The notes beneath the pieces are model-generated. The model ran no database searches, was not told the origin of the DNA, and saw only the letters and a program-made list of their open reading frames with translations. The position numbers and the translations under genes were made by a program. A DNA stretch of 64,000 nt from Botryllus schlosseri. Its lineage: Eukaryota. The stretch spans positions 22,320,001-22,384,000 of the forward strand of contig CM119386.1 in NCBI GenBank assembly GCA_051294905.1. The letters are read 5' to 3'. This document shows, in pieces, positions 1-64,000 of this stretch (position 1 is the stretch's first letter; every line of letters starts with the position of its first letter).

Positions 1-895
1 CGAATTCGATGTACTGTTTCATAAGCGTGTTGTTCATGCCTATCAGTGCTACCGGCAAAGCCTCTGTTAAAAAGTGCTGCTCTGTTCGCACAGCGTCCCT
101 GACGATATGCAGCGCTTGGTCTGCATTCACTTTTTCCATAAGGTGGTGGTACATCAAACAGGCAAAGTCGCAATGTAGGCCCTCGTCCCTGCTAATAAGT
201 TCGTTCGAAAACGTCAGACCCGGCATCAACCCACGCTTCTTCAACCAAAAAATAGCGGCAAACGATCCGCTGAAGAACACGCCCTCAACGCATGAAAACG
301 CAATTAGGCGTTCGGCGTACGTCGACTCACGGTCATGTATCCAACGTAGTGCCCAATCTGCTTTATCGCGCACGCACGGCATAGTATCGACGGCGTTAAA
401 TAGAAAACTGCGTTCGGCCGGATCCTTTATGTACGTCTGAATCAGGAGAGAGTACATCTCCGAATGGATATTTTCCATTGCGATCTGGAAGCCATAAAAA
501 AACCTGGCTTCTGGTACTTGAACCTCACATGCGAACCGTTCGACCAGATTTTCATTGACTATTCCATCGGACGCGGCAAAAAAAGCTAATACATTCGATA
601 TAAATTTTCGCTCGGACCCGTTCAGTTTGCTCCAATCCTCCATATCTTTGCCCAGATCTACTTCCTCCACCGTCCAAAAAGAGGCCACAGCTTTCTTGTA
701 CATTTTCCAGATTTCATGGTACTTGATCGGAAAGATAACAAAGCGCTTCGTATTTTCGACGAGCATTGGCTCCCGTTCCACGTCTAATCGCGTTTCTTTC
801 TTTTCCTGATCTAATTGATCGCTAGAGTCGGCCGATACGTCCGTTCGAAAAGCGGTATCGGAAATGGAAGGACTGTCACAACGGATTGCCTGCAT
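1..895 (-). CDS. RRM2: Ribonucleotide-diphosphate reductase small subunit (class Ia R2), intronless, 3' end truncated by the window edge
   Basis: Manual translation of the minus strand from ATG at 895 gives 298 stop-free codons: MQAIRCDS...[40 protein letters not shown]...[13 protein letters not shown]...[14 protein letters not shown]...[44 protein letters not shown]...MKQYIEF. The di-iron ligands (D, ExxH, E, ExxH) and radical Tyr are present. In-frame TGA upstream at 928-926. The ORF track missed it because the stop lies outside the window. Confidence 0.97.
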
Positions 896-3499
896 CGCGC
901 AAAAATTAACTATAGAAGTTCTCCTTCAAAAACAAGAGAAGTTACATTCGGGAGTGCCGTCACTCCTAATCTCGGTGTCTGCACTCGTTCCTACACATTG
1001 GTGTGCTTTGAAAACGAAGCGACTGCGATCAACCACAATAATCCTCCGTCGATTTAAACATTACGATGAACTCGTGTATTAAAGCTCTTGAACGGACACG
1101 AGAAATCATGTCATAGCATGAGAACACAGTCACTTGACTGATTCCATGTAATGGGAGTGCTGCCGTACAGATTTGGCAACGGCGTAAGCCGTACACTGTG
1201 CACTGTGCAGTAAACCGACCGGTTCACACGGTTAACCGCAGACATTATAACGAACAACACCGCCTGCGACTGCTTATACCATAATTCGATACCGACTCAC
1301 ACCGGAATAGTGTAGGTGTTATATAATCCGCGGTGATAGCATGTTACCTGGCCAGCATAAATACGAGCGTTTCAGACAGCATATAACTATAATGATACCA
1401 CCGACGCACGAAAGTCAGTATAGTAACTCTTACTTCGAATGACAGCAAGCACCCGGTACGGGGACGCAGCTCCTACATAACGTAAGCGTTACAAGCCTCC
1501 AACTAAATGCAGAAACAATAACAAGGCGAAGAAATACGATGAGCAACCGGTACCACTGCCAGTGGCCGTGACCCGAACAACGCATTCATGTTACGCGAAA
1601 AGCTACCAGCACCAATGTATAGTAACCATCAAACGCGCGATCGAACTCAACGCGCTACTTCCTACAAAAGGGTTCCATAGCGGTTCCACACTGACGGCAC
1701 CCAGGCATCCGCGTATGCAAGGCTCTCCTGAAAGCGGCATGTGATAACAGGCATAATAATGAGTTTCTAATAAGCATAGTTGCAGGTATAACAGTACATC
1801 CTCATCGCTACCGACTGATCGCTATTATCCTTCCAGCATTATGGCGCGACACCTGCTGTGAGAGTGATCGACGCGATAACCCATACAGTCGCGAACACGA
1901 TGCAATGCGAGCGATCGGCTGCAAATCTGTTCATTATTGCGGATGCGCACCCTTCTAAGTGATTAGTCTAATAGTAGGCAATCAAACCGTCTTGATTACG
2001 CCATTCGTTATAGCGACATCTTCGTAAACACCTCGCTTTGGCCACAGTATGAATGTGCGCGATATGACATTTACTCGGTATTTATCTGCCACGACAGTAA
2101 CCGTCATTTCACGACGCATCTATTACAAGCAGATCATGACACTGGCCGTGAACTGCTGACAACCCATCTTTCCTCGCCGTTGAGGGATAGTTTAGTAAAG
2201 TCTCTTAAGAATATTGGGATATTGATCGAACTTACTTCTTGGAATTTGTTGATAAAAAATGCTTGGCGGATGTTTAATAGAATAGCATAACGCTAGTATT
2301 ACAACACTGAACACTGATGAGGAGTTCGCATCAATGGAGCCAGAATGATGGGATATGCTATCCTGGATGATACCAATAGTCGTTTAGGGCACGTCGGCAT
2401 GCAGAACCGCTGTACAATGTATAGCTCTATACATTTACCGACCGCTCTAGTTGTACGTGATAGCATTGACGGACTATACAAGTCTCGCATACCTCTCTAC
2501 GTAGAGATCATAACATCGGGGTGAATGGTCGCGTGTGTTTGTATGTATTTTCTTGCCAATACGGTAACGTGTAATGATAGTGTCCATAGCCGAACAAGCG
2601 TCTCCACACTTGTATGTGATTTGTATGTATAACTTTTCGCGTGCGTTTGTAAATATATTAGGAAATTGCCTCGATATATGGCGATCGTGCCGATCCGAGA
2701 AAGATCTCAGAATCGTTGAACGGAATTCTGTCATAGCTGCAGTTCGGGCAATACGCTAATGTGACTGCCTATCGCCGACGAAGTCCCTAAAATAACGCAC
2801 AGCGTATTGTACTGACACCACGATATCGTTTTCCGGCCGCAATCAGCAGTCCGTTCCTATAGAGGAGCACAAACAGTTATCATTATGATAAACGGAATGC
2901 ACGTCCTGATTCCCACGAAGCCACGAGCGGATGACAATCGACATTGCGTCATTGTTGATTATCGAACTACGTCACTATAAAAAAGCTCTTGCCATATAAA
3001 AAATGAACGCAACAATCTGTACATCGTTAACATATCGAGAACCGCGTAAATGATGACCTGTTACATTTGATATGATTATAAAAATGAGTGCCACGTAATG
3101 GAATTAACTTGACACTCTACATTGGTATGTTCTAACTGAGCTTATCCTACAAGTTAGCGACATGACTTAGTGGACTGGTATTGAGCTTTTTCAGCAATTA
3201 CATAACGGCAAATGTTAAAGCCGTAGTACGCCTTTTACAAACGTAACGTGTTAAAATCAACTGCAGTACAGGGACAGTGTCTTCTCAATCATTTTATTCT
3301 CTTGTTGCCATGAGCATCAAGTACTGACTGAAGCATGGGAACTTCGTTTGTTTTAATCACAAATTTGTAAAGACATTCAGCATTGAGGGGGATAGAGCAG
3401 TAACTGTGTGGAATGTACTACATCAGTTACTATTGAATTGTAATTCATCGAGTCACCGACACGTTGTTACCGGCATCATGCAGGTATTCTTTCGCGGAC

Positions 3500-3625
3500 C
3501 ATTCTTGTTTTTTTCAAGAGCCCCAATATCGGATAAACACTTCCGGCCTGAAGATATCATAACGCCATGTGCTACTGTAAAACGTCACTTGAAGTGGGGA
3601 ACCATACCTTGCCTCAATTTGTCAA
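3500..3625 (+). pseudogene. Possible degenerate THAP-domain C-terminal half (transposon-associated remnant)
   Basis: Within ORF 3406-3708, ISDKHFRPEDIITPCATVKRHLKWGTIPCLNL resembles the THAP pattern CxxHF...RxxLKxxAVPTxF. The N-terminal CxxxxC/W part was not recognisable. Confidence 0.3.
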
Positions 3626-5213
3626 ACGCCACGTCAATATCATCCCCACCAGGGAAAGAGCCAGTTCCAACAGAAGCTTGGCATAACAATATATTATCAG
3701 AATGCTGACCGCTTGAAAGGGGATGCATCTCTTATTCCAGCCAGGGTAACTTTAGAATAAGGTTGGAAGCTAGTTTAGAGCGTACTTACTGTTCACTTTA
3801 TGGCTGGGTCGCATATGAAGGCGAGGGAAAGCCGTATCTTGATGTGGAGGAATATTGTCATATGGAAAGTCAACTTAGATTCGTTTTTGATTTCCTGCCA
3901 AGTCCCGCAGGAGTGTACAAATAAACAAATTGACAAAATGATTGAGCAACTATCAAATGCTCTAGGTAAATGGAACTTATGTAGGTCATGAATCTTTAGA
4001 ATTGAAATCTAATGGTGGGTTCCGATAATCTGCAAAGACTGAGAGTACGTGATAATATTCATTCGACTTGAGACACCATTGTGAGTCGTCATGCTATACT
4101 CAGTTGGAATGTAAGCAATATGTCAGTGGGAGAGACTTTCGGTGTCCCGTTTGCAATTTCGTTGGTAACAATAGCATCGAAGTTCGTATTTTTTTATGTT
4201 ATTTAGGTATCAACATGAGAGCAGTTTCGGGCCGTAATCCATTATCGAATTCAATGAAGTGTTCAGAATATCAAAGAGCACGAGACATTTGCCCGAAATA
4301 ATATAAAGTTCTGCTTGTAGTGAGAAAAAAAAAAGGTCTTAACCTCGAACTTTTGTTCTCAACGTGGGAATTATTTGTGCAGAGACCTTGTAAGCACGGC
4401 GCTGAACAATAACATTGATATTGACCCAACATTGATAGATTAGCAGCAGGGGACTGAGTTTCGTCGAAATTATTATTTAATAAATCCTTACAACCCAACA
4501 TTGATAGCGTGTGAGTCCTATATTCGTTAATCGGCAGCAGAAACCGCTAACAAGTCCAATAAATAACATGAATCACCCAGGGTCCGCCCTTAAGTCAAGA
4601 TAAAAAAGGGTAATGTCCAAAGTTTCACCTTACATTTTATCAGAACGGCGCAACTTTGGACACGGATAATTTGCAAAATCACGGCACTCATTCATGACCA
4701 GTAACATTTTGAAACAGTCGATTGTAATATGTGACCAAGAAACCGTTACAGACACAAAGCTTGCCTCTCCGTGCGCAGTCACTCATAAGATATTACGGTA
4801 CTCTATTTAAGCGACTTTCGATGCGAAATATGCATTTCGCTTTTGGATATAAACCTGACACATAATCATACCAAGCTCCCGCTTTCCTGATGTCATATGT
4901 GGTTAAGCTTCTATTCTTGTTGACATCGATTACTCAACACGAGAAATATAATGCGGTGGTAGTTTTCTTTTTTCATTATCGGCGACGGCTACCGTAAGGT
5001 AGGCATTGCGGAGGTTAAAGTCCTATGTGAAATTGCTTGCGCACTCCCATAACACGCCCTGCGGCCATGAACTCGGTGAAATTCCATTTTATTTCCGTGA
5101 GGCGTTTTGATCGCCCGTATCTTTCTTTCAGTTTCTGAAGACGATCGTCTCCTGCGTTCTACGCAGTGCTCCAGGATCGAATCCGAATGATTACAGAAAG
5201 CCCACGTTTCACG

Positions 5214-5565
5214 GTAAACGTTGCTGTTGTTTTCTTACGTTGTAATATGCTACAGGTACCTCGCTTGCTTGAGTACCGGTGATTAAGCTGGGAAAAACAG
5301 CCTGTAACGCGAGCTATGTTTAGATGTCCCGCGTGAAGCGCAATTATTACTCCTTGTCAATTTCATTAAAGATCTCAAAGCAAATCTCGTATTTTCTTCG
5401 TGCAATGTTGCAAGCCCGAAACCGTGTGAACGTGGAGAGCCAGGACCCTCCAGGTAAGTATTACTGTTGTTTCCTTACGTTGTAAGGTGCTGCAGTTGAG
5501 CTCACGTACGTGAATGCCGGTAATTGAGTCGTAAAACGCAGCCTAGGACACGAAGCTGTGCTTAG
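5214..5565 (+). repeat. Two diverged ~110-bp direct repeats at 240-bp spacing, each bounded by GT...AG
   Basis: 5214-5323 (gtaaacgttgctgttgttttcttacgttgtaa...gctatgtttag) and 5454-5565 (gtaagtattactgttgtttccttacgttgtaa...gctgtgcttag), roughly 70% identical by eye. Confidence 0.55.
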
Positions 5566-5814
5566 TAAACCGTTACGTTTATATAGCTACGTCTCACAGC
5601 CAAATAATATTTAGGCGTATGAAAAATCACGTCATGTATAATTTTGTCCTATCAGCGTCATCACAGCGGTGAATCCAGCACTATTAGCTATATCTGTAAT
5701 GAACGGTTAGAAGACTCCTGGCTCGGCAAGAGATGCGACACTTTACCCCTGTCGGGCTTATACACACAAAAAAGTCAACAAACTTCAGAAAAATGAAAAC
5801 AACTAACAAATCTA

Positions 5815-7629
5815 AGAGATGTGAAGTATCGACAAGCGCCGATTTACTGCCGATCGCCTATTCAAAATCCGATAAACATGTCAAAAACATTTCAAAATAA
5901 TTAAATGCAGAAAACGAATCCGAGGATCCTGCAATTCATGTGAGCGACCGATTACAGGACCCTACCGGTTCTATGACCCCCCACGGCACCCCTTCTAACA
6001 TTTTCCCACGTTCTCTAGACAGCGTAGAACATTTACGGTGACCGGCGATCACGGCTCAGTCGGGAGATCGAGCAAGACCTATAGCGAATTTGAGATGAGA
6101 AGTCTGGACAAGCGCCCATTTACTGCCGATCGCCTATTCAAGATCCGATAAAAATTTAAAAAATATTTCAAAATCATTAAATGCAAAAAACGAATCCGAG
6201 GCTCCTGCAATTCGTGTGAGCGACCGATTACAGGACCCTACCGGTTCTATGACCCGCCCACCGCACCCCTTCAAAAATTTTCCCACGTTCTCTAGACATC
6301 GTATAACATTTACGGTGACCGGCGATCACGGCTCAGTCGAGAGATCGAGCAAGACTTCTCATCTCAAATTCGCTATAGCGAATTTGAGATGAGAAGTCTG
6401 GACAAGCGCCCATTTACTGCCGATCGCCTATTCAAGATCCGATAAAAATTTAAAAATATTTCAAAATCATTAAATGCAAAAAACGAATCCGAGGCTCCTG
6501 CAATTCGTGTGAGCGACCGATTACAGGACCCTACCGGTTCTATGACCCGCCCACCGCACCCCTTCAAAAATTTTCCCACGTTCTCTAGACATCGTATAAC
6601 ATTTACGGTGACCGGCGATCACGGCTCAGTCGAGAGATCGAGCAAGACTTCTCATCTCAAATTCGCTATAGCGAATTTGAGATGAGAAGTCTGGACAAGC
6701 GCATATTTACTGCCGATCGCCTATTCAAGATCCGATAAAAATTTAAAAATATTTCAAAATCATTAAATGCAAAAAACGAATCCGAGGCTCCTGCTATAGC
6801 GAATTTGAGATGAGAAGTCTGGACAAGCGCATATTTACTGCCGATCGCCTATTCAAGATCCGATAAAAATTTAAAAATATTTCAAAATCATTAAATGCAA
6901 AAAACGAATCCGAGGCTCCTGCAATTCGTGTGAGCGACCGATTACAGGACCCTACCGGTTCTATGACCCGCCCACCGCACCCCTTCAAAAATTTTCCCAC
7001 GTTCTCTAGACATCGTATAACATTTACGGTGACCGGCGATCACGGCTCAGTCGAGAGATCGAGCAAGACTTCTCATCTCAAATTCGCTATAGCGAATTTG
7101 AGATGAGAAGTCTGGACAAGCGCCCATTTACTGCCGATCGCCTATTCAAGATCCGATAAAAATTTAAAAATATTTCAAAATCATTAAATGCAAAAAACGA
7201 ATCCGAGGCTCCTGCAATTCGTGTGAGCGACCGATTACAGGACCCTACCGGTTCTATGACCCGCCCACCGCACCCCTTCAACAATTTTCCCACGTTCTCT
7301 AGACATCGTATAACATTTACGGTGACCGGCGATCACGGCTCAGTCGAGAGATCGAGCAAGACTTCTCGCTATAGCGAATTTGAGATGAGAAGTCTGGACA
7401 AGCGCATATTTACTGCCGATCGCCTATTCAAGATCCGATAAAAATTTAAAAATATTTCAAAATCATTAAATGCAAAAAACGAATCCGAGGCTCCTGCAAT
7501 TCGTGTGAGCGACCGATTACAGGACCCTACCGGTTCTATGACCCGCCCACCGCACCCCTTCAAAAATTTTCCCACGTTCTCTAGACATCGTATAACATTT
7601 ACGGTGACCGGCGATCACGGCTCAGTCGA
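5815..7629. repeat. Tandem array of a ~293-bp unit (1 diverged, 5 near-identical and 1 truncated copy) with palindromic junctions
   Basis: Units start with CTATAGCGAATTTGAG at 6079, 6373, 6666, 6794, 7087 and 7369, plus a diverged copy from ~5815. The 48-bp perfect palindrome AGACTTCTCATCTCAAATTCGCTA|TAGCGAATTTGAGATGAGAAGTCT lies at 6352-6399, 6645-6692 and 7066-7113. Confidence 0.97.
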
Positions 7630-8720
7630 CAAGCAAGTGAGTTTTTGCCGTAGAGTGGGTGTAGATGCGTTTCTTAATCTGTTAATTGTAAACATATTAT
7701 TTGAGGTTCTAAGCTGTCACTAAGTGGATGTTAGGACCGTTAACGATCGATGGGTATCAACGATAAAGAACCGTTCGCATACCTGTTATCAGCGGGACAA
7801 AACAAATGAATGTTTCAACATACTATAAACTTTGCGTCAGCTCGTTAACCAATTCGAACGAAGATAAAACAATAGGTCGCAGACTAGTCGCGCCGTCAGC
7901 AATTTCAAGTTCGCATTGCTACATAACAGGACTACAAGTCCCTATGCTCTAATCACGCGAGAAAGCAAACATCAAATCGGAGAGCCGCACAAGCCATGGT
8001 TATCGTGGCTGAGTATCTCCGAGAGAGTTCCGATGCTCAAGACAGTCGAAGAAAGGTGCCGGAGCGTTTGTAGGTGAAACAAACCAAATAAATGTTGGAA
8101 CATGCCATAAAAGGTTGCGTGATCTCGTTAACCAATTGAAGTGAAATAACGGCACTGGGTTATTCTTCTCTGTACCAGTTATGCCAGCTTGCGAATGCAT
8201 AGATGTCAAGATCCGTTTTCGAACACCAATGACGTATCCTTGGTGCGTAAGGGCATCGACGTGAAACATTGCTTACCGAGGACATTTGCGAATAAATCAC
8301 CAATATCAGGCAGGATACTGCAAAGATTCAAAAAGTAACAATCGATAATATTAACCCTGTTGCTGTTGCCTAAACCGCGGTATAATGACAAGTTCGAAGC
8401 AAAAGATAAAACTTTTTCATAGTTCGAACTTGTAATTTCGTTGAAGTTAGAATGAAACCAACCAGTAAAACAAAAAATCGTTCACGGTACGTGGATAACC
8501 CCAACTGTGTTACTCATTCATTATCATAAATATCTAAGTGGCACAGCCACGATCTCTAACGTGCCTTACAGTACTTGTTACCGTTATTTTTTACGTACTT
8601 AGTCAACGAACAAAATAGCAAAGTGGTGTAGCTAAAGCATTACTTTATTCATGTAATTTTTTGGAAAAACCTTAATCCTTATTAATGGCTTAGCAGTGAT
8701 ATACTCATATAGATACATAG

Positions 8721-9665
8721 TAGGGATGGTGTGAACCTATTGAAGGTTCAGGCTCGTGTGAACGTGACCTTTTTGGAAAGGTTCTGTGTGAACACGAACG
8801 CGAACCTTCTGACGTCACCTGACGTCATATTGCTAATTTAAACCCATATTTCAATTAGGTGATTCCCTATATTAATCTACTGTAAACGTTACCGAGCGAC
8901 GACTCGGGGCCACATAAGAGCTCAGCACTTAAGTACATATGACTTTGAAACGTCGCCGAATGTATCAAATGGCGCAATCAAATGATATAATAATCCCATA
9001 AATTCAGTATCTTGCGTCGCTTTGCCGACAATTTCGACCTGATCGGACAATGTATTCGGCGTCTGAGTATTGCCACACGGATATTGAGCAGAGTGTAAAT
9101 GGGATTCTATAGTTGCTACCGATTAACAAGTTATACAGCAGTATAGCTAAAACCCCAGTCGTACGAATTTAGTCATTATGACATACTATACATATGTAGT
9201 CAAGGTTGACATCGTACGCCTGCTAGATTCTTTACATAAGAAGACGATATCAACTTCATTGATTGGTTGAATAAGGATCATTTCCTGACAAAATACAGTG
9301 TATTTTGCTCTTGATGTCATGTGATTGCGGGTCAAGCTCACAGCACAGAGACACTAACTATGCACAAACGGAGGGTTGCATATTTCGAGCAAACTTTTGT
9401 AACAACACAAGTAAATTGTTGAGATTGTCAAGGGCATACTCGTTTAGTGTTGAATGTTTATGCTGTCAGCCCCATGCATAGAGTGGCCCGCAGATGAAAG
9501 TCAATAATGTTGAACCAAAGATGTTATAATGAAGTGAAAATTGCAATATATGAAAAAGGTTCACAGTGCAGAACCTACCAAGGTTATGTTGTGAACGCGA
9601 ACCTCACATTTTCTGACGTTCACATACAGAACAACAACGTGAACCTCACGTTCACACCATCCCTA
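8721..9665 (+). mobile_element. Non-autonomous hAT element (MITE), TAGGGATGG-end family, copy 1
   Basis: 16-bp TIRs TAGGGATGGTGTGAAC / GTTCACACCATCCCTA. Perfect 8-bp TSD ATACATAG (8713-8720 and 9666-9673). Subterminal GTGAAC/GTTCAC repeats. Confidence 0.92.
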
Positions 9666-9775
9666 ATACATAGGCTAACAGGAGATAGCGTAGCCCGGAC
9701 GTAGACACTTCAAGCCCACAAGTCAACAGAGCTAATAATTTCCTTCGTCATGCTGTCATTTTAATGCCATTCTAG

Positions 9776-10815
9776 TCAGATATATGTGACGTTACAATTA
9801 TTTGTCTTATCGGAATAAGTGTAACCATTCTCGCCGATTCGATCAATACCGAAATTATCCTCCAGGCGACGCAAGCCCTAGCTCTCTTCTGGACAACGCA
9901 ATCACTGATTTATATATATAATTGAATCCGCTCCGTTGTATGCGAAGACGGAAGCGTCATACTTTTGAAAGTCAATGATGCCTATCTCTAAAGTTCTGTC
10001 GAGCCTAGAACGCTTATAATACTTAACGTCGCATAGGCTATATGGCGGCATTCTTGATAACCCGGCCCAGAAAGTTATACATTTTTGAATTTCGTTGCAT
10101 AACTATCCGATGTGCGTACATTCTTAAGCAAAATATTAAACAAATGTGTTAGACTGTATGTCTTAATTTAATGTGCCAATACATGGAATTTGATTGTAGC
10201 AACCGGGGGGGGGGGGTATGTAAAACTATTCCCCCGATATCCGAAAGGCATTATTCCCTATGACCGTCGATAGGCGTGGTCAGGAGAGCGTTAGTACATT
10301 CGAATTGTCCACGGAATCTGATATCTGGCAGGTATCTATTCGCATTCGTGAAATATATTTTCCGCAATGGCAACTGGGACCCCCTCCTGAAACAGTTTTA
10401 TGCGTAGAGGTTTTACATAAGCTATACTTGTAATAAATAGTATGATAAAGGTTTCCGACTAAGTCTATGGAAGTCGACGTAACGGGATCGCAGTGCCTGA
10501 CAACCGATTCACGGCAATAGTTGGACAAACACCACAGTGGTACAATTGTCCATAGCGCCGTATCTGCGAACGTAATACGGTGGTGTGATTGTCCATCGAA
10601 AACCTTTCCCTTCTTTAGCAACAGGCCTTCACGTATAGGTAAAATACACTTAAAGTGGTCCACGTTGACGTGGAAAATAATCCAGATGTGCTTCCATTGA
10701 ATTGAACATTTTTCTGCACGCACTTCGGCGCACTGTAACCCTTTTAAAATAGGACTGCGAATGTGCAACCGAGCAACTTCATGTGGCCAGATATTTGATT
10801 GTTCATGTCCTAGCT
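9776..10815 (-). pseudogene. Candidate decayed protein-coding frame of unknown function, ending at a MITE junction
   Basis: ORF 10768-10280 (162 aa) is open back to the MITE junction at 10815. The same frame resumes at ~10110-9776 (LCNEIQKCITFWAGLSRMPPYSLCDVKYYKRSRLDRTLEIGIIDFQKYDASVFAYNGADSIIYINQ*LRCPEES*GLRRLEDNFGIDRIGENG...) with sparse stops. No family recognised. Confidence 0.3.
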
Positions 10816-12112
10816 CAGGGGTTCTCAGCCCTTACTTGCCGGCGACCCGTTTCTGGTTTGAAAATGTGCTGTGGCCCACCTCTAATTGTACAGTCACGGT
10901 CCTGTTCAATGCGTGACAATCGACGGCGCCGACATGCCTATTGTTCTAACATATGCCCACTTTTATTGGTCACGTTTGAGAAATTAACAACTCGAGGCCT
11001 CAATCCGTGCAAAGCGCGACGAAAATTTCCAAGTTGAGTGAATATATTCCAACAAACCTCCAATGAAAGAATCTTGATCCCATTCCGGATCCCCGATTGT
11101 GGGTTTTGGTGCGGGATTGACGTGTCTGCTAAACCATGTGCTGCAAAGTATCAGTATTATATTATCGTCCGATGCTCCGTTCGCTTTGCGAGACAACACG
11201 GTCGAATATCCGCATACGATGTGACTGTGTGCTTGGAATTTCAGTATCATTATTGAGGGGAATAATATAACCCTTCCAGGCCAGCATCCAGACGTCATTA
11301 GTGAATGGGGTACTGCAGAGCAGTGGGAAAGATGTTCTTAATATGCATGCTGTACAATGTACATTTTATGTCACGTACCGAAGCCACTGAAGTTGCGATG
11401 TCGGGATATTCGCTCCAATTATACCATCAATTCAGGTAACACTTACATTATGTACATTGATTTCCATGTAGGCATTTTAAACACACTCCAAATATTTTTG
11501 CGCTCCACTGACTACTCAATTCATCACTACTCGTTGCGGTGATTCAGTATGCCACGGGATATCTAGAAGTGCTAGAAGTTCTAGATAGTCCTCAGTATAC
11601 CTCCATCGGAGGCTACTCATCATTTGCAGTTATGGCCATTGTCAACTTCTAATAATACGACGTGCCGAAGAACAGTAAATCTGTACAACAATTACACGTC
11701 ATTCCTTGTTCATTGCACACCCATCTCGACAGCATACGACAGTATGACCCTGGCGGAACACTCGATTCTTTCAGCATTGCCTTCCTGGTATGATTTTACA
11801 CGCGAAACTGTTTTAGTAGCTGTTAGCAATAGGTAGCCATGGATTGTAAGCGAGAAAAGACGCCGTTTCTGCTTCCTGTTTCCGACGTGAAATTCTGACT
11901 CCATACGTATGAGTACGTCTCATCAGAATCGGGTGAAAAGATGTATCTATCCTACGTATAATTAACTAATATGAATTTATTTTTTAGCAAGTAAGAAAAT
12001 AAATATTGCGAAACGAACATAATTTTAAAAATTTTCCCATTAGCTTTGTGGTCCACCTCACATGCTCTTGTGGCCCATCATTAGGCCACGGCGCGCCCTT
12101 TTACAACCCCTG
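10816..12112 (+). mobile_element. Non-autonomous hAT (Buster/Charlie-like) element, aged
   Basis: Left end CAGGGGTTCTC, right end ACAACCCCTG, degenerate TSD TCCTAGCT/TCCTATAC. The left ~150 bp (AAAATGTGCTGTGGCCCACC...) is homologous to the element at 47950. Confidence 0.65.
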
Positions 12113-12890
12113 TCCTATACGCTTCGTCTTTTTTTGTATGGGAAGGTGGGAGTATTTTGATTCTTATTATAGCAGGTTTATACGTATAAGTCGAATCTTT
12201 TTTGAATATCAACGATTGTACCCGAGACGCGTGGCCTGAAATAGATGAGTCACGCGCAAGAAATACGTCCGCAAACTTCATGCGCAAATGTACACATTGA
12301 CATACGGATATTTCACAGATTGTGTGTGCATAACGCATGTATCATGGCACTATATGGAAAGACGACGATCCACTAATATATTTGAAACAAAAATTAGACT
12401 CGATGAATTCTATAGACAGGCAGTTGGTAGCCGAAACAATTTATTAGGCCCCGCGTATGTTGTTGCACAATAACCAATGCACATAAATACCCTCATTTGA
12501 ACTGATAATGTATCATGTTATGTCACAAATGAAACTTACGTGTACACTGTACACTGTTTGTGGCAAGGCATTGAAATTTCATTCATATCAGCTTTATGAT
12601 TCGTTTCAAATGAATATATGACTGCACGATAGCACAGCCGTCGGATAATACGCCTACCGAAAGTGTGAACAGCCTGGTCAGCATGCCCTACGTAATAACG
12701 ATATGAATAATGCTACCGAATTGATTGATGTTTTGTCAAAAATATAATATCATTAACTGCGAAGTAGGTTATATTTGAGAACACAGAACGATGTCAGCAG
12801 AGTTCACGCCGTATCATAAACACAAAACTACTGACCAAAACAGACACTGTCCCGCCTTCAGCAGACCATGGCGCTATGATACCTTTCGTG

Positions 12891-13753
12891 CAGGGGCGGC
12901 CCACATTTCTAGTCCGCGGGCCGTATATAGGAAAATTAGGTACTTGGCGGGCCGGATTGCTGAATCTATCTTGTTCGCCCATTTATCCACATATACAAGG
13001 AATGAATCATATTCGTTTTCAATTAATGTAGTTTAGCGAGAGCAACGTCACGTCACCGCCATTGTTAGCCGCTAACGACGAGGACAATGTGGATTTGAGT
13101 ATACAGGCGCCACCATGTGTGGTTTCCACTGATCAATCAACACACGGTGCCAGCCTAATTATGATTTCGAGACGTTTGATAACTCCTGTAGCCTACCCCA
13201 AACTTACAAAGAAATTCATGAGGGTTGAGTAGGTGACGTGATAGCGTTGTTATTCAACTGTATGGTGTAATTAATCTCGATATTGAATTCAATCGGCCTG
13301 CGTCTTATGCGAAATTTGAATAGTGTCCCGTTTTGGAGTTGCAATCCTGGCATACGCGGTATCTTACAAAAACCTAGAGGTGTGCCGACATACATCACGG
13401 CAGTTACGGGATCTAAAATAAAAAATATCGGCCTGGTCCCAATGACCACTGTAGTCAACAAACACCATGATTACCACAGACGACATTAGGGTTGAGTACA
13501 TCGTAAATGCCGATAATGTATGCCTTCTCGCTGCGACGAACTTATGCGTAAGCGCCACTCTCGCACCCTGCGCATACACGTATCTATAACAACATTCAGC
13601 CACTCAGCTCGGACCTGGTATGCAAGTTGTGGGGAATCTCGGGCGCCTAAGGCTGAGGGCCACTATCATATATGACGAAAAACAGTCCGCGGGCCGAACA
13701 AAATCCTTTCGCGGGCTGGATCCGGCCCGCGGGCCATATGTTCCCCGCCCCAG
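12891..13753 (-). mobile_element. hAT-like MITE with GGCCCGCGGGCC subterminal motifs
   Basis: Ends CAGGGGCGGCCCAC and GGCCCGCGGGCCATATGTTCCCCGCCCCAG. The interior (GGGTTGAGTACATCGTAAATGCC...CGAACTTATGCGTAAGCG) is the reverse complement of 57690-58080. No convincing TSD. Confidence 0.55.
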
Positions 13754-16049
13754 TTCCTGTGAATGACTGTTTCATTGTTGTAAACCGCTAGAGGGCACTA
13801 GCTGCGTTACTATGATACCAAACACGCCTTGATTGAGCGTATAGCTGTAACTTAATCGCGATTTTAGCACATCGATGTATATTCGATGAAAAGAGTCGAC
13901 TTTAAATGGGGTAACTAGTACATCCGTAATATGAATTCCGAATTGAGCAACCGTGAAACATTGACTATTCAGTCACGGAGATTGGTACAGCACGATCAAA
14001 ATATCGTTCCGCTACCTGCCCGCGCTCACCGCCAGCTACAACATTTCGTAATTATTCTCATTAGGAATAAGTAATTGAATACAATATTCTGCACTAGGAT
14101 GAGTAGGTAGCCTGAAAATGTTCGGCACCGCATTCATACTGATAAATTTCACGGTCCTTCGTCACTGGTACCCACGCCTCGTAAGACGTAAACAGGTCAA
14201 GCTCATAGTAACTGAGAGGAGCCGAGTCCGCGATATCGACTGTTGGTGTTGCGTCATCAGTAATCAGCGGGAATCGTATCACAGTTGAACTGTTAGGCGT
14301 TGCGACGCACTGTATGTATGAATACTGTGAGCGGTGCGTTCGACATCACGTTTTTGGTGGCGAGTTTGATAGCCTTAGTCGGGCGTGCCTATGAACGATA
14401 AAGGTTTCGAACCGTAGTTAGGACGGCGGCAGCGTATTGTTTCCAGTGTAGCGGTAACAAAAAGTGATAAGGAAGGCGTTGGGGTCCGCAGGGCGGCGCA
14501 ATCCAGGTGACAGTGCGACGGCAAACGACAGTTGGGAGACGCTTTACAGGCTTTGCGTATTGATCGTGTGATAGCACGATAGGTCGAATGGAATATTGTA
14601 CGATGGTGCACACCAGAGACTTGCATGGTCTTCACGCCATTAGAAGCATATTGGAAAATTGTTGATTAAACTTTATGTGTCTAAAACGGTACGCGCGCGT
14701 TACTGTATGATCAATGCGTGAATGATGGGACGAATTGGTAATTTATATTGCCAATCGCTACACGCATTCATCGTTATAACTTTCTGTAATTCCTCTGCCT
14801 TCTTAACGGGAGCTGCCAGCAATGCTGCGCGAGCTACGGTCTGAAGACGCATGTGGCGGTTGGAAAATGAGAAGATTCAAAAATATTCGAGTGGGGCCTT
14901 TGAAGCAGGCACTTGGTTGCACGTCGTGCTATCCAAAATAGTCAGAGCTAAATACTCAAATATATAACAAAAAAACACAGACGTGTAAATTTGAAATAAA
15001 TACGGGAGTAGGAAGGGGCGTTGCATAACTAGCAAGTGCGACCGGTCAGAAAAAGAACAACAAAATGTAGGGGGTGACATCTGCGAGGCGTTTCTGGGGT
15101 TGTCGAGGTTGCCGATCACGAATATCGAATCATTTTCGACATATTGGCTATTGTTCAGCATGCATGTACGCAACTCTATATAAGACCAAAATCATTTCAG
15201 TTACCTTCGAATACTTCACTTGATGGTACGAAAACAGTACTGTCTTTGATAATCGGATACTGCACGTAAATATATAAGTTACTACGAAGCACCCTCGTGT
15301 CGTTTTCACTTATTCTATTAATGCTAAGATGGACCGGTGTGAAAGAAAAAGCAGATGGTCATACCTCAACCTGTACTTGTACGCAACGGAAACACATATT
15401 ATCGTATATTATTAGTCATCGTACCAACATTTTGGAACACTATAAAGCTATGTCATTCCTTCATGAAACGCTTAAATACGATATTCATATGCGCCTCGTG
15501 TCTTTCGATTTGGTATAGGTGAAGTGTATTTCGAATCACAAAACTGTGTATCAGTGAGATATCCTTATGAAAAGCCTAGTGTAAATGTGGAATCTTATAT
15601 CGATATCGCAGCTTTCAACGGAAGTAATCGTAATATATAGTAAATCAAAATCCTTGAATCTCGACACAGCACCCCATAACGGCATCAGTTGAAGGAATAC
15701 ATACAGTTGGTATAACATGTTATGACAGGGACGGACGACTTCTCCGGTCGGTAGGCAGGATCTAGAACAATGAAGCACTGGTTGTATCCGATTACTGAAG
15801 ATTGACATTGTAAAGCATAGCTTTATCGTGTGTTTTTCCACATATACAAGTATTCTACAGTATTGATCTAACCTTCGATCGTTGAGCATTTAGTATACAG
15901 ATATTGTTTATTCAGTTATTTGGAGCGGCTACTAAAGTCAATCATAGAGATATGGTAATCCAACTTTGTCAACTACTTTTTTGACATCTGGGTACATGTC
16001 TTATGCTGAGGCCTTTGCGAGTAACTACATGTGAATCTCGTTTTTATTA

Positions 16050-16230
16050 GAACGCGCCCTGACCAGTTTATGTTGGGATGAAGTCAGTACCTACAAGTCA
16101 CTAGCTATCTCGAGCCATTACAAATTGTCACTCGAGTTGGGTCACGTCAAGTCATTTGATTTGTTACGGTTACTCTGGTCAGTTCACGTCATGTCTCGAC
16201 TCTAGTCACTAGTCACGTCAAGTCGACCTT
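16050..16230. repeat. Fragment of a dispersed GACTCGAGTC/CAAGTCA-rich repeat family
   Basis: Clustered CAAGTCA/CTCGAG motifs. Similar clusters at ~16960-17030, 33120-33190, 34425-34945, 54800-55650, 61520-61770 and 62810-63070. Confidence 0.5.
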
Positions 16231-19049
16231 TCAAAATACCGTTCATGATTGAAAATCATCACATTGTGCCAACTTTTCAAATACAGATGGTCACCAATTT
16301 CTTCCGAATCGACGAACTTATATACAATTCGTGTGTTTCTTCCGAGTTTTTCCTACTATTTGTCGACTACTACGATAACTGGTACCAGAGTAATAATATT
16401 CATATTTATTTATCAAATGCCTACTTATATCACGGCCCATTCCTAGGCTTCGTGTAAGACACCGCGTACGCGAATTCGATGGCGAAAAGTAATAGAATGA
16501 AGACTTGCTTTTGATCGCAGAAAGCGTTGTATTTCACACGCATACACATAACTGCTAAAGTACCCAAAGAGAGCGGTGTAGCCTCATTCTATCAGCCAAT
16601 TTCCAGGATAACACACGGAACCTCGAAAAGTTTAAAATTATGTAGTTCAATATCGTACCCACCTATTCGACAGCGGTTTACAATTATACACATATGGTGC
16701 ATTAGTTTGATTTAAATTAGATACAGGGGCCTACTTGGGGTGGGCAAGGTTACGGTCACGTAAGCTGTTGTATACGCTCCGTTCACTGCGTTTGCGAGTA
16801 ATTTATTCGTGACAAAACGATTGAGGTATTGCAAACGTGTAGAAGACACACCGATTCAGTTACATAAATCACCGGATGACTTAGAATTGATCATACAATG
16901 TTGCCTGTAGTCACCGATATCTGTACATTTCGCAAGCGCCGAATCAGGACATTTTCCAAGATGAGTCGAGTCACGTCCAGTCATACGAAAAAAAAACACG
17001 TGAGTCATCCCGACACTGGTTCGTAGTAGAACTGTAAGTAGGCCCTAACCGAGCGAGTAGTTCAGGTCCATGTTTATCTGGTTCGCAGTTTGGCATTCAT
17101 GCTGTGACGCATATAATTTGTCAATAAATTGACAATCAACTTCCACTTTTCGAGTAAACCTCTCGGCGTGCCAAACAGAATGCCTTAGCGGGCCGAATCC
17201 GGCCTAATGGCCATATGTTGCTCGCTCCCATTCATATACAGGACTTCGGTTTCTTCGTTTTCGTGATATCCGCGAAACGCTATGACTTCAATCTATCTCA
17301 AACGCCGAAATAGATTGCTGCCGCTGTATTTTGAGTTGAAGTAGTGTTCAGTGTGTCAGAGGCTCAATTAGATTGAATTTCTACAATTTGTAGCACGACC
17401 GAACCGATTTAAGATATAGCTATGACATCGAAATGTGAGATTTGTTGCAACATAGATCCGTGAGTAACCTCCAAAACAACAACAACATCGATAAAGCTAT
17501 ACCATATCGAAATAGGCACTCGTCAGAGCCCCAAAATCACTCTGACTTTATCTACACGGAGATATGTACTGACCAGATGCATTTATCCGAGGGGACGTGC
17601 GTGGTTTGGATAGCGAACGCGGGAGCATTGAACACATCAGAATATCCGAGAAATCGCACCTATCTTGGCCGAACCGAACGGTCCACATCAGGCCGTACGT
17701 CGTCTGCATTGGTCAGGGGTGCGAAATTACGGCCCACGGTGCGCATGCAGCCCGCGAAACTGTTCTGCGCGATCCGAGAGAGCATGCAGCAATTTCATAT
17801 GGAGTATTGATTCAATTCGCACTAAACATGTAATGTTATCGCTCAAATTCATCAAATTGCTCGTTTTTTATGTAACCACGATAATCCTAAGGTTGCGGTT
17901 CTGAAACCGGGAGTGGACTTCCACACCCCCCCCCCTTTGAGGGGTGACAGCATATGAACAGAAGCGCGAAACTGATATAAAGTAACACTTATGTTCGCGC
18001 TTACCGGGTCCCACTTCCCGTTCATACTGGTTGCTCTGTTTCAGTCAGAATTTCATGTTTCACAATTTGCCATCCACTCTCGCTACTTTCCATGCCATAT
18101 AACTATGCGTTAGGTATGCCAGCATTCGTTGCGTTTTGTGAAATGACGATATAGGGAATGTGGGCTATGTTATCATCACAATGGGGTGGGTGGCGTGTCT
18201 TGAAAAGTTTGGAAGCCATTTCAGTAAGGTGACTAGTTCGTATATCATTTCGTATGTTCGCGTTATGCCGCTACAACCATATCTCAAGGCCACCGCATGT
18301 AGCAAGGTTTCAACTGCTGAACTTCACAGAAATCTTAAGCGAGATTCACGTTATTCGGACTATTTGTGTATCATTACTTACTGATCAAGCCAGTTTTAAC
18401 ATTTGAGTGACGTGCTTAGTGACAACGATTCGCGCGTGTGTTCGGCAGCTTCGTTATCTGTGCGCGCAGAGTTAGGGTATATATATGTTATTGACACATC
18501 TTAGAAGCGTTCTTGAATCAACTACAAATTGGTCTAGTGGTCAGTCAACTTTGACATAAAACATTTATTTTCGACAACCCCTTGGCCGATTTCCACGTTA
18601 TTGTAGTTGGATCACGCGTTTATATACCCTCGTTCGGAGCAGGGAACGCAATCCATTCACGTCGCAGCGTCGGCTCGTGCCAGTACGTTGTCCTCTATCT
18701 GCTCTCGCAGTTTGTACTATTTCTATGCTGCGAAATGCTTGGCATAGAAAGACTCGTTGAACATCAACGTTTTGTAACGTGACTCTCTGTGCCAGTACAG
18801 GATACGTCCAGTGGGACTTTAAGAGATCGCATCATATGACACTGTTATAGTGAGCGAGACTCGGCTCTCCGAATCGGTTCCTAGCGCGTCAGGCGATTCC
18901 TAATCGCATCGTTCAAGTGCTAGATTTTGCCTATGCATAGACGCGAGAATATTGTGGCTCACCAAGTTCAACTCAGAAAAAACAGCGGCTTGTAACCGAT
19001 CCTGTTGTGTACCGTTTATTCAGATCATCGAATAATTTATGATAGTAAA

Positions 19050-22000
19050 ATGAGTGATAGAAAACACCAGTGCGAAGAGGAAACGCCGGCACAGCAGGTC
19101 AGCACCGAGTCGGCAAACAATGAAGAGGAGGAGGCCTCACCAACGACACACGTCTTCGAGCAACCGTGTACTTCTGGCCAGGCCTTGGACGGGGATATTC
19201 GGCGTGAGGACATCAGGCAATGCAACGTCCGGTTCTTTTGGCTTGACGCCTTTGCAGACGAAGGTCGGCAGCCGGGAGTTGTCACGTTAGTAGGGAAAAT
19301 GTTTGATCCGAAGAGCCAAATGCATGTCAGTTGCCGCGTTAGCGTGCGCAATATACAACGCAACGTGTTTTTCGTGCCTCGCGCGAAAAGAGTACACTCC
19401 TCCGAACCTGTGACTATTACCGACGTCTGCAGAGAAGTGCGAGCAACGATCCCTGCGCGTTTTGCAATTGGCAATTTTGTGTCGTCTGTTATCGAGAAGC
19501 AGTATGTATTCGGCGATTCCGATACACCGAAGCATAGCGACCTGTTGCTTATCAGATATTCTTCAAGGTTTAGCCGCTTGCCAAGGGATTTAGTTGGCGA
19601 CACGTTTTGTCGCGTCATCGGAACACAACAGAGTGCTGTGGAATCGCTGTTGCTACGACGGGGACTTCGCGGTTCTTGTTGGATCGAAATGCAACGTTGC
19701 CACAACGACAATTCGCCGGCAGCTGGGTGCAAGCTGCAATTCATTGTCCACTCCCCGATGCAGATCAGACCACTTCCAGATATCCCGCCTCCCCCATTAG
19801 TTGTGATGTCGCTGGCACTTAAAACACGCCGCAATCCGACTAACAGTGACACAGAGGTCATCGCTGTCGCCGGAAGGATTCGCGATAACTTCATGCTGAC
19901 GCAAACAGAAGAAGAGTCGCCTGCGAGCAGCGTGTTCTGTTGCTTGAACGTACCTGCTGATCAGCAGCGTCAGGTGGGATTCCGCGACAATCTCAAGAAA
20001 GTGGAAGGCGGTGTCAGAGTGGCTCCATCCGAAACGTTCCTACTTCGATTTCTCGTCGCAAAAATGAGGACGACAGATCCAGACGTGGTTGTCGGTCACA
20101 ATCTAGAGCGTATTGGCATCCCGTTGATAGACTCCAGATTGAGTGCGTGTCAATTCAACGATCTAACCTCTGTCAGGCGGTTATGCTGCACGAACCCTGA
20201 TGCTTTCGTGTCTCGTTGCGCCGCGCGGGAGTATTTTATAACGTCTGGGCGGATATTGTGTGACGTCGAGAAATTAGCACGGGAAGCAATCACCTGTGAC
20301 AGCTACGGGCTGTCAGATCTCGCGAGAATACTGTTGAAAATCGACACGGTGGACGACTCACTGGAAAGGTATTCTCCTTCACGCAGCGACACAGGCGCTT
20401 GGACTGATGTGCTCCGGTGCGCCTTGCTCGACGCTACGTACTCGCTGAAAATAGCTGACGCGCTTGACGCGGTTCCCGTTGCATACCGACTAAGCACTGT
20501 CGTTGGGACCAGCTTGGCCGGCACTCTGGTTGAGGGTATTGCGGCGAGAACTGACAGTTTTCTGATGCACGCATATCACGCCCGAGGTTATCTCATCCCG
20601 GACAGACCTACTGAGCACATTAGCGCGGGAAGTAGTCGTACGCCAGAGTACCGAGGCGGCTTGGTTATTGACCCCAAAACAGGAATGTACCCGAACTGTG
20701 TCATTGCTTTAGACTTCAGCAGCATGTATGCGTCACTTATCGTAGAGCATAACATATGCTTTGTAACGTCGGACCGGCTACGGAGTCTGGGACCTGACCA
20801 AGCCATATCGTTGCGTGTTGCTGCGCTTACCGGACGGGAAAAACGCGCTGGGGTCTTGCCGGCAGCTGTCGATGAGGTTATCGCGATGCGGCGTCAGATA
20901 CTCGGTCTTATATCGGACGCCGAATCGAATTCCGGTAAGCGCCAACGTTTGGCGTATCACGCGCACGCACTTAAAATGGCGTTTAACAGCGTGAGTGGGT
21001 GTTTAGGGTCGAGGAAATCTCGTTTCCACTCTCTACCCTTGGCTGCCATGATCACTCAGTTTGGCCGGGACACATTGATGCGCACGAAAGAACACGCGGA
21101 GGAACGTGGTTTCGAGGTCATTTACGGTGACACCGATTCTATTTTTATCGACACAAAATGTCCCGATTACGAGCAGGCGGCAGCCATAGGCCGAGACTTT
21201 GCCACCTCTGTCAACGAGTCGTATCGCGTTTTGAGACTGAGACTCGATAGCGTGTACAAACCGTTGATCATCTTCCAAAAGAAGATGTACGCGGGTGTTA
21301 AAAGACGGCCCCCATGCGGCGAACATCGGGCAGAGACGATCGAATCGAAGGGCCTTTTCACGACGCGACGGGATTGCCCAGAATTGGTGAGATCGGTAGG
21401 TCGGTACCTCCTATCTGAAATCATGTCGTGCCAGTCCAAAGACGCTTTGGTTGACAAGATAAACAGGAAGCTCGACGAGGTTGCACACGTTGCTAGGAGC
21501 GGAGGTCACCCCGCGAATATGTACGTCATTCGCAAGCGTCTTAGGAAAGATCCCAAACGGTACATGAAGGTCAATATGCCGGAACACGCAGCAGTCGCAG
21601 TGCGTCTCAACAGGACAACGCAAACCGGGTTCAAAGCGGGCGACGTCGTATCCTATGTCATGTGTGCTGAAGAGTGCGACAGTGAGCTGCGCCCGAGAGC
21701 ACTCAGCATCGAAGAACTGCTTCAAAGTAGTTCCTCCGTCATCGATGTTGAGCACTACCTGTCTAGGCACATGCGTCCGCACATCACGCGACTTTGCGCT
21801 TATGTAGAAGGGATGAGTGCCACGCTTATAGCGGCACGGCTCGGAGTTACCGTCGCGGTGACTGCAAAAGCTAACGTAAAGTCTCAGACAGAGGGATCTG
21901 TTCCCGCACGATTCACGTGTCCGGAATCTGGGAAGGTCATTGTATTCGACAGTAGCGTGTTCGTCGAATCAGCTCCGTCATGGAGACCCAGCCTGTCACT

Positions 22001-22439
22001 GGCTTGCGGACATGGGAACGCGAAATGCGTCAACAACTTTATCACGCACTTCCGTAATCAGTTGGTTCGACAGATTCAAGAAGCTATCGACCGTTACTAT
22101 CTGAATTGGATGATATGCGACGCAGATAGCTGCCGTCACAGGACACGGTTGAGTCCTGTGACGGCACCCGGACACGGACCGAACTGTCCTCATTGTGAAG
22201 TTGGCACCCTGCGTTTGGAGACTTCGGCCAGACAGCTGTATCATCAACTGATGTTCTATCGCAGGCAGTTCGATGTAGATAGTAGCCTCAACGCCATGGA
22301 GGAAGAAGGTGATCGCTCCTTAGCCGCCGATGAAGTGCGTTATCTGCGAGAGTCTTATTTGTCTTTGACTGGTGTCGTGGACAAGTACCTTATGGTCAAC
22401 GGGTTCCGCCAACTTTGCATGGCCGAAATATTTACGTGA
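19050..22439 (+). CDS. POLA1: Divergent, intronless DNA polymerase alpha catalytic subunit-like protein (family B), 1129 aa from the first ATG
   Basis: Colinear with Pol alpha as recalled: FFWLDAF...QPGVVTLVGK...SCRVSVRNIQR, PPPLVVMSL, DPDVVVGHN, GRILCDVEK, YRGGLVIDPKTG, motif A DFSSMYAS (20712-20735), motif B KMAFNSVSGCLG (20973-), motif C YGDTDS (21123-21140), KAGDVVSYVMC, IDVEHYL, and a CTD Cys cluster WMICDADSCRHRTR...CPHC. First ATG at 19050 (aaaATGa); the ORF track starts at an upstream TTG (19005). POLA1-like paralogue; orthology not established. Confidence 0.96.
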   Translation: MSDRKHQCEEETPAQQVSTESANNEEEEASPTTHVFEQPCTSGQALDGDIRREDIRQCNVRFFWLDAFADEGRQPGVVTLVGKMFDPKSQMHVSCRVSVRNIQRNVFFVPRAKRVHSSEPVTITDVCREVRATIPARFAIGNFVSSVIEKQYVFGDSDTPKHSDLLLIRYSSRFSRLPRDLVGDTFCRVIGTQQSAVESLLLRRGLRGSCWIEMQRCHNDNSPAAGCKLQFIVHSPMQIRPLPDIPPPPLVVMSLALKTRRNPTNSDTEVIAVAGRIRDNFMLTQTEEESPASSVFCCLNVPADQQRQVGFRDNLKKVEGGVRVAPSETFLLRFLVAKMRTTDPDVVVGHNLERIGIPLIDSRLSACQFNDLTSVRRLCCTNPDAFVSRCAAREYFITSGRILCDVEKLAREAITCDSYGLSDLARILLKIDTVDDSLERYSPSRSDTGAWTDVLRCALLDATYSLKIADALDAVPVAYRLSTVVGTSLAGTLVEGIAARTDSFLMHAYHARGYLIPDRPTEHISAGSSRTPEYRGGLVIDPKTGMYPNCVIALDFSSMYASLIVEHNICFVTSDRLRSLGPDQAISLRVAALTGREKRAGVLPAAVDEVIAMRRQILGLISDAESNSGKRQRLAYHAHALKMAFNSVSGCLGSRKSRFHSLPLAAMITQFGRDTLMRTKEHAEERGFEVIYGDTDSIFIDTKCPDYEQAAAIGRDFATSVNESYRVLRLRLDSVYKPLIIFQKKMYAGVKRRPPCGEHRAETIESKGLFTTRRDCPELVRSVGRYLLSEIMSCQSKDALVDKINRKLDEVAHVARSGGHPANMYVIRKRLRKDPKRYMKVNMPEHAAVAVRLNRTTQTGFKAGDVVSYVMCAEECDSELRPRALSIEELLQSSSSVIDVEHYLSRHMRPHITRLCAYVEGMSATLIAARLGVTVAVTAKANVKSQTEGSVPARFTCPESGKVIVFDSSVFVESAPSWRPSLSLACGHGNAKCVNNFITHFRNQLVRQIQEAIDRYYLNWMICDADSCRHRTRLSPVTAPGHGPNCPHCEVGTLRLETSARQLYHQLMFYRRQFDVDSSLNAMEEEGDRSLAADEVRYLRESYLSLTGVVDKYLMVNGFRQLCMAEIFT

Positions 22440-22691
22440 CGTCGTTACCGTACTCGCCCTGCATTCCCGCTCACTTCGGACAAGGATCATGAACAACAAT
22501 ACGGTAATTTTTCTCCGAAATACGATTTAGGATTATTTAATTGTAATTGGCCTTCCTGGACTCCTAAAAACAAAAAGCCTTGTGCGCTCACTCTCGCGTT
22601 GCCAGGCTATGAGGCGAAATTGCTTGGAATTGACCAAGCTTTACGGCATGCTGCGATAACAATTTACGACGCGTAATGGTGACATATGTGG

Positions 22692-23660
22692 TAGGGATGG
22701 TGTGAACGTGAGGTTCACGTTCGCGTTCTGTGTGTGAACCTCGGAAATTTTGAGGTTCGCGTTTACAACAGAACAGTGGTCGGTTCTGCACTGTGAACCT
22801 TTTTCATATATATTACAATTTTCACTTCATTATAACTTCTTTGGTTCACATTTATTGCATTTCAACTGCGAACCGCTCTATGCATGGCACTGGCGGCATA
22901 AACGATCAACACCTTGACAATTTCAAAAATTTTACTTACTTTCTAACAAAAGTTTGCTCGAAATATCCAGCTTTCCGTTTGTGAATATTTAGTGACTCTA
23001 TGCTGTGAGCTTGACCGGCAATCACACAATATCAAGAGCGAACTACACTACATGTAGATAGCGAATGATGCTTATTCAATCGATATCGTTTTCTGATGTA
23101 AAAATCTAGTATCGTACGGGGTCAATCTTGTCTTCACATGTTTGCTGTATCATAAAACCAAATCCGTGCGATTAGGGTGTTGGCTATTGTTGTATAACTT
23201 GTTAATGGAGTAATAGCGGTACAGCAAGTATAGAAACCCGTTTTACACTCTGCGCAATATCCATGTAGCAATACTCAGACGCCGAATACAGTTTCGGGTC
23301 GGGCCTAGACCGTTAAGGCGTAAGCTTACAGTGCCTGGCAAGTCCTCGTCGAAATTGTTGGCGAAGGGACGGAAGATATTGATTTATGGGATTATTATAT
23401 CATTTGATTGCCTCAGTTGATACATTTAGCGACGTTTAACACGTCAATATGTACTTCAGCATTGTGCCATTATGTGGCGCGAGTCGTCGCTGGGTATCGT
23501 GTACATTAATATAGGCTATCACTTCATTGAAATATAGGGTTGGAATTAGCAATATGACGTCACGTGACGTCATGAGGTTCACTTCGCGTTCACACAGAAC
23601 CTTTCAATAAGGTTCGCGTTCACACGAACCTGAACCTTTCGGAGGTTCACACCATCCCTA
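22692..23660 (-). mobile_element. Non-autonomous hAT element, TAGGGATGG-end family, copy 2 (inverted relative to copy 1)
   Basis: Same 16-bp TIRs as 8721-9665. Perfect 8-bp TSD ATATGTGG (22684-22691 and 23661-23668). Interior homologous to copy 1 in reverse orientation. Confidence 0.92.
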
Positions 23661-26335
23661 ATATGTGGCCTTTACTCCGCTCCACATACCATATTGCCTC
23701 CGGTGCAACGCATCACTCGTAAGTTGACTTTGTGGAATGTTGCTGAAGTATCACGACTTCGGAAATCGACTGTTTCCCGGAAAATTTGTAGCTTGGTATG
23801 CTGCCACACAGCAATCAAACTACCAATGCCTCCACACCGTACTTTAGCCCTTTAACTTTCATTCTACTTGATAAACACCTCTCATTGGCGATAAGCGTAT
23901 AAGGTCAGCGCTCGGATAGAGCAGTTCCGATCATATTGTTACTGAATGTCTGACTGTGGTGTGTGTAGCTTCCGTTTTTAAAGTGTGATCCTTTTTCTAT
24001 AGAACAGCCTACCAACTGCTCTGCAAAACCACATGAGGTTCGAGCGTGTGGACACTGTCGTCAAAGCTTGTCGTCACGTAGCGAATTGTTTCGCTGCCGG
24101 GAAATTATGTTATTACATCATCCAACTGTGCGAGCGAATTGAGGAAATGACGGATAAATTGAAATAATACCGAGTAAGTACCCACTTTTTGTCATTGAGC
24201 GTCTTGTCCCATTCAGTAGTCGCTCGTCCTATAGAGCAACCGGGCATTGCCCTACACAAAATTATGTTCAACAACAAATACTTACCATTGATGTACGCAC
24301 GCCAGTTTGTACGTACCAAACTAATAGAGATAATAATAACAAAAAAAATCGCATTATTATTTTCCTCTTGCTTGTGAATGCTTGTATAGAGCGGATTATC
24401 TGCATAAATGTGTATTCGTGTAGCGAATGCCTCGGCAAGGCATGCGCCGGTAGCGCTTATTCCAAGCTTTCACTGTCTACCCTCTCAAAGTAGCGCCTAA
24501 CAAAGAGACGGTAATTTACTCTCTACTATTTCTCATATTACCGATAAAGTCTGAGAAAATATGTACGTGCCTCTAAGGCGTGATGTAATGATCGTATCTA
24601 TATGTAAACTCGGCTTCCGCCGTATGCGTTGACTCTACCTTTAGTGGTATAGGGTGGTTTAGAATGTGTTTCACACCATGATCATTATTGATACTTGGCA
24701 TGTCATGTCGTGATGGTGGTATTTTTCACTGCCACAATTTTCCCGTATTCTACTGCAACTCCAGCGTGGCCATTTCGTGTCCTAAGTTAAGTGTGTGCTT
24801 ATCCCTTATATCTCGCAAACAGATTCTACTCGAAAGCTGGTATTGGTATCTATTGATTTGGACGATGTTTCCTACCCAGATCGTTAATCACTTTCGGCGC
24901 GGTAAGTCTTATTGTTGGTGCAATACGTTATACCAAGTTTAAAGTTTGTTCCGAGATTTGTTAGTGATGGCAATTTATCGCCGACAGATTTTACGCGAAC
25001 CGGTATTGGACTCCAATTATTTCAGCGATGCTCCTTATTTAGTCCCATCATAAGCTTTTCCATGGTAGATCATTAGCTTAGTATCGAATGCTGTGCCAAG
25101 TCACAAGGTTGGCGCACACTAATCATGGCAGTCAGTTCGATATCAGTAGCGGAGACCTCGTCAGTACAAAATATGCCATTACTATTGACTCGAATACTAT
25201 GCAGGTAAGGCTGGGTTTGCGAACGGTGTTAAGTTGATGGTAGGTTGAGACGAACAAAACTAAAAGCAAAATTGCACAACGACTAATTACCCCTATTTGA
25301 TAGTAGCCGCATTTTCAGAATGAAGGCTCCCGTATCTCTTTACATATGATGATTAATTCTAAAGTAGAGCTACCATTTCGAAAAACAAAGTGATATAAAT
25401 AAGAACTACCCTTTGTTCAACATATTATTAGGAATTTGATTTTACCATACGTCTACTCTATAAATATGGTAATTATAATGATCGGTACAGCTTCCTTCCA
25501 AATGTGTTGGAACCGGAATGGTTGGACTCGCATTAGATCTGACGTCCTCCAATTTATATTTTTGCATAGAAGAAAAATGGTACCGGCTCGTATAAAATTA
25601 TACCTCGGGTGCATGAAGAGGACAGGTGCTTCCACACGCAGCTTCGCTGTACAGTTCTGTATCAGTGCAGGCAACGACAATTAATATTATCAGTGACATT
25701 ACTACACAAAACAGAGCCGTAGTACAAGCTATGTAACCCTCACTGCATTCTAGTCAGCTTGAGTCTGATGGGAAGGGCTAGTTATTGAAGCGCACTTTGT
25801 TCAGTATTTACTGTCATTTCGCGAGCGGACCTACCATCATAACTCAATGGGATTTTGATATTACGCTTACGTTGAAGGTAATTTGCTCAAATCCAATCGC
25901 TGAGTAACTCGCTCCACACAGTGTGGCTATATTGGAACGATATTTGCCGAATGATTGAAATAAATCTCACATCCGAAGGGCGGTCACGTGTAAAGCGATT
26001 TTGGTTTCAATTAGAGCTTCTGTAGCAGCAAATATATTTTACGGTGTTGCAGAATTTTGTGAACTTCTGAATAGTTTGAATTCATTGCTTGCAATATTGG
26101 GAACGCGAGAAATATATCAAACCACTTATCGAATTTCAGTTATCGTGTGGGTTTTTGAGACAAAATGACTCAGGATGATCCTGTTGCGGAAAACATATTT
26201 CCTAATAGTTTGCTTCGCTTGTGCGACTGAAATTGTCACGAAAACCGAGTAAGATGTCCGTATGATTATGTCAATTTTGGATATTTACCACAATCGACAC
26301 CAGTTCCTTCACCCTCCGTTCGGCTCAAGCTAGCC

Positions 26336-26679
26336 CGGTGGCTCCCAGCGTGGGCGATATCGCCCCCAGGGGTCGAGTCGACGATCTAGTTCGCGAATAT
26401 TACGACGGGGGCGGCAGGGGGCGAAAATAGTGAAGGGGGCGATGGAGGGCGATGACGCGTCGAAACGACTGATATCTTTTTTAGTCAAACCGCATAAATT
26501 TAGTTACAAAGGTGTGTTAAATCGGATATCCGCCTGAAAATTCGAGTTTTTTGTTTTTTATAGGACCCGTCGGGGACTACAGTTTGTATGCCCAATTTTC
26601 GGTACACAAAAGTTGGAGGGTGATGATCGGTGTCGATCTTAAAAAGGGGGCGATGGATCGATAAAGGTGCGAAACACTG
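26336..26679. mobile_element. Small hAT (Buster/Charlie-like) MITE
   Basis: Ends CGGTGGCTCCC / GAAACACTG (degenerate CAGTG-type), internal GGGGGCGA repeats, TSD AGCTAGCC/AGCTAGGA (6/8). Confidence 0.7.
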
Positions 26680-27949
26680 AGCTAGGACAAGGCTTGAGCG
26701 TGTGAATAATTGTATCCAGACCTAAATCTATCATAGTGTTTGTGTATAGTGCATGGATACGATTTATCAAGAATTGGCCGTCGCTCTCCAAGGTCGGCAA
26801 GGAGACACCGGGTCCAGCTTTGAGTTATGTTCTGTAGAAGAACATCGCACAACGCGAGCTATTAAAACGTAGTTGGCTTGAGGAGAAAGAATTTCTGTAC
26901 GTGATATTCTTCAACGCACCCTACCTTGTGTGGCAAAAGACTGGTGAGGGCATATCTATTTTAGCGTCGGGACTTGGCGACGTCGGCAACGAAATCGGCT
27001 GACTGAGTGAATTGCACATAAATCGATATTGTTAGGAGCTGAATATTTCTCTATTACTCATTTCCATGCCGCATTAGTATAAATGATGTGGCAGTTTAAT
27101 TGCGTGCCTTTTAAAATACCACATAGAATATCATGCCAGTTCTATTGATGCTTGTTGAAAATGTCAATTTGACTGATTTATTCCATTCACTGGAATAGAT
27201 ACCCAACTGAGGTCGATTTCGCAGTACAGATTATGACAGCTTTACTGTCGCTTTGTTTTAGACATTGCGAGTCGGCAGATAAGTTAGGCTTTTGTTAAAC
27301 TTTCAACTGCAAAATACCTTACCGATTTCAGCGAATTCATATATGCATTGATATAGTCTAGTGAGAGTCTACATATACTCGGCTAACAAAGAAGGGGAAT
27401 GCTCTAGAGAAAATTCTGTAAACGTTCCCTACCTGGACGAGTGCAGACTGGTCAGCGAATGGTAATGTTTTATCATGAGACCATCACGAACTGTATTGCC
27501 CGAGAGTATCTACTCCTAATCTAGTATTAGTGTTGATCTGAGTGTTCTTGTATTCGTATCTTGACAGGTGAGCGTATCTCGTCGATTAATAACTGATTGA
27601 CAATATCTTATCCATTCATTGTTGTCCAGTCCAGCGCGAATGATCAACTGAACAATCCCCCCAAGTACGATCGCTATTCGCCGACTGCAGGGTCAAGTTG
27701 AAGAACATTAAGGCGAACACAAACGCAAAAAAATTAGTCCACAGTATCTGCATTGTCGGGGGCAAAGGTACTAGATTAGTTCGCTTACAGTTTAATTAGA
27801 TGACACCAGAGTATCAAAATGCAAAGAGCCCGCGGCCCAGCTTTTAGGTTTTGAGGGGTCGCGGGACGTAGACTTTATATGGGTTATATATGTATTTTCA
27901 AGGAGGCGTGATCTCTCGAAAAGAAGCGTTTAATAGAAGCACAGTCGAC

Positions 27950-28745
27950 GCTCCTGTCTGAAAATAAAAGACTTTTGTGAGTTTCCTATTGACAGATGCA
28001 TGCAAATTATCGACGGTGTTGGAGGTTATGAAAAGGTGAGTATCATCAGCAAATAGCGTTGTGCGGACTAAAGATGCATTAACAATGTCGTTATTATAAA
28101 TGAGGAAAAAAGTCGGTCCAAGGACTGAGCCTTGTGGCACTCCACAAATTATATATCTGGTAGTCTTTCTTAATGTCCCCAGTTTAACAAGTTGATTGCG
28201 GTTTGCCAGGTAGCTCTTAAGTAGAGTTGCTGCAATACCCCTGACTCCCTAGTGTTCTAGGTTGTATCTTCATATTCTGTGGTTAACTGTGCCGAACACT
28301 TTGCGGATATCGATAAAAATGCCGCAGCCACTTTATTTTTGCTTGATGGTTTTGTAATAGTCCGTTACAATTGATAGTATTGCATGGTTGATGTGGTGGT
28401 TGGATCGGAATACATGCTGAGACAGTACTGCATCCATTTCATAAAGTTCTTAAGTCGGCAGTCCATCAGTTTCTCAAAAACCGTGGCAGGATTTGGCAAA
28501 ACAGATATTGGTCGGTATGTAGAAATTAGATTTGTACAGCCTTTCTTACACACTGGCATTACCATGGCAGTTTTCGGTGCAGCTGAGAAAATGCGTAGAC
28601 GTATCGACTCATTAAATAAAATGCATATAACATCACCAATAATATTAAATACTAGCTTCAGAAAGTTAGTTTGGATGAGATCGGGTCCTACTGCGTTGTT
28701 ACTTTCCGTTTCATATAATACGATCGCAACTTCTCCTTGACTCGT
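27950..28745 (-). pseudogene. L2/CR1-clade LINE reverse transcriptase fragment (frameshifted, with stops)
   Basis: Minus-strand peptides AVGPDLIQTNFLK...LFNESI...VMPVCKKG...YRPISVLP...FEKLM, GIFIDIRKVFGTVNHRI, LEH*GVRGIAATLLKSYLANRNQ, VPQGSVLGPTFFLIYNNDI and LFADDT. Confidence 0.92.
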
Positions 28746-31700
28746 CGGCTAAAGAAAAATGGATTTGAAGGGCCAGGGCTCGAGTACGAGAGAAAGTCAT
28801 CGGAGGAGTTCGGTATTGAAGCTGCAAGATCCGGACCGGATAGCTCGATACCACGCATGATCGGAGTGCGTGAGGTATATCTTTAATCTTTCGGTCTTTG
28901 TTACGTGAAGGTGGATAGCATACAGCGAGGGAATGGAGATGTAGTTTGTTGAAAACGGAATCAAGAGGGATCACATTGATTTAGTGTAAGATGATTTGTG
29001 TAGGTAAATGTTCAACGTCTGCAAATTAAGTCATGTTTATTTTATCGAGTTTCACACACAGCACCCAGCGGGATGAGCTGATATAGATTACCTATTTTTG
29101 ATCGAGCAGCTTGATGCACCATCAAAATGCGAGATAATGCTGTTTAATAAGCTCGTATGAATATATATGCTTGTAGAGCTAGTGATGAAACCTCACTGGC
29201 GGATGAAGTCATGCTGTATATCTTGCTCTGCATTTGCCCTGTTTCAATTACTTGATATGGTTTGGTAGAATGGCTAATGCAAAGTGTTGGTTGTGCCCTT
29301 ATATCGGAACTGCCTTCACATTCATTCAGGCGTCACAGACAACATCCGAGTGTTGTCATGTCATGCAGGATCTGTGGCATAGTGTATTCAAAATATGAAA
29401 TCACTGGAATTATTCTGGTATGAAGCATCGACCTCTTTTGACTATGACCTGCTGTGCATTCATTACCATATGCTTTTAAGTATTACTTATCGGAAAAGCT
29501 GTTGCAAACGTTGAGGAATCTCATGCAAAAGACAGCAGCATTTGGTACATATTAATAGAGAGCGCCAGCTTTTTGTATACGCTCATCAGGTGATTGGGAT
29601 GATGGTTACTCTTTTTTTAATCCCTTATAAGTTTAATGTTAATCGACTATGGCAGATGCCAGGGTGCAGTTCGAAACATCATTCAAGAGACCTGGCGCCA
29701 ATTGACCGACCGTCATCGCTCTCAGGAAGTACACTCATCACGACAAACGTAATTAGTTGAAGATGCTAGAAATCGGTGGCGTTGCTAAACGTTTGAAGAG
29801 CGTTCTGATGCTGCAAGATATTAGACTGGTGAGTTCTTTCACTCCTAAATATGAATTTGAGTTGCAGTCATAAATTTGAAAATTAGTAAAATGAAATTGT
29901 TTGTGTGCCTTGGCAAATTGAAATTGTTTTGCCCTATGTCTTTCCCTACTGCAACAAGATATACACCTTTTTCCTATTACATGACATGTGTACACTGTAG
30001 TACAGTGTATACTGTACCATGCTCGGTAAACTATATAAAATTGTAAGCTCTTCCTAATTGAATTAGATTATAAGCAAAGCACATTTTTTTGTTAAATTTA
30101 CTTTTTCTCACTTTGCAAAAAATCGAAAATTGACATCAATTATGAGTGACAAGGGAATCCTGCAATATTCAAGTCTATTTCATAGAAAGGAGCATGAAAT
30201 TGGTTAGCGTCTGTGCACCATAGCCGAAAAGTTGGACGTGATGTTGCACGAGACGAATATTTTTGTTAGCTCACTACCAACCACCATAGTCAAATAGGAA
30301 TATCCAGAGGAACAATTAATATGATGAGAATTCAAAGAGTATAGAGACTGTCGACTACTTAGGTTAGAATTCGATGAATTAAATTTCGTGCTACTTGGGT
30401 GACATTGCACAACTATAATTATTTATTTGTCAAAGTCTGCACGGTATGGTTATACAATATGCTAAAAATAATTTAGTTACTGTGAGGAATAAATGGAGAC
30501 AATCGAATTATGTTCGTATCAATATAAGTTAGTGAATACCTTTGTATTTTAAAATGAATATGTCTGAATTTACTTGCTCTAGCTATCGTGTATTAACTGA
30601 TGTGCATACTGATGACTAACAGGTCGTTGTTGTTCTCAATAGATCAGGCATGAGTTTCAACTGCTCGCTTATAGAAGTGTGGACGAAATGTAGATAAGTA
30701 CATGGAAGAGCTTCTCACTCTTGGTATACTTTTGGGATAACAAACTGATCAAGAGGTTGGTGTTATGTTTCATGATTAACAGTGCAACGGTCATAGGCGC
30801 CTACTTTGATTCTGGCATGGGTTGGCGGCAGGCACGTAGCCAGTGGGTGTCGAGATCCCTCTTGAAAAGCAAAACCACTTCCTTTTGAAATGAGTATTTT
30901 GACTCTAATATTCAACAAGTCGTATTATCAGTGTTACGCTGGGCCGCGACCAATTAGCGAGATTCGTCTGTGCAGGCATCTCGCATCACACAATGGTACG
31001 CGACGCGATTTTTCGCTGAAATATGTTAAAAGCTGCTTGCGGCCCTCATCGATGCGAATAGTGCACTTCAATTTGTAGAAGGTGGACGTATATTTGTTCG
31101 TCAAATCGTTATGACAGATGGTGTTTCGCAGAGCGCGCGATGAAATCGACGTTTCTGAGGGTGAGGTCGCAGTTGTACATTTAATAAGTATCGGTAATTT
31201 GCTAAACTCAGCACGTTGTGCGAAATACATAATAGTGATAAATATTACCGGACTGGACAATCAACCGGCAAAGTTATGCTGTTAGAGAAATTGCAGATAC
31301 ACCGCAAACCAGCGATAATTACAATTACAGGGAGCCCCTGTCATACGCGGACGCGCTATATCAACCCCCCCCCCCACGACAGTGCACATGAGATATTGAT
31401 AACCCATTTTGTACGCAAATCATTCTCGCTAATTTGCATTAGGCCTACGCAGCATCGATAATACTAATCAGTGGATGGGGTGGGCCGGAATGGAAGCATT
31501 TGAAGTGCAGGAATGTCCCACACCCGTATATGATGATTGTTATAAGTCCTTGCCATGTTTATTACCATTATACTTATTTGCAGGGAAATGAATATGATGA
31601 AATTCATGTCCTACTCCGTCTGCAGAACCTCTCAGAGACGAGAAAATAAAGTCGAACCATTGCTTGAGTGCGATATGTATTTATCAGGTAAGACTTGCTA

Positions 31701-32779
31701 CCTGTATAGTATGGATCTGCTTCATTTCAGATATATATAGATAGACATGCTTGAGACGTCTCAACACGAAGGTGCATTATGTTATGCTAAACACCGCGCG
31801 TGGCGTAATGGAGCTGCATAATTTAGTATTAAGGCCAACTGACTTGGCTGCGCGTCAACCATCATCAACCCGTTACTGAAACATAAAAGTCACAGCGAGT
31901 AAACCGATGGTGACGTTATCGCACCATAAATTTCACAACGGGGTAGGATACGCGAAATTCGAGCGTGACAGGTCCTACGCGAAATTCGTTTAAGTTATGC
32001 TTATCCTATTTTGGAACAGGCAAAGGAGGATTTTCACCGTACCAGTACTGGAGTTGCCAATAGGGAAGATATTTAGGCGTCCTAGGATGACAACTTAAAA
32101 AAAAAAAAAATAGTACAAATCCTTATACAGGATGTCGTATGGTAACCCTACTTTTAGTTCAGCACCATTACGGTGGCGATCTGCAGACAAAGGTTGCAGT
32201 ACCTTTTTTCTCGACCCGCGAGTTAATTTGCTACCACATCATTGCGGTATAGCGCAGTGCCCCTTTAAGATTATTCAACTCACAATTTATGATCTAACAA
32301 GGTCCGTGGTACATTGATATTCTGATGATGTAGATAAATGTATGCGTCTGATCACAGTTGGTGCATCTAATAATGCTTCGCTTTCTAATCGAATAATAGA
32401 ATATTACGGAAATATGCCGTACACGCCATATGTGACGGTATGTCCTGAAGAAATAAAATACAGTAGGCCCGAGGTTGCCATAAATATCCTGACTGAACAT
32501 ATTTTGTTGCATGTCGCATCTAAACCACCTTGGTGTGTACGACATATTTCCTTCGTAACATCGGGTGACAACAATAAAGTTCGATATCTGTGTGATATTC
32601 TTGTGTAAATTTAAATAAATTGAAACTCTATCGCGGTGGCGTTCTGAAGAAAATGGCTGTGGCCTAAATTTTTCTCGTTTCCCCCTCAATTAGGAACGAC
32701 ATAATATTTAGAGTGCAGTCCCCCTTTATACTATCCGCTGGTTTAACGACATCTTTAATATGAGAAGAAGGGTCTTAAC

Positions 32780-34415
32780 CAGAGGTCGCAAACACGCGAG
32801 AGTATTTTGTGCGGCCCGCGACGGAATTTTGGAATTTCAAGTACTCAACCATATATCCAAGGGCCATATCTTTTTAGATGTAAGAGCTTAGAGTGCAATG
32901 TAAAACCACTATAAAGAACACTGGGATCTCAACAAACTTCACTATCACATCACTATCAAAAGCTACCATGAGGTAGAAGATTTGCTATTACGGCATAGTT
33001 ATAGTTCACGACGACAGGCCATGACCCGTTAATGATTCGTGACGTAAAATTGTGATTTGGTTTGGTGCGACCTTCTCGTAAAATTACTGGATTTTTGGAT
33101 AGACTGAATGATTAAATAAAAATGACTCGAGTTGAGTAGAATCAAACGTTAAAATCAGACGAGGACTTGCGAATCGCAACAGTGACTTGGTAATCCTACG
33201 GGCGCAACAATCTATGAAACTGTCATGGAGAATAGCAATATATCAAAAGGTCGTGGCTTTCGCTGCTTAGGGTTTATAACTACCTAATCAGGTCAGTATG
33301 GCAACCAGTGGCATTCTATAGGATCCCGTGACGTATAGTTGGTTACATGCTGGGTGTTGTTTGTTATTTTTGTCTGCGGGTATTATAGTAGGGAGTAGGG
33401 TAGCACTATGCTCTACAGCTGTAACACCAATGAATTATTCGCTGATTGAACATTGCTATTGCAGGGGTTCCTAACCAGGGTCCGTACAACCCATCTGGGT
33501 ACGAATCACCACATCAAGGTGTGCGAGATGCATTGTGGAATTAGGCCCATATGGTGTGGAATATCTTCTTGGCCGCTTTATTCAACTGGAAAACCGTCTT
33601 GTGTGATTGGGCTTTGTGATTTTAATAGAGGTACCATCAGAAATTGTGTTGAAAATGGAGAGGCGCTACGATAAATCTCATTGGAAGCACAAGGGGTACG
33701 ATCGCTAAAATGAATAAGAAGCAATGCTATTACCGTGGCTAAATACTTATCATATTAAAGTTGTTATGAATATGTTCCAATAATAATCGAGGGCAAAATG
33801 TAACGCTGATTGAATTTTTTACTTTGGCAATGACAATAACAATAGCCTATCAATACTATATCAAAACCTGGATTAGGCGACACCGCTCAACTGCTCTGAT
33901 ATCAGATCAATCTTCAGTGTTTTTTTAAATAACTACATAAAATGGTGGCAAGTCAAAGGTCAACTAGCTGCACAGTGCACAATTCTAACCCGACAGTTTT
34001 ACGATGTGTTGACCATTGTACCCTCTAAGCTGAGCACGTGGTCAAATGCGCAGCGCTCATACGGTATCTACGGGCATGGAAGATCTAAGTAGCGCACAAA
34101 TAATCCGAAGTGATGACCATTGGTCATGATGCATCCTCTCGTATATGTCTATTACTTATTAACTAGTAAAATTATGCCCGGTAAAAAACTATTATTCAAA
34201 TATTTGAAATGTGATTTTATTTCGTGTCAAGCGTTAATAATGCCAAAATAAATCACATTTCCACGATGTTTGTGGAATGCCTGTCTGCAAGGAACCGTAA
34301 ACTAAGGCGTAGTTGGAACCTATACATTGAATATCACGATTATTTATGCGGCGGCTCGCGTCGTCATCCAAAACGAGAAAATGGCTCGCGAGCACATTTG
34401 AGTTGGAGACCTCTG
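32780..34415. mobile_element. Non-autonomous hAT element, 1636 bp
   Basis: TIRs CAGAGGTCGCAAAC / GTTGGAGACCTCTG (12/14), GCGGCCCGCG/GCGGCTCGCG subterminal motifs, perfect 8-bp TSD GTCTTAAC (32772-32779 and 34416-34423). Confidence 0.87.
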
Positions 34416-34424
34416 GTCTTAACC

Positions 34425-34945
34425 AAGTCATAAATCTCCAAGTCACAACTCAATCTCACTTTTGTAAGATTGACTCGAGTCGAGTTGAGTTATTTTCAAT
34501 TCACCACCGAGTCCTAGTTCAAGTCAACAAGTAGAGGTTCGAGTCAGAGTCATGGTGTTATGAGTCGAGTCTGAGTCCAAGTCATTGTGGTGAGTGATCA
34601 GTTTTCAGTTAAAGTATTGTTAACTCCACTTTTTAGCACTGTTCGGTGATATCGAATGGCTCGCATTTATAACACACTAATTGTCCTTACTTATAGTAGT
34701 TTCTGGTCGCATTTTCAAGTGCCAGTACTAATAGACGAAATGCCAACAGTGTTGTTATTTGAGTGTTATTCGAAATTACGATGAAATAGATATGTTGGCC
34801 GTCTGAGTCTCGATTATTGTGACTTGGTTCGAGTCATGTGCAGTCACTCAAGTCCGAGTCGAGTCGGGTCATTTTTTGTTTTGAGAAATCTACTCACTTA
34901 AATTCAAGTCCACAGAAAGTTGTGACTCAAGTCATTACAACCCTC
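34425..34945. repeat. GACTCGAGTC-rich MITE-like repeat, right end TTACAACCCT
   Basis: Dense GACTCGAGTCGAG / GAGTCGAGTC / GTGACTCAAGTCA motifs ending in ACAACCCT. The 54800-55650 copy ends similarly (ACAACAACCCTG). Confidence 0.55.
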
Positions 34946-36418
34946 ATGAGAGGTCTCATAACATCATTTTCAGCTGTAGTTGGTCATGTGCTCTGGATTC
35001 GTTTGTGAATATCCAGCAATATAATTCGAAGCTAACATATTGTTTTAATTCCAGGCATATACAGTCGATTTAACGACTTCAAAGTTGACCCTCATGAGTT
35101 GATTGCACGTCATGAGAATGGGGATGAACAATCGTGGATTTCGGCCAATAGCATCACCGGCAAGCGCAGATCCGAAAACCAAAGAAGACCGTTTGAGAGG
35201 ATAATTGATCTCGTGGCATGCTATTACCCATGTGATCTTAGTTATCCAAAGATCTTTCACATAATGCCATTCGTGCAACGTGTCCTTGTTGGTGATCAAA
35301 ATTCGCGATTTCAGTCGAACAAGTTCGTCAATTTTAGGAATAAAATATCCAAATGTCCAGCAGTCGACGGGAAAATAGTAGGCTAAGTAACCTCCCCTGC
35401 TCCAAGCACTTGTATTATGAGCACTAATGTCTAGTGCTGGGCGAAATCGAGTACCTGAGTGATTCGATTCTGAATCGCGTAAAATGCTTCGAGTCGATAT
35501 TCGAGTATCACTCGTTACGACGTAATAACAGATGTCATGTGGCAAAGCTCAAATATGTACCTTCATGTTACAACAACTAGTGTAATGTCTATTATTGATC
35601 GCATAAAAGATTGTTCGGTATTTGTTCGGCCATACGGGTTTCATGGTACTTTGTGACATTGTTGTGAGATGGTCACGACTTGGGAAATATGTAGTTTCAG
35701 TAACGTTCGTAGCGTTGTGCTGTATGTCGCCCATGCTGCGACACGGCCATACGGCCATTCGATGTTTCGAGGCTTTCACGGAAAAATTGTATCGAAACTC
35801 TCAATATCGTTGATAAACTGACATGCAGTGGCGATGAGCGTATCATTACAGTACTCGAAAAATCGAATTTTACTACTCGAGTCGAATGATTATAATAATT
35901 ATTGATCGCTTCAGCTTCGAGTACCCGAATAATCGTACCTAACCCTACTGCTTTCCGTTGTCATGTAATGTACCGATGGATATCGGATATTTGTCCTTTT
36001 TGCATTTGCACACTAATTCGTTTTTTTTTCGTTATGCCTCGACTTTTGGTATGCCTTCAACTTGTCAACTTTTTGTCTTTACTGGCTATGTACATTAGGG
36101 CTGTTCCAAAATAACACACTGCTGAGGTAACATTGGTTTCCGATGTTTTTTGGCAATTTGATCATGTAACCAGTCAATTCGCGTGAAACAATAATTATTG
36201 GCAGCACTACTGTAGTAACACTTTGCTTTAGCTTCGAATCCATTTCTTCCATACTGTTATTACTGTTACATAGTATATTCGTATTGAACGGAACCCGAAT
36301 ATTTTCTGTTGTCACTTGTCAGTGGTAATCGTCAGCAAATCTCGTGGAGAGTTGCAAAGGACTTTGTATATCGACAATCGTATCACAAAAGATTACGTCT
36401 TCTGCATGACATTTCAAT

Positions 36419-36731
36419 AGAGAGCGCGTTCAGTGCACTATTCCCAGCTGGTACACGAAATCCTCTCGACAGAGTTTCGGCTGGTGTATTTACTACATGT
36501 AATTTCCGCAGCTATTAGTCCCTTTACTTCCGCTATTGCGAGTGGGTTGTTGTATGTCTCTTTGTTGGCAGTGAGCGTTTTGCGAATGTCCTGCAGTTGT
36601 TCCATTACTTTAATTAGCATACTGTGCTTCACTTATCAAAATACACCAGCCGTAACGCTGTTAACAGAAGGAGTTCGTGTGCCAACTGCATCGGATTACT
36701 GCACTGAACGCTCTCTCTCTCTCTCGCTCTA
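36419..36731. repeat. Foldback element with ~80-bp imperfect inverted arms
   Basis: Left arm AGAGAGCGCGTTCAGTGCA...CGGCTGGTGTATTT (36419-36491) matches the reverse complement of AAATACACCAGCCG...TGCACTGAACGCTCTCT (36639-36718), followed by (CT)n. Confidence 0.6.
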
Positions 36732-38041
36732 AATGGAATGCTGATGACGTCATGTTTTTGATACGATTTTGTTGAGATACAATGTTCTTTCCAATTCTTT
36801 ACTAGTTAGTGACGATTGCCCCTATGACGAGTGTTAGCCGAAAATATTCGGATCATTTCAATATGAACATATACTATTCAATTGCATATCGAAGTTTTGT
36901 ACCTCAGAGAAGCTCTGTTATGACTGTATACAATCCTGTTTCAATGTGTCAACAAATTTGTGTTTCCAAAACGGCAATTTACACTTTAAACGTACATTTT
37001 ACAAACGAGTCTTTTAAAACGAAATATTTTTCGAGAGCATGTGGAGTGTGGAGGTATGTCAGCTACATACTTTAGACCTCTGCAGTGATAAGTACGGACA
37101 TGGAACTTCAGACCAGACAATATTCAGACATACATCGCTACCACACAATGTGGCAATTGATGTGACAGCGAAATTTGATGAATATTTCTCGGCTTTCGGA
37201 GGAATTTAAGAGGGAATTTTCACTTTAAAACGTGAACAGATATATGTGAAACCTATACAGTGTCAATATATTAATGATGTAAAATGTCGTTAGGGCCACA
37301 CATAATGCTCTGGTTGGCGCGTGTTTGAGGCATCTGGAATAAACGATGTAAATAATCATGCAACAACTTTATAAATATAGTTATATAATGATGTCAAGCA
37401 ATGACGTAAGTGGCTGGCTACAGCAGCGGTTCTCACACTGAGAAGCATGAAAGCATATGAAAAGGGGATGCAAGCAGCGGCCGCCGGATACATTTTTTTC
37501 ACTTCTTTCCGTTTCCTACAAGTAACGGTTATTATTATGTGTACAGTCCTAATATATGCACAAGAATTGTCTCAATAACAATCATAACCCACCACGCAAT
37601 CAAACTTTTGTAACGTGATGAGAAGTGGGCGTGACATTTTTGGCATGAGTTGCGTGTCTATGAAACTTTTTGGAACACTGATGCAGAGATGTGGACCCCT
37701 GTTGTTGACAGTCATACACAATGTTTGACTTTCTGGACAAAACTTTTATTTCAGACTCACGTTACTTAAATCCACTTCAGAAGATCACGCCCTCAAAAGT
37801 TGCCTGTCGCCGGGCACGATAACGGCAAGAGCCAGGGCTGGATTGGGGCAGATGGCCATACAATTTATCGTCACGCATATGATACGGTCGGTCATATGGT
37901 AGTGTAATCAGGGACTCAGATATTGGGTTTCTCGGACTCGGTCCAAAACTACAATATCAGTCGGGCTCAACCATATGAAGATTACCTATTCCGCAATTTG
38001 TGATCGGCTAGTTGCACAATATAACTTGATATTGACTAGAG

Positions 38042-38253
38042 CAGGGGGTCGCAACATTGAGAGCGCGCCGCCTTTGGAAGGAGGTGGGCAACATCCGAAG
38101 GGAGCGCGAATAAGCGCCCACCTGATAAAACATCGCGCACGGCGCGATTTTCCCTCTTATACACGCGAATATACACGGTAAGCGGGGTGGGGGGGGGGCT
38201 AAAATTTCCATAATCATAAAGGGGACGTGTCTTAAAAACGTTGAGAACCACTG
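38042..38253. mobile_element. Small hAT (Charlie-like) MITE
   Basis: Ends CAGGGGGTCGCAAC / GTTGAGAACCACTG with an internal G-run. Flanks GACTAGAG/GACTGCTG (5/8). An alternative left end CAGCGGTTCTCA lies at 37424. Confidence 0.5.
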
Positions 38254-39663
38254 GACTGCTGAATGACAGCACAGCGGTTCGACGCTCATAGCCACTCCAT
38301 ATCACACTTGCAAACATATATTACTATCGGCGATTAGAGTACTACAATTTCAGCCAACAAGGTGAGGATAATATCCAAATTAGTTCTTTGTCGGTGGCTT
38401 CCTAATTCAAGTTTTTATTTTATGATATGTTACTACCTCATCGCAGGATTAATGTGAACTTATTTCCATTTAGGAATACAATCCAATCGTTGTAAAATCA
38501 GCTGCGATGAGATGCGAATTTAACTGATGAGGTTTCCGATGAATGAGTTCTAGGTAGAAAATACATGAACGACGATGAAAAATAGTTGAGTAAGGAGTAA
38601 TACGATATGTGTAGGGATAGCATATTGTCAAATCAAGACAAAAAACACATTTTGGAAATGTTCAAAGTCTAAATTGCAAATTAAAATCTTGCGTCCTTGG
38701 AACACATTTTCAAAAACCTGGAAAAGGAGGACAAAACCTTCTACAGGAGGACGCATGGTACGGTAGATATCCGTATGGAAGAACATGCGATAAATTGGAA
38801 AAAGATAGGTCAGAAATTGCAACTTTGATGATTATTTACATCTGTGATGCAGTATTTATGTTCCATTAAACCAATGGCTGCCATACTTATCGAGCCACGT
38901 GCTCGAAGACCTGCGAACATACCATTGACGAAATCTCACCGGGTACACTTTAAAGAACGGCCGGCTGGTAGGTGATTTAAAATCCCAATTCATTATTGCG
39001 CAGCGAATTGGTGTGCCCGCGCTACAGGACGAGCTGGTACAATCACGCCACATAGTTGGCTTCTCTAACCACGGCACAAGGTGAGTGGGATTTCATCCCC
39101 TTAAATGGGTATCCGAGTATGACTTACGTAAGAATTATATGGCTATGGCACCCTTCGGAAAGATGTTACAGGAACGAAACCTCGGCTTCCCAACCTATAT
39201 CATGCCAGATATTCTTCATCATACGATTAATGTCGGTTACCGATAGCGGACCACACAATCTGACAACGCCTATTCATGCTGCGCTCTTGTGTACGAGGAT
39301 TGCAATACAGATTTCTGCAGTGTTTATTACCGTGTTCGTAGTGCTTGTCATGGTGACATAAATTACTAAACATCGTCCTTATTGCGGGCCGTTCATTTGC
39401 GAATCGGTCAGAAAACTCGCGGAGTCATTTGCTAACAGCACCACTGACCAGTAAATCATGAAAGTCGACATTTGTTCACTTGGAGGAACATTTCATGCTG
39501 AACACTCGATGACTTGATATATCATCGTCAACGCCTTATCCACGCGTTCTGCTTTAATGCTGACTGTCCGTCGCGCGTTCGTCGTAGCGAAGCCACTGAC
39601 ATAGTGTTCATTACCGTACTTGGGTGTCAGTCTACATATCAACAAATATTTAGGTCACAATTG

Positions 39664-39697
39664 AACACACACACACACACGCAAACACACACACAGG
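39664..39697. repeat. (AC)n microsatellite, interrupted
   Basis: ACACACACACACACGCAAACACACACACA. Confidence 0.8.
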
Positions 39698-41239
39698 CAT
39701 GCATTTTTAGTAATCAACTCAGGAAACACAAATGGCATTATCAATCGTATGTTGTTTAAAGCATCATTTGAAAAGTCGATTTTTGATATCAATGCGGTCA
39801 TATATCTTGCTGGATATCTAGTTCTATGTATCCCTAGATCATATACCGGACATGGTAGCGCCGATGGTGCCCCGCTAACAGATAATCAAAGTTGAGCAAG
39901 TTATATCCGATGCGATGAGGATTTTTTAACCGTTAGGCACCGTCGTCTAAGAGTCTGCGCATCGAGTTGGTGTGCGTGCGCAGACTAGTTAACATTTAAA
40001 GATGACATTGGTCGAGTTGTAATTTTATGATGGGACATGTGCTCGTAACTTTCAGGACGATTACCAGCGTCAGAGTTGATTTGAACTTACTTAACTCAGA
40101 CAATCCAGAACAGCTTTCAATAATAGGGCCTTTTCAAAATGACTTCCTTCCGTGAATCGTACCGGCTACTTGATAAAAATTTGATTTAACTTCGTTTAAA
40201 CATACACACCTAACTTGAATCATTGGAAACCATTTCTGCATATATGCTGACGCCTTAACGGTACAGGGTAGAAGGGACTATGTATCCGGTGCCTGAGTGT
40301 CGTTAGCACGGTAATACTGAGCAGAGTGTCAAACGGGCTGCTAATCTTGTTACCGATAGCTTCTACCGATATTACACTATTTCTCGAGTCATGCAGCAGT
40401 ACATCACTCCGCAATCGCACGGTTTCTTCTTATGATACAAGAGACAGACGAAATCGATATTGTCCGCTAATGCTGCTAGATATTTGACATTTTACGACGA
40501 TATCAATATCATTGATCCGTTGAATAAGCGTGACTCGCTGACAACCGACATGTACTGTATTACATTCTTGATGCTGCGTGATTACTGATCACTAAATAGT
40601 CGGGAAAACTTTGTCGCAAAGCAGTCAAGTTGACGAGATTGCCAAAGTACATGCTTGCTCAGTGTTGATTTTCCCATCTGTCAGGACCATGCATGTGGTG
40701 GCCCGCAGTTGAATGGCATTACCTTTCAATCAAATATGCTGTACTGAGTTGAAAGTTGTAAGGCAAAAGGTTGACAGTGCAGCATGTATCAAGGTTCGTT
40801 TGTGAATATGAACCCACTCATTTCAGAGGTTCCCACACAGAACACGGACGGAAACATCGCGTGCACGGCGTTACTACGAAGTTGTTTCGTTTGGAATAGC
40901 TCACATTCATGTTAAAATTGATTTGTGGGTACAGCACTATATACTAAATTCAATGTGGGCAGGTGTATGCATCCCTTTCTCAGCTGATTAACTTATAGTT
41001 ACACAAAGGACTATGACAAAAATCCACTACCAATATTTCATTGTATCGTGAGTCCCACAGGACAGATAACACCAATCAGATATCCTTAATTCCCAGTTAT
41101 TAACTACCGCTATTAACTAGTGTTTTTATGTTAGCCTGATATTTTTATGCGTTTTCACTGTATAGCGGACCAGAACTTACGAGAGAACGAAGTGAAAATA
41201 GTTCATCGTAGCAACGGGCACCATCGAATGGTCCGTGGA

Positions 41240-41540
41240 CATACGAGCGTGCGATATTACAGCATGCGAGACTTCGGCATGCAACAACTTGGCATGCGAC
41301 ACATGAGCACGTGGATTAAATGACGGGTTAGGGGTAGGTTAGGGTTGGATTTATGCTCGGGTTAGAGTTAGGGTTTAGGTTAGGTTAGGCTAGGTTAGGT
41401 TAGGTTAGGCTAGGTCTCGGGGTAGGGGACGTTTTTGGGTCATACAGTCACATGCTTAAGTGTCGCATGCGGATGTGTTCCATGCTGAACTGTCGTTTTC
41501 CATCGTGTCGCATGCTCACATGTCGGGCAACCCCCTCGAA
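41240..41540. repeat. Foldback element with GCATGCGACAC arms around a (GGTTA)n / TTAGG(G) core
   Basis: Arms 41292-41313 and 41449-41470 are inverted (about 19/22). Core 41325-41428 is GGGTTAGGGGTAGGTTAGGG...GGTTAGGTTAGGCTAGGTTAGG. Confidence 0.7.
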
Positions 41541-42317
41541 TATGTGCAATTATTAAGGACGTCGTTTTTTTTTTTCAATGGAACCGTTCACTCATCGTTA
41601 CAGGTAAATTTCACTGCGTGGATTGAGATAATCATCCGCTTTTATTGATATACATACGCAATGACTACCTATTGATTAATGCGTTATAGGAAATTGTGGC
41701 GCCTAGAGGGACCATGCCACAGATACTTCGCTGACCACATAAATCATGCGACGGGGTTCTCAGGTGCAAATGCCTCAGGAGTTTGGTTTATGACGTAGAA
41801 GTTGTGCAAGATAGTCGTTTTTAGGGGGACTGACCAGGTTCTGTTACGGCCCTCCCTCTTACCCGTTGTCTTCATTACAGTCCTTGCAAGGCGAGGTGTG
41901 GCCTATGAAGCACGAGAAAATCTTAAAGGGGACGACGTGAGATAAAGGTGAGGAACCACTGCTCTATAACAACGCGTCAACTGACCCCGTACTGCATCTA
42001 CGTCGTATCACAAAGTCACACGTGAATTTGAATCCTCGATCAATGGTATCCGTCTTTGATTAATGTACGTGCATACATAAATAAGAGGCTGGCAATGGGT
42101 GTCCTGAGTAATTGGGTAGCTCTCCGTCTTGAGCAGATCGATTATCTAGGGACCGTGCATGTCGCTTTGATCATTCACAAGTAGGACCATCGTACGAACC
42201 AGTAACATGTCGCACCCAGGTAAAATAGTCTTTTTTTATGTTAGTTACTCATTAAAACGTGCAAAGGCAACCATCCATTTGACACATGTATGCTCAAGTT
42301 CCTATCGTGGATTTGCT

Positions 42318-42860
42318 GAGAGAGAGAGAGAGGGTCTTTATTTTCATCGAACCAAAATACATATCAAACGGCAGTGATGGTGGTACAGAAAATATGCGTG
42401 CACAGTATTCGGTATTAGATAGGAACGATCGATAAGACCGTGAAGGTCATCTAGTCTGATCACACCAGCATCAGACAGGTACACTTGACTCGGAACAGTC
42501 TGGCTGTGAAACAAAGATTGGTCAGGAAAGGAACATATAAAAAAAGATTAAACAATGGTAGAAAATGATCAATGAAGCAATGTCTGGGCGAGGTAGGGCA
42601 ACAGTGTTAGCGTAACGAAAAGATGTGATCAAGCAGGGCTTTTTTGAATCTATTATAGGGCAATTCACGGATATGTGACGGTAATGCATTCCAGATGATA
42701 GGTACTGAGTAGCCGATAGATCTCTTAGTTAGGTTGCTATTGGGTTGGGGTAAGTAGACGTTTCCTTTAGACGAAGATTTCGTGTAATGGGAACGGACAT
42801 GTTTAGCAGGTATCAAAAAGTCATCAAACACAGACAAAATGGAAACCTGGAAATTACCTT
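42318..42860 (-). mobile_element. 5'-truncated L2/CR1 LINE: ORF2 C-terminus, 3' UTR and (CT)n tail
   Basis: HVRSHYTKSSSKGNVYLPQPNSNLTKRSIGYSVPIIWNALPSHIRELPYNRFKKAL is a typical L2/CR1 ORF2 end. On the minus strand the 3' UTR contains GACTAGATGACCTT, then AATAAA and (CT)7. Confidence 0.8.
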
Positions 42861-45057
42861 AACGGGAAGACCTGACATTCCTTATCCTCACCCTACGTAT
42901 TCGTTCCATTACATAAGGACGCAAAAGCTCGAAATGATCCAAGTCGTGATGGCGCTGCCAAGAACGAGAGGTCTCATACTCGCCTCACGTCGTTTCAATG
43001 ACCTCTGGCAACCGGTATTGCGACACATGCCTCGCGTCACTCTTCGACATTCACGCCGGATGTTTTTGGAGGCTTATTCGGGAAGTTGGTATGTAGTAAA
43101 CTGTGCAATGCGGGGTTTACGAACGTATTTTTTAGACAAGGGGGCAGACACTGCCGAAATCCCGATCTCGACGAAGCGGCATCTGGCATCAATCACCGCG
43201 ATCCGCTATCCTCCGTCCAAATGCCCAGAAGGGAGCGAAGATAGAAGTGACGTAACAAACGGGCTGCCTGACATTTCAACATATATGTTTTTCAGGTAAA
43301 GATTTATACGTTATAACGTTCCGTCTATATTGCCGGGATTGTAATTGTGCGTGCAAAACTATGAACACCTAACTTAGCGAACATCTTACTCCGTAAATGC
43401 ATTGCTCTGAAAAAGTGGATCCGAATATAAATTAATAATTGCTTCGGTCCTTTTTGGTACTCAATATTAGACGGAGTTCTGCTATATCATTTTACGCTCT
43501 GGTATTAGGTGAGATTTGGTGTGTACTGGTTTTACAACCACCTACCGCTACAAAGTAGAGCCATCACTTTGCCTTCCACATTATCAGCGCGACGGCACCA
43601 AGACTCTAATCTGGTCCGCTCCATTTCAACATTGGACGGAGTATAGTAGCCATTTATGCGACCCTTTATCATCGTAGAAAGACATATCTACGGTTTTTTA
43701 TTACGTTTGAATAAACAAACATTAATGAAATAAACTATCACTATATAAATTTTCAAGACTGTTCTTGAAGATGACGCCCGCGACAGAAATATGATGCTTC
43801 AGTGCGTCGCCACTATTGACTGATTTTCGGTAGGCAGCTAATGATGGTTGGAAACTGCGTTAGTCGTGAGATATCGATCAATAGAAAATACGTATAAAAA
43901 TGACCGATGGTTGTGGTCAGAGAGAGGTCATCATGGTTAAGACAGTGACTAATATCCAATCGGTCGCTGTCGCGCGATTAATGAAATACAATGCGATACG
44001 CGATATGCTTTGTCTCGTTATATCCAACCGTATGTGGACATAGGAGACCTTTTCATGAATTACAGGCCATATAAATTTGCAATCGAGCTTGATATATAAA
44101 GTTAACATCGATGAAGCGTGACCAACATGACCAAATGACATTTATTACCGGACATGCCAACTCCCTATGTTCGGAAATGTATCCCAACAATAGTTCCCAC
44201 TCGATAGATTGCTAGAACTTTAAGGTGTTACTGTTTAATTCGAACGTTGGGTTTCAGTTACACCAACGGGCAGTTTTGACTAGGGTGTCAAATACATAGG
44301 CAAAGTCTCAGCTTTTAAGAATACGTGGTACCCCGTATCGAGAGCGTGTAAACTGGGAGAGATCGGTGTTGGAGACACGCCGTATGATATGAGATATACC
44401 CACGTCGTAAGGGTTAACGATTTTAGCTACTAGCCAACTCTATTTTTAGAATAAATTGTCTAACGGCGCCGAAGACAGCTCAATCGTTTCATGGTGTTCA
44501 CAGACAATTAAAAGAAATTATATTTGATAGAGTTAATTCAACATTTTAATTTGATGTGGAGGACCCCAGTATTGTTAGATTTTAACCAAAGCTGGTTTCG
44601 TCCGATCAGGACGAATTGCTAAATTCACGGCGACATAATGGCTTGCGTGAGCGATCGAATACAATTGTTCGATAGCATCTCACTTACAAAATCACGCTAA
44701 CCCAATGCAGAGAACGCTGCATCAAACACCGGATCCTGTGTCTCCTCGACAACGATTAGAAACAATCAATCGTAATAATTAAAAAGTAATACTTTGCAAG
44801 TAATTTGCAATAACGCCGATCACTTTGACGAGCATTATCGTCGTGGTGATATGAACGATGAGGCTACATTCAGACGCAGAGTAGCACTCAAGAACGACCG
44901 AGTCTGGTAACCAATGCACGATCGGTATTGCTAGGGTCTGGCTTGTCTCGTGTACTTTGTTTAGTGTCAGTTTTGGTAGCACGAAAAGGAAAACGCCGAC
45001 ATGTTACCGTGTGCCTCTCGATACCAGGATATTCCAATAGCTTAATTACAACAAGAG

Positions 45058-48000
45058 ATGGCTAACGAAATGTATTTCGCCTTAAAGCATAAAGAGGAGC
45101 TGGTAGCGACATTCACGCGTCGCACCGCCGAACACGTTGAGAGCCCGTGGTGGTGTTTTCACTGTCCGGTCGCGAGTCTACAGTGTACAGTGGCAGACGG
45201 CAGCAGCCATTCAGTCGACATCTACACGGGTGATCGCGTGTGGCAATCCAACGGAAGATATTTGGGACTGGTGGTGTCGCCTGTGGTGAGTGTGCTTTCA
45301 ACATGAATAAAAGTTATGATTGGTTGCATAAAATTCGCCCGCACAAAATTAATCCAGTTTGCACCGCATGAAGGCTAGTTTCTTTTGAAACCAAGTTTCA
45401 ATTAAGTTCTACTACAAGCAACTTATACCTTTCCCAACCGTAACCCTGGTGCGCGTGTCTGGTAAAGCAGTTTTGCGATCGTCATCACGATTTTAGTGTC
45501 TGACGAATCTTAAATATCGCGATAGGTCGAAGGACAACGGCACACCTACAATGTCGAGCAGGTGTCTTCGTTCCTGACTGCAGCAGGCGTGAGTGCTAGT
45601 CGGACCGCTATCGCACCGCTGACTGACGTGGTCTCCCACTTGAACGTAATGTATGTTGATGGCGAGTTGTGTAGGTGCCATGTGTTGTTCGTTCTGACCT
45701 CCCTCTTAAAACATGTTGAAGGTACGAACAGGAGAGCGTAAACGTTCCAGAATCGCTAGACTGGCTATCGGCTTCGCAGCGTTCGTTCGAGCAGAAGAAA
45801 CACAGCGAGCTGGTATGTCGGGGCTACGTCCATTTCGACGAAAAGCCAGCTTTTGGCGAATGGGAGCAGTACCTGACTAGCTCTGTTGGCTATCTGGTGG
45901 CGAACGCTCTCGTGAGCCGAAGTTACAATCAATGGCCGATGTCGGTCGGTGTCCGTCATCACCGAGCGTTGCAGCTGTTCAAGTCACGACGAACGGCTGA
46001 CTGCTTGACAGCGTCCGAGGGCATTGATATTATTCGCACCATACTCGATACCGCGGTGACGGAGTTCCGACTGGCTGGCGATGACCTGAACGCATCTGAA
46101 GCTTTGTGTTGCCTCCTATGTGCAGCGATTGAGGCACGAGCAAATGATGTAGTGACGGCACCGCACATTTTGTGCAAAGGAGAACCGGGCGCGGGGAAAA
46201 CTCTCTTGTGCAAGATGTTGTTCCCGCGCCAAATCTGTTCGAACATACCCCACGACGCACAGGGTGTCGGACAAATGCAAATGGCGACGAACACCAGAAT
46301 TTTAAAGGTGGACGACGCCGGAGCACAATTTTGGCAGGATCATGGTATCCTGTCAGCGATTAAGGAAATGTTCCACGAATACTGGTCCGCTAAAACGCAC
46401 GGCAGTAAACAGTCGAACCCACCTACGGTCGCAGTTATAACTACTAACGAGGACGATCCCTTTCGTTACGTGGTGGAGGCAGGCGACTGTAGATCGGCAT
46501 GGGAACGACGTTTTCTGACCATGAACTTCAAACAGGCTCACGACGGTCCTCCCTGCGTCAAACGGATAAAAGCCGAAACGTGCGAACAAATTCTAGACGC
46601 GCTGGTCCGCGACTTCTGTGACGACGGCACATGTTCACTCGTCGAGAATAGCCGTTGCGCCGCGATGCTGGGTACGATACGCGAGTACCGTAATTGCCTC
46701 GATGAGCCGTCGGTGCAGTGGGGCGTAACCAGCGAATGTCCGTCCGTCCTTGCCGGCCGTGTGCGTCCCGTGTCGGCTTTGTCGTACTCTTCCCGGATTC
46801 TTTCCGCCGATAATGTTGAGGTGAGTACCGTCAATGATACGTCGATGCGATTTCACAATCATGCAAATGTGAGCATATACAGGACAACGCCGATGCAGAC
46901 GCCCTGTGTCTTGAAGCTGCCGCGGTTTTTGACGAGCAGAGGGCGGTCGGCAACGAGCTTGCTTCGTCCGCGAACGGCAGATCTGGACCGAGCCGCGCCG
47001 ACGCGAACGATAATGTGGCCGTCGCAACTCACGTTCACGACTGTCTCGGTTCAGGATCAGACGCATTTGACGACTCGTTGGTAACGCATCGACAATTTGA
47101 TAGTTCCACACAGGACTTATACTATTTTTTAACAAGACTGTCGACATGATGGTGACAGCGGAACGAGCCGCCCTGCACATGCAGGCAGCAGTAAAGCATG
47201 ACGCATCAGACGGCGACGTAATTGCTGCCTCGCCAACAGATGAGTTATCGCCAAATGTGAGTATTAAGTGTAGCGAGTTGCTTGCACTGTAGTAATCCAC
47301 CTGCAACGGCAACGACCGATTACGCAGTTTCGCTCCACTTCGCCGGGGCTGCATGGGGTGGATAGTTGTTTGGCGTACGCGTCTGTATGATATCTGGCAA
47401 CCTAAAACTGTTCTTCCACGGCGCAGCGCTTATTGTTTCGGCATTGTTCGAATAATGTGAGAGTCGCAATAGCTAATTGTTATTACCATTTGTGTTGTTG
47501 GTTACAGATTGTTCTGAACCACGCCGATATCGGAGATCGGATTCTATGTGGATCAGTTACTGATCCATATTTCAATATATTGTTACGAAATCAGTGCAAC
47601 AATAGCTTTGGATCAGGTCCAGATTCAGTAATTTTGCACTTTGGAATATAGCTTTTGGATTGCCATAAATCCTACAGTCGCTCACGCAAAACCTATCCAC
47701 TGTAGCCTCCGCGACGCGGAGGGAAGCTGTAAAATGTATCGTTGCCGTACCATGTTCATTATATACTTGCACCATAACCGTTCACCCGTCGTTATTCAAC
47801 AGCGCGAACGTGGGAAGAAGCGTGCTATCAGGGTCGAAGAAGGCTGTGAGACACGCCCTAAAAAGGTTGGTCAGTCACATTTGTCACTGTCAGGTACCGC
47901 GGCGTAGGTGCAATGCCTTTGACTGATCCAAGTCCCGAACGCTCTAGCACAGGGTTTCTCGGACCTCGCTTGGCCTGGGCCCATTTTACGATTTAAAAAT

Positions 48001-49833
48001 GTGCTGTGGCCCACCGGATATCTTAGAGTCCTATTCCTGTTTAATGCGTGGTAATGGACAGCGTCGGTATGCATGTTTCTCTAAAATATGTACTTTTTTT
48101 TATAACTGGAATAAATATCCTCCAACAAACGATAAACGAAATGTTCTTGGGCCCCTTCAAGCTCCCGCAATTGAGGGTGAGGGTGCGGTACTTACGGCGC
48201 TGACAGATCACAAGCCAAAACTCATACCTATATTGTGTTCGCCCGCTCCTCCAGTCGCGTCGCGCAACACAACGATCAGATATCCGCACAGTGTGATTGG
48301 GACTTTGATGATACTGTTATGGGAATATAATAATTATTCTGGGGAAACATCGAACAATTCATTGGTGAACGGAGTACTACAGAGAAGCGAATAAATAATT
48401 TGTCAATACGCATGATGTACTTGTTATGTCTTGTACCACAACATCTGAAGTCGCCATGTCAGAATATTCCATCCAATGACACAATCAATTCCTGTGACTA
48501 TTTCATTATGTATAATGATTTTCAGGCCGGACATTTTAAACCGTCTCCAAAGAGTAATGCGCTCCGATAAATTATCAATTCATTAAGACTCGTTGCGGTG
48601 GTGCAGGATACCTCCGCAAGAAGTTGCTAACAATGTACAATTATGTCTATTTTAGCTTACAGCAATACGGCCTGACGAAGTAGAGTGAATCTGTACATCA
48701 ATTGCACTCCATAACGATTTCATTGCACACCCCTTTCAACAGCATACGATAGATGACCCTGCTTGAATACTCGGTAACTTCAGTATTATATTCCAGATGC
48801 GCTTCAACTTATGTTTGTTGCTGTCAGCCGTAGATTGACATGGCCATTAGAAAATACGACCGTTTCTCCCTAGCGCTTTCGACTTCTACATGCTGACTTC
48901 ATACGTGCCACTACGTCTGATCAGAGTCTGATGAAAAGCTTTGTGCAGCCTACGTATAATCAGATACCACGAATAGATTTTTAGCGAATAACATACAAAT
49001 AGACGTAACTTTAAATTATTTCTGAACGGTTCTAACTTATCTAAATTGTACATTTTCGAAATGCTCTGTCGCCCACCAGTGGGTCATGGCCCACCCTTTG
49101 AGAACCCCTATTCTAGCATATTTTGCATCCCAACCGGGCCTACATATCCTCGCGTCCATCTGTCACCGAGCTTTGGAAATGTATCGTGAGCGGTTCAGAT
49201 ACTGCCAAACTGGGCCAAGTACATTGTACTGTTGTCATTTGAGCTAATTGGAGGAAACTGACCTAAATTTAAGTTGATCATACCTATTAAATTCAGCGTA
49301 GATCAATGTGATAGGTTTATGTTCGTTGGCTGTTGTTACGCTTAACTCGTAAGTAGAGTTAATTATAGGATGTTATCGATCCTCTAGCTTTGATCGTGCA
49401 ACATCATCAAGCTTGTTAAGCATTTATGACATTGCAACGATTGCTGAGGGACGTATAGAGCTATGTTTCCGTTGAGTGGCCATATGTACATGCGACGCCA
49501 TCCACTGCTGTATCATGTTAGTTACGTGCTCAGTCTTACTGCCCCTGAACCAGCATCCAGCGTTTCGCCCTGATGTATCTGCTTTTTTTCGATTATAAAT
49601 ATTCCGTGCGGGAGGGAGTCGCTGCCGACAAGGCGTAGAACCGCTGACATTCTGTCAGTTGTTAGTTCCGTTGTTCTTTACAGGTAGCGGAGCCTGGTGA
49701 TGTGTCGCAGGCTCATGTATCAACGCGTGTGATCGACGACGCATCGCCTGTGCAAGCGATAGACGGACCCTGTCAATCGACTCCGGTGCGGCCCGAAAAC
49801 CGGCCGCAATCACGTGTGCGTATAGACAACTGA
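45058..49833 (+). CDS. Spliced gene for a virus-type superfamily-3 (parvovirus NS1 / CRESS Rep-like) helicase with an unknown N-terminal domain and an acidic low-complexity tail
   Basis: Walker A GEPGAGKT (46179-46202), Walker B ILKVDD (46299-46316), B'-like SAKTHGS, motif C VITTN (46434-46448) and Arg finger AWERRF (46497-46514). Proposed exons: 45058-45285, 45526-45650, 45722-46820, 46883-47080, 47137-47256, and less certainly 47803-47865 and 49684-49833. All junctions are GT..AG and frame-preserving. The helicase core is high confidence; the exon model is moderate. Confidence 0.8.
47950..49110 (+). mobile_element. Non-autonomous hAT (Buster/Charlie-like) element, within the putative last intron of the helicase gene
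   Basis: Ends CAGGGTTTCTC / GAGAACCCCTA, TSD CTCTAGCA/TTCTAGCA (7/8). Same family as 10816-12112. Confidence 0.8.
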
Positions 49834-52800
49834 TCAATTAAACTTTGTTTGCAACACGTGCGCTATTATTTATGGGCTCCACGAGTGATATGTTTGCGCG
49901 CATATCTGCCGTACCATGGTATTTGCGTTGGTCGAATATTGAGTACTACCTTACCTTGGGGTTCAATAGTGCACTGCGATGATCTGGCCGAGCGTTCGCC
50001 ATGATGTTGTTAACCGGAGTCTTTTTCACGTCTGAACCTAAATGCAAGGCTTTTCCCTTTCGTGAAATGTTAATACGAAAGATGAATTGTCGACTTTGAA
50101 AACCTCCTCTATAATCAAGGCTATAAGTGCTACTATTTTGTTTAGCCGATAAGAGTATACCACGGACAATCCGAACATGGCGAGCATAGCGTACTGTGTA
50201 ACACTCCACCATTTGTTCAGCTCGCGTACTATGGTGATGTATCGCCGATCACTAGGAATGCCCGCGATCTAAACAACACCGAGGCATCAGCTACCGGATC
50301 GCAAAGACGCAGTGAGTCGTTGATAAATGTGCGTGGCAAAATATACTTCTCACGATCGTACATGACAATATTTTGCATTTATCTAGGCTAGTTTATCATT
50401 GCTGTCCGATCGGAATGACTGGTCGAACGAACTAAACCACCTGTTCGACAGGACATCGGGCGTAAGTTATCGTTTTCATTTTTTGTGCATACGTGTGCCT
50501 TAACATCATGATTTCAATCGACCCTTCAGAATGGTTCCTTTGACTCATAACGTATCTGCGGTCCGAAAAACAATGGTTCGACGTGCCATGCCGAGCGAGA
50601 GAGGTCAGTAGCCAGTGATAGATATACTGAGAACGGATTGTATTACTGAAGTAGTGAATCCTTGTCTTCGGGCTCTAATGCGCACTCGTTAGTCGAGATA
50701 CTGTTCACACGAAGGGACTGACATTTTGTAGGCGAGGTATTTTCGCTTGATAATATGATATTTGGACGACACGAACGCGTATGGCCATGAGGTGGGACCA
50801 TGTAAACTTTATTCACGGTGTTACTAAACCATCTAGTGTTTAGGCATGCAAAAAACCGACATTCACCAAGATCGCCCCATATGCGGGGTAACTCTGGAAA
50901 TTCGATAAAGCAAGTTGTTTGTTATGGAAATGGAAATTCTTTATCGGTTAGCCGGGACCTTTCCTGCATGAATCCGGGCAACTACAATAATTGCCTCTCA
51001 TCCATCCTAACATTTTGCTGAGACACGCGTAGTTGTTTAAAAGTCTGCAAGGTGACCCTGTTTTGCGGCATGCTATCTCGTTGGGGTAGTATACGGAAGG
51101 AGACATCAATAATGGTCTAATGACTATGCATGTACAAATTGCACATGTACACTACACGTTACTTTGATGAAACAGCGGGCTTTGTATCGTTCGCTGCGCA
51201 ACATATTATTATTATAGATGTTGAAGTAGTAGTTTATGTGAGTTGGTATTTGTGTTGACCGCGGCCTGTTGGTTACTGAATGCGCGTATATTGTATGGTG
51301 TATCGTGTGGCAGTATTCGCGAAATGCCAACTTATAAATGTCAAATGACGGTCCGAACTGTTACTTTCCAGCAATTACGTTCGCGATACAAGTTGCTTTA
51401 CTTGTTATCGGAACTTGACTAAAAAGGCACAGATATGCTACATTCGAGTTCGGCGATTTGAAACCACGACGCCGTGCTTGAACAGCAATCCGTGCATGAA
51501 GCATGTTACAGTAATGGAAGTCGTCGCGGTGTGCCACTCGACAAATATCAGACGTCACGTTCCGGCCTAACATTTCGTCACGAATATTAGCCGTCGGCTT
51601 GGGTTAACCGGCAACTGCCACGAACGTGAGCTTGCGGTCCCTGTGATATGGTTGACACCGCACTACGGTGACACGCACGACGAAACGAACCATACAGACA
51701 AATGATTAAATATAGTGAACGACAAAGATATTGGATGGGGAACCGTTGCATGAACTGCGACACGATCTGGAAATACCGCTGCGTGCGGATGCAAAGGCAC
51801 CGGTAAGTCGGTATGCACGCGACGTGTCCGCTTACGACTAATCCTGTTATTGCGTTTAGAATTTTGGATGTCTTTGTCGCTAGAGGCAGTTCGGTGATCA
51901 CAATAGCTTACATCTGGCCAACTGAAATCGCTTTCGTGCTAATCGCAGGCGGGCACTGGGCAGCCAACAATCGTGAGTCACGGAGCGAAGTCTGTGCGGA
52001 TGCGCGACTACGCTTGGTGTATTATCGTACGAGTTCCGCAGCACATCCTGTCTCTTCGTCGGGATTGCTCGCACGAAAGCCGAGCCTGTGATCGCGGACC
52101 GTAGCGTCGTGAAATACCTCACCGATACGTTACGGGCGACGTTGGGGACTTAGCAGCACTGTTAAAAGCGAACGGTGAACGGATGAGACCGACAGTATCT
52201 TGGATGGACTCGCGCAACAGGCGGTCGACGACGATTGTTAACGACTAAGTATAGTATAAAATCGTAGCAATCACACACTCTAGATGAGACGATTCGCATC
52301 CGTCAAATCGGTTGCTTGTGCCAGTATAATGTAATCTAACGCCGCACGACTTGGAGTGAGTGACCTTTAGGACTATGCTTCAACTTCTTCCTTTTTCAGC
52401 AGTTGATCGTTATTTCGCGACGCGATATGATCACGATGACAGGTAGTCAGCATGCTGATTTTGAAGCTTTCTTTGCGAGTGAGGGGCTTTCATCGCAGCG
52501 CATCCAGCAATTGAAAGGTGAGTATCGAAGTGCTATAGCTGTAGCAACGTGCTTGTTAACAAACTAATCGTGGCAGTTTGTGCACTTGGCGGTACACAAG
52601 TTCAATATATATATTTGAGTAGTGTATTCATATTGGATGAACAGAAGCTCGTTGGCTGGCGCTCGTCAGGGCTAATGGTCAGCAACCAGGAGATAAGTGG
52701 GTCACGGTAATATTTACGTGTATTTGTGATACATATCAGCAACAGGTGTTGTTGGTTGTGGCTTTTTGTGAGTGTTGAGATTGTTATTTAAACAATTAGA

Positions 52801-54799
52801 GTAGGGTAGACTTTGTGCTTTTCATCTGACTTTTACAAGCGAGCTATATCCACAAAGTTTTTTTTTATAGAATGACATGGATTCGGATACTGTCACCAAG
52901 GTTCGTGATATATACTTGATGCAAATGGATGAGGATGACTAGCAGTGCATACGATATCCCTTGTAGAGCATCATCCTTGGGTTGCATGAAATAGTTACAT
53001 CTGGATCAGTTCCACCGTAATGTTCTTCAAATTGTTGACTATATTAGTATTGACAGATAGTGATATCCGAATTTTAGATCGCTCGGCCGTGTCAAGCGCC
53101 GTGCTTCTTCTCGCCATACCAGTTATTACTCGCTAGCATTGACAGGTGTGTATTATGCAGCACCAAGCACTCTTGATTACCCGTAAATCGGGAAAAGAAA
53201 TTATGCAGTATTTAACAATTTGCTTGATATCCTGGGACTACCTAATTGCAGTGGACATACGGGTGTTTTCTGATGTTATTGAGTACGGCGAGAATTAGGT
53301 AATTCAATATCTTCGTGGTCCTAAATACGTACGCTACTTTTGTACGTTTTATTTGGTAAAGATGTGCCAGGAAGACGGCTAATTTTGGACTGATGAGGTG
53401 TGTGTTTTGTATGGGTTTACAGGATATTGCTCAACAAACCTTTCGAATGAGGTTTATTAGGTAAGAATTGGTGAGAGTGGTGTTAGAACTGAAAAAAGTA
53501 TGATATGTCTAACCCGCTGCATGATCTTAAGCGATGATCTCTTGAATCATATGAGAAGTATTCGTTTATTAATACTGTGGTGCCCATTACCGACGGCTTT
53601 TCCCTCTGTTTTGCTTCATTGGGCCTTATCAATAACATATATGGTGGTAAGGGGGTATCCCACTGGCAAAATCATCAATTGACATAGAGCATTAGCATGT
53701 TACCCTAGTTTAGTGTTTATTTATACTATTTTACATGTGCTTGTATGATGTACTTCCCCTCGCTACTTATTTGAGGTATACATTGCCTCATCATGTTGAC
53801 CATGCAGCTATTTATGAGTATTTGGTGAGTTGTCAAAGTATCCTACATCCGATTACAAGATATCTGCTGATTGTCTGTGACACCCTTTCAAGATTTGGAC
53901 ATACTTTTTTATTAACCTTTTCCTCCCTTTTTACAATATCACCACGGCGGTCATAACTAATATACTTTACGGCACACTGTTATCTCGATAAAGCTGTCAG
54001 TTCGATATTTGTAAATATCACATTTACCACTGTCCAAACATATCATGTTTGAAAAAATGTGAGGTTACGACTTTGGACATAACCGTTACTCATAATGATA
54101 ATAGAGTAAGCCCAATGAGAGTTTTTGTCATGGGTTAAGACTAGTTAGAGGCATGAGCTTCCAGGTTTCGAATATGTAACTCGCATGCTATCTATGTGTA
54201 GATGTACAAGTTATTACAACAATCAACTCTCATGTCACTATCCCCCGCCGTTCATTTCTCAATGTGCGCTGAAGTTTATCTGATACTGAAATTAATCGAC
54301 CTTTTACTGAGAGTACGGCTGGTTCTGTATCTCGAACAAATAATTGGCCATCCTGCGGCAACCCCTTTTCATCAATAAATATTCAAAGCTTTTACTTCCT
54401 AGTGTCAAAAGCTATCACGGCATACGTTACTAGTTTCAATATTAATATTTATGCAATTTGGTGGATTACCACTGTTTAAAGAAGCTTCCAGCCAGCTGAA
54501 AAGGGATTTGCACGTGATTACCGGAATTGTCGCAAAGTCTTGCATCCGTTGAGGCATTAATCTGTACAGCTGCGTGGTCGGATACTGAAAAAAGACTTGT
54601 CTCTCTCTGGTCTTTCGGAACGTTCCCTACTTTGGGGCGACATCACACGGGTAAGTGCATGCAATTAGAACAATATCTTATTGCTTTGTTATAGATAATA
54701 TGTGCAAAGGATTGTATCTTCGATTCATTGAGAATGAATGAAATGGAGTTCAGTGTATGTCGCACGGTTTCGCGTTGTAAGTCAATGTCATTGTTTTAG

Positions 54800-55650
54800 T
54801 TTTTAATCGAGTCGACTCGGTCCTTCTCAAGTCGCTAACGAGACCAGTGCCTGTGATCGAGCGGAGTTTAGAGTACAACTCATGCTATTATGACTCGAGT
54901 CTGTGTCAAGGTCATAGTGTTGGCTGATAAGTTTTATGATAAGATATTATGAAACCGACAGTTATATCTTAGTTTAGTAATGTTGAATGGTTAGCATTTA
55001 TATTATGCTACCTTTCCTCAATTTTAACAGTATCTGGTAGTATTGAGATTACTCGACTCCTTAGTTGACTCGAGTAACCTTTTTACTACGACATGACTTG
55101 ACTCGGCGTATCGAAGATGCGGAGTTATTCCTGACTCTGAGCAAAATTCACTAATCGGTTCCACAGTCATCAAATAGTCTGTGTCGATATAGGTATTTCT
55201 ATCCTGCATGTGTTCGGATCGTTTGAAAAATCCCGATGTAACTCTTGAAAGTTCCATGATCGATCGTTTCACTGAGCCTCCGTTGTTCTCTCATAAATGA
55301 GTCGATTGCAAACGTGATAAAGGCTTACATTGACGTTGTCTTGACCCGAATAACCGTTGAAAATCTATTGACTCGACTGAGTCTAGTTGAAATGTCTGAT
55401 AAATCGTGACTGGCAGTTAGTAACATGATCCCGACACTGGTAGCTGGTTGCGTTTCAAAGAGCCATTGCCAACAGACGAACTCGCAACAGCATGGTTGTA
55501 CTTTACTAGTATTATTGAACTACAAGGAAAGTCACTCGTAGCCGTCTGAATATCAAGTGATATGACTTGGTGCGAGTCGCGCGTACTGACTCGTGGTCAA
55601 GTCGAGTCGACGCACGTAGTGATTCAAAGCACAACAACCCTGTTATATTA
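54800..55650. repeat. GACTCGAGTC-rich MITE-like repeat
   Basis: Repeated GAGTCGACTC / GACTCGAGT / CAAGTCGAGTC motifs, right end ACAACAACCCTG. Confidence 0.5.
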
Positions 55651-56249
55651 GTACATTAAAGGATCTGAATCCGTGAACTAGCATTCAATGCAGTCTTGCC
55701 TTTATAATTGATAATCGTTCTTGTAGACGCAGGCACTATGTCACCGGTAAGGCAATATTCCGGACATTAGATCGCACCATGCACAGACAATGATATACGA
55801 ACAAAATACTAAGGAATGATGCTTGTATTGGACAAGACCTGTAAGGTCGACGCGGACTCACCAGTAGCCTCGGAGTTGCTTGAGAGCAGCCGCTAAATTA
55901 TTCGACATTTCCAGTTCCATATTGGTGAAGCACTGGTAAAGCTGCAACAATTACAACTAGGAGGTACTAATACGAAACGAAACTAGGAAATAAGACCACG
56001 ATATCTGCATTCTCATTGCAACAGGTACTTGCTAGGGAGTACTGAAACCTTCAGTTTCTATGAGTGTAAGAGTTGAACATCATGCTATAGCTCGGTAAGA
56101 ATGTTGAGGTCAATGAGTTTCGTAGCATCTATTGTGGACAATGACGATTGTGCAGACCAGGGGCAGGAAACCCATGGCCGTCGAAAGGGTGGTAGTAGTT
56201 GCAATAAAAACTTTCAATTAATTTCAGGCCCTGCCATTGACATCAACAG

Positions 56250-56410
56250 CAAATATTCGGAAGTTCCACTCTGGTGGTTACAAAGCATGGAAACGGGACG
56301 ATTCGTGGATGGATTGTGACTGAGAGCCAAACGGTTGCGTGTCGCGACGGCGACACGGTCCTGGACGTGTTGCTAAACATAATGGCTTGCAATTGTGTTC
56401 GGAACCTGAT
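56250..56410 (+). pseudogene. Possible remnant of a transposon-associated Cys-rich C-terminal region
   Basis: KHGNGTIRGWIVTESQTVACRDGDTVLDVLLNIMACNC resembles the GW...LLxxxxCxC tail seen in uncharacterised DNA-transposon proteins (recalled pattern only). Confidence 0.22.
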
Positions 56411-57687
56411 TATCCCAAAGAATTGTGGCTCCGTTTTCGAGCAGTATGTTGCAGTCGGCTACACCAATTATCCATATGTATCTATCGAGCCATGTGATAT
56501 TTTTCACCAACTCAACCAGTCAGTCGTAGCAGAAGACGTGTGTCGCATGCGGCTCGACGTTGCAATCGCTGGTTGATCCGTACGTCCGTGAAGTTTGCAA
56601 TTGTACTCTTGCCTTGTCATATACTGTCCAGTCACCTTATATTGTGAATAGTCCAGCAATGCCTTGCAATTGTTCAGAGTAGCTTATATTTTTCTTACGC
56701 GTTTCCTAGTACAATGCTTGTTGGTACTTTTGGTTTGGCATCTCGCTGTGAAGGCAATCCAAACCATCTTACACTTTGTCTAAACTGGTACTTATCGAAA
56801 TTATACTGCCGACTTGTGTTAGCAATCTCGCATACTTTTGAAAGTGTGCTAGCAGCTCGACTGTTCGGTGTCCCTTAACTTTTGTTTATGCGTGTTCCCA
56901 TTATAACCATAACGTCGAGTATCAGTTTTTGCCGTACCATTTTCTACAACTCGTCTAATTAATTTATATTTCTGATTTCACATGACATGTATTTTGTGAG
57001 TCTTGCCAACGAGCTCAGTGGTGCTCAGTCCTGTATATGACCTGGATGCGCTGTGATATTGGACGGGTTCATGAAATCAGTGATAAGTGCAAGGTTTTTT
57101 CACACCTTTCAATTAACGTCTACCAGGTGCATTTATTTTTTAACCTGACGTGTTGCCAACATGCGCTTTAGTTGCTTCGTTTATAATAACATGCTGATGT
57201 AACGCTGGTTTCGAACGGGGAAAGTCGTCAGCACGACAGCTTCTACCATATAGTGTCAGGTAAAAGACAACCACGGCTGCCGACATGCGCGCCAGATTAT
57301 TGAGTAATCTCTGTCAAGCAGGGCATGGTATGGTATGGTATGGAAAGAGAATTTTCCATACTCCATACTTGCCTTACTCTCTCCATACCATACTTGCAAT
57401 TTTCCATACCATACCAACATTGTTCCATACCATACTTGATACACATTCCATACTTTCAAATAATTCAATATCATAAGTTATAGTACCTTTTATAGCACCT
57501 ATATTATTGATATTTCGGATGTCGTTATTGCTTAAACTAGCCATGCTGCGAATCTAATTCTGGTACTAGTTTTACATAGTCTGTTTTGATGAGGTTTAGA
57601 TCACGGTGGTGAGGTGCCGTGTACATCTACAGCTTCCGCGAGCAAAATGAGACAGTCAGCAGATTGTTATCTATAGGTCCGTGCATA

Positions 57688-58080
57688 AAAGGGAGTGGCA
57701 ACATACGGCCCGCAACAAGATTTTGTCCAGCCCGCGGACAGTTTCCCGTCTTACATGATAATGTGGCCCGCGGCCCCAGTCTGTCGAGATTCCCCCCTAC
57801 TTGCCTAAACGTCAAATTTTAGTGACTGTATGTTATCATATAGGTGCGCTTACAGCGCTTACGCGTAAGTTCGTCGAAGCGAGAAGAGTTGCATTATAGG
57901 CATTTACGATGTACTCAACCCTAAGGAATTGATATCTTGGTAAATTTTGGGTACCGGGCTTATCAAACGTTTGAAATCTTAATTAAGGATTGCACCGTGA
58001 GTTAGTTGATCAGAGAGAAGCAGACACGGCGGCGCCTGCATGACAGTGCTATTCTCAAATCCACATTGTATTGTCATTAT
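57688..58080 (+). mobile_element. Nested partial copy of the 12891-13753 MITE family
   Basis: GGCAACATACGGCCCGC...CCAGCCCGCGGACAG...CGTAAGTTCGTCG...GGCATTTACGATGTACTCAACCC is the reverse complement of 13490-13740. The homology continues to CTCAAATCCACATTG (compare 13088-13100). Confidence 0.6.
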
Positions 58081-58639
58081 CGGCGAGAAATGGCTTTGAA
58101 GTGTCATTGCTGTCGATAAAATACATTCATTAAATACGATTTATTTCTTGTATATATGGGCGAATAATTTATCCATTCAGCAATCCCGCCAGCCAAGCCC
58201 CTGCTCCGTAAGAATATCACCGCATTTCCGGTACATTGGCATGAGGCACATGCAAGTCTGAAGTAAATACTCCAAACATAATTTATAATATAGGCGCACC
58301 CATAAAATATCTCAGCTGCTGGCGATCAATACTGCAGCGATCTGCGTGATTATTAGTACAGTATTTGGTTGGGGTTGGCGTGGCGAGAATTCCAAACTAT
58401 ATCTACCTCACGCCCTGATCTATAATTCTAATGCGAGAGCGTTTGAAATATGACCAATAAGATATCTCGGTATGTAAATAATATAAATGTGCGGACAATG
58501 TTTCAGAAAAAATGTAATCATCAATCACTTTGATAATTTATTACGTTGCATCATAATTGCCCGTAAGCTGTCGTCACTCAAGAAATGAAGTACTAGTTGG
58601 AGTAGCCTACATTACCAATTATTGCGTCACATGATAGAC

Positions 58640-59450
58640 CAGGGGTGGGCAAACTTTTGAGCTCGCGGGTCGCATTCAACTTCTGAATCCATTCGCAGGC
58701 CGCACCAAAACGCAATATTGGTATTTGATCACATAGCGAGGACATGGAGATAATATATAGGCTTAAAACCAAACATTGCTTTGATGATATAGTACACGCG
58801 TCAGAAACAGTGGCGAGATTTCATAGGCTGGTCGAACTCAATAACCAATGTGTCAAAACTGTAGAAATGAAAGTCGATTGTCCCTATTCTTAGAACAGGA
58901 TTGAAATTTGAATATGTGAGCACTGAGCAGCTAACTGCTCATAGATTTACTAATTCCACTTTGGTTTAATGCCAGGACACACAACGCTGACAGCATCATA
59001 ACCATGTTAGCATCAAACACGCTTGTACTATGTGTGATAAAACATAAACACCCTAATTCTACGCATACAAAGAACGAATCGGATAGTTAGATGGCATGAA
59101 AGATGACGACTGTTGATGAGAGATTTTTGAATATGAAATTGATACTAAACACAGAGCCATAACTGGGATTTGATGTAAATCGCGCGAAGCGCGAAAAATT
59201 TTTTCATTTGAGATCAGCTTCGCGGCCCCTTTCGGATGCTTTCACGCCCCCAAGGGGGCGAGCGGCTCAGTTTGAAAAACGCTGCCTCAGAATTATCATG
59301 TTGCAATATACTAAGAAAAAGTTGCATTAATTCGATTTTTAGTAAGCATTTTATCAATATTTTTAATAAATTTCTTCAGACTCTCGCGGGCCGCACAGAA
59401 CGGTGTTGCAGGCCACATGCGGCCCGCGGGCCGTAGTTTGCCCACCCCTG
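58640..59450. mobile_element. Nested hAT (Buster/Charlie-like) MITE, 811 bp
   Basis: 15-bp perfect TIRs CAGGGGTGGGCAAAC / GTTTGCCCACCCCTG. Perfect 8-bp TSD TGATAGAC (58632-58639 and 59451-59458). Confidence 0.93.
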
Positions 59451-60155
59451 TGATAGACTATGCTCGGAGACGTCGTGTCTAGACTCGAAGGAATATCGAA
59501 TCGACATTACTGTTGTCATTATTGCATCACAAAATCATGTCATTCCAAGTGCTCCTAAAACCGTTGCACAAGCGTGTATTTGTTCCAACACAGCTTTTAA
59601 TAGTTCACGTTCACGCATAACACAAGCGATCGTATTCCGTGAACAGCGAACAACGTACGCTTCATGAATCAGATTCACAGATCACGATAAAATGTATAAA
59701 ACACCAAAGTATGGAAGTATGGAAATGTCGTTCCATACCATAGATTAAAATCTTCCATTCCATACCATACTTGCATTGTTCCATATTCCATACCAAAATA
59801 TCGATCCATACCATACCATACTTCCATACCATACCATACCATACCATACCATGCCCTGCTGTCAAGGCGTGTCATGCCGACTCTATAGCAACAGAAGCTA
59901 GGTCGCGAAACTCGGAATTAGAAAGCGTGTACGTCACAGAGCATATAGTCGACGGCATCAAGAGCAGTTATTGTGGTCGATCTTTTGACTTGAGAGTGAT
60001 ATCGTTTGTGATGTTGGCGACGCTCAACTATTTAGTTTGTGGGCACCGATGATAGTACACATAAGAGGATTTCGCATGAAGCCTATCGCGAGACTGTGTG
60101 TGGGCTAGGTAACCTGCTGCTGGAACCGTTGGCAGGGATATAACAGCAGTTAGTC

Positions 60156-60428
60156 GGCCCATCAAGCGATATAATGTGGTGGTTGTGCGTCCAGCTTCTC
60201 GATCGTAGGTCATGGGTTCGATCCCTGGCCGGGTGCGACCAAAGACTCGAAAACTGGTATTCGCGGCTATCATGCTCGGCGCTCAGCAATCACAGATAGC
60301 ACGGAGGTGAGAAAATACGCGGGAGCGGACTAGATGACCTTTGTTATGCCGTATCGCATCTCCGTCGTCAAAGCATGTCGACGGTGCATGCGACAAAGAA
60401 GACCACATCTCTTTCTATCTCTCTCTCT
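60156..60428 (+). mobile_element. tRNA-derived SINE with a conserved central domain (Meta/V-SINE-like) and LINE-like (CT)n tail
   Basis: tRNA-like head with B-box GGTTCGATCC (60215-60224), then the core CCAAAGACTCGAAAACTGGTATTCGCGGCTATCATGCTCGGCGCTCAGCA. The tail contains GACTAGATGACCTT and ends in CT repeats. The domain name is from memory and needs a Dfam check. Confidence 0.75.
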
Positions 60429-61894
60429 GTATGGGGTGATAAAACGACGGGCGTCTGCATGTTCGCATTTCAACGAAATGAAGGTGGTGCTGTCCAGTGA
60501 ACCAGCGCGAGGCGCGGATATTTGGATATTTAATGGTCGAACCAGTGATAAAGATCGAGAATGTCCGCATGGTGGTACTCTCTGCTCACGTAATCATATT
60601 TACCGGCAGAGGTGAGTAGGTGGTGTCTTTGAAACGGTAGACCTCGTAAAATTTAGCATATTCGATCGGGCGGACACCTTGATATAACTTATTTACATTA
60701 TGTTATATCGTGGCCTCCGGTCTGCTGTACGAAAAACGTGGAATTGTCCACATCTAATAAACTGATAGATCACTCGATTTAGGCTTGGTATTTATTCACG
60801 GCGCGGTCTTTGTTTTTGTTGGGTGGTGTGTGTCTTGTGAGGAACATATTGTCAGAATAGGAGCATTAGGCACCATTCGCTCATGTGCGTATATGATAAA
60901 TGCATTTCTTTACGGCCAAGGATTATTCGCTGCCGGGCGTTATGGCACACCTATTGCAGTTACATGTGGCATGACCTCAAACTGAACGTATGCTGGTACG
61001 TTGTGGTGCAATAATGGCCGTTGCCGATATGCTTACATTGTTTCTAGAAATCTAGCCCGATTCATTTTTAGGATGAAACTAGCAAACAATCATTATATGT
61101 GCCGAATTTCATTCGCGCCCAGCGCAAAACGTTATCGAGAAAGTTGCGTAAATGTTTCAAAAACACTCCATAAATGTGCCAATTCACGAAATAAATCGAG
61201 ACCCCTTCGAGTTCGGCACGCCTCAATTAGGGGATTCTACTTGCGGCAGTTATGGCCGTGGCTGCAGGACTACCAATTACCCAGCTTTTATTCGGATAAG
61301 CACTGCTTATCCCGGCGTATGCAACCAGGAGTTACGAATTGCACATCTAGTTATCACAGTGTCACCACGCGTTCTATTTGGTGATTTTGTTTTAAGTGTC
61401 CGCGGTTGGCGCCCGAAGGGCATATCTTTGGAAATTTCGTATTATTATCTGTGTAGATTGGTTGAACATATCACCAAATCCACTGATAAACATTAACCCG
61501 AGACAGCTCATGTTTGGGTCAATTTGACTCGAGGCGAGGAAATAGATGAGTCATATTTTCATGCGCGGTCAGATTGTTATTGACAGCCATATAACCTAAA
61601 AGGCCATATGCACTATCAATGGGAATAAATCACTAGCGGGATATCTTTATTTCCTCGCTGCTCTAAGCAAATGATTTAGCATGGGTCAGATTGTGAAGGC
61701 ATAGTGGCCTGACTAAGTCCGGCTGTTTATATGATTATTTCGCATTGTTTAGTCACGTGAAGTCAACGAGACATGACGAATAGCTTTCCGATTGTTGTAT
61801 TGTAATCATTGTTGTAATAAATAACTTATGGGGGGTGTTTGACCACAGCTCGCCATTCGTGTACTGGTATTAGGCCTCAGCGGGAGCTTCGAAA

Positions 61895-62200
61895 TGGGAG
61901 AGCGTAGGGTGCAATGTTCCAAAAGGTAGATCTATCGTTGTAACGCTCCGCGGAGGTTATTAGACCGATGTATAGCGAAATTGGTGAGCAAAATAGCATA
62001 TTAACTGATGTGGTCATATTAACTCCACCTGACCCATCGTGTGACGATATCCCAACTCAGTGGCATCGGATGGGTAGAGAGTAGGGTTCGATGTACGAAA
62101 AGGTGATGCATTGTTATAACGTCACGCAGGAGGTTATTGGACAGATCTACGGCGACATTGGTAATAAATTAGGCATATTAACCGATGGGGTTGATTGGCC
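61895..62200 (+). repeat. Diverged 177-bp (59-codon) tandem duplication in a stop-interrupted reading frame
   Basis: GAGCGTAGGGTGCAATGTTCCAAAAGGT...GGAGGTTATT...GCATATTAACTGATG versus GAGAGTAGGGTTCGATGTACGAAAAGGT...GGAGGTTATT...GCATATTAACCGATG. ATGs at 61914 and 62091. Confidence 0.65.
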
Positions 62201-63596
62201 CCGCCTGACGAAGCGTGTAACGATATATCGCCTGAGCAGTCTCGGGTTAATTCAGCACTGCGAGAACGCTATGGCGGCTATTTCAGGATCTGGGCTGAAA
62301 ATATTACCTTTTTCCAGGCAACCACCTTTTGATATGAAAGAAAAACTTTTCTTTCGCAGATTTGAGTATACTTGTTCTTGTTTAATCAAGCGGCCACGAA
62401 ATGGAAAAATGTTGCATTTATCAATATTTTACTCCGGTTTTGAAAATTCTCCATAATATATATTGCTACAGCTCGCTCCACGGGAAGGTTAGGGCACACT
62501 GCATTAAAACAGCCGCGACGTACCGTCCTTAGTCTATACTCACAACTTTCCTGCAATTGTATAATTAAAAACTCCGTAGTCCAAGCGAAGCAAGAGTCTT
62601 TTCAAAATATAGGCGTCATTCTTTATCATGTATCGATTTATTACTATAATTGTTGGGGCCGAACGATGGCGATATCGACGCCGCACGCGGCTCTGAGGGA
62701 CTTGGTTGGAAATCACTGATCTAGGCACTGGGTATTTAGATTTGACGACGCACCCGAGCGACGATCGAGCGCACCAATGAATTTACTATCCAGTCAATTC
62801 AGTATTTGTTATGATAGTCGAGTCCTCACTATGACTTGCGAAGTGAAGTCAATGTTGCAATATTTAGTATGGGGCAAAGAGAGAAACTTCACTTCAGCAT
62901 GTGACTTCATACCGGGTCATAACCCATTCACACGACACTATATTTTTATAGGCTTTATTTAATGTAATCGACTCATTGCTAATTACCCGATTGAGACGAT
63001 TCGGATTCAAATATCATTCTTGAACATGTGAATTGAGTCTGAGCGAGTCGTTTTTAAATCCCCACAGAGACGAGTTGAAGTAACTTGTCCTTTGTTCATG
63101 GTATTATGTAGTCGGACCTAGTTCTTTCGATTTCCTATGTAGACGAGTCCTAGCGATGGCGCCGCAAACTCGTGATGTAGCCAGGTCGTGACATGTCCGT
63201 GCGAGGTAATCAGCAACGGCGGGAAATGGTCGTAGAGTGAACGCGTAGTTGGTATGAGGACCACATAGGTGAGCAACGGTCAGACTGACAGCAAGGTATA
63301 CGTATTCGCGAACGGTCTGCGACAGCGTGATAATCACATTTCGGCGTGTATTATACAGCTAATGGTGTAGATCGTTGCTAGATGCAGTTGTGTTAAAGAG
63401 TTAAATCCGTCAGGAATATCAGCAGTACCACGCACCGCGAAACCGGCGTAGGACATAAATTTGAAGCTGTGTTGTGCACGTCTCGTGCAACCAGTGCAAA
63501 AGCTGATAACCATCTCGCTGTCGCTGTCCCGTTACGTTTGGCGAATGTCAGTCGCGTTTCTGTTACAGACTATAGCCTCGTACACACATATGTTAG

Positions 63597-63929
63597 AGCG
63601 AAGACTGGGCAATGAACGGGATCTATGGTCGCGATGTCAACGGAAACATTGTCAAGAGAACACAGTGGGGCCTGGGGTAATGACGTGACGTTCCTTGTCG
63701 CCAACTTTGTGTATGACTGCAATTCATGTTCGTGTTACAGTGATGCTGGTGGAAATCCTGAGGTGCCTGCCGAGGGCGCCATTGCCGACGAACCGCGAAG
63801 GTGTGTTAACAGGCTACACACGCTGTATTTTGTTCACGTACTTTTAAATACTTGCAGTGGTGACGATTCCCCGTCCAATTCGATCGGGAGCTCTGTTGAT
63901 GGTACCGCGCTACCTTCAATGGACGACAG
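63597..63929 (+). CDS. Putative internal exons of an unidentified gene (acidic, low-complexity), continuing off the window
   Basis: Exons 63597-63676, 63741-63800 and 63858-63929 joined by 64- and 57-nt GT..AG introns (both phase 2) give the open frame SEDWAMNGIYGRDVNGNIVKRTQWGLGDAGGNPEVPAEGAIADEPRSGDDSPSNSIGSSVDGTALPSMDD. Confidence 0.4.
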
Positions 63930-64000
63930 GTACATCTCTAAAGCTCGCTGTCACGCACGCGGTAATAGCGGTCATCGTAAATATCCGCCTTCTTTATTGT

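Follow-up and report, generated by a model that had tools for sequence, protein, structure and literature searches.

A predicted intron-bearing SF3 helicase gene with a degenerate HUH domain in Botryllus schlosseri, and its putative place in a large mobile DNA element

Botryllus schlosseri carries a chromosomal gene for a virus-type SF3 helicase that is predicted to be interrupted by introns within a degenerate HUH domain. The gene lies in a stretch of 64,000 nucleotides (contig CM119386.1, here C16, positions 22,320,001 to 22,384,000; hereafter the window). We hold it somewhat probable that its product is the origin-binding replicative helicase of a large DNA element mobilised by a tyrosine recombinase, paralleling papillomavirus E1. 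The first-pass annotation had described an intronised viral helicase, either domesticated or belonging to a nuclear element, and for the virus-type SF3 kinship and introns 1 and 2 this description is supported by the fold, the paralogues and selection. Between its two alternatives the evidence favours an element over domestication, because the genome holds 53 helicase matches that are mostly broken or partial, a sister copy rides on a recently mobile unit, and the family is linked to recombinase-like and replication genes.

The gene model is presented in Table 1. All seven exons proposed earlier have the coordinates given for them; each is open in separate translation, the frame of the third is open from position 45720, and the introns have GT..AG ends. 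The six predicted introns have phases 0, 2, 0, 0, 0 and 0 and lengths of 240, 71, 62, 56, 546 and 1818 nt, and the GC content is 0.54-0.61 in exons versus 0.34-0.45 in introns. As judged from alignments, introns 1 and 2 exceed chance, because their splice ends recur at conserved positions in paralogues. Twelve paralogues from about five subfamilies were examined (7 and 5 from two comparisons). All 12 have the GT and AG of intron 2 at the identical codon position; for intron 1, six of the 12 have both ends and 10 have the acceptor. Most copies have an exon 2 of 125 nt.

Table 1. Features of the helicase gene and its neighbourhood (window positions, unless preceded by C16).
Feature	Position	Strand	Remarks
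Extra ribonucleotide reductase (RNR) small subunit	1..925	-	intronless; 371-aa open frame extends past window start
Extra DNA polymerase alpha catalytic subunit	19050..22439	+	intronless; 39-42% identical to the genome's other copy (C11)
Exon 1	45058..45285	+	ATG, 76 aa; first half of degenerate HUH domain; motif I-like WWCF; motif II position YLGLV
Intron 1	45286..45525	+	phase 0, GTGAGT..TAG, 240 nt; about 55 nt in most paralogues
Exon 2	45526..45650	+	125 nt; second half of HUH domain, ends inside motif III
Intron 2	45651..45721	+	phase 2, GTATGT..AAG, 71 nt
Exon 3	45722..46820	+	helical (predicted oligomerisation) domain and SF3 helicase
Walker A GEPGAGKT	46179-46202	+	exon 3
Walker B DD (KVDD)	46311-46316	+	exon 3
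Motif C ITTN	46437-46448	+	exon 3
Arginine finger RRF	46506-46514	+	exon 3
Candidate exon 4	46883..47080	+	acidic low-complexity tail; no homologue found
Candidate exon 5	47137..47256	+	no homologue found
Candidate exon 6	47803..47865	+	basic NLS-like stretch, in short gap between two interspersed repeats
MITE-like repeat, intron 6	47950..49120		about 82% identical to dozens of copies
Candidate last exon (7)	49684..49833	+	stop, ATTAAA
Primase large subunit copy	C16:22317087-22318541	-	485 aa, just before window start
Tyrosine-recombinase-like gene	C16:22384129-22388297	+	multi-exon, starts just beyond window end

Hence, the spliced model is borne out for exons 1-3. Exons 4-7 are open and in phase, but they had no match among the paralogues, except for one weak match of exon 7 (E 0.018) that was absent in a second search; these exons rest on splice signals, GC content and the confinement of interspersed repeats to introns 5 and 6. 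The predicted junctions were also sought in RNA. None of the four runs (3-13% of each sampled) gave a read on any exon, and no junction was seen; the stretch has no single-copy control gene, and reads mapped to its repeats were mostly 95-99% alike, so that divergence may cost reads.

The SF3 motifs were described as intact, and Walker A, Walker B, motif C and the arginine finger are indeed present within about 110 aa and conserved across two alignments (GEPGAGKT, KVDD, ITTN, RRF). That the core is an SF3 helicase is borne out by structure comparison, not by Pfam. The best PDB structural matches of the exon 3 model (pLDDT 90) were papillomavirus E1 and AAV Rep, and the model indicates that the core folds as an SF3-type AAA+ helicase. 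An intronless relative matched E1 with a Z of 12.7 over 183 residues (rmsd 4.1). Pfam gave no helicase match above cut-off for PF00910, PF01057 or PF19263, and all AAA matches were sub-cut-off. PDB sequence searches with exon 3 gave no SF3 family match, and a word-index protein search with it gave no match. The Atlas look-alikes of the helicase were DUF5906/RNA_helicase clusters (0.93-0.96). A full HMMER library search yielded 49 matches, of which P0013 is a repeat artefact, and scans of viral and metagenome contigs gave no related locus.

It had been stated that the N-terminus lacks an HUH nickase motif. No intact motif is present, yet the domain is a degenerate HUH domain, which had been overlooked, as had the intronless viral-type relatives in the same genome. 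Exons 1 and 2 align, one directly after the other, to the HUH nuclease domain of intronless virus-like Reps from the same genome and from metagenomes. On the intronless N-terminal domain, exon 1 covers residues 2-50 (hhalign score 25.4) and exon 2 residues 54-94 (score 20.6), versus maxima of 13.6 and 11.9, respectively, in 30 shuffles for each exon. The metal-binding His motif is gone in every exon 1 row that reaches it (7 of 8 rows), and the catalytic Tyr motif is missing in all nine exon 2 rows. Most intronless relatives keep both nicking motifs. The alignments thus indicate that all aligned intron-bearing copies are without the HUH catalytic positions. The intronless relative L023 matches full-length AAV Rep68 structurally over about 450 columns, and also matches parvovirus NS1, CRESS Rep and E1 models. 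Upstream of the intronless Reps of L023 and L030 lie Gly-rich frames that, by their look, we take to be a putative capsid gene; PDB searches with these frames gave linkers only or no match, and the capsid-like frames of L023 had no match near the window gene.

In a tree of 39 rows, the seven intron-bearing rows fall on one side of a branch (91/87), and no database protein falls inside this group. None of the 49 protein-library matches is an orthologue of the window gene; the top match, P0003, which also has no nicking residues, was rejected because the tree places it outside the intron-bearing group. The window gene and L021 share 47% amino-acid identity over 325 codons with a pS of 0.79, and 35% identity with a pS of 0.76 over exons 1 and 2. 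Synonymous sites are saturated between the compared copies. Seven changes were assigned to the window copy versus 30 to a broken sister, a count inflated by the sister's frameshifted stretch. These codon comparisons indicate that the window helicase is under purifying selection.

A sister helicase copy rides on a unit of 32,022 bp that is 99.6% identical on C1 and C5. This unit also carries a recombinase-like gene and is bounded by (C/T)TAGAG repeats and imperfect inverted arms. The two insertions lie at the identical site within two different MITE copies; the sister unit is therefore recently and site-specifically mobile. The MITE-like repeat in intron 6 of the window gene holds an empty copy of the same target site. 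Furthermore, the same left end is found on C1 at 23.04 Mb, where it follows telomere-like repeats and lies 21 kb before another helicase copy. Two diverged units agree in left end, helicase and recombinase arrangement. The 32-kb unit had no match to Pol alpha, primase or the RNR small subunit (RNR2), and its complete sequence holds no capsid-like frame. On C16, the sister's terminal 40-mers had no match at up to 11 mismatches, and flank comparison, split MITE halves and terminal motifs revealed no ends for an element around the window copy.

The window gene sits in a block of 110 kb that is bordered by rDNA on one side and a telomeric run on the other, together with intact genes for Pol alpha, the primase large subunit, RNR2 and the tyrosine-recombinase-like protein. 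The Pol alpha copy has the Pol alpha zinc-finger domain and scores 866 bits to its own genome's Pol alpha versus 648 to the best PDB chain; its sequence in region II and motif B is not the usual one, which counts against our reading. The RNR2 copy on C10 has introns. The recombinase-like gene resembles an Atlas integrase cluster at 0.93, and its frames contain residues that we take to resemble the catalytic R-H-R-Y motif. Its exon frames, searched separately, had no Pfam match, DUF3435 included, and a longer-protein search with a recombinase frame gave no match.

Half of the non-array recombinase loci (14 of 28) lie within 50 kb of a helicase match, a zone that makes up 0.57% of the genome. 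Similarly, eight of the nine extra Pol, primase and RNR2 copies are no more than 70 kb away from a helicase match (0.76% of the genome), and relics of Pol and RNR2 are found 1.6 kb and 0.6 kb from other helicase copies, where the zone within 2 kb makes up 0.03%. Several observations count against the element reading, besides the absence of RNA reads on the exons, of ends for the window copy, of replication genes on the 32-kb unit and of a Pfam match for the recombinase. Five of the nine linked copies belong to a single cluster on C3, and as much as 37% of the C3 sequence already falls within 70 kb of a helicase; the five genes are scattered over 70 kb of repeat-rich DNA in orientations that vary between loci; and many recombinase copies, in rDNA and telomere arrays, are without a helicase match. 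Extra copies of the primase small subunit, the RNR large subunit or PCNA were not found, and none of the three matches to the Pol B-subunit family is near a helicase copy. In the window and part of its flanks, 144 frames of at least 80-85 aa yielded RNR2, a relic of a reverse transcriptase and a single match below cut-off, but nothing else, and a translated comparison with six other regions gave no additional shared genes. A Helitron-like Rep/PIF1 frame stands apart at C16:22.30 Mb.

Under the reading that we favour, an ancestor of the element would have captured the Rep of a small ssDNA virus, whose family persists intronless in the genome, and the introns would go back to a single gain that preceded the radiation of the family. 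Movement would begin with excision of a circular form of the element by the recombinase, which would then integrate it again at a short target site. A hexamer of the helicase would form on an origin and unwind it, a Pol alpha-primase of mixed element and host subunits would prime synthesis, and RNR2 would raise the dNTP supply. Nicking could then become dispensable, as it is for papillomavirus E1 and polyomavirus large T. More tentatively, and with rather less confidence, we propose that these elements may form an undescribed class: giant, capsid-less, self-replicating animal DNA elements that are moved by a site-specific tyrosine recombinase and replicate as circles by means of a nicking-free, intron-bearing helicase derived from an ssDNA-virus Rep, with the help of Pol alpha, primase and RNR subunits captured from the host.

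The same gene might instead belong to a host-domesticated family. In that case the animal would have acquired a viral Rep on a single occasion; the Rep would then have gained introns, lost its nicking ability and taken on a host function, such as a dominant-negative antiviral role or the maintenance of rDNA or telomeres, and the family would have evolved by birth-and-death duplication. The intact frames under purifying selection, the single intron-bearing clade, the sparse genes and old MITE insertions in introns, the position beside rDNA and telomeric repeats and the failure to find ends around the window copy would all fit. We nevertheless regard domestication as rather unlikely, in view of the decay of most copies, the recent mobility of the sister's unit, the recurrence, at separate loci, of recombinase-like and replication genes near the helicase, the zero reads in four host RNA runs and the lack of an orthologue among the protein-library matches.

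Helicase, polymerase, primase, RNR and recombinase together are a typical gene set of large viruses, and the set at this locus resembles it. The block could be what is left, after integration and partial decay, of a large nuclear dsDNA virus whose genes are spliced, similar to recombinase-bearing nimaviruses; its virion genes would then be too divergent or fragmented to see. Endogenous nimaviruses use zinc-finger tyrosine recombinases for entry into telomere repeats or 28S rDNA, and introns occur in some of their genes, according to the consulted part of PMC10871703. This origin seems improbable given the yield of the 144 frames, which divergent or short-exon genes could escape, the lack of further shared genes among six regions and the absence of a capsid-like frame from the complete 32-kb unit. 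Least probable, and in our judgement very doubtful, is that the helicase is a passive cargo or neighbour, gathered with other genes in repeat-rich regions and without a part in element replication. The clustering on C3, the varied gene orders and the recombinase units without a helicase point that way, against which stand the relics within 2 kb of helicase copies, the common arrangement of two diverged units and the long purifying selection.

Papillomavirus E1 and polyomavirus large T are believed to have arisen when a nicking rolling-circle Rep turned into an origin-binding helicase with a dead nuclease. To our knowledge, no near relatives of E1 or large T on both sides of this shift are at hand. 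In B. schlosseri, a spliced form without nicking motifs and an intronless form with them occur in one genome at about 30% identity, so that the shift can be studied directly. If the new-class reading is true, it is an independent replay of this step. B. schlosseri is moreover a case of introns set within a viral domain, and it suggests that an animal harbours large recombinase elements equipped with some of the machinery for their own replication. Outside supplements, we found no published description of such an element, nothing on ascidian endogenous viral elements with a helicase and a tyrosine recombinase, and nothing on an intron-bearing, domesticated SF3 helicase with an HUH domain. The sequence files of the survey PMC11071296 might include the intronless Rep family.

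Among known systems, the Rep/NS1 proteins of parvoviruses and CRESS viruses (AAV Rep68, B19V NS1, circovirus Rep) have the HUH-fold N-terminus, helical middle and SF3 helicase in common with the window gene, and are the best structural matches of its intronless relative. Identity to solved or modelled members is 9-19%, with no Pfam match, and the window gene differs by its lost nicking residues, its introns inside the HUH domain and its predicted low-complexity tail. A simple parvovirus or CRESS insert, in which Rep and a capsid gene would be neighbours in a genome of about 2-6 kb, was rejected, as no capsid gene was found beside the gene. A Helitron was rejected because the helicase is SF3 rather than PIF1 (SF1) fused to an active HUH Rep, and a Polinton/Maverick because the polymerase is Pol alpha rather than protein-primed PolB, with integrase, packaging ATPase and capsid not found among the 144 frames. 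The co-opted inserts enRep-Myo9 of guinea pig (10.1101/572735) and ToEVEs of planthoppers (PMC10636211) are likewise virus-derived coding sequences in spliced genes kept under selection, as far as the consulted parts of these sources go; in those cases the virus supplied an exon to a host gene or fusion, whereas the gene described here has two introns within the viral domain itself and belongs to a multicopy, mobile family.

Cryptons have a tyrosine recombinase, terminal direct repeats of 4-6 bp and a proposed circular intermediate (PMC3212892, in part). The units described here have a tyrosine-recombinase-like gene, the 32-kb sister unit has such repeats, and we propose a circular intermediate for them as well. 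They differ from Cryptons by their size of at least 32 kb, inverted arms, fixed target site and helicase, a word absent from the main text of PMC3212892. The fungal Starships and Enterprise are alike in giant size, tyrosine-recombinase-like gene and variable cargo (PMC10175614, also PMC8092012, both in part); their DUF3435 captain was not matched by the separate exon frames here, and the consulted part of PMC10175614 names no SF3 helicase or replication set for Starships. Endogenous nimaviruses, in the consulted part of PMC10871703, have zinc-finger tyrosine recombinases linked to their telomere and 28S rDNA sites, but they are complete viruses that also encode capsid and envelope proteins. 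No such genes were found here among the 144 frames or in the translated comparison, and the polymerase is a host-type Pol alpha.

The closest parallel is with papillomavirus E1 and polyomavirus large T, in which an SF3 helicase likewise stands behind a nuclease-dead, HUH-derived domain. Identity to these proteins is 15-16%, with E1 the top PDB match of exon 3; the window gene differs in being chromosomal and accompanied by recombinase and host-derived replication genes. The Rep ancestry of E1 and large T is stated in the consulted part of PMC11071296. The loss of nicking described here was probably independent of theirs, because the window gene groups with a separate invertebrate and metagenome Rep family that retains the nicking motifs.

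The first-pass annotation had proposed that the window gene encodes a virus-type SF3 helicase. A Pfam search of the gene returned no SF3 hit, and its Atlas look-alikes were DUF5906/RNA_helicase clusters (0.93–0.96). The structure of exon 3 was modelled from a 31-row alignment (pLDDT 90.2); of the PDB entries, papillomavirus E1 and AAV Rep matched it best. Furthermore, Walker A, Walker B, motif C and the arginine finger were all conserved in alignments of the helicase core. Fold and motifs together confirm the proposal: the window gene is a member of SF3. The core has at least 53 matches, many of them broken, across the 495-Mb animal-type genome, which contains TTAGGG repeats and in which the window spans C16:22320001-22384000.

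The DNA around exon 2 was compared in 12 paralogues (two sets, of 7 and 5). Intron 2 had its GT and AG at an identical codon position and phase in all 12. Both ends of intron 1 were found in six and its acceptor in ten, the remainder being deleted or degenerate. The paralogue introns are ~55 to 240 nt long, and exon 2 is constant at 125 nt in most copies. Selection was evident between the helicase subfamilies, where synonymous sites were saturated (pS 0.75–0.83) and protein identity was 45–52% in exon 3 and 28–38% in exons 1–2. No RNA reads fell on the window-gene exons in any of four runs, of which 3–13% each was covered, in a stretch that holds no single-copy control gene. In a neighbouring transcribed repeat, RNA reads contain GT..AG joints 57 and 60 nt long, which shows that the organism splices introns of such size. 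Splicing of the window gene is predicted.

The seven-exon model of the annotation stood in part. Each exon is open, the phases chain and all introns are GT..AG, but exons 4–7 are candidates only. Among the paralogues no homologues of these exons were found except for one weak match, and paralogue L021 carries a similarly placed donor and a low-complexity tail unrelated to that of the window gene. Interspersed repeats are confined to introns 5 and 6.

Three intronless relatives occur in the same genome (L023, with a 563-aa frame, L024 and L030), at ~30% identity to the window helicase. The L023 model (pLDDT 86.4) has structural matches, with 9–19% identity, in full-length AAV Rep68, parvovirus NS1, CRESS Rep and E1. 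The Rep family of L023 and L030 has ~48 library relatives and no Pfam hit. The HMMER library search gave 49 hits to the helicase, most with HUH-like motifs like those of the intronless relatives; among 20 looked up, the only named one comes from Styela clava. In profile comparisons with 30 shuffled controls each, exon 1 aligned to residues 2–50 of the intronless N-terminal domain (25.4 vs a shuffled maximum of 13.6) and exon 2 to residues 54–94 (20.6 vs 11.9). Introns 1 and 2 thus split a domain that the relatives encode in one piece. None of the intron-bearing rows covering the metal-binding His and catalytic Tyr positions kept these residues, and an active HUH Rep was therefore rejected.

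A tree was built from 39 rows, 10 from B. schlosseri and 29 of the 49 library hits, excluding fragments and the repeat artefact P0013. With the root not fixed, seven intron-bearing rows lay on one side of a branch (support 91/87) and the three intronless rows lay apart; none of the 29 library proteins grouped with the intron-bearing rows. The viral intronless form probably came first and gained introns later, because the intronless form is widely spread.

Sister copies of the helicase (L021 and L022) are mobile. They lie within a 32,022-bp unit on C1 and C5, 99.6% identical over the longest block, and bounded by a direct repeat and by imperfect inverted arms. The unit was inserted at an identical 6-bp site in two different MITE copies, and the MITE within the window gene's intron 6 has an empty copy of this site. 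The left end of the unit recurs in diverged form on C1, where telomere-like repeats precede it and helicase L031 and a recombinase-like gene come after it, arranged as in the unit. The unit's ends were not found around the window copy in 1.33 Mb searched. About 11 kb outside the unit lies a Polinton-like gene set, presumably a polymerase, ATPase, integrase and capsid, as assigned by motifs.

Five open-frame genes lie between the rDNA and a telomeric run on C16. The block's Pol copy scored 866 bits against the genome's other Pol alpha vs 648 against the best PDB chain. The extra copies of its primase large subunit, RNR small subunit and Pol alpha outside the block are relics. Genome searches for additional copies of the primase small subunit, RNR large subunit and PCNA found none.

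Features of the window-gene surroundings and related loci (assembly G000)
Feature	Position	Observation
rDNA end	C16:22315403	
Primase large subunit	C16, between rDNA end and telomeric run	485-aa open frame; extra copy
RNR small subunit	same C16 block	371-aa open frame; extra copy
Pol alpha	same C16 block	1147-aa frame; extra copy
SF3 helicase (window gene)	same C16 block	
Zinc-finger, tyrosine-recombinase-like gene	same C16 block	multi-exon
Interstitial telomeric run, then satellite	C16:22425057-22450067	43.6 copies of 566 bp, 99% match
Frames inside rDNA cluster (L057-L060)	C16:22275510-22306000	retroelement; Helitron-like Rep/PIF1
rDNA units, recombinase-like gene in spacer	C16:22.22-22.24 Mb	short telomeric run after the tyrosine-recombinase-like gene
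rDNA units, tyrosine-recombinase-like gene in spacer (L067-L069)	C30	17.4-kb tandem units
Transcribed repeat	window 42300-42833	
Open frame, 181 aa	window 42754-43299	first 30 residues only match elsewhere, within a repeat; no Pfam hit
Diverged left end of unit	C1:23040820 (start)	
Polinton-like set (L044, L043)	C5:20.796-20.803 Mb	
Intronless virus-like inserts (L023:835-5500 and L030)	C3:8.43 and 9.06 Mb	Gly-rich capsid-like frame upstream of Rep, same strand

The retroelement frames inside the rDNA cluster are, we assume, R2-like, and the rDNA unit itself may be cargo of a recombinase-bearing element. Elsewhere (C11, C5, C13, C14 and C2), a single long open frame holds the match to each of several genes, which therefore appear intron-poor: the 1455-aa main Pol alpha, a second PolB of 1075 aa that is probably Pol delta, both primase subunits, a Pol B-subunit gene and the 803-aa RNR large subunit.

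Of the nine extra Pol/primase/RNR2 copies, eight are no further than 70 kb from a helicase match and two no further than 2 kb, although this count is weakened because three of the nine belong to the C16 block itself and a single cluster on C3 accounts for five. Similarly, 14 of the 28 recombinase loci outside rDNA and telomere arrays are within 50 kb of a helicase match. We lean towards a reading in which the protein would use its nuclease-dead HUH-type domain to bind an origin and, as an active helicase, would unwind a recombinase-mobilised element excised as a circle, on which Pol alpha-primase would synthesise DNA. Beside this linkage and the selection between subfamilies, it is very improbable that the helicase is a passive cargo. 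Domestication by the host would fit that selection and the absence of the unit's ends around the window copy, and is opposed by the mobility of the sister copies; we consider it unlikely, yet the most serious of the rivals.

A cryptic large virus would account for the replication genes of the block. Neither a Pfam scan of 144 frames from the window and part of its flanks nor a translated comparison with six regions revealed virion or further shared genes; such a virus is improbable. In membership tests the window gene fell outside the parvovirus inserts, and in one test each outside the Helitrons and Polintons. Set beside the Cryptons, the recombinase-like gene shows residues resembling the catalytic motif and has an integrase cluster among its Atlas look-alikes, with no Pfam hit; terminal direct repeats bound the 32-kb sister unit, and no ends were found for the window copy. 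A literature search found no description of the helicase gene family or its element, and a new class of element is a tentative suggestion that we rather doubt. In the replication role that we favour, the window helicase would work like E1 or large T.
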